From Frischella perrara (GTDB lineage Bacteria > Pseudomonadota > Gammaproteobacteria > Enterobacterales > Orbaceae): a stretch of 64,000 nucleotides of DNA. The notes beneath the pieces are model-generated. The model had not been told where the DNA came from. It saw only the letters and a list, made by a program, of their open reading frames with translations, and did not search any database. The stretch is taken from NCBI RefSeq assembly GCF_000807275.1, contig NZ_CP009056.1:991192-1055191 (forward strand), in the 5' to 3' direction. The position numbers and the translations under genes are program-made. Shown here piece by piece: positions 1-64,000 of the stretch (its first letter is position 1; every line of letters starts with the position of its first letter).

Positions 1-1251
1 ATTAAGATTGATTGGTTAATTGTGGATCATTATGCTATTGATTCTCGTTGGGAAGAAATAGTAAAACCTTATGTTCAAAAAATTATGATAATTGATGATC
101 TTGCGGACCGTCAGCATGATTGTGATCTATTATTAGACCAAACATACCAAAGAAATAAAACAGCATATGATAATAACAAAGTAAAATCGCAACACTATCT
201 TCTTGGTTCAAAATATTGTTTATTAAGAAACGAATTTTTGGAAAATAGAAATAAAACTTTGCAATACTTTGATCACGAATATATTGATGATACATCTAAA
301 CGTATATTGATAAGTATGGGTGGCGTAGATAAAGATAATATAACAGGAAAAATATTAGATAGTTTAAGTGATATTAATTTATTGCCTGACGATGAATTGC
401 ATATCATTATGGGAAAAAATGCTAAATGGTTAACTAATATTAAAAACACTGTTATGAATTTTAAATGCAAGACTTATGTCTATCATGATATTAGGAATGT
501 GGCTGAAATTATGTCTAGATGTAATCTAGCAATCGGAGCAGGAGGCACAACTACTTGGGAACGATGTAGTTTGGGCTTACCCTCAATTATAATTTCAATA
601 GCAGAAAATCAAAATTTAATCATAGAAGAATTAGTTAAATGTGGTGCTAGTTGGTTTGCTGGTAGAGCAACGAGTTTGAATAAATCAACTCTTGAATCAA
701 TAATCAAGCACGCAATTTTCGATAAATTTTCTTTATATTCGTTAAGTAAAATTTGTCGAGATATTTGTGATGGTTATGGCACTAAAAGAGTGGTTAATAT
801 TATGCTATCAAATGAGTTTAATTTTGATTTTATAACTGAAGACGATATACCAATTCTTTATCAATGGCGTAATCACGAACATACACGAAAAATGTCATTT
901 AATTCATCCCCTATAATTTATCAAGATCATGTTAACTGGATGAAAAATAAGCTAAAAGATGAAAGTTTTGTTTTTTTAAAGATAATAAATTTTCAACAAG
1001 AAACTATTGGTTGTATCCGTTTATTTTTAAATAATGATGAGTCAGAAATATCCATTTATTTAGATCCTGATAAGTTAGGAGAAGGATTAGGAAGTCGTAT
1101 TTTATGTCAGTTTACTCCTTGGGTTAAAGAAAATTTGCCACAAATAAAATATATAAAAGCTAGAATAAAGAGTGAGAATAAGGCTTCAATAAAGGTTTTC
1201 GAGAGGTCTGGTTATAAAATGATTAGTTCAGATTATATCTTAAATTTATAG
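1..1251 (+). CDS. Probable bifunctional pseudaminic acid biosynthesis protein: PseG-like UDP-sugar hydrolase (GT28 C-terminal-like fold) fused to a C-terminal GNAT N-acetyltransferase (PseH-like). The reading frame is open to the window start, so the 5' end is probably truncated.
   Basis: ORF 22..1251 continues in-frame back to base 1. The N-terminal ~270 aa carry PseG-like motifs (ISMGGVDKDN..., AIGAGGTTTWERCSLGLPSIII). The C-terminal ~130 aa look like a GNAT fold (WRNHEHTRKMSF..., IGCIRLF). It is adjacent to a NeuB/PseI homologue. Confidence 0.55.
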   Translation: MKIDWLIVDHYAIDSRWEEIVKPYVQKIMIIDDLADRQHDCDLLLDQTYQRNKTAYDNNKVKSQHYLLGSKYCLLRNEFLENRNKTLQYFDHEYIDDTSKRILISMGGVDKDNITGKILDSLSDINLLPDDELHIIMGKNAKWLTNIKNTVMNFKCKTYVYHDIRNVAEIMSRCNLAIGAGGTTTWERCSLGLPSIIISIAENQNLIIEELVKCGASWFAGRATSLNKSTLESIIKHAIFDKFSLYSLSKICRDICDGYGTKRVVNIMLSNEFNFDFITEDDIPILYQWRNHEHTRKMSFNSSPIIYQDHVNWMKNKLKDESFVFLKIINFQQETIGCIRLFLNNDESEISIYLDPDKLGEGLGSRILCQFTPWVKENLPQIKYIKARIKSENKASIKVFERSGYKMISSDYILNL

Positions 1252-1260
1252 GATTATAAA

Positions 1261-2310
1261 ATGAGAAATATAGAAATAAATAATAGAAAAATCGGAAGGA
1301 ATTTTCCACCCTATATAATTGCGGAATTATCAGCTAACCATAATGGTGAAATCCAAAGAGCTTTTGAGATTATGTTGGCTGCAAAAAAAGCGGGCGCAGA
1401 TGCAATTAAATTACAAACTTATACTGCCGATACAATAACTTTAGATTGTAATAGTGAAGAGTTTCAAATTCATGGGGGTTTGTGGGATGGCAAGAATTTG
1501 TATGAACTTTATAAATGGGCACAAATGCCATGGGAATGGCATAAACCTTTATTTGATAAAGCTAAAGAATTAGATATAACAATATTTAGCTCACCATTTG
1601 ATTTTACAGCTGTTGATCTACTAGAAGATTTAAATGCCCCAGCCTATAAAATAGCATCTTTTGAATGCATTGATCTACCACTTATAAAATATGTTGCATC
1701 AACGGGTAAACCAATGATTATATCCACTGGTATGGCTAATGATCATGAGATTGAAGAAGCGATACAAACAGCAAAAGAGAACGGGTGTAGTCAATTAGCA
1801 GTATTACACTGCGTAAGTGGTTATCCCGCACCAGCAGAAGATTATAATTTATTAACTATACCAGATATGGCTAAACGATTTGATGTACTCACGGGCTTAT
1901 CTGATCATACCATAGATAACACTACAGCAATTACATCAATAGCATTAGGTGCATGTATAATTGAAAAACATGTTACATTAGATCGCAAAGGTGGAGGACC
2001 TGATGATAGTTTTTCTCTTGAGCCAAGGGAACTTGAACAATTATGCAATGATAGCAAAATTGCTTGGCAAGCCTTAGGGGGCATCAACTATGAAAGAAAA
2101 GAGAGTGAAAAAAGTAATGTAAAATTTAGACGTTCTTTATACGTAGTTAAAGATATTAAGAAAGGTGAAAAGTTGACACCAGATAATATTAGAAGTATTC
2201 GACCGGGTTTTGGACTTGCACCAAAACACTATGAAAAAATACTAAATAAAATTGCAAAGCAAGATCTCTATAGGGGAACTGCACTGAGGCTAGAACACAT
2301 TTTAGATTAA
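1261..2310 (+). CDS. pseI: Pseudaminic acid synthase / N-acetylneuraminate synthase family (NeuB/PseI)
   Basis: 349 aa. Motifs IIAELSANHNG, AGADAIKLQTY, and a C-terminal SAF/antifreeze-like domain typical of the NeuB family. A 9-bp gap from the upstream gene suggests an operon. Confidence 0.8.
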   Translation: MRNIEINNRKIGRNFPPYIIAELSANHNGEIQRAFEIMLAAKKAGADAIKLQTYTADTITLDCNSEEFQIHGGLWDGKNLYELYKWAQMPWEWHKPLFDKAKELDITIFSSPFDFTAVDLLEDLNAPAYKIASFECIDLPLIKYVASTGKPMIISTGMANDHEIEEAIQTAKENGCSQLAVLHCVSGYPAPAEDYNLLTIPDMAKRFDVLTGLSDHTIDNTTAITSIALGACIIEKHVTLDRKGGGPDDSFSLEPRELEQLCNDSKIAWQALGGINYERKESEKSNVKFRRSLYVVKDIKKGEKLTPDNIRSIRPGFGLAPKHYEKILNKIAKQDLYRGTALRLEHILD

Positions 2311-2551
2311 TTTTATATGCACTCTAATTTTAAATATAATTATAAGATAAATTTTTTATCTTTTTATTGATGTCTTGTTTACTATTAAATATTGATGTTA
2401 ACAAATTCTGAATAAAATCATTAATACAATAAAATAGAATATATTATCGGTTTTTAAAAACATTATTGATCAATTTGATCAGATAAATATCAAATTTTAA
2501 ATAGTAAATGTATATAAATATACTAGAACCAGTTATTGAGGAAATTAATTT

Positions 2552-3349
2552 ATGGGTAATATACCCAAAAAGATTCACTATGTTTGGATTGGAGAATCTC
2601 CAAAATCTGAATTTATTTTGAAATGTATTGAAAGTTGGAAGAAACATTTACCCGATTTTGAAATCAAGGAGTGGGGAAATGATAGTCTTTTGAAAATAGA
2701 AAACCGTTATGCTATAGAAGCATATAATAATAAAAAGTGGGCTTTTGTTTCCGATTATATTAGGTTATATGCTTTATTTCATGAAGGTGGTATATATTTA
2801 GATACGGATGTAGAAATAACTAATAAATTTGATGAATTTTTGAATTTAGATTTTTTCACGTGTAATGAAAAACATAATAATTCATGTTTACCAGTTACAT
2901 CAGCTGTTATGGGAGCTAAAAAAGGAAATAGAATAATCAAGGATATATTAAATATATATGATGGCTTGGAATTTAAAATTAACGATAAATTTGATTTGAC
3001 TCCTAATACAGTCAGAATTACAGAATACTTTAAAACAACTTTTAACATATTACCTCCCTATTTCCCTTCAACTCAAATTCAATTAGTGGAAAATTCTATT
3101 ATTTTTCCATCATCTCATTTTTGCAATTCTGAAATAAATAAAAATAATTACGCTATACATCATTTCATGGGCTCATGGTTACCCGATTATGATAGAAGAG
3201 ATAAGTTTTCAATTTTCAATAAATTTGTTCTTACAAGATTCAAGATTAGAAGAGATACTAAAAATTATGGTTTAAAAGAAAAAGAGAGAATTTTGTTAAA
3301 ATTTAAAGTATCTTCAAAAAAGGTATTTGCTTTAATTTTAAGAAAGTAA
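2552..3349 (+). CDS. Glycosyltransferase with a DXD motif (Gly_transf_sug / GT32-like, OCH1-type)
   Basis: 265 aa. N-terminal IPKKIHYVWIG, followed by YLDTDVE (DXD). GAGG ribosome-binding site about 10 nt upstream. Flanked by very AT-rich spacers. Confidence 0.6.
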   Translation: MGNIPKKIHYVWIGESPKSEFILKCIESWKKHLPDFEIKEWGNDSLLKIENRYAIEAYNNKKWAFVSDYIRLYALFHEGGIYLDTDVEITNKFDEFLNLDFFTCNEKHNNSCLPVTSAVMGAKKGNRIIKDILNIYDGLEFKINDKFDLTPNTVRITEYFKTTFNILPPYFPSTQIQLVENSIIFPSSHFCNSEINKNNYAIHHFMGSWLPDYDRRDKFSIFNKFVLTRFKIRRDTKNYGLKEKERILLKFKVSSKKVFALILRK

Positions 3350-3620
3350 TAAGTAGTTAATGTTATGCAATTATTATCTGTTTTGACTATTTTCATATTT
3401 AATTAGAAATTAATAAATAATAATGTAATTTTGTATAATGTAGAATTTTTTAAAATTAAAAATCTGCTTTATTAATGAATATATATAGTACTTATAATAT
3501 TAAATTGTGATAAGAAAATAACAGAAATCGTTTTTAATTAATAATGGTATGTTTTTAGTAACAATTTTTAAATATTATTGAAATCAGTTTATCAAGCAAT
3601 ATTAAATAATTAGGAAATTT

Positions 3621-4637
3621 ATGTATTTTGACCAAAACCAAGTTATTTCAGAAGTATTTCATTTTGACCATAGCAATGAAAATAACGAGGTATTTCATAT
3701 AGCCTATGGTGTTGATAAAAATTTTTTATTTGGATGTGTGACATCAATTACTTCTATATTGCTTAATAATACCAAACAAGAATTCCATTTCCATATTTTT
3801 AGTGATTATCTTGATGACGATTTCAAAAAAAGAATTGAGTTATTAGCTAAACAATATCGATCTAAAATTTCAGTTTATATTGTTAATTGCCAAGAATTAA
3901 AAAGATTACCATCAACTAAAAATTGGTCCTATGCCACTTATTTTCGTTTTATCATCGCTGATATTTTGTACCCTGCAATTGATAGATTGCTTTATATTGA
4001 TGCAGATATTATTTGTAAAGGTTCACTTGGGGAACTTATAAAGTTAGATATTAATGAATTTCTCGTTGCAGCAGTCAAAGAAAAAGATATTTCATGGTGG
4101 CAAAAATGTGCCAAACGGCTAGAAATCGATAATTTGTCACAGGGTTATTTTAATGCTGGATTTTTGTATATTAATTTGGAGAATTGGCAAAAAGAAGGTG
4201 TCAGCAGTAAAGCGATGAAACTTCTAGAACAAGAGAGCGTAAAAAGTAAATTAGATTATCTTGATCAAGATTTACTTAATATGATTATGGTCAATAATGT
4301 CTTCTTTCTGGATAAACGATATAACTGTCAATACAGTATTAATTATGAATTAAAAGTTCCCAATGGCACTTACTACAAAAATCCAATTGAAGATTCAACA
4401 ATATTTATTCATTATATTGGACCGACTAAACCATGGCACGAATGGGCAGGAAATTATCCTTGTTCAAAATATTTTATTGAGGCTAAAAATAATTCCCCTT
4501 GGAAAGACAGTACTTTATTAAGTGCTAAGAATGCTAATCAATGGCGATATTGCGCAAAACATAAATTCCATCAAGGCAAAAATGTTGCTGGTTTGATTGG
4601 TTATTTTAAATACTATTGGTTTAAAATCGTTCGCTAA
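3621..4637 (+). CDS. GT8-family LPS glycosyltransferase (WaaI/WaaJ/WaaR-like alpha-1,2/1,3 gluco- or galactosyltransferase)
   Basis: 338 aa. HIAYGVDKNF...YIDADIICKGSLGEL (DXD) and FNAGFLYINL motifs characteristic of RfaI/RfaJ GT8 enzymes. Confidence 0.75.
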   Translation: MYFDQNQVISEVFHFDHSNENNEVFHIAYGVDKNFLFGCVTSITSILLNNTKQEFHFHIFSDYLDDDFKKRIELLAKQYRSKISVYIVNCQELKRLPSTKNWSYATYFRFIIADILYPAIDRLLYIDADIICKGSLGELIKLDINEFLVAAVKEKDISWWQKCAKRLEIDNLSQGYFNAGFLYINLENWQKEGVSSKAMKLLEQESVKSKLDYLDQDLLNMIMVNNVFFLDKRYNCQYSINYELKVPNGTYYKNPIEDSTIFIHYIGPTKPWHEWAGNYPCSKYFIEAKNNSPWKDSTLLSAKNANQWRYCAKHKFHQGKNVAGLIGYFKYYWFKIVR

Positions 4638-4718
4638 AAACTATTTAGTCATTATTATTTCTAATTTTATTATCATCTAATTTTTAGATGTTTTGTATTA
4701 ATTAACATATCTGATCAT

Positions 4719-4747
4719 AAGGTAACTAGGCATCGGCTAGTTACCTT
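4719..4747. terminator. Stem-loop with an 11-bp perfect stem between two convergent genes (GT8 gene and waaP). No clear U-tract on either strand.
   Basis: aaggtaactag-gcatcgg-ctagttacctt inverted repeat. Confidence 0.35.
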
Positions 4748-4755
4748 AAAAATAA

Positions 4756-5553
4756 CTACAACCCTTTGCGTTCAGTACGAATTCTAATTTTTTCAGCTTT
4801 CATTTCTAAATTGCTGAGAAAAGCATGCTCTTCTTTAAAAATAGTTTTCAACGGTTTATTGAAATATATTTTCATGAATCTTAAATAATCTCTTGGTGTT
4901 AATCCAATATGCGTAGATGAAAAATAAAGTCCAATTAAGTCTTTATTTCGCCAGCGGATTGGTACATGTTTACGAATTTGAGCACGATGTAAATCGATGA
5001 TTGAAAGTTTAATTTGATTAGTTTGTTTTAAAACATTTAAATCTAACAAAAAGTGACAAATATAATAATCACGATGATTAACACCTGCTTGATGCATTTT
5101 ATGTGTCATTTTAGCAATTGTTGTTACTATTTGCTTTTTTTGATGATAAGAAGGGGGATTAGTTAACCAATTAGCACAGAAGTCTTCCAAACTAATTGCA
5201 GGATTAAGATCTTTAGTAATAATAAATGATGTTCTAGTTAAGGGATTTAACCCTTTACGTCCAAATGCGACGCCTGTCATGGTATTGACACCAACTTCTT
5301 TCAATTTATGTATAGCATCCCATTCTTGTTTAGCATCTAATACAGGTAATCTTAGTGAAATTAAATTTTTCAAGATTTCTTTAAGGGTTGTTCCATGATG
5401 AATTTTTATAAAATACGAACCATCAGCTATTTTAAAATTAAAACATTTGCGTTGTTCAACAGCTCGATATACGGTACCTGATAAATGATTAATTTCATTA
5501 AAAGGATCTTTATTTTGCCAAAGTTTTGAAAATGGAGGGCGTAATTCAATCAT
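4756..5553 (-). CDS. waaP: LPS core heptose(I) kinase WaaP/RfaP
   Basis: 265 aa. Strong similarity to the WaaP family (ELRPPF..., GVNHRDYYICHFLLD, IDLHRAQIR). Overlaps waaG by 8 bp, as in waaG-waaP operons. Confidence 0.8.
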   Translation of the reverse strand: MIELRPPFSKLWQNKDPFNEINHLSGTVYRAVEQRKCFNFKIADGSYFIKIHHGTTLKEILKNLISLRLPVLDAKQEWDAIHKLKEVGVNTMTGVAFGRKGLNPLTRTSFIITKDLNPAISLEDFCANWLTNPPSYHQKKQIVTTIAKMTHKMHQAGVNHRDYYICHFLLDLNVLKQTNQIKLSIIDLHRAQIRKHVPIRWRNKDLIGLYFSSTHIGLTPRDYLRFMKIYFNKPLKTIFKEEHAFLSNLEMKAEKIRIRTERKGL

Positions 5554-6667
5554 TTTTTGATTCCAATATAATGTCGGCTGCCTTTTCGGCTAGATGATAT
5601 AGATCTTGGGTTTGACCATAATTGATTGCATTTTGATGCCATTGAAGTCGTTTTCTCTGATTAGCTAAGGCTTCTAAAAGCGCTAAATTTAATTCATTTT
5701 GTTCATATGGCGCTTTGATCAATTGACCGGCATTAGCTTGTTGCACATGAAATGCATAGCCACTGACGGAAGTGACGATTACCGGAACACCTGCTGCTAA
5801 TGCTTCAATAAGCACAATTCCTGCTGCTTCTTGCCTAGCAGGATGGATTAATAAATCTGAAGAAAATAGAAAATCTGGAATATCATCCCGACCACTATAA
5901 AATCTTACTCTGTTCTCAATACCTAGTTTTTTAGCCAACTGTAAATATTTATTTGGATTATCTTGTCCTACGACTAAATAAAGTACTTTGTGTTTCAATG
6001 ATTCCGGTAAATTGGCTATAGCTGTTAAGCTACGATCGACGCCTTTACGTTTGAAATCAGAGCCAATTTGAGTAATAACAAGGATGTGATCTTCAATACC
6101 ATTTTTCTGCCTGAATTGCTGTCTTCTCAATAGTGAATTTTCATTATATTGGCGATTTTTAGCAATACCCGGTGGCAACATAAAAAATTGCTGCTTTGGT
6201 GTATGATAGTAATGTGTAAAGTCATCAATTTGCGTTTGAGTTAATACTAGAAACTTTGTATGCTGATTGGTAAATACACTTTTCTCAAAAGCTAAATAAT
6301 GTCGACAGCGATTAGTTATACGATATAAATAAGATTTTTCCGTGAAGACTTTTTTAGCAAAACAAGTATCCGCGGCGTAATAGATATCCAGATTAGGCAT
6401 CTTATTAAAACCAATAATACGATCAACTGGGTGATTAATTAAATGCTGTTGCATCCACTTAGAATAGTTGGTATTACGTCCATGATTGGTAAACCCTTTA
6501 CGGGGAACTATGACTATTTTCATACCATCAGGTTTATCACCTTGCCATGTCATAGTATAAATGATGATTTCATGACCTCTTTTTTGGCACTCTTTCGCGA
6601 TTTGAAGAAAATCACGTTGTAAACCACCATAAGGAAAATATTTATAGAGGCAAAATGCCAACTTCAT
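5546..6667 (-). CDS. waaG: LPS glucosyltransferase I WaaG/RfaG (GT4)
   Basis: 373 aa. The N-terminus MKLAFCLYKYFPYGGLQRDF is nearly identical to the E. coli WaaG N-terminus. GT4 C-terminal EAAGIVLIEALAAGVPV motif. Confidence 0.85.
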   Translation of the reverse strand: MKLAFCLYKYFPYGGLQRDFLQIAKECQKRGHEIIIYTMTWQGDKPDGMKIVIVPRKGFTNHGRNTNYSKWMQQHLINHPVDRIIGFNKMPNLDIYYAADTCFAKKVFTEKSYLYRITNRCRHYLAFEKSVFTNQHTKFLVLTQTQIDDFTHYYHTPKQQFFMLPPGIAKNRQYNENSLLRRQQFRQKNGIEDHILVITQIGSDFKRKGVDRSLTAIANLPESLKHKVLYLVVGQDNPNKYLQLAKKLGIENRVRFYSGRDDIPDFLFSSDLLIHPARQEAAGIVLIEALAAGVPVIVTSVSGYAFHVQQANAGQLIKAPYEQNELNLALLEALANQRKRLQWHQNAINYGQTQDLYHLAEKAADIILESKND

Positions 6668-6730
6668 GTTTATCCTCGATTGTATTTATCAAATAAAATT
6701 GTTGATTATTGGTTAATATGTAGATAATCG

Positions 6731-6756
6731 TTGTTATTTATAACAGTAAATAACAA
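6731..6756. promoter_or_regulatory. 10-bp perfect inverted repeat (ttgttattta-N6-taaataacaa) in the divergent waaG/waaY intergenic region. Candidate regulator operator.
   Basis: Palindrome read directly from the sequence. Lies in a 368-bp AT-rich divergent promoter region. Confidence 0.25.
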
Positions 6757-7035
6757 TGAATTTATTAATATTATCAATTATTATAGCTTAAAAATTTTTA
6801 ACTGTAATCTATGCTCATAATCAATACTTTGATTAATATATTAAATTTTATAATCAATATTTAACGTGATCGATGATATATAATAAATAAACAAAAAGAT
6901 GATGGTGGAATAGGTACAAAATGGCTTTTTATAAACAAAAAATAATTTTTTCATGGAAAATTAGTAAGTAATTCAGTAGTATTATAAACAATTTAATACT
7001 TTGAGTATTTCAAGATTTTTCAGGAATTTGATGAT

Positions 7036-7743
7036 ATGATTTTTAAAAAAAAGATAGGGGCGTTTACTGTTTTTGTAAAAGATAATAATAGTATTTATGA
7101 AAAGGCATTAAATGATTTCCTATCAGGGCGTATGAATATACTAAAATTACTTCGTAGCGAAGACGAAACTAAAGTTTGGTTAATTGATACGGAAAAAGGA
7201 CCAATGGTATTAAAACTATTTGTACCTAAACATCAAAAATTTGAGCGTATTCTAAAATCTTTAATTAAAAAAGATTATTATCAAAGCTTAATTTATAAAA
7301 CCGACAATGCTATTAGTCATGGTGCGACTATGATTAATGACATATATTTGTTAGCTCAGAGAAAAATCTGCAATTATGCATATGTACATATTATATTGAT
7401 GGAATATATTGACGGTACGCAAATTATTAATTTAGAACCGATTTCTGACGAATTAAAATCTGAAATTAAAGTTGTTTTAGAACAATTGCATACTTATGAT
7501 ATGGTTAGTGGTGCGCCACACAAAGAAAATACCATGGTAACTAAAGATGGCGTCAAATTTATTGATTTGTCAGGAAAACGCTGTACTTGTGTTAGTCGGG
7601 CCAAAGATAGAATGGAATTAGAAAGATACCTTGGTATAAAAAACTTGAAAAAAGACTGGGGCTATTATGTCTATATTTCTATAAAAAATACCAGAAATTC
7701 AATAAGAAATATTAGAAAAAAACTAGGATTAAGAAGACGTTAA
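7036..7743 (+). CDS. waaY: LPS core heptose(II) kinase WaaY/RfaY
   Basis: 235 aa. Near-colinear with E. coli WaaY: KVWLIDTEKG, YLLAQRK, MVSGAPHKEN, IDLSGKR...AKDRMELERYLGIKN. Confidence 0.75.
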   Translation: MIFKKKIGAFTVFVKDNNSIYEKALNDFLSGRMNILKLLRSEDETKVWLIDTEKGPMVLKLFVPKHQKFERILKSLIKKDYYQSLIYKTDNAISHGATMINDIYLLAQRKICNYAYVHIILMEYIDGTQIINLEPISDELKSEIKVVLEQLHTYDMVSGAPHKENTMVTKDGVKFIDLSGKRCTCVSRAKDRMELERYLGIKNLKKDWGYYVYISIKNTRNSIRNIRKKLGLRRR

Positions 7744-7811
7744 TTATAACTGTATCATTTTTGAGTTTTGTAGATTAATTAAAATCTACATACTCGAATA
7801 ACTATTATTTT

Positions 7812-8414
7812 CTATTTTTTTGCTAGATAGGCTGAGACTAATGCAAAATTCTCTCTTTCAATATCTTTTATAAATCGTTGCCATTTTCTGTTTATAGATT
7901 TTTTTGCTAAAAAATGGCAATAATTATCGATTTTTATTAGTTTTGAGTTACCAATATTATCAATGATTACAAGTCGGTTACCACAATTCCGTCTTTGATA
8001 CAGAATATTTTTACTTTTAATAGTCATCGTGATGATACGATCGTTAACTAATGCTTTTTTTAAATTTATTAAGGCAGTTGTAAGTTCATTTAACTCATGT
8101 GCATTAAGTGATTGCTTAAGATAATTTTCCAAAGAAATCGATATTGAATTGTCATCATCACGAATTAAATCATAAACATGTCCAATGCCTAAATCTGTAT
8201 CAACAGAACCATAGTACTTTGATAAACATTCCCAGCTAATTTGTCGTTTAAGGAGGTGTTTGTAATATTTAACTTCCCGATTGGTTTCAATATCAGCACC
8301 AATATTATAATTAATTTTGATGCATTTAAATGGATCTTCAGGATGAATATAACACTTACGGTGCAGACCTTTGCCGATATAGTTTTCAAGGGAAAAGTGA
8401 ATAGTTTTTTTCAT
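7812..8414 (-). CDS. YrbL family protein (PhoP regulatory network protein, kinase-like fold)
   Basis: 200 aa. GKGLHRKCYIHPEDPFKCIKI..., DIETNREVKYYKHL..., ITMTIKSKNIL motifs match the YrbL family (PF10707). Confidence 0.7.
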   Translation of the reverse strand: MKKTIHFSLENYIGKGLHRKCYIHPEDPFKCIKINYNIGADIETNREVKYYKHLLKRQISWECLSKYYGSVDTDLGIGHVYDLIRDDDNSISISLENYLKQSLNAHELNELTTALINLKKALVNDRIITMTIKSKNILYQRRNCGNRLVIIDNIGNSKLIKIDNYCHFLAKKSINRKWQRFIKDIERENFALVSAYLAKK

Positions 8415-8450
8415 GATTTTAAACCAATATTAAAGCAATACACATGATGA

Positions 8451-9137
8451 TTATTTTTTATTTCTTAATTTTCGGGATAGTTTTATCCATTTATCCCTTA
8501 ATCCAACAAGATGATATAATATACCCGGTCTATTATTCAAATTAATATTATAAAAACGTTTTAGATGACGTGCATCTTTAGCTTTTGCAATACAAAACAT
8601 ACCATTATCTGATAAATCAATGATTTTAATTTCATTATTATCAGTCAACAATATATTAAATGGATTTAGATCGCATGATGCCAATCCAAACTGATGGAGC
8701 TGTTTTACCGCTTCTTTTATCTTAGTTTGATAGGGTGAATAATCCTCGCCAAAATTTTTAATAGGCACACCTTCTACATATTCACTCAAAAGATAAGTTT
8801 CTAGAATATTTCCTTTCTTTCTTTGTGCAACTACGTAGATACTACCAACGAGTTTACATCCCATTTGTTTTGCCTTTTCAATACGTTTCATCAAATTAGG
8901 ATAAAATGTACCTTGAAATTTCAATTTAATTTTTTGATCTAAATGATTAATCTTTTCACAATCCCATTTAATGGTATATTTTTTATTTTCAATTTCTATT
9001 AGCCAAACTGCTCGTGTTTTTTTTTCTGTCAGTACTTGATAAGAAATCTGGTTATCGAAAAATTGACTTAAAATATTGACGTAATAGTTGTCAACACTTT
9101 GTACTGTAAAATCATTTAAGTTGATAGGTTTAATCAT
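8451..9137 (-). CDS. Lipopolysaccharide kinase family protein (second WaaY-like / Kdo-kinase-like paralogue)
   Basis: 228 aa. The C-terminal IKIIDLSDNGMFCIAKAKDARHLKRFYNINL parallels the WaaY IDLSGKR...AKDR..ERYLGIK region. VVAQRKKGNILETYLLSEYVEG matches the kinase hinge. Confidence 0.55.
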   Translation of the reverse strand: MIKPINLNDFTVQSVDNYYVNILSQFFDNQISYQVLTEKKTRAVWLIEIENKKYTIKWDCEKINHLDQKIKLKFQGTFYPNLMKRIEKAKQMGCKLVGSIYVVAQRKKGNILETYLLSEYVEGVPIKNFGEDYSPYQTKIKEAVKQLHQFGLASCDLNPFNILLTDNNEIKIIDLSDNGMFCIAKAKDARHLKRFYNINLNNRPGILYHLVGLRDKWIKLSRKLRNKK

Positions 9138-9374
9138 AAATCGTTGTTTATATAATACTCATTATTGTTAACTAGATTAATTTTAACATGTTTCATGATG
9201 AAATTGCTTTGTAAAATAAATCTTTTATTAATAAAGAGAATATTATTTTGTTGTAAATCATTTTAAAACTATTCATCTTAATACTTTTTAAAAGAAAAAA
9301 GGTATTATTCATGAATAAATAATACCTAGAAGATGTTTATTGTGGTTACAATGATTGAAAATAAGATCTAATTT

Positions 9375-11219
9375 TTAATGTTCATAAAAGTATTTCATAT
9401 TGTTTAATGCTTGATGAATGTATTGATAATTAGGTGTTTCACTTACCAATTTGTTGTGTTCATCCATATATTGTCCCATGCCGATGCTATTAACCATATA
9501 GATATTGGTCGGTGTTTTAACTGCATAGGTGCTATAATTTGACATCAATAACCAATGGCGATCATTAATAGGCTGAATTAGATCGTATCCAGTAGAATAA
9601 TCATGAGTATCATTTGAAACTGATAGATAATGTTTCATTAAAGTTGGTACAATATCTTCATGACTGGTTAATACATTCCTATTTGCATTGTCGGCTAATT
9701 GTTTTTCATTATCACCTTTAGCACCAACAAAAATGAAAGGTACTTTGGTTTGTGCATCAGTATAATTTCCATTATGCCCCCAAAAACCCATGCGGTTATC
9801 ATTCATTTCTTGAGAATGATCACCTGTAATAATGATAAGCGTATTATTTAATGTTCCAGATTGCTCCAATTCAGCGTAGACCTGTTTTAATAAGTAATCA
9901 ACTGAATAAACACTCATTTTATAACGATTAAAAATTGGCGTTGGATCAGTATTATTATTTAAACTTAAGTAGTTTATATCACTTACCGGTTGATATTTAA
10001 GTTCTAAATTATCTAAAAATTCATAAGCATGTGGTTGATCATAAAACAGAAATGAAAAAGTCGGGCGTGTAACATCCCGTTTTTTAAACCATTCTAACCA
10101 ATCTTTTGTCAGATTCTTGTCTCTCTCAGCACTTGATTTGCCTTCACTGTTAATGCGTAAATTTTCAATGGTAACAAATGCCGTTCTATCAAATTCTGGT
10201 GCAGAGATTTTTGCTGATGAAAATATGCCAATATTATAATTTTCTTTCTGGAGTGTCGTGACAAATAGAGAAGGAATACTATTATTGAAAAAACTCTGCC
10301 AATAAGTACCAGGTATGCCATAAAATAGACCAAATATACCTGTCCGTGTAGCATTACCTGTAGAATAATGATTATCAAAAATGATTCCATTATGTTGTTT
10401 TACAAATTCATAAGTATTTGGAGTATTGTCTTCATTAAATGTGTCATAACGCCACGAATCTAATACAATAAAAATAATATTGGTAGGATTATCATTTTTC
10501 GAAATAGTTAAAGGTTGTTTTGGATATTTTACATTACTTTCAAAGTTAACTTTGGTACGAATATTTTTTTGTAATCCATCTTTATCAAAGATCCCCATAA
10601 TTTTTTTAGATGTTAAGGGGTAATATTGTGGAATATATTCTCTAACGATTACAACAGGTGAATAAGCGTAATAAGCTGCAATCATATAACCAATATTACT
10701 GATTAATAAACTAAATGTAATGAAAATAAAAGGGTATTTTAGCCCCTTTATCTGGTTTTTTTTGATTTTTAAATATTTATCAATTAAGCAAAGTAAAATA
10801 AATTCAATTAAGAAAACCGAGAGCACTAAAACAATCATTAATAGATACGTTGCCATTGAAAAATCAACAACTTGACCAGATAGAACTAGAGATAGAACCG
10901 ATTGATTTATGTGGAATCGATATTGTTCAAAAGTAACAGTATCAATATAGATCAAGATTAAAGAGCTACCAAATATTATAGCTAAGCCAATATTTTGTAT
11001 AAAACGCGGAACCCATTTAATATTAATGAATAAAAGTGTACAGATGAAAGATAATACTAGATAAAAAATGAAAGCCTGACATGGAAGCGCTAAACAAATA
11101 AATATAATACTTATTAGATTGAAAGAAGCGCCGGGAACGAGAAAATATTTGATAGCTACTAACGATGCTAATAGCACATTTGTAAAAAGAAAAATAAAAA
11201 TTTTTTTCATCAGACTCAC
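9375..11219 (-). CDS. YejM/PbgA/LapC-like inner membrane protein (N-terminal five-helix membrane domain plus periplasmic sulfatase-like domain)
   Basis: 614 aa. N-terminal multi-TM region. IVLDSWRYD and HYSTGNATRTGIFGLFYGIPGTYW align with E. coli YejM ...SSGNTTDNGIFGLFYGISPSYM. Confidence 0.65.
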   Translation of the reverse strand: MSLMKKIFIFLFTNVLLASLVAIKYFLVPGASFNLISIIFICLALPCQAFIFYLVLSFICTLLFINIKWVPRFIQNIGLAIIFGSSLILIYIDTVTFEQYRFHINQSVLSLVLSGQVVDFSMATYLLMIVLVLSVFLIEFILLCLIDKYLKIKKNQIKGLKYPFIFITFSLLISNIGYMIAAYYAYSPVVIVREYIPQYYPLTSKKIMGIFDKDGLQKNIRTKVNFESNVKYPKQPLTISKNDNPTNIIFIVLDSWRYDTFNEDNTPNTYEFVKQHNGIIFDNHYSTGNATRTGIFGLFYGIPGTYWQSFFNNSIPSLFVTTLQKENYNIGIFSSAKISAPEFDRTAFVTIENLRINSEGKSSAERDKNLTKDWLEWFKKRDVTRPTFSFLFYDQPHAYEFLDNLELKYQPVSDINYLSLNNNTDPTPIFNRYKMSVYSVDYLLKQVYAELEQSGTLNNTLIIITGDHSQEMNDNRMGFWGHNGNYTDAQTKVPFIFVGAKGDNEKQLADNANRNVLTSHEDIVPTLMKHYLSVSNDTHDYSTGYDLIQPINDRHWLLMSNYSTYAVKTPTNIYMVNSIGMGQYMDEHNKLVSETPNYQYIHQALNNMKYFYEH

Positions 11220-11349
11220 TTAATTATTTTAAATATATTGATTTTTTTCTAAAAAAAGGAAGCCTCATTTTAGCTGAAATTCATTTAATAAACATTATCG
11301 ATATAAGCTAATATTTAATAATGAATACGTTATTATAATTAATAAATAC

Positions 11350-11386
11350 AAAGAAAAAAGCCCAATTAAAAAAGGTATTGGGCAGA
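11350..11386 (-). terminator. Minus-strand intrinsic-terminator-like hairpin with no obvious upstream minus-strand gene
   Basis: gcccaat-N10-attgggc stem. On the minus strand it is followed by ttttttctttg. Sits between the yejM-like start and the yoaA start. Confidence 0.3.
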
Positions 11387-11623
11387 AATGATGAAAAAAA
11401 GGAATAATCATATTCCAGATATTATTCTAATGAATTGATATTATTTAGATAATTGATTATTCATATCTTTGTGATAGGAGAATAATTGAACTAAAGATAA
11501 TGAATATTTGATATTTAATAACATTTTTAAGAAAAATATGACTATTCCCAAATTATAGTTGTTTTCCATTTAGTCTATAATCATGCATAATAGTTATTAG
11601 GTTTTTATAAGGTTGATTTATTA

Positions 11624-13543
11624 GTGATCGATGATTTTGCTCCAGATGGGTTACTGGCTAAGACATTAAAAGATTTTGTTCCACGTGAACAACAACAAAA
11701 AATGGCGACAGAAATTCGTCAAGCTATTTTGGATGAGAAAAATTTAATTATAGAAGCGGGAACCGGAACCGGTAAAACATTTGCTTATTTGGTTCCTGCT
11801 TTTCGTAGTAATAAAAAAGTAATAATATCAACGGGATCTAAGAATCTACAAGATCAGCTTTACACAAAAGACATACCAATTATTAAAAAGGCACTCAATT
11901 TTACCGGAAAATTAGCTTTACTAAAAGGAAGAGCTAATTATCTATGTTTACAAAGATTAGAACATCATTTTGCAGCACCTGGAGAATTGACTAAATCACA
12001 GCAGGTGGATTTAGTTCGTGTAAAACAATGGTCTACGAAAACCAGTGATGGTGATACCAGTAAATGTACAACTGTAACTGAAAATAATCCTATTTGGTCA
12101 ATTTTAACGAGTACAAATGATAGCTGTTTAGGTAGTGAATGTCCTAATTATGAAGATTGTTATGTGGTTAAGGCTAGACGGAAAGCACTTAATGCAGATA
12201 TCGTAGTGGTAAATCATCATTTATTTTTGGCGGACATTATCGTAAAAAATACCGGATTTGGTGAATTGATACCGAAAGCTGATATTCTTATTTTTGATGA
12301 AGCACATCAGTTGCCCGATCTTGCTTGTCAATACTTTGGTCAGAATCTGACTAGTCGTAAATTACTCGATTTAGCAAAAGAAATAATGCTCTGTTATCGT
12401 ACTGAGGTAAAAGATTTTGTTCAATTGCAAAAATGTGCAGATAAATTACAAAAATGTACGCAAGATTTAAGAATTGCTATTGGTAATATTAGCCAAAAAG
12501 GTAATTTACGTAATTTAATAAGTCACCAACAAATAAAGAAAGAAATTGAATACTTACAAGAATCTCTTAACTTTTGCTATGAAGTTATTGTATTAGCTAT
12601 TGGACGTTCCTCAACATTAGATAATTGTTTTGATCGTGTTATTCAATATCAAGAATTGCTTGCTCGATTGCTCAATGTTACGGTGACAGGATTTAGTTAC
12701 TCATATGAATGTATCGGTAATCATTTTATTTTAGCAATCACACCATTATCAATTGCCGATAAATTCAAAGATTTAATAAATGAACGTGGGGGCAGTTGGA
12801 TTTTTACATCAGCAACTTTATCAGTTAACTCAAAACTGGATTATTTTAGTCAGCGGTTAGGTCTTGATGATGCCGCGTCCTTAATATTGGATAGCCCTTT
12901 TGATTATGTCAGTCAGACATTATTTTGTGTGCCACGTTATATTCCTTCACCAAATCAAAGAAATGTTGCTCAACAATTAGTTAGTATTCTTTTACCTACT
13001 ATAGAAGCCAATCAAGGGCGTTGCTTTTTTTTATGTACATCTCATTCTATGATGAATGAATTAGCTAAATTATTTCGCGAAAATACGGCATTACCTATTT
13101 TAGTTCAAGGCGAAACAAGTAAAACTCAATTATTAGAACAGTTTGTTAATTATGGTAATGCATTATTAATTGCGACCGGTAGCTTTTGGGAAGGGGTAGA
13201 TGTACGAGGAGATATTCTATCATGTGTTATTATTGATAAATTACCATTTACATCTCCGGATGATCCTTTTATGAAAGCTCGAATTGAAGATTGTGTTATG
13301 CGAGGGGGCGATCCCTTTAACGATATCCAAATACCTGAAGCTGTCATCACTTTAAAGCAAGGGGTAGGTCGATTAATTCGCCACCATCAAGATCATGGTG
13401 CAATTATTATTTGTGATAATCGTTTAGTTATGCGCCCTTATGGTGCTATATTTTTAAATAGTTTACCACCGTCACCTCGGACAAGAGATCTAAAAAAAGT
13501 CATCAACTTTTTAGAAACGTCCAAAAATAAATCTGTTTATTAA
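11624..13543 (+). CDS. yoaA: ATP-dependent DNA helicase YoaA (DinG family)
   Basis: 639 aa, GTG start. Walker A AGTGTGKT, DEAH box FDEAHQL, and the Fe-S cysteine cluster region C..C..C..C. Confidence 0.85.
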   Translation: MIDDFAPDGLLAKTLKDFVPREQQQKMATEIRQAILDEKNLIIEAGTGTGKTFAYLVPAFRSNKKVIISTGSKNLQDQLYTKDIPIIKKALNFTGKLALLKGRANYLCLQRLEHHFAAPGELTKSQQVDLVRVKQWSTKTSDGDTSKCTTVTENNPIWSILTSTNDSCLGSECPNYEDCYVVKARRKALNADIVVVNHHLFLADIIVKNTGFGELIPKADILIFDEAHQLPDLACQYFGQNLTSRKLLDLAKEIMLCYRTEVKDFVQLQKCADKLQKCTQDLRIAIGNISQKGNLRNLISHQQIKKEIEYLQESLNFCYEVIVLAIGRSSTLDNCFDRVIQYQELLARLLNVTVTGFSYSYECIGNHFILAITPLSIADKFKDLINERGGSWIFTSATLSVNSKLDYFSQRLGLDDAASLILDSPFDYVSQTLFCVPRYIPSPNQRNVAQQLVSILLPTIEANQGRCFFLCTSHSMMNELAKLFRENTALPILVQGETSKTQLLEQFVNYGNALLIATGSFWEGVDVRGDILSCVIIDKLPFTSPDDPFMKARIEDCVMRGGDPFNDIQIPEAVITLKQGVGRLIRHHQDHGAIIICDNRLVMRPYGAIFLNSLPPSPRTRDLKKVINFLETSKNKSVY

Positions 13544-13568
13544 TTTAACCTAGAATAAGAGATATGTA

Positions 13569-14258
13569 ATGAGTCCTAATATTTTAGCCATTGATACATC
13601 AACCGAAGCTTGTTCAGTAGCTTTACAATTTAATAATCAAGTTAGCAGTGATTTTGTTATTTCAAACCGCGATCATACTAAACAAGTTTTACCAATGGTT
13701 GATACGTTATTGAAACGTTCTGAATGTAATCTAAGTCAAATAGATGCTATTGCTTTTGGTCAAGGTCCCGGCAGTTTTACTGGGGTAAGAATAGGTATTG
13801 GTGTGGCACAAGGTTTAGCATTTGGTATTGGCGTACCTATGATCGGAGTATCTAATTTAATGACTTTAGCTCAAGGTGCCTATCGTAAAACACACATAAA
13901 AACAGTTGTAGCTGCAATTGATGCAAGAATGTCAGAAATATATCTAGGTGTTTATCAATATAATAATGATGTTTGGCAAGCAATGATCAATGAGTGTGTA
14001 ATAAAACCCGATCAAGTTAGTGAAAAATTAGCGCATTTATCTTTAACAGATTGTGTTTGCTCCGGTACTGGATGGCAGACATATCCAAATATGCTCAAAG
14101 GGATTATGCAAAGTGATCATCATTTACCAGAAGCTCAAGATATGTTGAAGATAGCTGAAAATTTATTTAATCATGGACAAACCATCAATCCAGAAGATGC
14201 TCAAGCTAGTTATTTACGAAATGAAGTGACATGGAAAAAATTACCGGGGCGAAATTAA
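13569..14258 (+). CDS. tsaB: tRNA threonylcarbamoyladenosine biosynthesis protein TsaB (YeaZ)
   Basis: 229 aa. ILAIDTSTEACSVAL start and GPGSFTGVRIGIGVAQGLA motif. Conserved yoaA-tsaB synteny. Confidence 0.85.
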   Translation: MSPNILAIDTSTEACSVALQFNNQVSSDFVISNRDHTKQVLPMVDTLLKRSECNLSQIDAIAFGQGPGSFTGVRIGIGVAQGLAFGIGVPMIGVSNLMTLAQGAYRKTHIKTVVAAIDARMSEIYLGVYQYNNDVWQAMINECVIKPDQVSEKLAHLSLTDCVCSGTGWQTYPNMLKGIMQSDHHLPEAQDMLKIAENLFNHGQTINPEDAQASYLRNEVTWKKLPGRN

Positions 14259-14282
14259 AAAGGGACTAAACATCCCTTTTTG
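14256..14282. terminator. Bidirectional intrinsic terminator shared by tsaB (+) and grxA (-)
   Basis: aaaaagggac-taaaca-tccctttttgg: hairpin flanked by an A-run upstream and a T-run downstream. Confidence 0.6.
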
Positions 14283-14307
14283 GATTAATTAAAATTATAA
14301 TAATGAA

Positions 14308-14571
14308 TTATTGAAATAATCCAAGGTGTTCTTTAGCATAAGCTTCAAAATCAGTACATCCACCAATAGGTTTTTCATCAATGAAAATTTGTGGTACTGT
14401 TTCAACAGGTTTACCAACACTTTTGGATAAATCTTCTTTAGTGATTCCTTCAGCTTGAATATCGACATAGCGATAGGAAAAGTCATCACGTTCTTGAGAC
14501 AATTTTTCAGCTAATTCTTTAGCTCTTACACAATAAGGACAACCTGGTCGACCAAAAATAACTACGTACAT
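14308..14571 (-). CDS. grxA: Glutaredoxin 1
   Basis: 87 aa. CPYC active site (GRPGCPYCVRAKEL), TVPQIFI, GGCTDF. Confidence 0.85.
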   Translation of the reverse strand: MYVVIFGRPGCPYCVRAKELAEKLSQERDDFSYRYVDIQAEGITKEDLSKSVGKPVETVPQIFIDEKPIGGCTDFEAYAKEHLGLFQ

Positions 14572-14992
14572 TAAAAACCCCTTTATGTTATCAATATATT
14601 CTTACTATACTTATATTTTAAAAAAAGTGAAACAGTTAATAGTGGTTAAATAAATAGATATTAACGATTATTTAGTGATTGTGATAACACCAAAACATAA
14701 TAACTAATCATTTTTATTCCTAATGATTTGAACTTCATAACTTAACATTAAATAAACCATGTGTTTAAAATAATTAGATTTTTTATTTCAATATATTATT
14801 GCGTTATCGGTCAGCTTTGATTAGTATAACGAGCAATTTTTATGTCTTGATTCACAGTATTCTAGCTACGATTAACATCAAAAGTTTACAAGTGTGCATC
14901 TTAATTTTAAAGATAATCGTTTTTAACGATTGCATTTTATACGGTCAGTTAAATACTGATCATTATCAGGCATTTTGAAAGTGATATAAATT

Positions 14993-15466
14993 ATGTTAAT
15001 TATTCCCGATATTACAATTATTTCAACATGGCTTAAAAATTTGAATGCTATTTTCCATCTTTCTACCGAAAGAAACACGATAGAGCTTATATATTTGCAA
15101 AAAGTAAATGGTATTTCTAATGCTGATATCAGACTAATTGATGATATTATGACCATATCCATTTATTCGCCTGTTAAACAAATTGCTTTACCTGCATTGT
15201 TTACTGAAATAAGTCAGATAAATAGTGCAACATTTTTAGCTAAGGTTTACCTTGAACTTAGAGATAATGAAAATGCGAGAATTGTATTTTCTTACTCAAT
15301 TTCATTATCTGAAGGAATCACCTTCAATCAGTTTAGTTTATGCCTTTCTCGTTTTGAAGAGGAAGCGTTACAAGTTATTACTGAACTGGATAGTTGCGAT
15401 TTATTGCTCAATTCTTTGGAAACATCAGCTCATTTGACCTTTAATAATCTCAATACCTATCATTAA
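14993..15466 (+). CDS. Probable YbjN-family protein (putative sensory transduction regulator)
   Basis: 157 aa. Size and position match E. coli ybjN (grxA...ybjN-potFGHI synteny). No strong motifs recognised, so the call rests on synteny and length. Confidence 0.4.
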   Translation: MLIIPDITIISTWLKNLNAIFHLSTERNTIELIYLQKVNGISNADIRLIDDIMTISIYSPVKQIALPALFTEISQINSATFLAKVYLELRDNENARIVFSYSISLSEGITFNQFSLCLSRFEEEALQVITELDSCDLLLNSLETSAHLTFNNLNTYH

Positions 15467-15770
15467 TATTTATATCAAATTGTTGTTAATTAATTGTAAA
15501 TTATAACTTTAATTTCCTTTAAATGTATAAAAAGTCATCAATTGTATCATAAATTTCCCATATTCTAAATTAATGGATGAAGTTATAGTGAAATTAGGGT
15601 ATTTTATGTTTCCGTAATGAAGGTTGTAAATCTATTGTAAATATTAACAAAATATTATGATGAACCTAACTTACTCAGTTTTAACCTATATATAGGTTAA
15701 ATAAGGTGTTTTTTGATAATATCATTAAACATGGTGTTTAGCATGTTATTACCCGAAGGGAGTGGTGCGC

Positions 15771-16904
15771 ATGTTTTCTCAACATAAAAAATCACATAGC
15801 AAATCTTTTGTTAAAGTTCTTACACTGATAGCGAGTATTTCCGCAGTTTTATCACCAAGTGCAATTGCCAGTGAGCGAGTTGTTAATATATACAATTGGG
15901 CAGGTCAAATTGGCTCTACCACTATTGGGGATTTCCAAAACGCTACACATATTAAAATTAATTATGATGTATTTGATTCTAATGAAGTATTAGAAGGCAA
16001 ACTCATGGCAGGTCATTCTGGATTTGATGTTGTTTCACCTTCAGACAGTTTTTTAGCTAGACAAATTCAATCAGATATTTATCTCCCTTTAGATAAAAAG
16101 AAATTAACTAATTGGAATAATTTAGATCCCAATCTAATGAAATTAATGCAAACGCATGATCCTGATAATAAATATGCCATTCCCTATGTTTGGATGACTA
16201 CGGGGATTGGATATAATATTGATATGGTCGAAGCTCGCCTAGGTGAAAATGCACCTGTTAATAGTTGGGATTTAGTCTTTAATCCAAAAAACATGGAAAA
16301 ATTACAGGATTGTGGTGTGGCGTTCTTAGATGCACCAACTGAGATTTTTGCTAGTGCCCTCCAATATTTAGGTAAAGATCCTAATAGTACCAATGCTAAG
16401 GACTATACTGGAGAAGCTTATGAATTATTATCCAAGGTTAGACCATACATTCGTTATTTCCATTCTTCACAATATATCAATGATTTAGCTAATGGCGATA
16501 TTTGTGTAATTTTAGGTTGGTCTGGTGATATTTTACAATCACGAGATCGTGCAAACGAAGCCGGTAATGGTGTAAAAATTGGTTATGAAATTCCAAAAGA
16601 GGGAGCTTTAGTATTTTTTGATACTTTTGCTATTCCTAAAGATGCTGAACATGTTGATGAAGCACATCAGTTTTTGAATTTTATTCTAAAACCAGAAGTA
16701 GCTGCTCAAGTTACTAATGACGTTAACTTTGCGAGCGCAAATGGGGTTGCGAATAACCAATTTGTAAAACCTGAAATTAGAAATGATCCAGCTGTTTATC
16801 CACCAGAAGAGGTAATGAGTAAATTATTCACTTTAAAAGTTCAAGAGCCAAAAATTGAACGTATAATTACTCGCACATGGACGAAGATTAAAACTGGCAA
16901 ATGA
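15771..16904 (+). CDS. potF: Putrescine-binding periplasmic protein PotF
   Basis: High colinearity with E. coli PotF (IYNWAGQIG, VFDSNEVLEGKLMAGHSGFD, PYVWMTTGIGYNID, RYFHSSQYINDLANGDICV). Has a signal peptide. The ORF track starts at GTG 15762, but the ATG at 15771 has a better GAAGGGAG ribosome-binding site. Confidence 0.85.
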   Translation: MFSQHKKSHSKSFVKVLTLIASISAVLSPSAIASERVVNIYNWAGQIGSTTIGDFQNATHIKINYDVFDSNEVLEGKLMAGHSGFDVVSPSDSFLARQIQSDIYLPLDKKKLTNWNNLDPNLMKLMQTHDPDNKYAIPYVWMTTGIGYNIDMVEARLGENAPVNSWDLVFNPKNMEKLQDCGVAFLDAPTEIFASALQYLGKDPNSTNAKDYTGEAYELLSKVRPYIRYFHSSQYINDLANGDICVILGWSGDILQSRDRANEAGNGVKIGYEIPKEGALVFFDTFAIPKDAEHVDEAHQFLNFILKPEVAAQVTNDVNFASANGVANNQFVKPEIRNDPAVYPPEEVMSKLFTLKVQEPKIERIITRTWTKIKTGK

Positions 16905-16926
16905 TAGCTCATTTGCTTTGCAAATA

Positions 16927-16966
16927 GGCGGTGGATTCTTGGAATCTTACCGTCTACTTTTTTTTG
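16927..16966 (+). terminator. Intercistronic hairpin plus U-tract between potF and potG (attenuator / partial terminator)
   Basis: ggcggtggattcttggaatcttaccgtc (nested stems) followed by tactttttttttgggg. Confidence 0.5.
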
Positions 16967-16993
16967 GGGCTTGTTGTTATGAGGAAGATGTAG

Positions 16994-18130
16994 ATGAATA
17001 ATGCAACAACAATTCAAGTTCAAATTAAAAAGAAATTGGTTACACCACTTTTAGAAATAAAGAATCTAACCAAGGTTTTTAATGATGACTATTATGCTGT
17101 AGATGATGTAAATCTTACGATTTATGAAGGTGAAATTTTTGCTTTATTAGGTGCTTCGGGAAGTGGTAAATCTACTTTACTTCGCATGTTAGCGGGGTTT
17201 GAACAGCCGACATCAGGGCAAATTATTTTAGATGGTAAAGATTTATCAACTGTCCCACCATATAATAGACCAATTAATATGATGTTCCAATCGTATGCAC
17301 TGTTTCCTCATATGACGGTTGAACAGAATATAGCATTTGGATTAAAGCAAGATAAATTGGATGAAACAGAGATCCATCAACGCGTTAAAGAAATGCTGTC
17401 TTTAGTACATATGGAACAATTTGCTAAACGAAAACCACATCAACTATCAGGTGGGCAACGTCAACGTGTTGCTTTAGCACGAAGTTTAGCAAAAAGACCT
17501 AAGTTACTCCTACTTGATGAACCAATGGGAGCATTAGATAAACAACTTCGCGATCGAATGCAATTAGAAGTTGTATCTATTCTGGAACAAGTTGGCGCAA
17601 CTTGTGTAATGGTAACGCATGATCAAGAAGAAGCGATGACTATGGCTGGTCGTATAGCGATTATGAACAAAGGTCAATTTGTTCAAATCGGCGAACCAGA
17701 AGAGCTTTATGAACATCCTAATAGTCGTTATAGTGCTGAATTCATCGGTTCTGTAAATATTTTTGAGGGTATGTTGCAAGAAACGTTAGAAGATGGATTA
17801 CTGATCAACTGTCCGATGTTAAAGCACCCAATTAAAGTAGATTACGATTCACCTGCTGTTGAAGGTGTGCCTATTATGGTTGCACTAAGACCTGAAAAAA
17901 TTCATTTATGTACCGAAATTCCTGAAGAACGCTACAATTTTGCAGTTGGAGAAGTTGTCGATATAGCTTATTTGGGTGATTTATCAATTTACCATGTTAA
18001 ATTACATAGTGGACAAATTATAATTGCCCAATTACAAAACGAGCATCGTTATCGTAAAGGTATGCCTACTTGGGGTGATGATATGTACCTCAGTTGGGAA
18101 GTAGATAGTTGTGTCGTATTGACTGAATAA
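16994..18130 (+). CDS. potG: Putrescine ABC transporter ATP-binding protein PotG
   Basis: 378 aa. Walker A GASGSGKST, signature LSGGQRQR, Walker B LLLLDEP, and a C-terminal TOBE-like domain. Confidence 0.9.
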   Translation: MNNATTIQVQIKKKLVTPLLEIKNLTKVFNDDYYAVDDVNLTIYEGEIFALLGASGSGKSTLLRMLAGFEQPTSGQIILDGKDLSTVPPYNRPINMMFQSYALFPHMTVEQNIAFGLKQDKLDETEIHQRVKEMLSLVHMEQFAKRKPHQLSGGQRQRVALARSLAKRPKLLLLDEPMGALDKQLRDRMQLEVVSILEQVGATCVMVTHDQEEAMTMAGRIAIMNKGQFVQIGEPEELYEHPNSRYSAEFIGSVNIFEGMLQETLEDGLLINCPMLKHPIKVDYDSPAVEGVPIMVALRPEKIHLCTEIPEERYNFAVGEVVDIAYLGDLSIYHVKLHSGQIIIAQLQNEHRYRKGMPTWGDDMYLSWEVDSCVVLTE

Positions 18131-18155
18131 TCATTTTTTCATCAGGAGATTTTCA

Positions 18156-19334
18156 ATGCGTGCAATTGGAATTAGTTTTCTTCTTAACATATTTGCCATA
18201 TTAGTATGTTTCGGCATTATGGGTAATATAGAGCATAGAACTTTATTTTTAAAGTTTTCAATGACTTTGTTACTCGTTGGTCTCATGGTATCTTCATTAG
18301 GTTTTATTTTACTAAGGTATAAACCGTCAAGACTTGCTTATAGACTAATGATTTTAGGGAGTGTGATTTCATTTCCAACATTACCTGTAGGCGGTGTTTT
18401 AATCTATTTTTGTCATAAAAAATCGATTAATTTACATGACGATTCCGATCTAATGACCGCTTATGGTCGGCTTTTAGTTACCTGTATTCCTTATTTGTGG
18501 ATGCTTTTGTTATTTTTACTGCCATTTTTAATCGTATTTAAAATTAGTTTTGCAGATATGATAAGGGCAATACCACCTTATACTGATTTAATTACTTACG
18601 ATGATGGAATACTAAATATTATTCTTAATTTTGGTAATTATTTTAATTTAGTTGATGATACTATTTATATTGATGCCTATTTACAATCCTTGAAAATTGC
18701 TTGTATTTCAACGTTTTTATGCATTTTAATAGGCTACCCATTGGCGTGGGCTATTAGTCAATGTAAACCATCAACACGTAATATATTATTATTGCTAGTT
18801 ATTTTACCATCCTGGACATCATTTTTAATACGGGTCTATGCTTGGATGGGAATCTTAAAAAATAATGGTTTATTAAATAATTTTCTCATTTGGTTAGGTT
18901 TAATCGATCAACCATTAACGATACTTAATACTAATATTGCTGTGTATATCGGTATCGTTTATTCCTATTTACCTTTTGTCGTATTACCAATTTACACATC
19001 ACTAAGTAAAGTGGATTCTACTTTGATAGAGGCTGCATTAGACTTAGGCTGTAAACCTTTAAAAACATTTTTTCAAATTATCGTGCCACTAACTAAAAGT
19101 GGGATAATAGCAGGTGGAATGTTGGTATTTATTCCAGCCGTAGGTGAATATGTGATTCCGGAATTATTAGGTGGATCAGATACATTAATGATCGGTAAAC
19201 AGCTTTGGTTGGAATTCTTCAATAATCGCGATTGGCCAGCAGCTTCTGCCGTTGCCTCGGTAATGTTATTGATCTTAATTGTTCCTATTTTTTATTTCAA
19301 TAAATTCCAAAATCGCCAAGCAGGAGGTAAATAA
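18156..19334 (+). CDS. potH: Putrescine ABC transporter permease PotH with a ~99-aa extra N-terminal hydrophobic extension
   Basis: Residues ~105-392 are colinear with E. coli PotH (IPYLWMLLLFLLPFLIVFKIS..., SKPSTRNILLLLVILPSWTSFLIRVYAWMGILKNNG). An AGGAG ribosome-binding site 7 nt before ATG 18156 supports the long form. An internal ATG at 18453 would give an E. coli-sized protein. Confidence 0.85.
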   Translation: MRAIGISFLLNIFAILVCFGIMGNIEHRTLFLKFSMTLLLVGLMVSSLGFILLRYKPSRLAYRLMILGSVISFPTLPVGGVLIYFCHKKSINLHDDSDLMTAYGRLLVTCIPYLWMLLLFLLPFLIVFKISFADMIRAIPPYTDLITYDDGILNIILNFGNYFNLVDDTIYIDAYLQSLKIACISTFLCILIGYPLAWAISQCKPSTRNILLLLVILPSWTSFLIRVYAWMGILKNNGLLNNFLIWLGLIDQPLTILNTNIAVYIGIVYSYLPFVVLPIYTSLSKVDSTLIEAALDLGCKPLKTFFQIIVPLTKSGIIAGGMLVFIPAVGEYVIPELLGGSDTLMIGKQLWLEFFNNRDWPAASAVASVMLLILIVPIFYFNKFQNRQAGGK

Positions 19335-19336
19335 AG

Positions 19337-20539
19337 ATGCAGAATTTACCTGTTCTAATGCGTTCAAGCTCAATTATTTTTATGAGCACACTGGTCTTTT
19401 CGTTAATCCTGACGATTTTATTTTCATCAATTGGCTTAGATGTTCTGTGTAGCCCAATTAAAAATATCAATTATTATCTAGGAATATTACTTTTCACTTG
19501 TATTATTACTAGTTTAATTACGGTTGTTATCTTATTTGATAGTATTACTTTGACTGTTTTTGTTGGCACCTTAATCGGTTCATTTGTACTGACAGTCTTA
19601 ATATCATCAACTGGTTTTGATATTTTATTTAGCCCTATAGAGAACAGATATTTTTATCTCGGTATATTAATTTTTAGCTTAATTGTTACTGGTATAATTT
19701 CGTTATGTCTCTTATTAAAATGCATCAAATTATTTATATTATTCTTAGTTTTTGCATTTTTATATTTACCAATGTTAATGTTAGTTATCTATTCCTTTAA
19801 TAGCTCTCGTTTAGTAACTGTATGGGCAGGTTTCTCAACACACTGGTATAGTGAGTTAGTCACTAATGTCGCATTACATGAAGCAGTAGGATTAAGTTTA
19901 TTAATTGCGTTTGCTTCAGCAACGGTTGCTGTTATTTTAGGAACTTTAGCTTCATACACGATTGTGCGATTTGGTAAATTTAAAGGAGTAAATCTTTTTT
20001 CTTTCATGACTACTGCACCATTAGTTATGCCCGATGTGATAACAGGGTTAGCTCTATTACTACTCTTTGTTGCAATGGGACATTTTCTTGGTTGGCCACA
20101 AGATCGCGGTGCAATTACTATCTGGTTAGCGCATGTAACTTTCTGTACAGCTTATGTTACAGTGGTGGTAAGTGCCCGCTTGCGAGAATTAGATAAATCA
20201 ATTGAAGAAGCAGCGATGGATTTAGGTGCTAATCCATTGAAGGTATTTTTTATTATAACTTTACCTATGATCGCTCCTGCGTTAGTATCTGGATGGTTGT
20301 TAGCGTTTACCTTATCTTTAGATGACTTGGTCATATCTAGTTTTGTCGCCGGACCAGGAGCAACAACATTACCAATGTTGATTTTCTCTAAAGTTAGGTT
20401 GGGTGTTAGTCCAGATATCAATGCTTTAGCTTCTATAATTATATTAATTGTTTCTGTGATTGGTTTTATTTCTTGGCTATTAATGCGAAGAGCCGAAAAA
20501 CGTCGATTACAAGAAATGCGTAATATTAAATATTCGTGA
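19337..20539 (+). CDS. potI: Putrescine ABC transporter permease PotI with a ~125-aa extra N-terminal TM extension containing an internal duplication
   Basis: Residues ~126-400 are colinear with E. coli PotI (FLYLPMLMLVIYSFNSSRLVTVWAGFSTHWY...). A GGAGG ribosome-binding site 8 nt upstream of ATG 19337. The start overlaps the potH stop. Confidence 0.85.
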   Translation: MQNLPVLMRSSSIIFMSTLVFSLILTILFSSIGLDVLCSPIKNINYYLGILLFTCIITSLITVVILFDSITLTVFVGTLIGSFVLTVLISSTGFDILFSPIENRYFYLGILIFSLIVTGIISLCLLLKCIKLFILFLVFAFLYLPMLMLVIYSFNSSRLVTVWAGFSTHWYSELVTNVALHEAVGLSLLIAFASATVAVILGTLASYTIVRFGKFKGVNLFSFMTTAPLVMPDVITGLALLLLFVAMGHFLGWPQDRGAITIWLAHVTFCTAYVTVVVSARLRELDKSIEEAAMDLGANPLKVFFIITLPMIAPALVSGWLLAFTLSLDDLVISSFVAGPGATTLPMLIFSKVRLGVSPDINALASIIILIVSVIGFISWLLMRRAEKRRLQEMRNIKYS

Positions 20540-20555
20540 AATACAAAATCAACAT

Positions 20556-20583
20556 AAAAGGGACATCAGTCCCTTTTTTTTAT
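20556..20583 (+). terminator. Rho-independent terminator after potI
   Basis: aaagggac-atca-gtcccttttttttt. Confidence 0.75.
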
Positions 20584-20849
20584 TTATCTTCTAAATTGTT
20601 TAATTTAGTTCGACACTCAACAAATATAATCGACTTGTCAGATTAAATAACTGCTTATTAAAAATAAAAAGGAAATCTAGCATGGCTATGATGGCCATGA
20701 AGAATATTGTTACTAACAATATAATCCGATTATGTTGGTTAAAGGGGTATTTTTAAATTAATGATTAACAGGAGAGAGTCATATAATCTACAGAATGGCT
20801 AAATAGTCGTTCTGTAGATTATGGAAATGACTAAGGGTATCTTACACAA

Positions 20850-22208
20850 TTATGTAATTAACGCCTTCACTTCGTCATCGCTTAAAGATGGAATTGGTTT
20901 AGTTAACATTCGTGTTAAAATTAACAAGTATATGATACCTACTCCAAACCAAATAAGACCAATGGTAATTGCCATATGATCAAGACTAGTCCATAACCAT
21001 AAAGATAACAATACACCAATAGCTGGTAATATTCCAAATTTAAGAATGGTTATTGCAGTTAATGATTTACGTTTATAGAGGTAGCTTTTAATAACGCATA
21101 AATTAACAAAAGTAAATGACATTAAAGCCCCAAAACTTATCATTGATACGACTAAATCTAATGTAATAATTAATGAAAATAAAGAAAAAGTAGCCACAAA
21201 TAAAATAGCTAAATGTGGTGTATGAAAGCGCTTATGTAAACGATAAAAAATCTTTTTCGGTAACACGCCTTCTCGTCCCATTGCAAAAAATATACGTGAG
21301 ACGCTAGTTTGTGCTGTCATTGCAGAGGCAAGAACACCAGTTAAATAAGCCGCAAGGAAGAAGTTAACCATAAACGTTGAACCTATTTTACTGATTTCAC
21401 CTACTTTCCCAATAACAACTAAACTGGCAGTGTCAGGTTCATTTGCAAAATTTTGCCATACTGGATAAGCTAAATGAGCAGCATAAGATATAACTAAAAA
21501 GATTCCACCAGCAATAATAACCGTCCATAAAATCGCTTTAGGAAGGCTATTTTTGGCATTGGTTGATTCTTCAGCTAAAGTAGCTATAGCATCAAATCCT
21601 AAAAATGCTAGGCATAGTACTGCCGCACCAGAAAATAATCCACTGATATCATTAGTAGTAAATACTAAAGGTCTTAATAATGCTTCAGTATTAAGATCAA
21701 CATTAGTAAAAGCTAGAACAACAAATAGTGTGATAAAAATAAATTGCACAAAAATTAGTAAGAAATTAACTGAATTAATCAATTTAATTCCCAAATAATT
21801 TAGTGTACTGACAGTAACTAGGGATCCTAATACAAAAACATAAGCCGGTATTTCGGGAAAACGTTGATGTAAGTAAATACCTATTACTAAGTAATTTAAG
21901 ATTGGTAAAAATAAATAATCTAAAATTTGCGTCCATCCAATTAAAAATCCGATCCTATTACCAAATGTATGTACTACATAAGAATAGGCCGAACCCGCAA
22001 TAGGAAATTTATTCGCCATACGGCAATAACTTAATGCGGTAAATAAGATCATCGCGAGAGTAATAATATAGGCTATAGGTAAATGACCATCAGAGGTAAT
22101 AGTCACTTGCCCGTAAGTGGTAAATATTCCTAATGGAACCATATAAGCTAAACCAAATGCAATTAATGCAGGTGTGGTTAAAACTCGTTTCATTTTTATT
22201 GCGGACAT
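20850..22208 (-). CDS. APC-superfamily permease (PuuP/PlaP-like putrescine or amino-acid importer)
   Basis: 452 aa, about 12 TM helices. N-terminal LTTPALIAFGLAYMVPLGIFTTYG and FPIAGSAYSYV motifs typical of APC permeases. Confidence 0.65.
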   Translation of the reverse strand: MSAIKMKRVLTTPALIAFGLAYMVPLGIFTTYGQVTITSDGHLPIAYIITLAMILFTALSYCRMANKFPIAGSAYSYVVHTFGNRIGFLIGWTQILDYLFLPILNYLVIGIYLHQRFPEIPAYVFVLGSLVTVSTLNYLGIKLINSVNFLLIFVQFIFITLFVVLAFTNVDLNTEALLRPLVFTTNDISGLFSGAAVLCLAFLGFDAIATLAEESTNAKNSLPKAILWTVIIAGGIFLVISYAAHLAYPVWQNFANEPDTASLVVIGKVGEISKIGSTFMVNFFLAAYLTGVLASAMTAQTSVSRIFFAMGREGVLPKKIFYRLHKRFHTPHLAILFVATFSLFSLIITLDLVVSMISFGALMSFTFVNLCVIKSYLYKRKSLTAITILKFGILPAIGVLLSLWLWTSLDHMAITIGLIWFGVGIIYLLILTRMLTKPIPSLSDDEVKALIT

Positions 22209-22347
22209 TCACGTTTGCTCCTGTGTCCAGATTAACAATAAAAAACTACTAATATAGTTTTATGCCTTCAAGTTCGATGTAATTAAAATTAATTACTTCA
22301 ATAATAACCTTATATTGATAAAATCATCATGTTACAGGTCACACTTA

Positions 22348-24069
22348 TTAAATTTGTTGATAAACTAGCTTTCCTCCTATTATTGTGTTAATTACTTTAA
22401 CATTTTCAATATCTTCAGGTTCAATTTCGAATGGATTACGATCAATAATAATCAAATCCGCAAATTTACCTGGTTCAATTGAACCGATATTTTGTTCTTG
22501 TCCTAACATGTATGCTGCATCAATAGTTGCTGCACGTAATACTTCAGTAATCGTAAGATTACGATCTGTAGCTAAACGTTGAGCATTTTTACCCGCCCCT
22601 TTACGAGTAACAGCTACCTTAAAATCAAACCATTCATTTAATGGATCGATTGGCCAATCACTTCCAAATGCAATTTTAGCTCCGGCATCAATAAATTTAG
22701 CACTAGGTTCAAGTTCGTTGAAACGTTGTTCGCCTAGCATGTGATGAAATTGTTCTATCATTTCGTTAGTTGGGGCAGCCCATTGGAAAGATAATGTTGC
22801 AATTGCCTTCAATTGAGCAAAGAGGGCATAATGATGCGGTGCAGCGAGTTCATTATGTGCTAAACTTGGTCGAATATGATCTAATTCGGGATGTTGTGCT
22901 CTTAAAGTTGCAATATGCTTAAGAACCGTTTCGATAGCACCTTCACCAACAGTATGCATATGAGGATAAAAGCCAGCCTTACTAACTTCGATGATCAATT
23001 TCTCTAAAATGGCATTATCGTAATAAAGATCACCTAATCGATCACTCTCAACAAAATTAACATTATTGGCTGTTCCTTGGTTAATTCGATAAGGTTGTAG
23101 TAACGAAGCCGTCATAATTGGCGCTTGTAATACACCATCAATAAAAAATTTAACTAAAGAAATTTTAAGATCTGGTTTTGGTGACCAATTTTGTTGAGTA
23201 TACAGTTGAGCAAAGTTCTTAGCTTGATCAATCGCTTTTGGTATATCATTTAAAGTGGGTGCATCATCAGGCGTAATTTCAATGGCACCTAATAGCCTAA
23301 TGGTTAAATTATCCTCATTAGCTAAGGTTTTAAATGCTTTAAATTGTAAATGTGCAGAACGGGCATCCATGGCGGTTGTAACACCTTGTTGATTTAGTTC
23401 TCGTTGCACGCGTTTGGCTACTTCAATAGCTTGCATATCATTCAACGCAGGAATGCTATCAAACGCCCGCATTGCTGGTGCATCTTCTAAAATACCATTA
23501 AGTTCCCCATTAGCGAAACGTCCAATTTTACCGTCTTTTGGTTCAGGGGTATTGCTGTTTAAGCCGAATTTTTCTAGCGCACGGCTATTTGCTACCAAGG
23601 TATGGCAATCGTTAGAAAATAGAATAACGGGTCTAACAGTGTTAAGTTGATCTAAATCACTACGAGTTATATCTGTACCAAGTGGTAACACCTCTTGACG
23701 TAACCAGCCACGAACTTGTAGCCAATCATCATTTCCTTTATTGGGATCATTATCTAAATAGTGCTGAATTTTTTTGAGAGTTTGTTCAACGGTTAAGCTA
23801 GCATAATCAAGATGACATCCTGAGAGTTGTAAACCGCCCCAAAAAGGGTGTAAATGGGCATCAATGATACCGGGCAGCATCGTTTTGCCTTGCAGATCGA
23901 TAACTTGCGTTTGTTCATTAATTAAGTTTTGAATTTGTGCGGTTGAGCCAATTGCTATAATATAGCCCTCAGTTATCGCTACTGCTTCACATACAGTATT
24001 ACAATTATCTGCTGTATAAATGTAACCATTTACATAAGCAATTTCAGCATAAGAATGATTTTTTACCAT
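22348..24069 (-). CDS. Amidohydrolase-3 family metal-dependent hydrolase (YtcJ-like)
   Basis: 573 aa. GIIDAHLHPFWGG metal-binding HxH, a C-terminal GSDWP motif, and overall amidohydrolase-3 architecture. Confidence 0.7.
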   Translation of the reverse strand: MVKNHSYAEIAYVNGYIYTADNCNTVCEAVAITEGYIIAIGSTAQIQNLINEQTQVIDLQGKTMLPGIIDAHLHPFWGGLQLSGCHLDYASLTVEQTLKKIQHYLDNDPNKGNDDWLQVRGWLRQEVLPLGTDITRSDLDQLNTVRPVILFSNDCHTLVANSRALEKFGLNSNTPEPKDGKIGRFANGELNGILEDAPAMRAFDSIPALNDMQAIEVAKRVQRELNQQGVTTAMDARSAHLQFKAFKTLANEDNLTIRLLGAIEITPDDAPTLNDIPKAIDQAKNFAQLYTQQNWSPKPDLKISLVKFFIDGVLQAPIMTASLLQPYRINQGTANNVNFVESDRLGDLYYDNAILEKLIIEVSKAGFYPHMHTVGEGAIETVLKHIATLRAQHPELDHIRPSLAHNELAAPHHYALFAQLKAIATLSFQWAAPTNEMIEQFHHMLGEQRFNELEPSAKFIDAGAKIAFGSDWPIDPLNEWFDFKVAVTRKGAGKNAQRLATDRNLTITEVLRAATIDAAYMLGQEQNIGSIEPGKFADLIIIDRNPFEIEPEDIENVKVINTIIGGKLVYQQI

Positions 24070-24245
24070 TATAACGATGCCTTAACAATTTAGTGTATAA
24101 AAACGGACAAGGAAAGATAGCAGATTTAATGGCGGTGACAAGTAAAATTTCACTTTATTAACAATAATAATGATAAAAAAGTTGAGTTTACGATCAAACA
24201 ATGTTAAATATATTTATTAAGTTACAGCGTCACTAAGAAAAACTT

Positions 24246-24716
24246 ATGAAATATCAACAGCTCGAAAATTTAGAGTGTGGCTGGAAATGGAATTATTTAA
24301 TAAAAAAATATCGTGAAGGCGAATCAATTACAAGGCATATAGAAAAGAGTGCGGAACAAGAAGCTATTCAAGAATTATTGAATTTAGAACATAATCCGAC
24401 TAAAGTATTGGACTGGATTACCAATCATCTTAATCATGATTTGGATAATCGGATGAAGCAAACCATTAGGGCAAGAAGAAAACGCCATTTTAATTCGGAA
24501 CATCAAAATACTCGTAAAAAATCTATTGATCTTGAATTTCTAGTGTGGCAACGGTTAGCCAATTTAGCTAAGCGTAGAGGTTTGACTTTGTCTGAAGTTA
24601 TCATTCAGCTTATTGATGATGCTGAACAAAAAGATCAATATGTAAATAAAGTATCAACAATTAAAGATGACTTAATCTCTTTGCTGACTAATAATGACGA
24701 CCAAAAGCAAAGTTAA
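24246..24716 (+). CDS. matP: Macrodomain Ter protein MatP
   Basis: 156 aa. Near-identical to E. coli MatP over [25 protein letters not shown] and [34 protein letters not shown]. Confidence 0.85.
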
Positions 24717-24758
24717 CGAATAACTGACTGACAAAATTTAAAACGTAGGTAATAAATT

Positions 24759-27383
24759 ATGGGAAAATCCCTCGTTATTGTGGAATCACCAGCAAAAGCA
24801 AAAACAATTAATAAATATTTGGGTAAAGATTATATTGTTAAATCAAGTATAGGCCATATACGTGATTTACCCGTTAGTGGTAATAAGACCACCGAAACAA
24901 GCGATGAAAATAAGACAGAATTAAAAAAAGAAGGTAATAAAAAAGTAAAACGCTCATCTCAACAGATATTAGTCGATAGAATGGGCGTTGATCCGTACCA
25001 TGATTGGAAAGCAAATTATCAGATTTTGCCGGGGAAAAGCAAAGTCGTTGCCGAATTAAAGAAGTTAGCAAAAGATGCCGATACAGTTTACCTTGCGACC
25101 GACTTGGATAGAGAAGGGGAAGCCATTGCTTGGCATTTAAAAGAAGTAATTGGTGGTGATGACGATAAATATCGACGAGTTGTATTTAATGAAATTACCA
25201 AAACAGCTATTCAAAATGCTTTTAAACAACCTGGATTTTTAGATATTAATCGAGTTAATGCTCAACAAGCTCGCCGTTTTATGGATCGGGTAGTTGGATT
25301 TATGCTATCGCCATTGTTATGGAAAAAAGTGGCACGTGGCTTATCAGCAGGACGAGTTCAGTCAGTTGCAGTCAGATTATTAGTAGAACGTGAACGTGAA
25401 ATTCATGCTTTTATTCCACAAGAATATTGGGATCTTTTTGCTGATGTAAAAACTCAATCTAATCATACTCTCACTATGCAAGTAACTCATTTTGCTGGTG
25501 AAACATTTGAACCGAAAGATCGTATAGCAATTGATATGGCTTTAAAAGAGTTAAATGAAAGCCAATATCAAATACAAAATATTGAAGAAAAACCAACAAA
25601 AAGTAATCCGACTGCACCGTTTATTACTTCGACATTACAACAAGCTGCAAGCACCCGACTTGGATTTGGCGTTAAAAAGACCATGACATTAGCACAACGT
25701 CTTTATGAAGCAGGTTATATTACCTATATGCGTACTGACTCAACCAATTTAAGTCAAGACGCAATAAGTATGGTAAGAGGGTATATTGAGAAGGAATTTG
25801 GTGAAAAATATTTACCGACAAAAGCAAATATTTATACCAGCAAGCAAAACTCACAAGAAGCACATGAGGCAATTCGACCATCAGATGTCAAACTTATTGC
25901 TGAAAAGTTAAATGAAATAGAGTCAGATGCACGCAAATTATATCATCTCATTTGGTGCCAATTTGTTGCATGCCAAATGACGGCAGCAGAATACAATTTA
26001 ACTACAATTACCGCCCAAGCGGGTAATTTCACATTAAAAGCAAAAGGTCGTGTTTTACGCTTTGATGGTTGGACGCGGGTTCAGCCACAATTGCTAAAAA
26101 ATAATGATGATAAAATACTGCCAACAGTTAAAGAAAAAGAACTTCTTGATTTGTTGGCATTAAATCCAGTACAACATTTCACTAAACCACCGGCTCGTTA
26201 CAATGAAGCCTCTTTGGTGCGTGAGCTAGAAAAACGAGGTATTGGTCGACCATCCACCTATGCAACAATTATTTCTACGATTCAAGATCGAGGTTATGTG
26301 CGTTTAGAAAATAGACGTTTCTATGCTGAAAAAATTGGTGAAATCGTCACGGATCGTTTAGGTGAGAATTTTAATGATCTTATGAGTTATGATTTTACGG
26401 CTCGTATGGAAGATACGCTTGATGATGTTGCACATAAAAAAATTGATTGGAAAAATGTTTTAGATTCATTTTTCTCTAATTTTTCTAAGCATCTGGAACA
26501 AGCGGAACAAGCGCCAGACAAGGGTGGCATGCAATTAAATCCTCTTGTTCCAACACCGGAAATTAAATGTCCAGCATGTGGAAGAGAAATGGGAATTAAA
26601 ACAGCCAGTACTGGTGTCTTTTTAGCTTGTTCTGGTTACAGTTTGCCGCCTAAAGAGCGTTGTAAGCAAACCATTAATTTAATTCCTGAACATGAGATAA
26701 TTAATCTGCTTGAAGATGGAAGCGATACTAGCAGTGCCGAAACCGATGCCTTAAGAGCACGTAAGCGTTGTCCTAAATGTCATACTGCAATGGATAGTTA
26801 TATACTAGATGGTAATCATAAATTACATATTTGTGGTAATAACCCAATTTGCGATGGCTTTATCGTTGAAGAAGGTAATTTCAAAATTAAAACCTATGAA
26901 GGCCCGATCATTGAATGCGAAAAATGTGGAAGTGAGATGCATTTAAAAACAGGCCGATTTGGTATTTACATGGGTTGTACAAATCCAGAATGTAAAAATA
27001 CCCGTAAAATTCTAAAAAATGGTGATGTAGCGCCGCCAAAAGAAGATCCTGTTGATTTACCAGAATTAAAATGTAGCAAATCAGATGCACATTTTGTATT
27101 ACGTGATGGTGCATCAGGTATTTTCTTAGCAGCCCATAATTTTCCTAAATCTCGTGAAACACGAGCCCCATTAGTTGCCGAATTACAGCAATTCAAGGAT
27201 CGTTTACCAGAAAAATTCTTGTATTTAACACAGGCACCAGCCATTGACCCCGATGGTAATAATGCGATTGTACGGTTTAGTAGAAAAAACAAACAGCAAT
27301 ATGTGACTTCGGAAGTTAATGGTAAATCAACGGGTTGGGTAATGAATTTCATTGATGGTAAATGGGTCAAAACCAGTAAATAA
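24759..27383 (+). CDS. topA: DNA topoisomerase I
   Basis: 874 aa. Toprim N-terminus ([13 protein letters not shown]), active-site region, and C-terminal zinc-ribbon Cys clusters. Confidence 0.9.
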
Positions 27384-27504
27384 AGCAATTTATTGATAAT
27401 TATAGTTGTTATAATCTGTAATAATGAAGGTATTAAATACCTCAACAAAAAATAAATGAAAGATGTTCTATATATTTTTGAAATTCATTATAGAATAGCA
27501 AACT

Positions 27505-27530
27505 AAAAGCCGGTGATAGCCGGCTTTAAT
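27505..27530 (+). terminator. Possible terminator hairpin downstream of topA
   Basis: aaagccgg-tgata-gccggcttt stem-loop with a weak U-tract. Confidence 0.4.
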
Positions 27531-27623
27531 GCCGGATGAATTGTTTAATAGTGAGATAAATACTAGCAACTCATTTACCCCTGAATATCATCCTAAAATA
27601 ATCATAATAGAGGTGCAGTATTT

Positions 27624-28595
27624 ATGAAGCTACAACAGCTCAGATATATTGTCGAAGTTGCCAATCATGAGCTTAATGTCTCATTAACGGCAGAAAAACT
27701 ATACACTTCACAACCCGGAATTAGTAAACAAATTAAACAATTAGAAGATGAATTAGGCATTCAAATTTTCTATCGATCCGGCAAGCACCTTTCAGGTATA
27801 ACGGAAATTGGTAAAACGATCATTGACACTTCACGTGAAATCCTTAACAAAGTTCAAGATATTAAAATGATCGTTCAAGAACATACTAAACCTAATTTAG
27901 GTATGCTCTCATTATCTACGACTTATACGCAAGCACGTTATGCTTTGCCCCTGAAAATCCAGAAATTCATGCAAAATTATCCTGATATTGCACTGAAAAT
28001 GGAACAAGCAGAATCAAGCCAGTGTTTAAGTAATTTAAAAAATCGTGTTACTGATTTTGCTATTATTAGTGATATTACGGATTTAACAGAAGAACTCATT
28101 GCATTACCTTGCTATCATTGGAATCAATCTATTATAGTTCCTGCCCAGCATCCATTGACAAATAAAGCAATAATATCTATTGAGGATTTAGCTCATTATC
28201 CTTTAATTAGTTATGACTTATCTAAAGAAGGCTCTGATATATATCAGACTTTTCATAAAAATAATACAGTACCCAATATTGTATTTAATACCGCAGATGC
28301 TGATTTAATTAAAACCTATGTTAGGCTGGGAACAGGGGTTGGAATCATTGCTAAAATGGCAATGGATAATCATCAGGATCAAGATTTGGTTGTACTCAAT
28401 GCAGGTCACATTTTCCCATATAGTACAACTTATATCGTGTTTTTACGCGCGCTCTATTTAAGAAGCTATATGTATGATTTTATTAGTGAATTTTCACCAC
28501 ATTTAAATCGTTCACTTATTCATCAAGCACTTTCTTACGAAAATAATCAACAAGTTTTAACTATGTTTAATGGAATGAAATTAAACATTAAGTAG
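27624..28595 (+). CDS. cysB: LysR-family transcriptional regulator CysB
   Basis: 323 aa. Colinear with E. coli CysB (MKLQQLRYIVEV.NH.LNVS.TAE.LYTSQPGISKQ...). topA-cysB synteny. Confidence 0.85.
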   Translation: MKLQQLRYIVEVANHELNVSLTAEKLYTSQPGISKQIKQLEDELGIQIFYRSGKHLSGITEIGKTIIDTSREILNKVQDIKMIVQEHTKPNLGMLSLSTTYTQARYALPLKIQKFMQNYPDIALKMEQAESSQCLSNLKNRVTDFAIISDITDLTEELIALPCYHWNQSIIVPAQHPLTNKAIISIEDLAHYPLISYDLSKEGSDIYQTFHKNNTVPNIVFNTADADLIKTYVRLGTGVGIIAKMAMDNHQDQDLVVLNAGHIFPYSTTYIVFLRALYLRSYMYDFISEFSPHLNRSLIHQALSYENNQQVLTMFNGMKLNIK

Positions 28596-28641
28596 GTTAT
28601 AATATATAAGTTTGTAATATTCACTAGTTTAAGGGGCAATC

Positions 28642-29586
28642 ATGCTTAATGCATACAAACTCAAAAATAAACATTTAGCCAAAATTCATAATGAATTGGA
28701 TATAAAAGGCTCAGCTTGGGTTGATCTGATTGAACCAGAAGAAAGTGATCGAGAAATAGTATTATCGCAGTTAGGGCAAAATTTAGCCACAAGTATTGAA
28801 TTAGATGATATCGAAGCATCTGCACGTTTCTTTGAAGACAAAGAAGGATTACATATTCACTCCTTCTTTTTTTATAATGATTCTGAGGATAGAGCAGGTA
28901 ATGAAACCGTCGCTTTTACAATAAATAAAGGCCGTTTATTTACTTTACGTGAACGTGACTTGCCCGCATTTCGTTTATATCGTATGCGCTCACGTTATCA
29001 AGAAATGAATGATGGAAATGCTTATGAAATCTTGTTGGATTTATTTGAAGTTAAAGTCGAACAACTTGCCGATCAGATTGAAAATATTTACAGTCAACTT
29101 GAAGAATTAAGTCTAATTATTATGAATCGTAGTGCGCAAGAACATTATGATGAGGCCATCACGACTCTTGCAGAATTAGAAGATACAGCATGGAAAGTTC
29201 GTTTATGTCTTATGGATAGTCAGCGAGCATTAAATTACCTCGTACGAAGAGCGAAAATGGCTAATGATCAATTGGAACAGGCTCGAGAAGTAGTACGAGA
29301 TATTGAATCATTAATTCCACATAATGAATCGTTATTTCAAAAAGTGAATTTCTTAATGCAGGCGGCAACCAGTTTCATTAATATTGAACAAAGTCGAATC
29401 ATCAAAATCTTTTCAGTGGTATCGGTAGTGTTCTTGCCTCCTACAGTGGTAGCATCTGCTTATGGTATGAACTTTGATTTTATGCCAGAAACTCATTGGG
29501 AGTGGGGATATCCAATGGCTTTAATATTAATGTTAGTAGCCGGTATCGCACCATACGTTTACTTTAAATTAAAGAAATGGTTATAG
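28642..29586 (+). CDS. corA: Magnesium/cobalt transporter CorA
   Basis: 314 aa. Near-colinear with E. coli CorA, including the YGMNF motif and two C-terminal TM helices. Confidence 0.9.
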
Positions 29587-29607
29587 AAACTGTATTTACA
29601 TTCATTC

Positions 29608-29642
29608 AAAGACCGAATTAATTGATGATTCGGTCTTTTTTA
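29608..29642 (+). terminator. Rho-independent terminator after corA
   Basis: aagaccgaat-taattgatg-attcggtctttttttatg. Confidence 0.75.
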
Positions 29643-30058
29643 TGTTTATTTCTAATAGATTTCTATAGTGGCAGCAAACTAAATTAACCTAAATCAATAA
29701 GACATTTTGTTGATTTAATCGTAACTTAGGAAGTTTGTCATAATATTCTAGCGGACACTAACAAATTTTTAATACTTGAATGTCTAAACTAAGATGGTAT
29801 AAATCAAAATAAATCACTTTGTCATTTTATAAAAAATAAAATAATAGCTTTTCTAAATGGAAAGTATAACCTAACGATTAAGTTCCCTTTTCTGATAATC
29901 ATTTTAATAAATTTGTAAGCATAAAGATTAAATATATCTCCTATAATATTCTTAATTAAACGACATAGGGTAATAATGAAATAGAATAGGAGTGACAATT
30001 TATGACTTAATCGTTAAAATTGCAAATTGTATATTATAAAAATAATGAGTAAATAAGA

Positions 30059-31474
30059 ATGGCTAAGCAGATCAAAGTAATAAGCTGTCCCAATTGTGGC
30101 AGTGTACAAAAAACGGAAATAAAACCAGAGCATTATCGATGTGACAACTGTAATACAGAATATTTTTTAGATAATGATGATATAAACGTTAATGTCAACT
30201 ATGAAAGTAATTCAGGAGAATTTGCTAATTTCCTAAATGCAAATGGAAAATTAATTTTAATGATTGTAGGAGTGATAGCAGGGATTAGTCTAGTTGGTGT
30301 TATTACTTCAAATTTATTTAAATCTGACTCTAGAACAAAAAATTACTATAATAGTCAAACAACTTCCATTAGTACTCCAGTAAAATCAACCGTAACAGAG
30401 CCTAAAAAGAAAACATTTACGGTAAATTACCATTATCATTCATTAGTTTCTAAGGGAGATAAGGCATATATTATCAGTATAGTTCAACGTGATTATGATG
30501 ATTATAAAGAGAAAAACAAATATTATTTTATTATTCATGATCTTCTAACTAATAAAATTATAAAAGAAGAAGAAATCAAAGAGCTAGAAGCTGATAAATA
30601 TAAAGCAAAAAATGATTGGGATTTCCACGATTTTAGTCAAACCAAAACCTATCTTGTGGTTAATAAAAAATATGTCTTTTTAATAGACAAAAGTAATTTT
30701 AATTTAACTAATGTAACTTCATCATTATTGAATAGTTTTCCTCAATACAATACAGGTCTTGCATCAATAAAAATTGATGAAACGCAAGGATCAGGAGAAA
30801 AGGTTTTCCGCATATTAACCGATGATGGTCAAAAAATTTATTATTACCCAATTTATGATAAGGCACTTCCTGACAATAATGATTTTTATATGACTAAAAA
30901 AGACTTTATAAAACAAAATAAAGATACAAGTGAGCATATTGCTTTTGCATTTAGTAATGATCCTTATGGACAATACAATCCTAAGTTAATTAAATTTAAA
31001 TTTACTAATAGTATGGGTAAAAATTATTATACCATTACCACATCTACAGTTGGCGAACATCCATTAGATGGTTCACCTGCTTTTACCGATGATGCCAATG
31101 CCTATTGGTTTGATACTCCTCGTAGGAATGAATCTAATGAAATTATTTCCCATCAAAATTTAACGCCAAATCGTTTATATTTTAATCCGGGAATTATTTA
31201 TGCAGATGATCCTGTAATAAGTAAAGATCCTGCATTAATTATTAAAACTAAAAAAAGTGCAAGTCCAGATGCAAACTATAATTATCAGCGAATAGATATT
31301 AATTCGGGCAAGGTAATTTGGACAATATCTGAAGACAAATTCAAAATTAAAAATATTTATCGTTTTAATAATAATTTTATTTTTGAGCAATCTTCTGATA
31401 AATATGGAATCATTACTCCAGATGGAACAATTAAACAAGAAATAACATTAAGTAAAGAAAGTAAAGAAAAATAA
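30059..31474 (+). CDS. Hypothetical membrane protein: N-terminal CxxC...CxxC zinc ribbon, one TM helix, and a ~380-aa extracytoplasmic domain. Likely partner of the downstream SPFH protein (B. subtilis YdjG-like arrangement).
   Basis: 471 aa. SCPNCGS...RCDNCNT zinc ribbon. One hydrophobic helix (LILMIVGVIAGISLVGVITSNLF). No recognisable enzymatic motif. A 19-bp gap to the next gene. Confidence 0.5.
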   Translation: MAKQIKVISCPNCGSVQKTEIKPEHYRCDNCNTEYFLDNDDINVNVNYESNSGEFANFLNANGKLILMIVGVIAGISLVGVITSNLFKSDSRTKNYYNSQTTSISTPVKSTVTEPKKKTFTVNYHYHSLVSKGDKAYIISIVQRDYDDYKEKNKYYFIIHDLLTNKIIKEEEIKELEADKYKAKNDWDFHDFSQTKTYLVVNKKYVFLIDKSNFNLTNVTSSLLNSFPQYNTGLASIKIDETQGSGEKVFRILTDDGQKIYYYPIYDKALPDNNDFYMTKKDFIKQNKDTSEHIAFAFSNDPYGQYNPKLIKFKFTNSMGKNYYTITTSTVGEHPLDGSPAFTDDANAYWFDTPRRNESNEIISHQNLTPNRLYFNPGIIYADDPVISKDPALIIKTKKSASPDANYNYQRIDINSGKVIWTISEDKFKIKNIYRFNNNFIFEQSSDKYGIITPDGTIKQEITLSKESKEK

Positions 31475-31493
31475 CGAATATAAGGAATATTAT

Positions 31494-32507
31494 ATGGTCT
31501 TCGGTAGCTTTTTTAAAAGACAGTTAAGAACAATTATTGAGTGGAAAAATCAAGATCCTGATATATTGTTTTATGAATTTCCTTCACCAACTGATGAGAT
31601 TAAAAATGCGAGTAAATTAATTGTCAATCCAGGACAAGGGTGTATTTTGGTTTATAAAGGTGAAGTTATTGATGTCCTAACTAATTCGGGAACCTATGAA
31701 CTTAACACTTCAAATCATCCATTTGTGACTAATTTTATTAAAATACTACAAAGTTTTGAAAGTGAACATAAAATGCATGTTTACTTTTTCCGTATGGCAA
31801 ATTTAGTCAATCAAAAATGGGGAACATCAACACCAATTAAATATATTGATAGTGCGTATCAATTTCCAATCGAACTAGGTGCTTATGGGACATATGCTAT
31901 CAAAATAGAAGATGCGAGATTCTTTTTTAAAGAGATTGTTGGATCTCGTTCAATGTATACGGCGAAAGATCTTTGTAATTTGATGATATCACGTGTAATT
32001 CCAGTCATTACGTCACAACTGGCAGGTGACGGCTATTCGTATAAAACTATCGATTCGCAATTAATTAATTTATCTCAACAAATTAAAAATACTCTTCAAG
32101 CAACATTTTCAAAATTAGGATTAGTCTTAGATGATTTCCAGATTGAAGCCACTTTATTTAGCCAAGACACATTAGAACGTATAAATAAAATAGCTGATTC
32201 ACGTACTGATGCTATAGCAGCGCAGGAAGTAGGCTTAGATTATGTTCAACATGAAAAAATCAAAGCCTTACGTGATGCTGCTCAGAATGAGGGCGGGCTT
32301 GCAAGTGCTGGGCTACAATTAGGTGCAGGTTTTGAATTAGCTAAATCCTTTGATTTAAATCCGAAAAGTAATGAAAGTGAATCGGCTAAAACAAATAATA
32401 ATGATGTTGTTAATCAACTCAAACAGTTGAAAGCTCTTTTAGATGATGGAATCTTAACGCAAGATGAATTCAATATGAAAAAGGCACAACTACTTGATAA
32501 ATTGTAA
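31494..32507 (+). CDS. SPFH/Band-7 family protein (Band_7_1 type, flotillin-like, YdjI-like) with a C-terminal SHOCT domain
   Basis: 337 aa. N-terminal MVFGSFFKRQL.TIIEW...D.LFYEFP...EIKN.SKLIV.PGQ...VYKGEVIDV...GTYEL matches the Band_7_1 signature. C-terminal LKQLKALLDDGILTQDEFNMKKAQLL is a SHOCT motif. Confidence 0.7.
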   Translation: MVFGSFFKRQLRTIIEWKNQDPDILFYEFPSPTDEIKNASKLIVNPGQGCILVYKGEVIDVLTNSGTYELNTSNHPFVTNFIKILQSFESEHKMHVYFFRMANLVNQKWGTSTPIKYIDSAYQFPIELGAYGTYAIKIEDARFFFKEIVGSRSMYTAKDLCNLMISRVIPVITSQLAGDGYSYKTIDSQLINLSQQIKNTLQATFSKLGLVLDDFQIEATLFSQDTLERINKIADSRTDAIAAQEVGLDYVQHEKIKALRDAAQNEGGLASAGLQLGAGFELAKSFDLNPKSNESESAKTNNNDVVNQLKQLKALLDDGILTQDEFNMKKAQLLDKL

Positions 32508-32543
32508 ATATAATTTCACTTATAAATTAATACTGTAATAAAA

Positions 32544-32578
32544 TTAGCACTTGCATAAAAGTGCTAATTATTTTTGCT
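32544..32578 (+). terminator. Rho-independent terminator after the SPFH gene
   Basis: ttagcactt-gcataa-aagtgctaa followed by ttatttttg. Confidence 0.7.
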
Positions 32579-33182
32579 AACGTTACCGTTGAAGCTTTAT
32601 TTATTTATTTCTTTATTGAATCAGACTGTCCTAATGCTATAAATTTTTTATAAATATCTTCAAAATTACTTAACTCTATAATTTTATATTTTCCTTCGTT
32701 ATGTTTGTATAACAATGCCCACCAATGAAGATTAGAATTACTATTTTGTATTTTATAAAGAGATCAATTCTCTTGAAAATATTGATGACGTTAAAACACG
32801 ATGAATCGAATTGATTTTAAACTTCGTGAAGCTGATTTATTACCGATAAAAAGTGAAATTTAAACCTAATTTCATATTTTATTTAGCCGAATTGGTATCA
32901 TTTTTCATATCGGGAAATAATTAAACCAAAAGAAATCAATTCATTTTGTATTTTAAATATCATCTAAGTAAAAAAGTATTATTGAAGAAGTAAACAAAAC
33001 TCACCAAAATTCTTTATGATTAATAATAGCTTTAACAGATAATATTGAAACTATACGTTTTTAACGTGGAGTAATTACTTCATTTAACTATTAAACACAT
33101 TTTAAGTGCCATGAGTATTAAGCAACTAAGCTTGTCCATTATGCTATTATTTAAACCATAATGGAAAGCCTTGTTTTGTTTA

Positions 33183-35315
33183 TTAGAACTTAATACTACC
33201 ACTAACAACTGCATGAAATTTGGCTGCCGGAATACTTTCATGGGCTGTTTGATAATGCTTATTAAATATATTATTGAGGTCTACACCTAAGCTGTATTGC
33301 CGTTTATCACCAAATTCTGCAAATAAATTAAGATTAACTGCTGACCATCCATTGTATTCATAGCGAGTATTATCACTTCGTTTTTTGGATTTAGAAGCAA
33401 AGCGCATATATATATCACTACTTAAATCAAATGATGAAAAGAAATGAGTATTTCGTAAACCAACACGACCATTAATCATTGGAGTATTAGATGAATAGGT
33501 CTTATAGTTAGGTGTTTCAAGTTTGCGTCGCATAAAGTTAGTGTTAAGGTAGGGTATAACATCCCACTGATTATATTCTATGGTTATTTCTGAACCGTAG
33601 GTCTTGGCTTTATTAGCATTATTATAATAGACATTATACTTGCTACCACGGCTTCCATTACATACTGACTCTCCATTACATATCATCTCAGTAATGTAAT
33701 TTCTGGCAGAAGAATAAAAAATAGCGGTATCAATTATCCAGTTGTCACTACTATGTCGAAGACCTATCTCAAAATTATTTGATTTTTCTGCTTTTAAATG
33801 AGGGTTACCATAAATAGTTTGAGACGCCGCAGATGTTACAGCATACAAATGTGTGAGAGTTGGATAAACATAACCTTGAGCAAAGGATGCACGAAAAATA
33901 TTATTATCATCTACCTCATAAGTCATTCCACTGGAAATTACTAATGTATTATCATGTACTTGCTTTCTCTTATCCTTAGAATTGATTACAGAATTTGGTC
34001 TTTGTCCTGCTGGGTAAATTTGAGTAGTTTTAGAGGTACCAGAAAGGACTTTCGATTCTAGCCAATATTTACGTAATCCTAGGTTCCAAACTAATTTATC
34101 GTTAATTTTCCATTCATTTTGTCCAAATAATGAAATGCTAGATTGCTGCCATTGGTTACGTGAATTAACATCTTTTTGATAACTAGGTATAATTCTTGAC
34201 GTAAAATCTACATGCTTATGCGAATTTTGTTTAACTTTGTCTTGTAAATATTGCGCTCCAGTTACCAATTTCACATGGTCATTAAACTGGAAATCAGTCT
34301 GTAAATTGATACCTTGCGAATGTTGTTGATCATTTGTATTGGTTTTTATATGGTTGTTTATTCTTGGATTAGGTTCAATAACTAAATCGTTACGAAATTG
34401 TCGAGCTATTTTTTGATTGTATACATCAAAATGAATATTCTTAATTATATGATTATCTGTTACATAATCATAAAATAAACCAATCTTTTGACGTTCAACA
34501 CGGGGTAATTTAACCAAAAACGATTTTAATTCAGATGAACTATCATTATTATTATAAGTTTGTGTATGTAGTTTATAAGACTCTAATGCTAATCCAAAAC
34601 TATGTTGATTAAAATGATAACCAAACCAACTACTTAAGCCTTTGTTGCCAAAATCAGTATTTTTCAAACGTCCTTCAGGTGTTCGTTTATCACCGTAATC
34701 ACTGTAATTGCCACTTATACGATAACTAAAATTATCTAATGTTCCATAAGCAGCCCCCAATTGAGTAAAACCGCTTGAGGAACCATCATAAATAGATTTT
34801 AAATGACCTGAAAATGCTTGCTTATCTGAACTTCCTTTTTTAGTAATGAAGTTTATAACCCCACCTATTGCTTGCGAGCCATATAACACAGAGTGGGGAC
34901 CTTTAATAACTTCAATACGTTCAATTGAATCAGGGTCAATAAGTAATCCTGCTCCGGAACCGTGCCCTGAACGCTGATAACTCACTTCTTGCCCGTCAAC
35001 TAACATTAAAACATGAGAAGGGGATTCGCCTCTAATAATTATTTGTTTACGTCCCGCCGTTGCATTATCGTAGATTTCAATGCCCGGAATATCTCTTAAT
35101 GCTTCACCTATTGAATCACTGTTATTTCGTTCTAGTGTTTCACGATCTAAAACATAGGCAGAAACTGAACTATCCCAAATTCTTTTCTCTGTTCGAGTTC
35201 CGGTTACAACTAAAGTATCTGTATTATTATCGGCTTGAGCATGATTAACTAAGGATAATAGTACACAAGAACCATATAAAATGGTGGTATTAATTTTTAT
35301 TGCAATTTTCATCAT
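33183..35315 (-). CDS. TonB-dependent outer membrane receptor (haem/haemophore or siderophore type)
   Basis: 710 aa. Signal peptide, TonB box DTLVVTGTR, plug domain (GQEVSYQR...IEVIKGP), and a C-terminal beta-barrel ending with an aromatic residue (F). Confidence 0.8.
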   Translation of the reverse strand: MMKIAIKINTTILYGSCVLLSLVNHAQADNNTDTLVVTGTRTEKRIWDSSVSAYVLDRETLERNNSDSIGEALRDIPGIEIYDNATAGRKQIIIRGESPSHVLMLVDGQEVSYQRSGHGSGAGLLIDPDSIERIEVIKGPHSVLYGSQAIGGVINFITKKGSSDKQAFSGHLKSIYDGSSSGFTQLGAAYGTLDNFSYRISGNYSDYGDKRTPEGRLKNTDFGNKGLSSWFGYHFNQHSFGLALESYKLHTQTYNNNDSSSELKSFLVKLPRVERQKIGLFYDYVTDNHIIKNIHFDVYNQKIARQFRNDLVIEPNPRINNHIKTNTNDQQHSQGINLQTDFQFNDHVKLVTGAQYLQDKVKQNSHKHVDFTSRIIPSYQKDVNSRNQWQQSSISLFGQNEWKINDKLVWNLGLRKYWLESKVLSGTSKTTQIYPAGQRPNSVINSKDKRKQVHDNTLVISSGMTYEVDDNNIFRASFAQGYVYPTLTHLYAVTSAASQTIYGNPHLKAEKSNNFEIGLRHSSDNWIIDTAIFYSSARNYITEMICNGESVCNGSRGSKYNVYYNNANKAKTYGSEITIEYNQWDVIPYLNTNFMRRKLETPNYKTYSSNTPMINGRVGLRNTHFFSSFDLSSDIYMRFASKSKKRSDNTRYEYNGWSAVNLNLFAEFGDKRQYSLGVDLNNIFNKHYQTAHESIPAAKFHAVVSGSIKF

Positions 35316-35324
35316 TTTTATTAA

Positions 35325-35360
35325 TTAAGATCAATTCTTGCACCATTAAATTGATCTTAA
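35325..35360 (-). promoter_or_regulatory. Intercistronic 11-bp perfect inverted repeat between the two TonB-dependent receptor genes (attenuator/processing hairpin)
   Basis: ttaagatcaat-N14-attgatcttaa in the 58-bp gap. Confidence 0.4.
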
Positions 35361-35373
35361 TTATCCCAAATTT

Positions 35374-37677
35374 TTAGAAATCAATATCTAAACCTAATTG
35401 AAAGCTTCGGCCTGGTGCTGTAAATAAGTTAATATATTTACGATTTGAGTTTTCATACAATTTATTATTACTTAAATAGTCCCAATATTTATGATTGGTT
35501 AAATTATAAATTCCTCCACTTACTTTTATGTTTTTGGTGAAATTATAGTATCCAGTTAAATCAATAATGCCATAACCAGGAACTTTGAAATATTCTTCAT
35601 TTGAATTGGTAATAGGTTGACCTTGGTTATTGTAATTTTCACGATTTGTTGATTTTGCTTTTTTAGATTTTTGTAGTGTTGAGGTTAATGAAAGCCCATA
35701 GATTCTATTAGGGTCATCCCAGCTTATACCTATTACACTTTTTAATGGTGCAATTGTATCGATATCAACATCCTTATCACCTAAATAGTTAGATTTTGAT
35801 TTTCCTTGACTGTAACCAATCGCGAAATTTGCTGACAATCCATTTAATGAATCAAACCATGTGCCAAAGTTAAATTGGCTACTTAGTTCAGCACCATAAA
35901 TATAGGCTTTATCACGATTTTCCGCTTCATAAATCAATCGATTTCCTGTCCCTGGAATATTTTTAGTGTAACGAGTATAGGCAATAAAATCTTTATACTT
36001 GTTATAAAATATAGATGAGGATAGTTGAATACCGTAAGTCGGTTGACCTTTTATACCCAGTTCAAAGTTATTGCTGGTTTCAGTATTAAGATTAGAATTA
36101 CCCAATAATGCATAAAGATTACTATGTGCCATATAAGAACCATAAAGTTGGTTTTGATTAGGCATTTGTGCACCGCGTTTATATTGTAAATAGGCAGTAA
36201 AGTTTGGGTTGATATCATACATAAAAGCTAATGATGGTAAGAGTTGGAAATCGCTATTGCTTTTATATTGTCGACCTAATTGAGATGTATTTATACTAGA
36301 TACTGCCATATTTTCTAAGTCCCGAGGTTTGGTATTTTGATAAATGGCTTTGATTCCAGGAACTAAATAGAATTTATTCTCACTTTGATAATTAAAGACT
36401 ATACGATCTTCAAAAAATGCACTTAACTGATAACTACGACTATCTGCTTGAGGTTTACTATAATCACCATCAGGGAAGATGCCAGGATAAAGTGATTTTG
36501 CAGATGTATAGAAAGGTGATTCATCTTCACTCCATTTACCATTAACGCCCGCTGTGATTTTTTGATTTTGTACTTGTTTAAGTAATGTTGATGATAAACT
36601 ATAGCTTTTAGTATTGTAGTGGGTTTGTATATTGAATTTACCATCGCGGATACTATTAAGATCAGTCTTGTCGTAGACTTTTGTTTGTTGATAGTTAAAC
36701 TGTGTAATTACGCTATCAATCCAACTAATATATTCGGGCTGCCATTGATCTTTAATCATCATACTTAAGCGATTATTTTTATTCTTTTGATGATCATAGG
36801 AACTAATTTGCTGACCTTTTTTATCCCATGTATCATAGTGCGAGTGTTTTGTTTTATTATTATAATCGACATTTGCATGAATCAAATGTTCTTCTGTTGC
36901 CTGCCAACCAATACCCGCTAAAATGGAATTTGAGTGCCAATTTTCTGGATAAGCGCTAATGGAATCGCCATGATTACGAGTTTGCTGACCATCGCGTCGA
37001 CTCAATACTAAAATACCATTTAATTGATCATCACCAACTGCCATAGTCAAACCTTGGTGAAAACTTCTGTCAGCATTATCATAGCCGTTTTGATAACCAA
37101 AATACTCAGTTTTACCCGGATAGAGATAGTAACTTGCAAATTTGGTTTTAAATGAGACTGATCCTCCCAAGGCATTGTTTGTATTGCCTACCGAAGTAGC
37201 ACCAGATTCTATATCAATTTTGTTGTACATATAAGGATCGATATAATCACGTCCGATGGCGTAAGTACCGAAACCTGCTCGACCAACTGAATTAAATCGT
37301 CTCTGTGCAATAGGTAAAGACATGCCATCAATATCAATAGATACACGATTAGCATCTAATCCTCGAATGTTATACCCTGTAAATCCGCCACGATCCCAAC
37401 TACTTTTACCGCTACCGGAACCAGAAATATTACCCGGTGCCGAAATTAATGGTTGATATCGCATAATATTGCCGAAATTCGTACCACCATTTTTCCGAAT
37501 ATCTTGTTCGGAAATTTCTTGTTTTGAACCCGGATTTTTATATGTTTCATATGATGTAACCGTTATGACATCTTCCACTTGTTGTTCTTGACTTTTTTCG
37601 GAAGACACAGCAGTGAGAGAAAATGTTAAACCGACAGCTAACGTTACAGATTTTTTGATATGGGTGATATTGAACAT
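35374..37677 (-). CDS. TonB-dependent haem/haemoglobin receptor family protein (ChuA/HmuR/HgbA-like)
   Basis: 767 aa. Signal peptide and TonB box (DVITVTSYE). FRAP-like (FTAPGRSF) and NPNL-like (NPNF) boxes typical of haem receptors. Ends in F. Confidence 0.8.
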   Translation of the reverse strand: MFNITHIKKSVTLAVGLTFSLTAVSSEKSQEQQVEDVITVTSYETYKNPGSKQEISEQDIRKNGGTNFGNIMRYQPLISAPGNISGSGSGKSSWDRGGFTGYNIRGLDANRVSIDIDGMSLPIAQRRFNSVGRAGFGTYAIGRDYIDPYMYNKIDIESGATSVGNTNNALGGSVSFKTKFASYYLYPGKTEYFGYQNGYDNADRSFHQGLTMAVGDDQLNGILVLSRRDGQQTRNHGDSISAYPENWHSNSILAGIGWQATEEHLIHANVDYNNKTKHSHYDTWDKKGQQISSYDHQKNKNNRLSMMIKDQWQPEYISWIDSVITQFNYQQTKVYDKTDLNSIRDGKFNIQTHYNTKSYSLSSTLLKQVQNQKITAGVNGKWSEDESPFYTSAKSLYPGIFPDGDYSKPQADSRSYQLSAFFEDRIVFNYQSENKFYLVPGIKAIYQNTKPRDLENMAVSSINTSQLGRQYKSNSDFQLLPSLAFMYDINPNFTAYLQYKRGAQMPNQNQLYGSYMAHSNLYALLGNSNLNTETSNNFELGIKGQPTYGIQLSSSIFYNKYKDFIAYTRYTKNIPGTGNRLIYEAENRDKAYIYGAELSSQFNFGTWFDSLNGLSANFAIGYSQGKSKSNYLGDKDVDIDTIAPLKSVIGISWDDPNRIYGLSLTSTLQKSKKAKSTNRENYNNQGQPITNSNEEYFKVPGYGIIDLTGYYNFTKNIKVSGGIYNLTNHKYWDYLSNNKLYENSNRKYINLFTAPGRSFQLGLDIDF

Positions 37678-37846
37678 TGTTATCCTTTCTTAAAATAATA
37701 ATTTGCTAAAATCATTAATATTGCTCAATAATTAGTTAATAAAATCCAGTGTATAACCATTTATTGAGCACATCTTTGGTTTGTACTTATTTTCAATTTT
37801 GGTTTATTAAGCTCAATAACTTCGATGAGTCATTTTTCAATGACAT

Positions 37847-38698
37847 TTACTTTTCAGGGTAAAAACCAGAATAAAGAGTATCAACCGCTTGAGTTACTCT
37901 AGGACCTAACCCTAAAAGATAAGCTTGATCAATAGTAATAATTCGGCGATTTTTCCATGCTTGTGTTTGGGTTAATCCGGGAATGGAAGATAATTTATCT
38001 AATCCACCAAGATGTTCAACTGATTGACTTGTTAAAATAATTGCTTCAGGATTACTTGCAATGAGAGATTCAGCTGAATAACTTTTATAACTTGTATGAG
38101 TTGCGATGTTTTCTCCACCGGCAATTGTAATGATTGCATCGGCAACTGTATTTTTACCAGCAATTGTGTTACTTCCACCCATGCTCAATAAAAATAAAAC
38201 TTTTATCTTTTGAGGTTGTTTAGCTATCTTTTGCTGAATTTCGGTTAAGTGATTTCGGATTTGATTAACCAGTTGTTTAGCGGCTAATTCTTTATTTAAT
38301 TTAAATCCAATTTTTTCGATATTCTGATATAACAGTTCTGGAGTGGCAGGTACACGCTGTAAAGCGAGTACATCTACTTTAGCTTTACTGACTTGTTCTA
38401 AAATATCATTTGGTTCTGCATCAATCCACGTTATGAATAGACTAGGGGTAAGTGACAAAATTCCCTCTATATTAAGTAATTTCCAATAACCAATTTGAGG
38501 GAGTTTTTTTACCTCTGCAGGATAACTACTAGTCTGATCAACGCCAACAATTTGTTCGCCTGAGCCAAGTGAATAAATAATCTCTGTTAAAGATCCACCC
38601 GCAACGACAATTCTTTCATTTGCGAAACTGTAGTTAATAAAACTCAATATCAGGCTAATAGAGAACAGGTATTTCAATAAAATAGCTTTCATTTTCAT
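37847..38698 (-). CDS. hmuT: Haemin ABC transporter periplasmic binding protein (HmuT/ChuT)
   Basis: 283 aa. Signal peptide and a class III substrate-binding protein pattern (ERIVVAGGSLTEIIYSLG...). Confidence 0.75.
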   Translation of the reverse strand: MKMKAILLKYLFSISLILSFINYSFANERIVVAGGSLTEIIYSLGSGEQIVGVDQTSSYPAEVKKLPQIGYWKLLNIEGILSLTPSLFITWIDAEPNDILEQVSKAKVDVLALQRVPATPELLYQNIEKIGFKLNKELAAKQLVNQIRNHLTEIQQKIAKQPQKIKVLFLLSMGGSNTIAGKNTVADAIITIAGGENIATHTSYKSYSAESLIASNPEAIILTSQSVEHLGGLDKLSSIPGLTQTQAWKNRRIITIDQAYLLGLGPRVTQAVDTLYSGFYPEK

Positions 38699-38747
38699 TT
38701 CTATTCCAAGTGCTAAATAATTATAAAATACTAAAGCAATATAGTGA

Positions 38748-38766
38748 AAATGATAATTATTATCAA
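38748..38766. promoter_or_regulatory. Fur box upstream of hmuT (divergent region)
   Basis: aaatgataattattatcaa matches the consensus GATAATGATAATCATTATC at most positions. About 50 bp upstream of the hmuT start. Confidence 0.5.
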
Positions 38767-38937
38767 TGGAAAACTAAAAAATTACCCTGATTATTTTATA
38801 ACTCATTGATTTTATTGATATATTCTTATAATAATTTTTGAGCCAAGAAGAAGAGTATTCGTCCTAAGAATCAAAACGCTTATCTATAGCGAGTATTAAT
38901 TTTAGTTATTAGCAAAAATAATATAAAATTTATTGCC

Positions 38938-38958
38938 AAATGATAATAATTATTATTT
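38938..38958. promoter_or_regulatory. Fur box upstream of chuW/hutW
   Basis: aaatgataataattattattt lies about 40 bp upstream of the chuW start. Confidence 0.45.
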
Positions 38959-38996
38959 AATTTCGCGATAACTATAAAATACAAGATTTTTAGCTC

Positions 38997-40421
38997 ATGA
39001 AAACATTGGATGTCTCTGCATATTTTGCAGCCAGTTCTGGATTACCTTTTAAAGATCGTTGGGCAGTGATGCCTCTACAAGCCAATTTGCCATTAGCTCC
39101 AGAAGAAATAGGGCAGCAATGGCAAAATCTTCAAAATAGCGCTTTGGTTGGTCGTAAGCGATTAATTTACATTCACATTCCTTTTTGTGATATTCATTGT
39201 CAATTTTGCGGTTTTTATCAAAATCCATTAAGAAAATTTGATACAAATACCTATGTAGATTATTTGATGCAAGAAATTGCTATGGAAATTAATAGCATTG
39301 CAATGCAGTCAGCGCCAATCCATGCTATTTATTTTGGCGGGGGAACACCAACAGCTTTAGCTGCCGGTCAATTAGCAAGAATTATCAGTTATCTAAAACA
39401 ATTTGCGCCACTTGCTCCTGATTGTGAAATTACCGTGGAAGGGCGAATATCTGATTTTGATGATGAGCGAATCGATAGCTATATTGCGGCAGGTGCCAAT
39501 CGTTTTTCAATTGGAATTCAGACCTTTAATAGCCAAATACGTCGTAGACTCGGTCGTGAAACAGATCAACAACAGATAATCCAAACTTTTGAAAATATTG
39601 CTCGACGCGACAGTGTTACGCTGGTATGCGATCTTATGTTTGGTTTACCTAATCAAACATTTGAAACATGGCAACAGGATCTTGAAATTGCTGAAAGTTT
39701 ACCGTTAGATGGTGTGGATCTTTATTCTTTAAATCTTTTACCAACCACGCCGTTAGCTAAAGGTGTTGAAAATAAACGGATAGAATTACCAACTGTGGCG
39801 GATAAGTTCCACTTTTACCAACAAGGTGCAGAATTCCTAGCTAAAAAGGGCTGGATACATCTAACTAATGCGCACTGGGCTAAAACAACGCGTGAACGCA
39901 ATCTCTATAATTTCCTCATTAAACAAGGTTCTCATTTTTTTGCATTTGGTTCTTGTGCAGGAGGAAAATTGGGTGGGCAATCTTTTATGGTTCATCGTAG
40001 TTTAGAGCAATATTATGCTTTACTAGATCAAGGTAAGAAACCGCTGATGATGTTAACGGGCAAAACGTTGTTAGGTGATTGGTTGCATCAGTTACAAGCA
40101 GGAATTGAAAAAGGGCGCATTGATTTAACACAATTAACAGAGCATATTCATTTATTCGATCCTTTGATTGAACAATGGCACAAAGTTGGCCTTTTACAAG
40201 ATACGGATCATTGTATGCGTCTCACATTATCTGGGCGTTTTTGGTCAAGTAATATTTTACAAGCACTACAACAACTTTTATTAAAATTAAATAATCCAGA
40301 ACATATTGAGCTACAAGAAAAAATGCAATTAGCAAGAAAGGCAATGCAAACGAAACATGGTCAAGGTATGCCACCAACTCATTTAAAAACACAAGCAATT
40401 AAAGTTAATTCTTCTCAATAA
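38997..40421 (+). CDS. chuW: Anaerobic haem degradation radical SAM methyltransferase ChuW/HutW
   Basis: 474 aa. Radical SAM CxxxCxxC (CDIHCQFCGF), HemN-like architecture, and context with chuX and chuY. Confidence 0.8.
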   Translation: MKTLDVSAYFAASSGLPFKDRWAVMPLQANLPLAPEEIGQQWQNLQNSALVGRKRLIYIHIPFCDIHCQFCGFYQNPLRKFDTNTYVDYLMQEIAMEINSIAMQSAPIHAIYFGGGTPTALAAGQLARIISYLKQFAPLAPDCEITVEGRISDFDDERIDSYIAAGANRFSIGIQTFNSQIRRRLGRETDQQQIIQTFENIARRDSVTLVCDLMFGLPNQTFETWQQDLEIAESLPLDGVDLYSLNLLPTTPLAKGVENKRIELPTVADKFHFYQQGAEFLAKKGWIHLTNAHWAKTTRERNLYNFLIKQGSHFFAFGSCAGGKLGGQSFMVHRSLEQYYALLDQGKKPLMMLTGKTLLGDWLHQLQAGIEKGRIDLTQLTEHIHLFDPLIEQWHKVGLLQDTDHCMRLTLSGRFWSSNILQALQQLLLKLNNPEHIELQEKMQLARKAMQTKHGQGMPPTHLKTQAIKVNSSQ

Positions 40422-40432
40422 AGGAAAGAGCT

Positions 40433-40942
40433 ATGACAGAACAATCAAATAACCAAATGAAACTAATCGATTTTATGCAAACTAATCCAGAAGGAACTTT
40501 AGAGAAAATAGCTCAAGATTACCAAGTTAGTTTGAGCGAGGTTATTCAAGCATTACCGAATGTTAAATTAGCTGATGGTAATCAGTTTGATACTATTTGG
40601 CAAGAAGTTGAAACATGGGGTGAAATTACATTTTTAATTCATACTAAAGATATTATAGCTGAATTTTCTGGTGAATTGCCTTCAGGTTCTCATCGTGCCG
40701 GTTATTTCAATCTTAAACATAAACAGGGTTTAAGTGGACATATAAAAGCTGAGCATTGCCAACAAATAGCCTTTATCGAACGCAACTTTATGAAAATGTC
40801 TACGGCATCCATTATTTTCCTCAATAAACATGGTGAAGCGATGTTTAAGATTTTTGTTGGTCGTGATTCTCATCATCAATTGAAAGCAGATCAGTTGGAT
40901 AAATTTAAAGCCTTAGCGCAAAGATATAACAAAAAGATATAA
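40433..40942 (+). CDS. chuX: Haem utilisation cytosolic carrier protein ChuX/HutX
   Basis: 169 aa, family-typical size. Position between chuW and chuY. Confidence 0.7.
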   Translation: MTEQSNNQMKLIDFMQTNPEGTLEKIAQDYQVSLSEVIQALPNVKLADGNQFDTIWQEVETWGEITFLIHTKDIIAEFSGELPSGSHRAGYFNLKHKQGLSGHIKAEHCQQIAFIERNFMKMSTASIIFLNKHGEAMFKIFVGRDSHHQLKADQLDKFKALAQRYNKKI

Positions 40943-40962
40943 CAAATAGAACTGACAACATA

Positions 40963-41601
40963 ATGAAAACATTACTAATTTTTGGTGTTAGCGCACAACA
41001 CGGAACAGGTTATAACGTTTTACAAACCGTCTTAACTCACTATCCAGACTGGCGATGCTTGGTTTTAGTACGACATGCTGATTTGGCTTATCAACTTACG
41101 CAACAGGGAGTTCAATGTATCGTTGGTGATGCAACTGATTCTGAGGCAGTTGAACAGTTATGTAAAACGGCTGGTGAGCAGGCTATTATCGTCTCGACTC
41201 TTGGTGGTACAACCGGTAACTATACTGCGCAACGAGTAATTATTGATGCTGCTGAAAAAACCGGTATCCAACACATGTTGTTAGTCACATCTCTAGGGTG
41301 TGGTGAAACGTGGTCAACTTTATCATTACGTGCTAAACAAGCATTTGGTCAATCAGTACGCGAAAAGTCATTAGCAGAAGTTTGGTTGCAAACCAGCTCT
41401 CTTCAGTATTTGATTTTAAGACCCGGTGGTTTACTTGATGGCGATGCGACAGGTCAAGGTCAGTGCTATTATCAACAAGAAGTTCATGGCTTTATTCGAC
41501 GCCGTGAACTAGCGGAATTGATTATAAGAAAAATTGAAAATCAAGAATGGGATAATCGAGCATATAGTGTAATTGATCCTAGTATAAACGTTGAACGCTA
41601 A
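40963..41601 (+). CDS. chuY: NAD(P)H-binding protein ChuY (anaerobilin reductase-like)
   Basis: 212 aa. N-terminal Rossmann-like LLIFGVSAQHGTGYN. Conserved chuWXY context. Confidence 0.6.
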   Translation: MKTLLIFGVSAQHGTGYNVLQTVLTHYPDWRCLVLVRHADLAYQLTQQGVQCIVGDATDSEAVEQLCKTAGEQAIIVSTLGGTTGNYTAQRVIIDAAEKTGIQHMLLVTSLGCGETWSTLSLRAKQAFGQSVREKSLAEVWLQTSSLQYLILRPGGLLDGDATGQGQCYYQQEVHGFIRRRELAELIIRKIENQEWDNRAYSVIDPSINVER

Positions 41602-41650
41602 TATTGATCAAGAATAGTTTGAAAACGATTTTAATTAATGAGGTTGATTT

Positions 41651-42637
41651 ATGAACATAACTAACCCACGAATTTGGCTGTGGAGGTTAGGGGTACTTTT
41701 ATTTGTAGTTTTTGTATTTTCAACCAATGCTGGGGCATTACATTTTACTTTCTATCAGCTATTAACTATGTCATTTGATGACCCATTATGGAATATTTGG
41801 TTTAATATTCGTTTGCCTCGCATTCTATTGGCTATTGTGGTTGGTATGGCGTTAGCCTGTTCGGGGGCAGTCATGCAAGGTTTATTTAGAAATCCCTTAG
41901 CCGATTCAGGTCTTCTAGGCATTAGTAGTGGTGCAGCTTTGATGGTTACATTGACTATTTTGTTTCCGACTATTTTTCCTTCCATTATTATGCTTTATGG
42001 CAAGATGATCGCCGCTTTTATTGGTGGAACAGTTATTTGCTTAATTATATATATCTATAGTTTAAGCGAACAAGGCAACATGGCAAAATTAGTTTTATTA
42101 GGCGTTGCTATAAATGCGATTATTGTCGCTATCATGGGATGTTTGACTTATATAAGTGATGATCTACAACTTCGTCAAATTTCTTTATGGTCGATGGGGC
42201 ATTTAGGTAAAGGTTCTTGGGAGCTTGTTTTAGTTGCAGTTTCTCTTATTTTCCCTTCAATTATTGGTATTCTTAAATTATCTCAGCAGCTTAATATTTT
42301 ACAACTTGGTGATGAGGATGCGCATTATCTAGGGATTAATGTGCAAAGAGTTAAACGTTATTTACTATTATTAAGCGCATTATTAATAGGAACTGCCGTT
42401 GCGGTTAGTGGCATTATTGCTTTCATTGGTTTGGTCGTACCACATATGATACGATTGCTAATTGGTGCAGATCATCGAGGTTTAATTTTGGGGTCTGCTT
42501 TAGGTGGAGCATGTTTATTGTTATTTGCCGATACCCTCGCACGTACGGTGGTCGCTCCAACTGAAATTCCGGTAGGACTTTTCACTAGTCTTATTGGTGG
42601 ACCTTATTTTCTATGGCTAATTTTGAAACATAAATAA
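41651..42637 (+). CDS. hmuU: Haemin ABC transporter permease HmuU/ChuU (FecCD family)
   Basis: 328 aa. FecCD-family permease motifs (RLPRILLAIVVGMALA.SGA.MQGLFRNPLA). Confidence 0.85.
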   Translation: MNITNPRIWLWRLGVLLFVVFVFSTNAGALHFTFYQLLTMSFDDPLWNIWFNIRLPRILLAIVVGMALACSGAVMQGLFRNPLADSGLLGISSGAALMVTLTILFPTIFPSIIMLYGKMIAAFIGGTVICLIIYIYSLSEQGNMAKLVLLGVAINAIIVAIMGCLTYISDDLQLRQISLWSMGHLGKGSWELVLVAVSLIFPSIIGILKLSQQLNILQLGDEDAHYLGINVQRVKRYLLLLSALLIGTAVAVSGIIAFIGLVVPHMIRLLIGADHRGLILGSALGGACLLLFADTLARTVVAPTEIPVGLFTSLIGGPYFLWLILKHK

Positions 42638-42650
42638 TAGGTAATTATAC

Positions 42651-43424
42651 ATGTTGATTGCAAATAATCTCGTCTTTCAGTGTGGTCAGCGCACTTTAAT
42701 TAATGATGTTTGCTTAAATATTCATGCTGGTGAAATCGTTATAATAATTGGTCCTAATGGAGCAGGTAAATCTACATTATTACGTTTATTAACGGGATAT
42801 CAAGCGCCTTCCAGTGGCGAATGTTTATTACTTAATCAACCTTTATTGCAATGGGAAAATCGTGATCTGGCTAAAATACGAACTGTAATGCGTCAGCATA
42901 GTCAATTATCTTTCCCATTTAAAGTAAAAGAAGTTGTTGCAATGGGACGGGCACCTTATGGCAAGGCGAATCTTAAGCAAGCAATCATGCAAGTAATGCA
43001 ACAAACTGACTGTTTATCACTAGCAGAACGTGATTACCGTAGTCTTTCGGGGGGTGAACAACAACGCGTACAATTAGCTCGTGTGTTAGCACAATTATGG
43101 CAAGTAAACAAAACAGAAAAATTACTGTTCTTAGATGAACCGACGTCAGCCTTAGATTTATATCATCAGCAACATACTTTACGCTTATTAAAAAAACTAG
43201 CTGTTGAGCAGCGCTTGGCTGTATGTTGTGTACTGCATGATCTTAATTTAGCAGCGTTATATGCTGATCGCGTTTTATTACTTAGTGAGGGTAAAATTGT
43301 ATTACAAGGAACCCCTGAGGAGGTTATTACTGCCGAGAACATTCATCATTGGTATGGTGTTGAATTAGGTGTTCATGCGCATCCCAATTACGCTGAGACA
43401 CCACAAATTTACATGAATCGTTAG
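42651..43424 (+). CDS. hmuV: Haemin ABC transporter ATP-binding protein HmuV/ChuV
   Basis: 257 aa. Walker [18 protein letters not shown], Walker [13 protein letters not shown]. Confidence 0.85.
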
Positions 43425-43518
43425 ATAGTTTTTTTAACGAAAGGTACGTTTATTTATGTGTAAATGGGCAATTAGTTTACCAACCTATACCATGCAATAT
43501 AGTAAAGTGGTATGAGGT

Positions 43519-44058
43519 TTACGAAGTTGTAGCAGTTTTGGGTATGGCTAACTCCGTTAGATTTATTCCTTCCAAGGTTAATAATTGAACTTTTTTATCA
43601 ATACCACCCGCATAACCAGTTAAACTCCCATTGCTTCCTATTACTCTATGGCAAGGAATAATGATAGAAATGGGATTATGCCCAACAGCACCACCGATGG
43701 CTTGTGCAGACATATGCGGTTTGTTTAAAATTTGTGCCACTTGTTTGGCAATATCTTTATAGGTTGTTAACTGTCCATAAGGAATTTGGATTAGTATCTG
43801 CCAAACCATTTGCCGAAAACTACTTCCAATTGGTGCCAATTCTAGCTGTTTGATATTAGGATGATGGCCATCAAAATATTCATCTAGCCATTTCTTTGTT
43901 TGATTAAAAATAGGTAGATTTGCTTTTTCAATTAACTTATTTGATACAGTATCACCAAAATATTTTTGATTTTCGATCCATAAACCAACCAACTTCTCTC
44001 GATGAGAAGCTAAGGTAATTAATCCTACTGGTGATGGAAACTGCGTAGTATAAAACAT
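43519..44058 (-). CDS. ogt: Methylated-DNA-protein-cysteine methyltransferase (Ogt/MGMT)
   Basis: 179 aa. Active site IPCHRVIGSNGSLTGYAGG. Confidence 0.85.
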   Translation of the reverse strand: MFYTTQFPSPVGLITLASHREKLVGLWIENQKYFGDTVSNKLIEKANLPIFNQTKKWLDEYFDGHHPNIKQLELAPIGSSFRQMVWQILIQIPYGQLTTYKDIAKQVAQILNKPHMSAQAIGGAVGHNPISIIIPCHRVIGSNGSLTGYAGGIDKKVQLLTLEGINLTELAIPKTATTS

Positions 44059-44430
44059 ATTTCAACCTTTCTTTTTTATAATCGTCTTTAAAGAGTGATT
44101 TTAATATTCAAAGCAAACATTAACATTAATATTAATAGTTGAATTTCATTAACAATATCATCAGTAACACAAGATAAAAATCATTACATTAAAAATGTAA
44201 TTAATAGCTTTTATTAATTATTTCAATGAGTTAATATATTTACATTGTCTTTACAAAGTAAACATATATTAAATATATTGCATGGTTAAATCGAATTATT
44301 TTCAGCTGTTTATTTAAAATTAATATCCGTATGGCACGATTGCTTAAGTATACGATAAAGTTTTATTATTAGGCTATCTTAATTGATCTTGAATCAATTG
44401 CAATAGTTAACTTAGGGAGGCCTACTTGTT

Positions 44431-46092
44431 ATGTTAGCAAATCAAAGATCCAATCGGTTATGGAATACTAGACTGATTGAGAAAAAAAGGCGCATTGATG
44501 CGATAAAAGGACTTGCTAATGGCAAAGTGCTAGCACAAGAGAATTTTATTCAGGCATTAGAGCAGCTAATAGTGTCCGGTGATAAAGTTGTTTTAGAAGG
44601 AAACAATCAAAAGCAAGCTGATTTTTTAGCTCGCATGCTGTGTCGAGTTGATCCGGATAAAGTTAATAATCTACATATGCTTATGCCTAGTATTGGTTTA
44701 CCTGAACACTTAGATATCTTCGAAAAAGGGATTGCAAAAAAATTGGACTTTTCCTTTTCTGGTACGCAAAGTTTGCGAATATCTCAATTACTAAGTGATA
44801 ATATTTTAGAGATTGGGGCGATTCATACCTATATTGAACTTTATGCCCGATTATTTGTTGATCTTATTCCTAACGTTGCCCTCGTCGCAGCTTATAAAGC
44901 TGATCGTAATGGTAATTTATATACCGGTCCAAGTACTGAAGATACTCCATCAATCGTTGAAGCCACAGCCTTTAAAAATGGTATAGTCATCGCTCAAGTT
45001 AATGAATTAGTCGATAATGACAGTGATTTACCACGGGTTGATATTCCAGCTTCATGGGTTGATTTTGTGGTTGTTGCTGATAAACCTTTCTTTATAGAAC
45101 CTCTTTTTACCCGTGATCCACGATTAATTAAGCCAATACATGTTTTAATGGGAATGATGGCAATAAAAGGTATTTACGCCAAGCATCAAGTAAAATCGCT
45201 TAATCATGGTATTGGTTTTAATACTGCTGCTATTGAATTATTGTTACCAACCTATGGCGAACAATTAGGTTTAAAAGGGAAAATCTGCCAACATTGGGCA
45301 TTAAATCCTCACCCTACATTAATTCCAGCCATTGAAAGTGGTTGGGTTGAAACAGTACATTGTTTTGGCGGTGAGTTAGGGATGGAAAGATATGTGGCAG
45401 CCCGTCCAGACGTCTTTTTCACAGGCCATGATGGCAGTATGCGTTCTAACCGAACTTTATGTCAACTAGCCGGTCAATATGGCGTAGATATGTTTGTTGG
45501 TTCTACTTTGCAAGTTGACGGTTTAGGTAATTCATCAACCGTCACTCGAGGCAGACTAGCCGGCTTTGGTGGTGCACCCAATATGGGACACGATCCACAC
45601 GGGCGTCGCCACGCAACAAAAGCATGGCTTGATATGATGCAAACGCAAAATCCGGTTGATCATGGTCACAAATTAGTTGTTCAAATGGTCGAAACATTTC
45701 AATCTGGCGCTAAACCGACCTTTGTTGAACAATTAGATGCCGTTGAAGTGGGTAAACAATCTGGTATGCCGATCGCACCTGTAATGATTTATGGCGATGA
45801 TATAACACATGTTTTGACCGAAGAAGGTATTGCTTATTTATATCAAGCCACTTCGTTGGAAGAACGTCGTGCTATGGTTGCGGCGGTTGCAGGAATAACA
45901 GATATCGGTTTAGGTGTGGATAGTGAGCGCGTAGCACAATTTCGTCGTGAAGGGAAAGTCGCATTTCCACAAGATCTCGGTATTCAACCCACTCAGGCTG
46001 AACGTTCTCTTTTAGCGGCAAAAAGCATTGCTGATTTAGTTGATTGGTCTGGTGGCTTATATGATCCTCCAGCAAAATTTAGAAGTTGGTAG
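44431..46092 (+). CDS. mdcA: Malonate decarboxylase alpha subunit (acetyl-S-ACP:malonate ACP transferase)
   Basis: 553 aa, colinear with the MdcA family. It is the first gene of a co-directional mdc cluster. Confidence 0.85.
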   Translation: MLANQRSNRLWNTRLIEKKRRIDAIKGLANGKVLAQENFIQALEQLIVSGDKVVLEGNNQKQADFLARMLCRVDPDKVNNLHMLMPSIGLPEHLDIFEKGIAKKLDFSFSGTQSLRISQLLSDNILEIGAIHTYIELYARLFVDLIPNVALVAAYKADRNGNLYTGPSTEDTPSIVEATAFKNGIVIAQVNELVDNDSDLPRVDIPASWVDFVVVADKPFFIEPLFTRDPRLIKPIHVLMGMMAIKGIYAKHQVKSLNHGIGFNTAAIELLLPTYGEQLGLKGKICQHWALNPHPTLIPAIESGWVETVHCFGGELGMERYVAARPDVFFTGHDGSMRSNRTLCQLAGQYGVDMFVGSTLQVDGLGNSSTVTRGRLAGFGGAPNMGHDPHGRRHATKAWLDMMQTQNPVDHGHKLVVQMVETFQSGAKPTFVEQLDAVEVGKQSGMPIAPVMIYGDDITHVLTEEGIAYLYQATSLEERRAMVAAVAGITDIGLGVDSERVAQFRREGKVAFPQDLGIQPTQAERSLLAAKSIADLVDWSGGLYDPPAKFRSW

Positions 46093-46195
46093 GGTGATGC
46101 TTAAATGGTAAATATCACTATTAGATCAGAGATTATCATTTTAGTAATTAGTATCAATTAAGCATATATAATCATTATATAAGCAAGAGGATGTT

Positions 46196-46501
46196 ATGGA
46201 AAAAATTGAACTCAGTTTTCCGGCAACGGAGAAATTCAGATTTAAAGCCTTGGCTGGTGTTGTAGGATCAGGTGATCTTGAAGCATTATTCATTCCGCAT
46301 CAAGAAAATGTATTGAAAGTGACAATCAAAACATCAGTGGATGGCAGTAAATTACGTTGGCAAAATTTATTTAATCGATATGCTGCCCTTCATTTATTAC
46401 CAATGGGAACTCTAGATATTAACGATTTTGCTGCTACTCCAGGCGTTGCGAAACTACGAATTGAACAAGTTTTTGAGGATGCTAAAGATGGCAAAAAATG
46501 A
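46196..46501 (+). CDS. mdcC: Malonate decarboxylase acyl carrier protein (delta subunit)
   Basis: 101 aa. The conserved prosthetic-group-carrying Ser region (VVGSGDLEAL) is typical of MdcC/CitD. Confidence 0.75.
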   Translation: MEKIELSFPATEKFRFKALAGVVGSGDLEALFIPHQENVLKVTIKTSVDGSKLRWQNLFNRYAALHLLPMGTLDINDFAATPGVAKLRIEQVFEDAKDGKK

Positions 46502-47327
46502 TATGAGTTTTATTGAACTTGGTGCCCGTGAACGAGCTCGTCAGATATTAGATCAAGGTAGTTTTCGCGAATTGTTAGATCCTTTTGATAAAATTACTTC
46601 ACCTTGGTTAGAGCCACAAGGCATTGTCCCAGAATTTGATGATGGAATGATCATTGCTAAAGGTATGATCAATGGTAAACCTACGGTTGTAATGGCGATT
46701 GAAGGCGTGTTTCAGGGTGGAAGTATGGGAGAAGTCTCTGGAGCTAAAATGGCATCAGCACTTGAATTAGCAGCAGAAGATAATCGTAAAGGTATTGCTA
46801 CTCAGGCAATTATGTTATTTGAAACAGGTGGCGTCAGATTACAAGAGGCTAATTTGGGCTTAGCAGCAATTGCCGATATTCATTCGGCAATTGTAGATTT
46901 ACGTCGTTATATACCTGTAATTGGCATTATTGCGGGAACAGTGGGTTGTTTTGGTGGAATGTCTATTGCTGCTGGATTATGCAGTTATTTAATTGTGACA
47001 CGAGAAGCTAGATTAGGTCTTAATGGTCCACAAGTTATTGAGCAAGAAGCTGGAATTGATGAATACAACTCTCGTAATCGTCCCTTTATTTGGAGTATGA
47101 CGGGTGGTGAAGTACGAAAGAAAAACGGTTTTGCTGACATCATTGTTAATGATTCAGTCATTGAAATAAAAAATGCAATTAAGCAATGTATAGATAAGGG
47201 ACTTCCTAAGCGATTACGATCGGATAACTATGCTTATTATCTTGATAAACTAAACAAAGTTGATACTACTAAGCAAGCTGATGCTACTATGGTTGAAAGT
47301 CTATTCGGTGAAGGGGGAACAAAATGA
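46488..47327 (+). CDS. mdcD: Malonate decarboxylase beta subunit (carboxyltransferase)
   Basis: Carboxyltransferase-fold motifs. The most plausible start is ATG 46488 (MAKNDMSF...), which overlaps the mdcC stop. The ORF track gives a longer 46428 start that sits inside mdcC. Confidence 0.8.
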   Translation: MAKNDMSFIELGARERARQILDQGSFRELLDPFDKITSPWLEPQGIVPEFDDGMIIAKGMINGKPTVVMAIEGVFQGGSMGEVSGAKMASALELAAEDNRKGIATQAIMLFETGGVRLQEANLGLAAIADIHSAIVDLRRYIPVIGIIAGTVGCFGGMSIAAGLCSYLIVTREARLGLNGPQVIEQEAGIDEYNSRNRPFIWSMTGGEVRKKNGFADIIVNDSVIEIKNAIKQCIDKGLPKRLRSDNYAYYLDKLNKVDTTKQADATMVESLFGEGGTK

Positions 47328-48130
47328 GTGCGAATATATTAAGTCGGGGTGATTATTGGTTCTCCTTATTAACAAAAGATGCTCAAATAAAAGAGGGTCA
47401 ATGTCATTCGGTTAAAGTTGCAGATGGTAATATTGAAGGAAAACGCTGCCGTTTTATTGCGGTAGTACCAGATGCTAATAATAAATATCCTCGTTCTCGG
47501 CATGGGGAAGTCGGATTATTAGAAGGGTGGACATTAGCACAGATCGTGCAGGAAGTAATTGATAAAGATCAATCACAATCTGAAAAAACAGCGATTATTG
47601 CTATCATTGATGTCCCAAGCCAAGCCTATGGGCGTAGGGAAGAAGCTTTCGGTATACACCAAGCATTGGCCGGTGCAGCTGGAGCATATGCCAAAGCGCG
47701 TCTTGCTGGTCACCCTATTATAGGATTAATTGTTGGTAAGGCTATGTCAGGTGCATTTCTAGCCCATGGCTATCAAGCTAATCGGCTAATTGCTTTTAAT
47801 GATAAAGAAGTACTTATTCATGCGATGGGGAAAGAATCGGCAGCACGAATTACATTGCGCTCGGTTGCTGCTTTAGAACAACTAGCCGCAACCATTCCAC
47901 CAATGGCATATGATATAGCCAATTACAACAAACTAGGGTTACTGTATAAATTGCTTGATATCAGCGATCCAGATCAAGCCACTGAAAGTGATTTAAAACT
48001 AGTTAACAATACACTATCTGACGCAATTAATAATACATTAGCAAGTGACGTAAGTTTAAACAGTCGATTAAATGGAAAAGATCGGCATGCATCAGTAATT
48101 GTCCGTGAAAAAATGCGCGCTCAATGGTAA
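47324..48130 (+). CDS. mdcE: Malonate decarboxylase gamma subunit
   Basis: 268 aa. Translationally coupled to mdcD by an ATGA overlap. Carboxyltransferase-like. Confidence 0.75.
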   Translation: MSANILSRGDYWFSLLTKDAQIKEGQCHSVKVADGNIEGKRCRFIAVVPDANNKYPRSRHGEVGLLEGWTLAQIVQEVIDKDQSQSEKTAIIAIIDVPSQAYGRREEAFGIHQALAGAAGAYAKARLAGHPIIGLIVGKAMSGAFLAHGYQANRLIAFNDKEVLIHAMGKESAARITLRSVAALEQLAATIPPMAYDIANYNKLGLLYKLLDISDPDQATESDLKLVNNTLSDAINNTLASDVSLNSRLNGKDRHASVIVREKMRAQW

Positions 48131-48221
48131 ATGAAGAGTCCAGTAAAAAGCAGTTTTTTCAAGTATTTAAAACGTGTAGCAACACTTATTTTCGTTGATT
48201 GTCCATCAATTAGGTAAAATT

Positions 48222-49181
48222 ATGACATACATTATCATTAAGGCGTTATCACCTATCTTTATCATCATGCTGTTAGGTTTTTATGCAGGAAAGCGAAGTT
48301 TGGTTGATAACAAAAATGTTACATTATTAAATGTATTTGTGATGGATTTTGCATTACCGGCGGCACTATTTACTGCAACGGTACAAACAGCATGGCAGGG
48401 TATTATTCAACAATGGCATCTGGTACTTGTTATTGTGATTGCAATGTGGATTACTTTTTTTGTTTTTTATTATTTATCTACTAAAGTCTTCAAAAAAACC
48501 GCTCAAGATTCGGCAGTATTAACGCTTACCGTTGCTTTACCTAATTATGCGGCATTAGGTTTACCCATTTTGAGTAGTGTTGTCGGAGAAAATTCCGCGA
48601 CATCATTGTCGGTAGCTATCTGTATTGCTTGTGGTTCGGTTTTCCTTACTCCATTATGCTTATTGATTTTAGAACGAGAAAAAGTACGAACAAACGGCGG
48701 TAAACATAATTCCACACTGCAAATGTTACCGATATTAGTTTGGCGTTCAGTAACAAAACCAATTGTTCTTTGTCCATTATTAGGTGTTGTTTTATCGGCT
48801 TTGAATATTAAAATGCCCGATATTGTTTTACTCTCAATTAAACCTTTAGGCTTAGCTGCGACGGCATCAGCTTTATTTTTAACAGGATTGATTCTTTCCG
48901 CTCGTAAATTAACATTAAACCGTACGGTAATTGTAGCTTGTATTACTAAATTATTCATACAACCTTTCATTGCTTGGGGAATCATACTGATATTAGGATT
49001 ACATGGCACTATTGCAGTCACATCTATATTAGTGACCGCTTTTGCTGCTGGTTTCTTTGGTGTCGTGTTTGGCAACCGATTTGGGGTGCAATCTCCTGAT
49101 GCAGAGGCATCATTATTATTGACGTCAGTCCTAAATATTATTTCTTTACCATTGTTTATTACATTAACGTCTCACCTTTAA
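48222..49181 (+). CDS. mdcF: AEC-family (auxin efflux carrier-like) malonate transporter MdcF
   Basis: About 10 TM helices. The N-terminal MTYIIIKALSPIFIIMLLGFYAG matches AEC transporter starts. Start chosen at the second ATG (48222), which has an AGGT ribosome-binding site. The ORF track start is 48195. Confidence 0.7.
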   Translation: MTYIIIKALSPIFIIMLLGFYAGKRSLVDNKNVTLLNVFVMDFALPAALFTATVQTAWQGIIQQWHLVLVIVIAMWITFFVFYYLSTKVFKKTAQDSAVLTLTVALPNYAALGLPILSSVVGENSATSLSVAICIACGSVFLTPLCLLILEREKVRTNGGKHNSTLQMLPILVWRSVTKPIVLCPLLGVVLSALNIKMPDIVLLSIKPLGLAATASALFLTGLILSARKLTLNRTVIVACITKLFIQPFIAWGIILILGLHGTIAVTSILVTAFAAGFFGVVFGNRFGVQSPDAEASLLLTSVLNIISLPLFITLTSHL

Positions 49182-49191
49182 GGAAAAGTAA

Positions 49192-49821
49192 ATGGTTGTT
49201 TGTCCTCATGATCTAGTCTGGTTTGATGCCTTAACGGCAATAGAGATTGAGGATGAACTACCGGAATGGTTTTACCAATATTGGCAAATTGATTTACCCG
49301 TGGTGGTGCGACGTGATTATTGCCAAAAAGGTTTAATTCCAGTTGGTATTCGTGGACGATTACGTTCTCAACGTTTAGCGATCAAAATAAAATCGGCAAA
49401 TATTATTAGAATTGTAACTCCGGAGAGTTTAGTGGCAAGTCAAGCCATTGAACAATTACCCAATCATTTTCAAAAAGCCATTATGATTTTGCAAGAAAAT
49501 TCTTTACCTTGGCAATGGGGCATTGTGGGTAGTTGTGGTTATCAACTAGCTACGGGTAAGTCAGTATTAACGAAAAATAGTGATCTTGATTTAATCTTAC
49601 GCTGTCCTAAGAAAGAAAATCATGAAAAATTTGTTGAATTGGCTCGTTTACTTGATCATTTACCATGTACGGTAGATGTTCAGGTACAAACAAATATAGG
49701 TGGTTTTGTATTTAAAGAATGGATGCGAGATCGTAGGGTTTTATTAAGAACAAACCAAGGCCCATTAATGACAGAAAACCCTTGGTTTATAGAGGAAAGC
49801 TGCTATGAAAATCTTATTTAG
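49192..49821 (+). CDS. mdcG: Malonate decarboxylase holo-ACP synthase (phosphoribosyl-dephospho-CoA transferase)
   Basis: 209 aa. Size and position match MdcG. Nucleotidyltransferase-like GS..G...SDLDL motif. Confidence 0.7.
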   Translation: MVVCPHDLVWFDALTAIEIEDELPEWFYQYWQIDLPVVVRRDYCQKGLIPVGIRGRLRSQRLAIKIKSANIIRIVTPESLVASQAIEQLPNHFQKAIMILQENSLPWQWGIVGSCGYQLATGKSVLTKNSDLDLILRCPKKENHEKFVELARLLDHLPCTVDVQVQTNIGGFVFKEWMRDRRVLLRTNQGPLMTENPWFIEESCYENLI

Positions 49822-50728
49822 TTTTCCTGGGCAAGGTGCTCAGTATACTAATATGTTACATCAATTACCCAAAAGCGAAGTAACTCAACAAGTGTTAAAT
49901 TTAGCTAGTGATGTATTACAGGAAGATATACTCAATTTAGATTCTGAAACAGCCTTAAAAAATACTCGATCCGTTCAATTGTGTATTTTAATCACAGGAG
50001 TAATTTACGCTAATTTACTACAGCAACAAGGCGTTGAAGCTGATTATGTCAGTGGCTTATCCATCGGTGCTTTTCCGGCAGCAGTATTTTCAGGTGCACT
50101 TGATTTATCTGATGCAATCAAAATTGTTTCATTACGTGGTGAATTGATGCAGCACGCTTATCCACAAGGGTATGGGCTGACTTCGATACAAGGTTTATTA
50201 GAACAACAAGTTTGTTTGATTGTTGAGCAAGTTAATAGTGATCAGTATCCGGTATATATTGCTAACTTTAATGATGAGCAACAATTTGTTATTGCCGGTA
50301 GCGATCAAGCTATGTTAAAAGTTGCACAGCTTGCTAAAAAAATGGGTGCAAGAAAAGTCGTCAAACTTGCCATTAGTGTTCCATCTCACTGTCCTTTATT
50401 GACTAAAACAGCTCATCAATTAGCTCAAGCAATGGATAATATATCTATCAAGATTCCCCGAATTAGCTATTTAAGTGCCAATAATGCACGTATTATCAAC
50501 CAAGTAGAAAAACTACGTGATGATTTGGCTTATAACATGGCAAGAAGCGTTTACTGGCATGAAACTATGACTGCTGCCTATGAAAGAGGTGTTAGAATTG
50601 CTATTGAAATGCCACCTGGTGCGGTGTTAACTGGATTAACTAAAAAAGTTATGGATCAAGGTGAAGTTATTGCCTTGAATCAAGTTGGTATCATTCATGC
50701 AGTACAGTTAGTTAAAATATTAACATAA
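49805..50728 (+). CDS. mdcH: Malonyl-CoA:ACP transacylase MdcH
   Basis: 307 aa. FabD-like acyltransferase with FPGQGAQY and a GLSIG active-site serine. Confidence 0.8.
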   Translation: MKILFSFPGQGAQYTNMLHQLPKSEVTQQVLNLASDVLQEDILNLDSETALKNTRSVQLCILITGVIYANLLQQQGVEADYVSGLSIGAFPAAVFSGALDLSDAIKIVSLRGELMQHAYPQGYGLTSIQGLLEQQVCLIVEQVNSDQYPVYIANFNDEQQFVIAGSDQAMLKVAQLAKKMGARKVVKLAISVPSHCPLLTKTAHQLAQAMDNISIKIPRISYLSANNARIINQVEKLRDDLAYNMARSVYWHETMTAAYERGVRIAIEMPPGAVLTGLTKKVMDQGEVIALNQVGIIHAVQLVKILT

Positions 50729-51118
50729 AGACTCTGCTTTTTATTGTTATTAGACAACCGTATAGCTTTGAAACTAATCCAAACATCAATTCTGTTCACA
50801 AATTATTATTTAGATAACATTTTACCAACTTTTATAAGTTGTATTTTCAAATATTAATATTTTTTCCCCCTATAAAATTTCGTTAGCAATATTAACTATT
50901 TTTAAAGTCAATAATTTATGGAAATTATTGGCTTTTAATTGCCTTTCACATTTTATTTTTTTTATACAATTTATGATTAATAATTGCTAAATATGTAAAT
51001 GTTATTATAATCTGGGGAAATAATTATAAATAAAAGATAATAATTGAGTTATCAAAATAAAACACAATAAAAAGCTAAAAAATCAAACAATTATAATAAA
51101 AGAAAGGAATGAAAGGTA

Positions 51119-54100
51119 ATGAAGAGTATTATTCTGGATAGAAAAACTGGTGTATCACAAGAAACATCAGCTAATAATTTTGACATTGGAAGTTCTAAAA
51201 TTGTCATACTAAATATCACCAAAAATAATATCTTATCAATAACGCAAAATGATAATCAACTTGTTGTTCAGCTTAAATCCGGTAATCCTATAATTATCAA
51301 TGATTTTTATAGTTCACAAGATGATAAAAATGAAAATAAATTAGTCATTGATGATCCCTCGGAGGAAGAATTAGGATACTGGTGGATTGAAGAGCCAAAT
51401 AGCGGTTTAAATTGGGTACAACTTGATGATCTCAATCCATTAATGATTACAAATACATCTGATGGTATTTCTCCATGGGTTTATGCTGCGGGAGCGGGGA
51501 TTTTAGCGGCAGGTGTGTTAGCTGGTGGTGGCGGAGGCGGTGGTGGTGGACATCACCATAAAGGACAGCAAATTGCTACCCCAGTTGTTTCTTCTAATAA
51601 TGCCGAAGGTATAACAGGTACAGGGACGCCCGGTTGGGAAATTGTTTTAACTAAACCGGATAATACGACTGAAGTAACCACTGTTGATGAAAATGGTAAA
51701 TGGTCTTTTAATCAAAATGGTAACCCATTAGCTCATGGCGAAACAGGGAAAATTATAGCCAGAGATCCACAAAATAATGATAAAGTCAGCAAAGAAGTAG
51801 AAACGGTTGCTGATTGTCAACCTCCAGAGCCCCCCGTTGTTGAAATGAATAATAGTAATGGAATCTCGGGGACGGCAGAGCCAAATTCTACCATTACTAT
51901 AACAAACTCAGATGGCGAAGTGGTAGGCGAAGCAATAACAGATGCGAACGGTAATTGGCATATCGAACCTAATCCATTAGCCGATGGTGAAGAAGGTCAT
52001 TTTACCGCGACTGATAAAGCCGGTAATATCAGTGACGTGACTGATGATATTGCGGATGTCTTGGCGCCTAACGCACCTGAAGTTAAGCAAAATAATGCAC
52101 AAGGTATATCCGGTAAAGCGGAGGCCAACTCTCAAGTCATCGTTACTAACTCGAAGGGTGAAGTGGTTGGTGACGCTATGGCGGATGACCAAGGTAATTG
52201 GCATATTGATTATCCTAACCCATTAACCGATGGTGAAACCGGTCATTTTACTGCGACCGATGCGGCGGGTAATACCAGTAAGGTAACCGATAATATTGCT
52301 GATACCGTGGTACCTGAACCACCAATAGTTGAGCAAAATAATGCACAAGGTATATCCGGTAAAGCGGAGGCCAATTCTAAAGTCATCGTTACTAACTCGA
52401 AGGGTGAAGTAGTTGGTGAAGCTATAGCGGATGAGAATAATAATTGGCATATAGATTCTCCTAACCCGTTAGCTGATGGTGAAACCGGTCATTTTACTGC
52501 GACCGATGCGGCGGGTAATACCAGTAAGGTAACCGATAATATTGCTGATACCGTGGTACCTGAAGCACCAACAGTTGAGCAAAATAATGCACAAGGTATA
52601 TCCGGTAAAGCGGAGGCCAATTCTAAAGTCATCGTTACTAACTCGAAGGGTGAAGTAGTTGGTGAAGCTATAGCGGATGAGAATAATAATTGGCATATAG
52701 ATTATCCTAACCCGTTAGTTGATGGTGAAACCGGTCATTTTACTGCGACCGATGCGGCGGGTAATACCAGTAAGGTAACCGATAATATTGCTGATACCGT
52801 GGCACCTAAAGCACCAGAAGTTAAGCAAAATAATGCACAAGGTATATCCGGTAAAGCGGAGGCCAATTCTAAAGTCATCGTTACTAACTCGAAAGGTGAA
52901 GTGGTTGGCGAAGCTATAGCGGATGAGAATAATAATTGGCATATAGATTCTCCTAACCCGTTAGCTGATGGTGAAACCGGTCATTTTACTGCGACCGATG
53001 CGGCGGGTAATACCAGTAAGGTAACCGATAATATTGCTGATACCGTGGCACCTGAAGCACCAACAGTTGAGCAAAATAATGCACAAGGTATATCCGGTAA
53101 AGCGGAGGCCAATTCTAAAGTCATCGTTACTAACTCGAAAGGTGAAGTGGTTGGCGAAGCTATAGCGGATGAGAATAATAATTGGCATATAGATTCTCCT
53201 AACCCGTTAGCTGATGGAGAAACCGGTCATTTTACTGCGACCGATGCGGCGGGTAATACCAGTAAGGTAACCGATAATATTGCTGATACCGTGGCACCTG
53301 AAGCACCAACAGTTGAGCAAAATAATGCACAAGGTATATCCGGTAAAGCGGAGGCCAATTCTAAAGTCATCGTTACTAACTCGAAGGGTGAAGTAGTTGG
53401 TGAAGCTATAGCGGATGAGAATAATAATTGGCATATAGATTCTCCTAACCCGTTAGCTGATGGTGAAACCGGTCATTTTACTGCGACCGATGCGGCGGGT
53501 AATACCAGTAAGGTAACCGATAATATTGCTGATACCGTGGCACCTGAAGCACCAGACAGTTGAGCAAAATAATGCACAAGGTATATCCGGTAAAGCGGAG
53601 GCCAATTCTAAAGTCATCGTTACTAACTCGAAGGGTGAAGTAGTTGGTGAAGCTATAGCGGATGAGAATAATAATTGGCATATAGATTCTCCTAACCCGT
53701 TAGCTGATGGTGAAACCGGTCATTTTACTGCGACCGATGCGGCGGGTAATACCAGTAAGGTAACCGATAATATTGCTGATACCGTGGCACCTGAAGCACC
53801 AACAGTTAAGCAAAATAATGCACAAGGTATATCCGGTAAAGCGGAGGCCAATTCTAAAGTCATCGTTACTAACTCGAAGGGTGAAATAGTTGGTGAAGCT
53901 ATAGCGGATGAGAATGAGAATTGGCATATTGATTCTCCTAACCCATTAGCCGATGGAGAAACAGGTCATTTTACTGCGACCGATGCGGCGGGTAATACCA
54001 GTGAGGTAACCGATAATATTGCCGATACCGTGGCACCTGAACCACCAGAAGTTAAGCAAAATAATGCACAAGGTATATCCGGTAAAGCGGAGGCCAATTC

Positions 54101-57100
54101 TAAAGTCATCGTTACTAACTCGAAGGGTGAAGTAGTTGGTGAAGCTATAGCGGATGAGAATGAGAATTGGCATATTGATTCTCCTAACCCATTAGCCGAT
54201 GGAGAAACCGGTCATTTTACTGCGACCGATGTGGCAGGTAATACCAGTGAGGTAACCGATAATATTGCTGATACCGTGGCACCTGAAGCACCAACAGTTA
54301 AGCAAAATAATGCACAAGGTATATCTGGTAAAGCGGAGGCCAATTCTAAAGTCATCGTTACTAACTCGAAGGGTGAAGTAGTTGGTGAAGCTATAGCGGA
54401 TGAGAATGAGAATTGGCATATTGATTCTCCTAACCCGTTAGCTGATGGTGAAACCGGTCATTTTACTGCGACCGATGTGGCAGGTAATACCAGTAAGGTA
54501 ACCGATAATATTGCTGATACCGTGGCACCTGAACCACCAGAAGTTGAGCAAAATAATGCACAAGGTATATCCGGTAAAGCGGAGGCCAATTCTAAAGTTG
54601 TTGTTACTAACTCGAAAGGTGAAATAGTTGGTGAAGCTATAGCGGATGAGAATAATAATTGGCATATAGATTCTCCTAACCCGTTAGCTGATGGTGAAAC
54701 CGGTCATTTTACTGCGACCGATGCGGCGGGTAATACCAGTAAGGTAACCGATAATATTGCTGATACCGTGGTACCTGAACCACCAACAGTTGAGCAAAAT
54801 AATGCACAAGGTATATCCGGTAAAGCGGAGGCCAATTCTAAAGTCATCGTTACTAACTCGAAGGGTGAAGTAGTTGGTGAAGCTATAGCGGATGAGAATA
54901 ATAATTGGCATATAGATTATCCTAACCCGTTAGCTGATGGTGAAACCGGTCATTTTACTGCGACCGATGCGGCGGGTAATACCAGTAAGGTAACCGATAA
55001 TATTGCTGATACCGTGGTACCTGAAGCACCAACAGTTGAGCAAAATAATGCACAAGGTATATCCGGTAAAGCGGAGGCCAATTCTAAAGTCATCGTTACT
55101 AACTCGAAAGGTGAAGTGGTTGGCGAAGCTATAGCGGATGAGAATAATAATTGGCATATAGATTCTCCTAACCCGTTAGCTGATGGAGAAACCGGTCATT
55201 TTACCGCGACCGATGCGGCAGGTAATACCAGTAAGGTAACCGATAATATTGCTGATACCGTGGCACCTGAAGCACCAATAGTTGAGCAAAATAATGCACA
55301 AGGTATATCCGGTAAAGCGGAGGCCAATTCTAAAGTCATCGTTACTAACTCGAAAGGTGAAGTGGTTGGCGAAGCTATAGCGGATGAGAATAATAATTGG
55401 CATATAGATTCTCCTAACCCGTTAGCTGATGGTGAAACCGGTCATTTTACTGCGACCGATGCGGCGGGTAATACCAGTAAGGTAACCGATAATATTGCTG
55501 ATACCGTGGCACCTGAAGCACCAACAGTTGAGCAAAATAATGCACAAGGTATATCCGGTAAAGCGGAGGCCAATTCTAAAGTCATCGTTACTAACTCGAA
55601 AGGTGAAGTGGTTGGCGAAGCTATAGCGGATGAGAATAATAATTGGCATATAGATTCTCCTAACCCGTTAGCTGATGGTGAAACCGGTCATTTTACTGCG
55701 ACCGATGCGGCGGGTAATACCAGTAAGGTAACCGATAATATTGCTGATACCGTGGCACCTGAAGCACCAACAGTTGAGCAAAATAATGCACAAGGTATAT
55801 CCGGTAAAGCGGAGGCCAATTCTAAAGTCATCGTTACTAACTCGAAGGGTGAAGTAGTTGGTGAAGCTATAGCGGATGAGAATAATAATTGGCATATAGA
55901 TTATCCTAACCCGTTAGCTGATGGTGAAACCGGTCATTTTACTGCGACCGATGCGGTGGGTAATACCAGTAAGGTAACCGATAATATTGCTGATACCGTG
56001 GCACCTGAAGCACCAACAGTTGAGCAAAATAATGCACAAGGTATATCCGGTAAAGCGGAGGCCAATTCTAAAGTCATCGTTACTAACTCGAAGGGTGAAG
56101 TAGTTGGTGAAGCTATAGCGGATGAGAATAATAATTGGCATATAGATTATCCTAACCCGTTAGTTGATGGTGAAACCGGTCATTTTACTGCGACCGATGC
56201 GGCGGGTAATACCAGTAAGGTAACCGATAATATTGCTGATACCGTGGCACCTAAAGCACCAGAAGTTAAGCAAAATAATGCACAAGGTATATCCGGTAAA
56301 GCGGAGGCCAATTCTAAAGTCATTGTTACTAACTCGAAAGGTGAAGTGGTTGGCGAAGCTATAGCGGATGAGAATAATAATTGGCATATAGATTCTCCTA
56401 ACCCGTTAGCTGATGGTGAAACCGGTCATTTTACTGCGACCGATGCGGCGGGTAATACCAGTAAGGTAACCGATAATATTGCTGATACCGTGGCACCTGA
56501 AGCACCAGAAGTTAAGCAAAATAATGCACAAGGTATATCCGGTAAAGCGGAGGCTAATTCTAAAGTTGTTGTTACTAACTCGAAAGGTGAAATAGTTGGT
56601 GAAGCTATAGCGGATGAGAATAATAATTGGCATATAGATTCTCCTAACCCGTTAGCTGATGGTGAAACCGGTCATTTTACTGCGACCGATGCGGCGGGTA
56701 ATACCAGTAAGGTAACCGATAATATTGCTGATACCGTGGCACCTGAAGCACCAACAGTTAAGCAAAATAATGCACAAGGTATATCCGGTAAAGCGGAGGC
56801 CAATTCTAAAGTCATCGTTACTAACTCGAAGGGTGAAATAGTTGGTGAAGCTATAGCGGATGAGAATAATAATTGGCATATTGAACCTAACCCGTTAGCC
56901 GATGGAGAAACCGGTCATTTTATTGCGATTGATGTAGCCGGTAATGAAAGTTTACAAAGCACGAAAATAACCGATACTGTGGTCCCTGAAGCCCCTAAGA
57001 TAATTCATAGTAATTCTAATGAAATATATGGTACTTCAGAACAAAATGCACTAATTACTATAAAAGACCGAAAAGGTAACGTAATCACGACTACCTTCGC

Positions 57101-58124
57101 TGATGAAAAAGGAAATTGGAAAATAAACCCAAATCCAATAACAACCCATAACACGATAATCAGAGTTACGGCTACTGATGAAGCAGGTAATGAAAGTATG
57201 CCAGGATCTGCCATGACAGATCTTGAACCACCAAGAAAACCGTTAATTGATGAATGTAATGCAGATGAATTATCCGGTGTTACAGAACCCGGTTCGTTAA
57301 TTTATGTATATGACTCGGATGGCAAACCAATTATGGATGGTGACCAACCTAAATATGCGAAAGCTGATCCATCTGGTATTTGGGAATTTAAACCAAATCC
57401 TTTAGGCAATAATTCAGGGTATATCGTTGCAATGGATGACGCTCATAATGTTAGTGATCCAGTCGCTATTGAAGGAATGTCGCAATATCTAGAAGACAAT
57501 TCATCATTATTGCGGAGTGATGCTGAAGTTGATGATATTAATAATCATGATGATCAGCAATCAATCAGCGATAAGGTTGATTCAGACAATACTGTAGAAA
57601 ATGATAATGAACCTAAAGTTATCAATGTTGACAATCATTCATCATCAAATGAGTCAAGGGATCTTAATAGTAATGAATTAACATCAGATAATTCACAAGC
57701 TAACGATAATGTTGACATTAAGGATCAGTTTGATTTGCCAAATGAAAGTCAATATCTATCACTTGATAAATTGTTAAGCACTTTTAATAGCGATAATGGC
57801 AACAATCTAGACGCTATTGATAGTTTTACGGATCGTCACATCCTTCTTATTAATGAAGATGTTGATTTAACAAATCTAAACGATTTATTAGGTTCTTCTA
57901 AAGAAGCCGTTTCTTTTTATCCAGAAAATAATCAGTTACAGCCTGAAAGTGACTTAGTTGAAATACTGGACTATATTCAAGGAGAACAAATGAGTATGGT
58001 TTTAGAAACTAATTTTGATAATAATGAATTAAACGACAGTCAGGAACTAGAAACGGTGATGACCTTAAAAGATACCGATGACGATATTTTAACCCAATTA
58101 GCTAATCATCAAGCCGTTATTTAA
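51119..58124 (+). pseudogene. Giant BapA/SiiE-like T1SS-secreted adhesin of about 2335 aa if uninterrupted. Architecture: N-terminal module, about 24 bacterial Ig-like domains (20 of them near-identical 82-aa repeats), and an acidic D/N/E-rich C-terminal region. A +1 frameshift (extra G at 53555) splits it into ORFs 51119..53563 and 53526..58124.
   Basis: Both ORFs translate to the same 82-aa repeat (VEQNNAQGISGKAEANSKVIVTNSKGEVVGEAIADENNNWHIDSPNPLADGETGHFTATDAAGNTSKVTDNIADTVAPEAPT). The canonical junction ccaacagttgag reads ccagacagttgag at 53551-53563, creating a TGA stop. T1SS genes lie immediately downstream. No RTX GGxGxD nonapeptide repeats were seen. Confidence 0.75.
52082..57002 (+). 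repeat. Tandem array of 20 near-identical 246-bp units (82-aa BIg-like domain repeats). Further degenerate copies lie on each side (about 51590-52081 and 57003-57480).
   Basis: Unit starts at 52082+246k (k=0..5) and 53559+246k (k=0..13). The minus-strand 75-aa phantom ORFs recur at exactly 246-bp spacing. Confidence 0.9.
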
Positions 58125-58146
58125 TTAGCTTAATTTATCAAATATA

Positions 58147-58184
58147 AACCTTCTTGCTCATAGTTAATGCAAGAAGGTTTTTAA
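58147..58184 (+). terminator. Rho-independent terminator between the adhesin gene and the T1SS outer-membrane gene
   Basis: aaccttcttgc-N11-gcaagaaggttttt. Confidence 0.65.
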
Positions 58185-58210
58185 TTATAATAATAACAAA
58201 GGATTAAATT

Positions 58211-59599
58211 ATGGTATCTATAAAAAAGCTCACTTTATTGATGTTATTTTTGTCGATTTCTCCTTGTATAGCTAAACATTCTAATCTCCCTTCTCTTCAT
58301 AATGATAATCAAGAAGTTGCGACTAATGATTGTCAAGTGGATAGCTCAATGACGACAAAGGGACTGAGTTTAAATAATATTATTTGTATAGCTATTAAAC
58401 GCTATCCTACCATTGCATCCGCAAGATCAGGCTATGAAGGATATATGGAGATGATCGAAGCTGCAAAAGCCGGTTACTATCCACAAATAAATTTTAATGT
58501 CCAAACTACAAAATCATCTGGAATCAGAGATGGTTATGCCAATACCCCAAGAGTCACGATGCAACAACGGATTTATGATTTTGGTAAAGTTAGTAGTTCA
58601 ATTGAACAATCCAAAGCTGAGGCTGATCGTCAAAGGGGGAATGTATTACAACAAATTGATAATATTATTATTCAATCTGGTAATCTAGCATTGGAAATTC
58701 AACGTTTAGAGACATTAGAATTAAAAAGTAAAAATCTATTACAAGGAATTAACAAAGTTCTTGATATTGCTATCTCACGATCTAATTCCGGAGTGAGTAC
58801 GCAATCGGATTATATCCAAGCTAAATCACGACAAGAAGCAGCAGAAGCAAACTTGTTCGATATACAAACTCAACTTAGTACTACAAGAAGAAAACTAACT
58901 ACATATATAGGATCACAGTATACTAATGCTAAATTAGCAACTATTGGCGATAAGCTATTTAATAGGAACATCCTACAATATCCAATTAATGAGAAACAGA
59001 TCCCAACTGTGATTATGAATCAAGCGTTTCGATCTATGGCTCAAGCTCAGGTTGATAGCGCCAAAGCTGCATTAATGCCAACCATATCACTGGTAGGATC
59101 TGTAGAAAAAACCATTCATGGATATAATCCTAATAATGGTAAATACAAAGGAAATTATAACTATTTAGGATTGTCAGTCGAACAAAGTGTATTTAGCGGT
59201 GGTGAAAATTTAGCAAAACTCAAATCTGCACAAAAACAGCTAAATTTAGCCGATTATGATATCAAAACAATACGATTAGAATTAAATGATCAAGTAGACT
59301 CAATAAAATTAAATATTAATGGGATTGAATCCCGCATAAAAGTTTTGGCATCACGGCTAAAAAGTATCAATGAAACGCGTATTTTATATCGAGAACAGTA
59401 TACGCTAGGAAGTCGCCCCATATTAGACCTTCTTAATTCAGAAGAAGAGGTATTTCAAGCTGAAACAAATCTTATTAATGCTCATCACGATAGATGGTCA
59501 TATTATCTTCAATATCTAGTCGTAACTGGCAATGCTAGACAGATTTTTAAGTTAGAACCGCTGGTAGATAAGTATTTAGGACAAAGTAATGGAAAATAA
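58211..59599 (+). CDS. TolC-family outer membrane efflux protein (T1SS outer membrane component)
   Basis: 462 aa. Signal peptide and TolC-like repeat structure (...GYYPQINFNVQ..., C-terminal coiled-coil repeats). Confidence 0.8.
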   Translation: MVSIKKLTLLMLFLSISPCIAKHSNLPSLHNDNQEVATNDCQVDSSMTTKGLSLNNIICIAIKRYPTIASARSGYEGYMEMIEAAKAGYYPQINFNVQTTKSSGIRDGYANTPRVTMQQRIYDFGKVSSSIEQSKAEADRQRGNVLQQIDNIIIQSGNLALEIQRLETLELKSKNLLQGINKVLDIAISRSNSGVSTQSDYIQAKSRQEAAEANLFDIQTQLSTTRRKLTTYIGSQYTNAKLATIGDKLFNRNILQYPINEKQIPTVIMNQAFRSMAQAQVDSAKAALMPTISLVGSVEKTIHGYNPNNGKYKGNYNYLGLSVEQSVFSGGENLAKLKSAQKQLNLADYDIKTIRLELNDQVDSIKLNINGIESRIKVLASRLKSINETRILYREQYTLGSRPILDLLNSEEEVFQAETNLINAHHDRWSYYLQYLVVTGNARQIFKLEPLVDKYLGQSNGK

Positions 59600-61733
59600 A
59601 TCTTATAATCAATGGTTAGTTGCATTCTTAAAAGTTGCTAACATTTATGGATTGGATGTATCAGAAGAGAATGCGAAGACCTTTGTCAGTTGGGATCAAT
59701 CCCCAAATAAAGAGCAATTATTAACACAATTAGCAAAACAATTGGGTTTATCTATTCGCTTTCAATCCGTTTCTAAGTCAATATTTGATCCTTGGCGACT
59801 ACCTGTTGTTATTGAATTTGATGAAAATCAAATCGGAGTTATTTTAAAATCAGATAATAAAGAAAAAGCCACATTAATGATGTCAAACGATGATGGCTTA
59901 TCTATAGATCTATCATTTGATGAAATCTATTCTCAAGCGAAAAAAATCATTATATTACGTCCTGAATCGTCAATACCTGATGCACGTGTGGATGACTATA
60001 TACAACGCCCAAAGAAAAATTGGTTTTGGCAAGTCGTTCTAAAAGATTGGAAGAGTTATAGCCATATCATAATGGCTTCTTTATTTGTGAATTTATTGGC
60101 TTTGGCATCAGTTATTTTTTCAATGCAAGTATATGATCGCGTTATTCCAGCTCAGTCCCAATCGACATTGTGGGTACTTTTTTTGGGGGTAGTCATTGCT
60201 ATCTGTTTTGAATTTTTGTTACGTTTTTCTAGAACACACATCTCAGATGCGATAGGCAAAAAGATTGACTTAAAAATTTCTGATAAAGTATTTGGTAGGG
60301 CTTTACGGCTACGAAATGATGTTCGTTCTAAATCTACCGGTTCTTTCGTATCTCAATTGCGTGAGTTAGATCAATTAAGGGAAGTGGTTGCTTCAACGAC
60401 GATTAATGCCTTAGCGGATGTTCCTTTTGTTATAGTATTTATGAGTATTCTTTTTTTGATTGGTGGGCCTTTAACTATCGTCGCATTAATCATGATACCA
60501 TTGCTAGTTATACCAAGCATTTTGGCACAAAAACCATTGGCTCGTTTGGCTAAAGAAGGTATGAGAGAGTCAGCCATTCGTAATGCCTTACTAATTGAAT
60601 CAGTTGAAGCTATTGAAGATATTAAATTATTGCGCGCCGAATATCGCTATCAAAATCAATGGAATCATGTTAATACCGTTTCAGCGAGTGTTAGTTTGAA
60701 ACAACGAAGGATTGTGAGTTTTCTTGTTTCTTGGTCACAGGAACTACAGTCCTTTACTTATGTTGCCGTATTGTTAATTGGTGCTTATATGGTTATCGAC
60801 GGCAATATAACTACGGGTACATTAGTTGGAAGTTCAATCTTATCATCGCGCTTAATTGCGCCTTTAGCACAATGGACTGGGGTACTGTCACGATTACAAA
60901 GTGCGAAAGTAGCTTACCGTAGTATCAATGAATTGATGTCCAAAGCAGTCGATTACGCTGAGCATGACAAGATGTTACATAAACCGCATATAAAGGGTGA
61001 TTACGAACTGAGTTCAGTTGAATTAACTTATGATCCTAAAGATAAATCACCTGCATTATCAATTGAATCCCTAAAAATAAAAGCAGGAGAAAGAGTCGCA
61101 ATTTTAGGTAGGATGGGCGCGGGTAAGTCAACACTATTGAATCTGTTGTGTGGGATGAGTTTAGCTACCAAAGGGGCAGTTCAAGTTGATCATTGTGATA
61201 TTCGTAGCATTGATCCATTAGATGTCCGTCGAGATATTGCCTTTCTAAGTCAAAACTCAAGATTATTATTCGGTTCAATCCGCGACAATTTATTAATGGG
61301 TAACCCTCAAGCAACCGATCAGGATCTGGTACAAGCTATTCAAATCTCAGGTGCATTTCCCATCATTCAGAAACAAGGTATTGATTATGTTATAAAAGAA
61401 GGTGGTAAGGGCTTATCCGAGGGGCAGAAACAGTCTCTTATTTTGGCAAGAACGTTATTAAAAAACCCTAATGTACTCTTGCTTGATGAACCAACGGCAT
61501 CAATTGATGAGATGACCGAGAAACATATCATTAATCACTTAGAACAATGGCTAGTTAATCGAACATTGATATTATCAACTCATAAACCCGCGTTATTGAA
61601 ATTAGTTAATCGTATTATTGTCATTGATCAAGGCAAAATTGTGATTGATGGTCCTAAAGAAGATGTTTTAGCACTTCTTTCAAAAGAAGGACAAAAAACA
61701 GCCGTTGATGCGGTTAAAGGAAATAACACATGA
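59589..61733 (+). CDS. Type I secretion ABC transporter (HlyB/LapB-like) with an N-terminal C39-like domain lacking the catalytic Cys, a TM domain and an NBD
   Basis: 714 aa. The N-terminal ~130 aa are C39-peptidase-like with no Cys at the catalytic position. Six TM helices. Walker A GRMGAGKST, LSEGQKQ signature, Walker B LLLDEPTASID. Confidence 0.85.
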   Translation: MENKSYNQWLVAFLKVANIYGLDVSEENAKTFVSWDQSPNKEQLLTQLAKQLGLSIRFQSVSKSIFDPWRLPVVIEFDENQIGVILKSDNKEKATLMMSNDDGLSIDLSFDEIYSQAKKIIILRPESSIPDARVDDYIQRPKKNWFWQVVLKDWKSYSHIIMASLFVNLLALASVIFSMQVYDRVIPAQSQSTLWVLFLGVVIAICFEFLLRFSRTHISDAIGKKIDLKISDKVFGRALRLRNDVRSKSTGSFVSQLRELDQLREVVASTTINALADVPFVIVFMSILFLIGGPLTIVALIMIPLLVIPSILAQKPLARLAKEGMRESAIRNALLIESVEAIEDIKLLRAEYRYQNQWNHVNTVSASVSLKQRRIVSFLVSWSQELQSFTYVAVLLIGAYMVIDGNITTGTLVGSSILSSRLIAPLAQWTGVLSRLQSAKVAYRSINELMSKAVDYAEHDKMLHKPHIKGDYELSSVELTYDPKDKSPALSIESLKIKAGERVAILGRMGAGKSTLLNLLCGMSLATKGAVQVDHCDIRSIDPLDVRRDIAFLSQNSRLLFGSIRDNLLMGNPQATDQDLVQAIQISGAFPIIQKQGIDYVIKEGGKGLSEGQKQSLILARTLLKNPNVLLLDEPTASIDEMTEKHIINHLEQWLVNRTLILSTHKPALLKLVNRIIVIDQGKIVIDGPKEDVLALLSKEGQKTAVDAVKGNNT

Positions 61734-62905
61734 GCAAAAGATCTATAAATAATTGGGATATTGTTGAAGGAGGCACAAGTAAATCTCAGCTACTAATATG
61801 GTTTATTGTATTGGCAATAAGCTGTTTTTATGTTTGGGCATCCGTATTCAAATTAACAGAAGTTTCATCGGGTACTGGTAAAGTTATTGCATCTTCTAAA
61901 GAACAAGTCATTCAATCATTAGAAGGTGGTGTTTTGAAACAATTAAATGTAAAAGAAGGACAATTAGTTGAAGCCAATCAGGTTTTAGCTTTTATTGATC
62001 CAACTAGAATGCAGTCAAGTGTTGGGGAAGCGCAAGCAAAATTAAAAGCCGCTAAAGCCACGGTTGCTAGATTACGCGCTGAAGTGGATGAAACACCGTT
62101 AGTTTTTCCTGAAGAAGTACTTAATGATTCCAGTCTTGTAAAATATGAGAGTAATTTATTTGAGTCAAGACGTAAATCGCTAACTGAGTCTATAGAGGGA
62201 ATCAAGCAAAGCCAACAACTAATATTGCAAGAATTAAAACTAACAGAACCACTAGTATTAAAAGGTGCAGCCAGTAATGTTGAAATTCTTAGATTAAAAA
62301 GGCAATTAAATGAACTTAAATCCAAAGAAATCGACATTAAAGGCCAATATATTGTTAAAGCTCGTGAAGAATTAGCTAAAGCCACAGCTGAAGTTGGCTC
62401 ACAAATGGAAATACTTAGAGGACGACAAGATGCATTAATGAGAACAACGATTGAATCACCAGTTAGAGGTATTGTTAAAAATATTGCAATTTCTACCTTG
62501 GGTGGCGTGATTCCTCCTGGCGGAAGATTGATGGAAATAATTCCCGTTGATGAACGATTGCAAATTGAAGCGCGTATTTCCCCTCGCGATATAGCATATA
62601 TTCGCGATGGTTTACCGGCTATTGTTAGAATTACAGCTTATGACTATTCAATATATGGTGCGTTAAACGGTGTTGTTGAGACCATCTCGCCAGACACAAT
62701 TCAAGATGAGGTAAATCGTGACAATTATTATTATCGAGTCTATATCAAAACAGATAGTGATCAATTAATGGATAAAAATGGTGTTGCTCATATAATCAAG
62801 CCCGGTATGATAGCCACTGTTGATATTAGAACGGGTGAAAAAACCGTATTGGAATATCTCATTAAACCTTTTAATAAAATGCGTGAAGCAATGCGAGAAC
62901 GCTAA
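61730..62905 (+). CDS. HlyD-family type I secretion membrane fusion protein
   Basis: 391 aa. N-terminal TM anchor, long coiled-coil, and C-terminal beta-barrel/lipoyl motifs. The ATGA overlap with the upstream ABC gene indicates translational coupling. Confidence 0.85.
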   Translation: MSKRSINNWDIVEGGTSKSQLLIWFIVLAISCFYVWASVFKLTEVSSGTGKVIASSKEQVIQSLEGGVLKQLNVKEGQLVEANQVLAFIDPTRMQSSVGEAQAKLKAAKATVARLRAEVDETPLVFPEEVLNDSSLVKYESNLFESRRKSLTESIEGIKQSQQLILQELKLTEPLVLKGAASNVEILRLKRQLNELKSKEIDIKGQYIVKAREELAKATAEVGSQMEILRGRQDALMRTTIESPVRGIVKNIAISTLGGVIPPGGRLMEIIPVDERLQIEARISPRDIAYIRDGLPAIVRITAYDYSIYGALNGVVETISPDTIQDEVNRDNYYYRVYIKTDSDQLMDKNGVAHIIKPGMIATVDIRTGEKTVLEYLIKPFNKMREAMRER

Positions 62906-62949
62906 CCATCTTTATTTATTTGGCTTGATTAAAATCACTGCTGATTATG

Positions 62950-64000: not shown

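What the first reader, a model, noticed from the sequence alone, without database searches (positions are those of the whole stretch)
51119..58124. Giant BapA/SiiE-like adhesin gene split by a single-base (+1 G) frameshift inside a near-perfect tandem repeat
Two long same-strand ORFs (814 aa and 1532 aa) overlap in different frames and both translate to the same 82-aa Ig-like repeat. At 53551-53563 the canonical repeat junction ccaacagttgag reads ccagacagttgag, which creates a TGA stop. This could be a genuine pseudogene, a phase-variable ON/OFF switch, or a consensus error in a ~5 kb near-identical array. If intact, the product is a ~2300-aa surface adhesin, likely important for host colonisation or biofilm formation.
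Basis: seen in the sequence. Interest (0 to 1): 0.7.

Follow-up and report, generated by a model that had tools for sequence, protein, structure and literature searches.

The report
Adhesin gene split by suspect G
A giant surface-adhesin gene of the honeybee gut bacterium Frischella perrara is split by one extra G in the published genome, and that G is most likely a sequencing-consensus error in a long repeat, not a biological switch.

Summary
ORF1 (51119-53563, 814 aa) and ORF2 (53526-58124, 1532 aa, +1 frame) are two halves of one gene. That gene carries a 20-copy, 246-bp, 96%-identical repeat, and a single extra G at 53555 breaks it. Deleting the G gives one 2334-aa ORF.

The window is from the Frischella perrara PEB0191 genome. 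The halves are already deposited as AJA44752.1 and AJA44753.1 (FPB0191_00926/00927). The protein is a BapA-type type I secretion adhesin: a BapA_N prefix, 24 Big_6 Ig-like domains, no RTX motifs, and TolC, LssB-type ABC and HlyD genes directly downstream.

The G is not in a homopolymer. It sits on the array's commonest dinucleotide difference between units (ACA in 12 units, GAA in 5). The resulting "GACA" is the gapped merge of those two alleles, which points to a consensus artefact. Only 3.3% of possible insertions would look like this.

Seven complete orthologues from other F. perrara strains are single intact ORFs of 1500-2556 aa. Same-strain short-read contigs match the window perfectly on both flanks but stop inside the array, so nothing independent covers the site.

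Verdict: probably an assembly error (~0.68), possibly a recent strain-specific pseudogene (~0.25). Phase variation and programmed frameshifting are not supported. Low interest.

The parts
51119..58124 (+). Whole adhesin gene as it most likely exists. It is a 2334-aa BapA-type type I secretion adhesin once the extra G at 53555 is removed.
   Evidence: Deleting G53555 gives a single ORF with no internal stop. Orthologues in the same synteny are single ORFs with the same N- and C-termini.
51119..53563 (+). ORF1 as deposited: 814 aa (AJA44752.1, FPB0191_00926 / Fpe_00926). It holds the BapA_N prefix and 8 Big_6 domains and ends at the TGA created by the frameshift.
53526..58124 (+). ORF2 as deposited: 1532 aa from a TTG in the +1 frame (AJA44753.1, FPB0191_00927 / Fpe_00927). 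It holds 16 Big_6 domains and the acidic C-terminal region.
   Evidence: The genome coordinates 1044717-1049315 in the eLife supplement match this ORF's length.
53555..53555 (+). The extra G. It turns CCA ACA GTT GAG into CCA GAC AGT TGA.
   Evidence: It is flanked by A on both sides, so it is neither a duplication nor in a run.
51968..56928 (+). Tandem array of 20.2 copies of a 246-bp (82-aa) Ig-like unit at 96% identity. Units 2-19 differ from one another by 0-18 nt.
51131..51481 (+). BapA prefix-like N-terminal domain (aa 5-121). A hydrophobic stretch and a Gly9-His3 run follow it (about aa 118-148).
   Evidence: Pfam PF22783, E = 1.3e-21. NCBIfam NF033677, 37.8 bits against a cut-off of 35. 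Sequence.
57132..58121 (+). Non-repetitive acidic C-terminal 330 aa (42% D/E/N/S; 70 D+E against 16 K+R). This is the presumed type I secretion signal region. It has no RTX nonapeptides.
   Evidence: The C-terminus ...TQLANHQAVI is conserved in all orthologues. The secretion-signal role is inferred, not tested.
50984..51011 (+). Promoter-like site TTGCTA-16-TATAAT upstream of the adhesin gene. It is identical in 11 related loci.
   Evidence: This is a consensus match only.
58211..59599 (+). TolC-family outer-membrane component of the type I secretion system (AJA44754.1, Fpe_00928).
59589..61733 (+). LssB-type type I secretion ABC permease/ATPase (Fpe_00929).
   Evidence: TIGR03375, 799.7 bits against a cut-off of 693.
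61730..62905 (+). HlyD-family periplasmic adaptor (Fpe_00930).
   Evidence: TIGR01843, 309 bits against a cut-off of 209.

Best explanation
The locus encodes one intact BapA-type giant adhesin of about 2334 aa. It is exported by the TolC / LssB-type ABC / HlyD type I secretion system encoded directly downstream. The extra G at 53555 is most likely a consensus error in the only complete assembly of F. perrara PEB0191.

Proposed route to the error (inferred):
- Reads that cannot be placed uniquely within 246-bp units that are 96-100% identical mix two repeat alleles at this junction, CCA-ACA-GTT and CCA-GAA-GTT.
- An aligner or consensus caller that prefers indels represents the AC/GA difference as 'insert G and delete C'.
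- Only the insertion was applied, which leaves CCAGACAGTT.

Shown here: the anatomy, the hybrid nature of the junction, the intact orthologues, and the absence of any independent sequence over the site.

Inferred: the artefact mechanism. That the genome is a PacBio-only assembly rests on my memory and was not verified.
For: 1. The junction codon is the main multi-allelic site of the unit. Among units 2-19, columns 234/235 read AC (12 units), GA (5) and AT (1). This is the commoner of only two true dinucleotide polymorphisms in the unit. The frameshifted GACA is one deletion away from both the T allele and the E allele.
2. Only 583 of 17,712 possible single-base insertions in the array (3.3%) would have that property.
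3. The G is flanked by A on both sides and is not in a run. The longest homopolymer in the gene is 6. From general knowledge, spontaneous +1 insertions are mostly duplications within runs.
4. After repair, the site lies inside 342-nt exact repeats shared with the neighbouring units. An E-type junction shares 153 identical bases to its left. Short or unanchored reads therefore cannot be placed there.
5. There is only one lesion. The 4.6 kb downstream stay open.
6. The two half-proteins occur on a single contig in a collection of about 15 billion proteins, the 2,692,351-bp PEB0191 chromosome.
7. Seven complete orthologues from other F. perrara strains are single ORFs of 2556, 2556, 2556, 2394, 1504, 1504 and 1500 aa. 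They share the same start (MKSIILDRK...) and end (...TQLANHQAVI) and sit in identical synteny.
8. Same-strain short-read contigs match the window with 0 mismatches and 0 gaps over 19.9 kb. They stop at 52110 and resume at 56413, so the assembly is clean wherever it can be checked, and the lone anomaly lies in the unchecked 4.3 kb.
9. Published RNA-seq gives logCPM 9.04 for Fpe_00926 and 9.96 for Fpe_00927. The difference of 0.93 equals the length ratio log2(4599/2445) = 0.91, so there is no polarity across the stop. This is weak evidence.
10. A survey of long-read assemblies reports that unique frameshifts in highly repetitive T1SS adhesin genes are common, and commoner in PacBio assemblies (bioRxiv 10.1101/2025.09.30.679566).
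Against: - No read-level or independent assembly evidence covers 52111-56412, so the G has not been shown to be absent from the strain.
- The repaired 2334-aa protein, with either T or E at the junction, is not present in the public protein collection.
- Laboratory type strains often lose adhesins, so a genuine recent null mutation is plausible.
- The flanking sequence of this assembly is error-free over 19.9 kb, which shows generally good consensus quality.
- The lack of transcriptional polarity is weak evidence. The array is G-rich rather than C-rich (GC skew +0.14), so it is probably a poor Rho substrate. Multi-mapping reads were probably discarded (Bowtie2 + HTSeq).
Confidence: 0.68

Rival explanations
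1. Genuine, very recent pseudogene. The PEB0191 lineage, in the bee or during laboratory passage, acquired a real +1 insertion. ORF1 would then give an 814-aa fragment without the C-terminal secretion signal, which is not exported. The adhesin would be null, while the type I secretion genes stay intact and transcribed.
For: - The G is in the deposited sequence.
- The assembly is otherwise error-free over the 19.9 kb that can be checked.
- There is a single lesion with an otherwise open frame, as expected for a recent event.
- Loss of large adhesins in cultured strains is common (general knowledge).
- The survey of long-read assemblies says such unique frameshifts cannot be assigned without reads.
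Against: - The insertion is not in a run and does not duplicate a neighbouring base.
- It falls exactly on the commonest dinucleotide polymorphism between units and forms the gapped union of two alleles. Only 3.3% of random insertions would do so.
- A real heteroduplex between equal-length alleles has no gap, so it would not naturally produce a +1 hybrid (inference).
- All seven complete orthologues are intact.
- There is no drop in transcript level downstream of the stop.
Confidence: 0.25
2. Reversible ON/OFF switch (phase variation). The frameshift is real and is gained or lost at high frequency, either by slippage or by recombination or gene conversion between neighbouring units. This would switch the adhesin off and on.
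For: - Units next to the lesion differ from it by only 1-5 nt and share 342-nt exact matches. Intra-array recombination could in principle erase a lesion much faster than point reversion.
- Repeat copy number does vary among strains by whole units: 2556, 2394 and 1504 aa, in steps of 81 aa.
Against: - There is no homopolymer or short tandem tract at the site. The longest run in the gene is 6.
- The promoter region has no length polymorphism in 11 strains.
- The frameshifted junction is absent from every related locus fetched and from a metagenome scan. That scan lacked a positive control.
- No second frameshifted allele is known.
Confidence: 0.04
3. The split is real but functional. Either programmed +1 ribosomal frameshifting restores the full-length protein, or two products are made, with ORF2 initiating at TTG 53526 and being secreted on its own.
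For: - ORF2 keeps the C-terminal secretion region.
- ORF2 is transcribed at the same per-length level as ORF1.
Against: - There is no slippery sequence or Shine-Dalgarno-like stimulator at CCA GAC AGU UGA.
- The downstream RNA folds no better than shuffled sequence (z = +0.45).
- Orthologues have no frameshift, so nothing is conserved.
- All other junctions in the same gene are in frame.
- The TTG start gives ten out-of-frame residues, LLIPWHLKHQ.
Confidence: 0.02

Closest known systems
BapA of Salmonella enterica (bapABCD) and the NCBIfam 'BapA/Bap/LapF prefix-like' adhesin class
   Same: - N-terminal BapA prefix-like domain (PF22783 and NF033677).
- A long run of bacterial Ig-like repeats.
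- No RTX nonapeptides.
- The gene is followed directly by TolC, ABC and HlyD type I secretion genes.
   Different: - The repeat unit here is a nearly uniform 82-aa Big_6 module copied about 20 times at 96% DNA identity.
- Sequence similarity outside the domain families was not measured against Salmonella BapA itself.
- A biofilm role is untested in Frischella.
Pseudomonas aeruginosa/putida 'BapA prefix-like domain-containing' proteins of 2300-2680 aa. From memory, this is the PA1874-1877 locus.
   Same: - They are the best hits outside Frischella: about 37-40% identity over about 85% of ORF2.
- They share the Big_6 / Big_13 / BapA_N domain set.
   Different: - They are only distant relatives.
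- The link to PA1874 is my recollection, not a tool result.
Acinetobacter Bap / Blp2 Ig-like repeat proteins and the solved 'Biofilm-associated surface protein' domains (PDB 7dm0, 6m3a)
   Same: - ORF2 scores 1143 bits on NF040520 (Ig_like_BLP2; cut-off 750). The score accumulates over 7 repeat stretches.
- The first repeats match 7dm0_A at E = 5.9e-17.
- Acinetobacter gerneri proteins reach 44-48% identity.
   Different: - The Blp2 score comes from repeated matches to the repeat part of the model, not from end-to-end equivalence.
- ORF1 alone scores below the cut-off (399 bits).
SiiE (Salmonella SPI-4) and LapA / MpIBP-type RTX adhesins
   Same: - Giant proteins secreted by type I systems and built from tandem Ig-like domains.
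- The genes are notoriously hard to assemble.
   Different: - No GGxGxD RTX repeats.
- No SiiE-specific family hit.
- No SiiAB-like or LapG/LapD-like genes among the immediate neighbours, which are the malonate decarboxylase operon upstream and a helicase downstream.
Unique frameshifts in repetitive adhesin genes of long-read assemblies (bioRxiv 10.1101/2025.09.30.679566)
   Same: A single, strain-unique frameshift inside a long array of identical Ig-like repeats. The preprint reports 36% of Aeromonas hydrophila Ah1a genes with such unique frameshifts, enriched in PacBio assemblies.
   Different: Here the inserted base can be traced to a specific pair of repeat alleles. That gives a concrete artefact signature, not merely a statistical suspicion.

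Membership tests
BapA/Bap-type type I secretion adhesin | N-terminal BapA prefix-like domain | tested here: met
   PF22783 BapA_N, E = 1.3e-21, 77 bits (cut-off 27), aa 5-121. NF033677, 37.8 bits (cut-off 35).
BapA/Bap-type type I secretion adhesin | Long tandem array of bacterial Ig-like (Big_6 / Ca_tandemer) domains | tested here: met
   8 + 16 Big_6 stretches in the two ORFs. NF033510 Ca_tandemer, 224 bits (cut-off 50). Array of 20.2 x 246 bp.
BapA/Bap-type type I secretion adhesin | Dedicated TolC + ABC + membrane-fusion genes adjacent | tested here: met
   The TolC-family gene hits PF02321 OEP (146.5 bits, cut-off 22); its TIGR01844 type_I_sec_TolC score is 207 bits, just below the 225-bit cut-off. 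TIGR03375 LssB-type ABC, 800 bits (cut-off 693). TIGR01843 HlyD, 309 bits (cut-off 209). All lie directly downstream on the same strand.
BapA/Bap-type type I secretion adhesin | One continuous ORF joining the N-terminal prefix to the C-terminal secretion region | tested here: inconclusive
   Not met in the sequence as deposited, where the stop falls at 53561-53563. Met after removing one base and in seven orthologues. Whether the base exists in the organism cannot be tested here.
BapA/Bap-type type I secretion adhesin | Secretion by the linked system and a role in adhesion or biofilm | not testable with these tools
   Only transcription is documented. Fpe_00927-00930 are 4.7- to 8.9-fold higher in wild type than in the ihfA* mutant.
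RTX adhesin (LapA / MpIBP / FrhA type) | C-terminal RTX nonapeptide (GGxGxD) beta-roll repeats | tested here: not met
   No GG.G.D or G.G.[DN] match anywhere in the repaired 2334-aa protein. No RTX family among the Pfam or NCBIfam hits.
RTX adhesin (LapA / MpIBP / FrhA type) | LapG protease / LapD receptor genes at the locus | tested here: not met
   The immediate neighbours are mdcG/mdcH upstream and a helicase/PLD protein downstream. The rest of the genome was not searched. 'AAG' motifs occur at aa 123 and 130, but cleavage is untested.
SiiE-type adhesin (SPI-4) | SiiE-type BIg domains with SiiABCDF operon composition | tested here: not met
   No SiiE-specific family hit. The operon has only the TolC, ABC and HlyD genes and no MotAB-like SiiAB.
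Phase-variable contingency locus | Homopolymer or short tandem tract at the switching site | tested here: not met
   The inserted G is flanked by A on both sides (CCA-G-ACA). The longest homopolymer in the gene is C6 at 51830.
Phase-variable contingency locus | Length polymorphism at the site among strains or reads | tested here: not met
   The frameshifted junction is absent from all fetched loci. The promoter region has no indel in 11 strains. The split proteins are on one contig only. Within-population variation is not testable here.
Programmed ribosomal frameshift | Slippery site plus stimulator, conserved in orthologues | tested here: not met
   No slippery motif. The RNA fold has z = +0.45 against shuffles. 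Orthologues are in frame.

The most novel reading that the evidence does not exclude
The G is real, and the lesion acts as a recombination-reversible OFF state. It lies in a unit flanked by near-identical copies (342-nt exact matches). Gene conversion or unit deletion within the array could therefore restore the reading frame far more often than point reversion. That would give this bee-gut symbiont a repeat-mediated ON/OFF switch for an IHF-regulated adhesin, with no simple-sequence tract involved.
Probability: 0.04. Interest if true: 0.5.

Novelty: already known. Interest (0 to 1): 0.15.

Why it matters
The practical consequences are modest.

- If the G is an error, FPB0191_00926 and FPB0191_00927 should be merged into one 2334-aa BapA-type adhesin in the reference genome of the F. 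perrara type strain.
- Expression tables and any mutant or colonisation studies that treat them as two 'Ig-like domain' genes should then be read as one gene. That gene belongs to the IHF-dependent 'Genomic Island 5' type I secretion locus.
- If the G is real, the type strain used for gnotobiotic bee experiments lacks an adhesin that other strains keep intact. That would matter for interpreting colonisation phenotypes.
- The case also shows a usable diagnostic: an indel that is the gapped union of two paralogous repeat alleles points to a consensus artefact.

Tried and rejected
- **Genome-contig scan** with the N-terminal 244 aa.
- **The search for homologous proteins with the N-terminal 244 aa**. 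It returned no hit. Yet P0017 and six other proteins share 96% identity over exactly this stretch. This was a search failure, not absence.
- **Exact look-up of ORF1 among assembly contigs**. Nothing was on record, although the protein is in NCBI.
- **Two metagenome-contig scans** for the junction, one allowing 0-1 inserted base and one for the frameshifted form. Both gave 0 hits. They are uninformative, because the canonical junction present in JGI-derived locus L002 was not found either.
- **Exact look-up of the repaired protein** with T or E at the junction. It is not in the collection, so no independent intact copy of this allele exists there.
- **The genome paper** (Engel et al. 2015, AEM, PMC4309719) is not held, so the sequencing platform could not be verified.
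- **eLife supplement 1** holds growth and cell-length data, not the breseq mutation lists.
- **Programmed frameshifting** was considered and rejected.
- **Promoter-tract phase variation** was considered and rejected.
Full report
**1. Observation**

The ORF list shows two same-strand ORFs in different frames with a 38-nt overlap: 51119-53563 (814 aa) and 53526-58124 (1532 aa). Tandem Repeats Finder reports a single array at 51968-56928, with period 246, 20.2 copies, 96% matches and no indels. Both translations show the same 82-aa unit.

Anchoring each unit on its conserved AAxAATGCxCAAGG motif gives 19 spacings. Eighteen are 246 nt. The one from 53321 to 53568 is 247 nt. The canonical junction GCACCAACAGTTGAG occurs seven times. 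GCACCAGACAGTTGAG occurs once, at 53549, and puts TGA in frame at 53561-53563. Deleting G53555 yields one 2334-aa ORF with no internal stop.

**2. What the gene is**

- ORF1 carries a BapA prefix-like domain at aa 5-121 (PF22783, E = 1.3e-21; NF033677 above its cut-off).
- ORF1 and ORF2 carry 8 and 16 Big_6 Ig-like domains. Ca_tandemer also scores well above its cut-off.
- The first repeats match solved 'Biofilm-associated surface protein' domains (7dm0_A, E = 5.9e-17).
- The last 330 aa are non-repetitive and strongly acidic. They contain no RTX nonapeptide.
- A TolC-family gene, an LssB-type ABC exporter (TIGR03375, 800 bits) and a HlyD adaptor (TIGR01843) lie directly downstream on the same strand. 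The malonate decarboxylase operon lies upstream.

This is the BapA class of type I secretion adhesins. It is not the RTX (LapA/MpIBP) class. It resembles SiiE only by analogy.

**3. Where the window comes from**

The TolC and MdcH proteins are identical to AJA44754.1 and AJA44751.1 of Frischella perrara, on a 2,692,351-bp contig. ORF1 and ORF2 are AJA44752.1 (FPB0191_00926) and AJA44753.1 (FPB0191_00927). Each is recorded on that one contig only.

The eLife 2023 supplement lists Fpe_00927 at genome 1044717-1049315, so genome coordinate = window coordinate + 991191. The split is therefore already in the public annotation of the type strain PEB0191 (GCF_000807275.1).

In that study:
- Fpe_00927-00930 belong to 'Genomic Island 5'.
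- They are 4.7- to 8.9-fold higher in wild type than in the ihfA* mutant.
- Fpe_00926-00930 are 2.5- to 6.4-fold lower in the bee gut than on plates.

**4. The nature of the inserted base**

Listing all 20 junctions shows that this codon is the multi-allelic site of the unit. It reads CCA ACA GTT (Thr), CCA GAA GTT (Glu) or CCA ATA GTT (Ile). Among units 2-19, columns 234/235 read AC in 12 units, GA in 5 and AT in 1. This is the commoner of only two true dinucleotide polymorphisms in the 246-bp unit.

The frameshifted junction reads CCA GACA GTT. It equals the Thr allele plus a G, and also the Glu allele plus a C. This is what results when AC/GA is aligned as '-AC' over 'GA-' and only the insertion is applied.

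Supporting points:
- Of 17,712 possible single-base insertions in units 2-19, only 583 (3.3%) would be one deletion away from another unit's allele.
- The G is flanked by A on both sides.
- The longest homopolymer in the whole gene is six.
- After repair, the site lies in 342-nt exact matches with both neighbouring units. It also shares 153 identical bases on its left with an E-type junction. Reads without a unique anchor cannot be placed there.

A true heteroduplex between equal-length alleles has no gap. A biological origin for a +1 'union' allele therefore needs a special coincidence. This last step is inference.

**5. Comparison with other strains**

Contigs carrying the identical MdcH protein include three metagenome contigs (L012-L014). 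In each, a single 2556-aa ORF fills the space between mdcH and tolC. Their flanks are 98.7-99.4% identical to the window. Their repeat is 243 bp at 83% identity, which explains why short reads assembled it.

Seven complete orthologues are on record, with lengths of 2556 (three), 2394, 1504 (two) and 1500 aa. All begin MKSIILDRK and end TQLANHQAVI. The 2556-, 2394- and 1504-aa lengths differ by whole 81-aa units. The N-terminal 244 aa are 96% identical to the window protein, and the C-terminal 400 aa are 89% identical.

None of the fetched loci contains the frameshifted junction. The 390-bp upstream region, including a TTGCTA-16-TATAAT site, shows substitutions only and no indel in 11 strains.

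**6. Same-strain check**

Logan contigs of run SRR7084654 (L020, L010) and a contig of GCA_003182045.1 (L006) match the window with 0 mismatches and 0 gaps over 12,306 and 7,588 bases. They end at 52110 and begin at 56413. The assembly is therefore perfect wherever it can be checked. The 4.3 kb that include the lesion have no independent support.

The repaired protein, with Thr or Glu at the junction, is not in the public collection. Two metagenome pattern scans returned nothing and lacked a positive control.

**7. Other readings**

- *Programmed frameshifting.* The site has no slippery sequence. The downstream RNA folds no better than shuffles (z = +0.45). Orthologues have no frameshift.
- *Classical phase variation.* There is no tract at the site or in the promoter.
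- *Real recent pseudogene.* This remains possible. It would leave an 814-aa fragment without the C-terminal secretion region, which is functionally a null. The published logCPM values (9.04 and 9.96) differ by exactly the length ratio of the two ORFs, so no polarity is seen across the stop. This is weak evidence, because the array is G-rich and multi-mapping reads were probably dropped.

**8. Context from the literature**

A survey of long-read assemblies reports that unique frameshifts in highly repetitive type I secretion adhesin genes are frequent. For one Aeromonas hydrophila adhesin isoform (Ah1a) they affect 36% of copies. They are commoner in PacBio assemblies, and they cannot be told from real pseudogenes without reads (bioRxiv 10.1101/2025.09.30.679566). 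That CP009056 is a PacBio-only assembly is my recollection. The genome paper is not held.

**9. Verdict**

| Reading | Probability |
|---|---|
| One intact BapA-type adhesin gene; the extra G is a consensus artefact | about 0.68 |
| Genuine recent strain-specific pseudogene | about 0.25 |
| Reversible switch | about 0.04 |
| Programmed frameshift or functional two-part product | about 0.02 |

The gene, its secretion system and even the split annotation are already public. The adhesin is an ordinary member of a well-known class, so interest is low. A k-mer count in existing Illumina reads of the strain would settle the question in minutes.

Noticed in passing
window 52001-56000, compared with the rest of the window: The repeat array has 44% G+C and a strong positive GC and AT skew. 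The flanks have 25-39% G+C, and the type I secretion genes have 33-37%. This may only reflect the Gly/Ala/Thr/Asp-rich Ig-domain composition, or a foreign origin for 'Genomic Island 5'.
   Followed up: no
window 51968-56928, compared with L012:12035-17664: PEB0191 has a 246-bp unit at 96% identity, and some units are identical (4 = 14 = 15; 3 = 17). Strains with 99% identical flanks have a 243-bp unit at only 83% identity. The array seems to have been recently homogenised or re-expanded in the PEB0191 lineage. The C-terminal region falls into at least three allele groups: 99.7-100%, about 96% and 93.8% identity.
   Followed up: partly
P0017, P0020-P0025 (loci L012-L014 and others): Complete orthologues are 2556, 2394, 1504 and 1500 aa long. 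The 2556-, 2394- and 1504-aa lengths differ by 2 or 13 whole 81-aa units. This indicates repeat copy-number variation among F. perrara strains, or collapse of repeats in some metagenome assemblies.
   Followed up: partly
L002:5533-6540 (JGI 3300000462, single-cell contig): In this contig the HlyD gene stops after 174 aa. The sequence then continues into the adhesin upstream region and the mdc operon in inverted orientation. This looks like an inverted chimera of the kind produced by single-cell amplification, not a real rearrangement.
   Followed up: no
window 51470-51565 (aa 118-148 of the adhesin): Directly after the BapA_N domain comes a hydrophobic stretch (ISPWVYAAGAGILAAGVLA), then nine glycines and three histidines. 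Two 'AAG' motifs resemble the di-alanine LapG cleavage site of LapA-type adhesins. No LapG or LapD gene lies next to the locus, and the rest of the genome was not searched.
   Followed up: no
L001:15008-21389 and the equivalent parts of L003-L010 (downstream of window 62905): Downstream of the type I secretion genes, all strains carry a 1163-aa helicase/PLD-nuclease protein. A variable series of short Endonuclease_NS_2 fragments and YezG-like or unannotated 115-aa genes follows. This looks like an array of orphan toxin tips and immunity genes.
   Followed up: no
window 38997-43424: A haem-utilisation cluster lies just upstream of the ogt-like methyltransferase and the malonate decarboxylase operon. 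It comprises a radical SAM protein, ChuX/HutX, an NmrA-like protein, a FecCD permease and an ABC ATPase. This is inferred from the Pfam labels of the identical genes in L012-L021.
   Followed up: no
one search compared: The word-indexed protein search with the N-terminal 244 aa reported no hit at E <= 0.001. Yet seven proteins in the same collection share 96% identity with it. Negative results from that tool on this query should not be trusted.
   Followed up: yes
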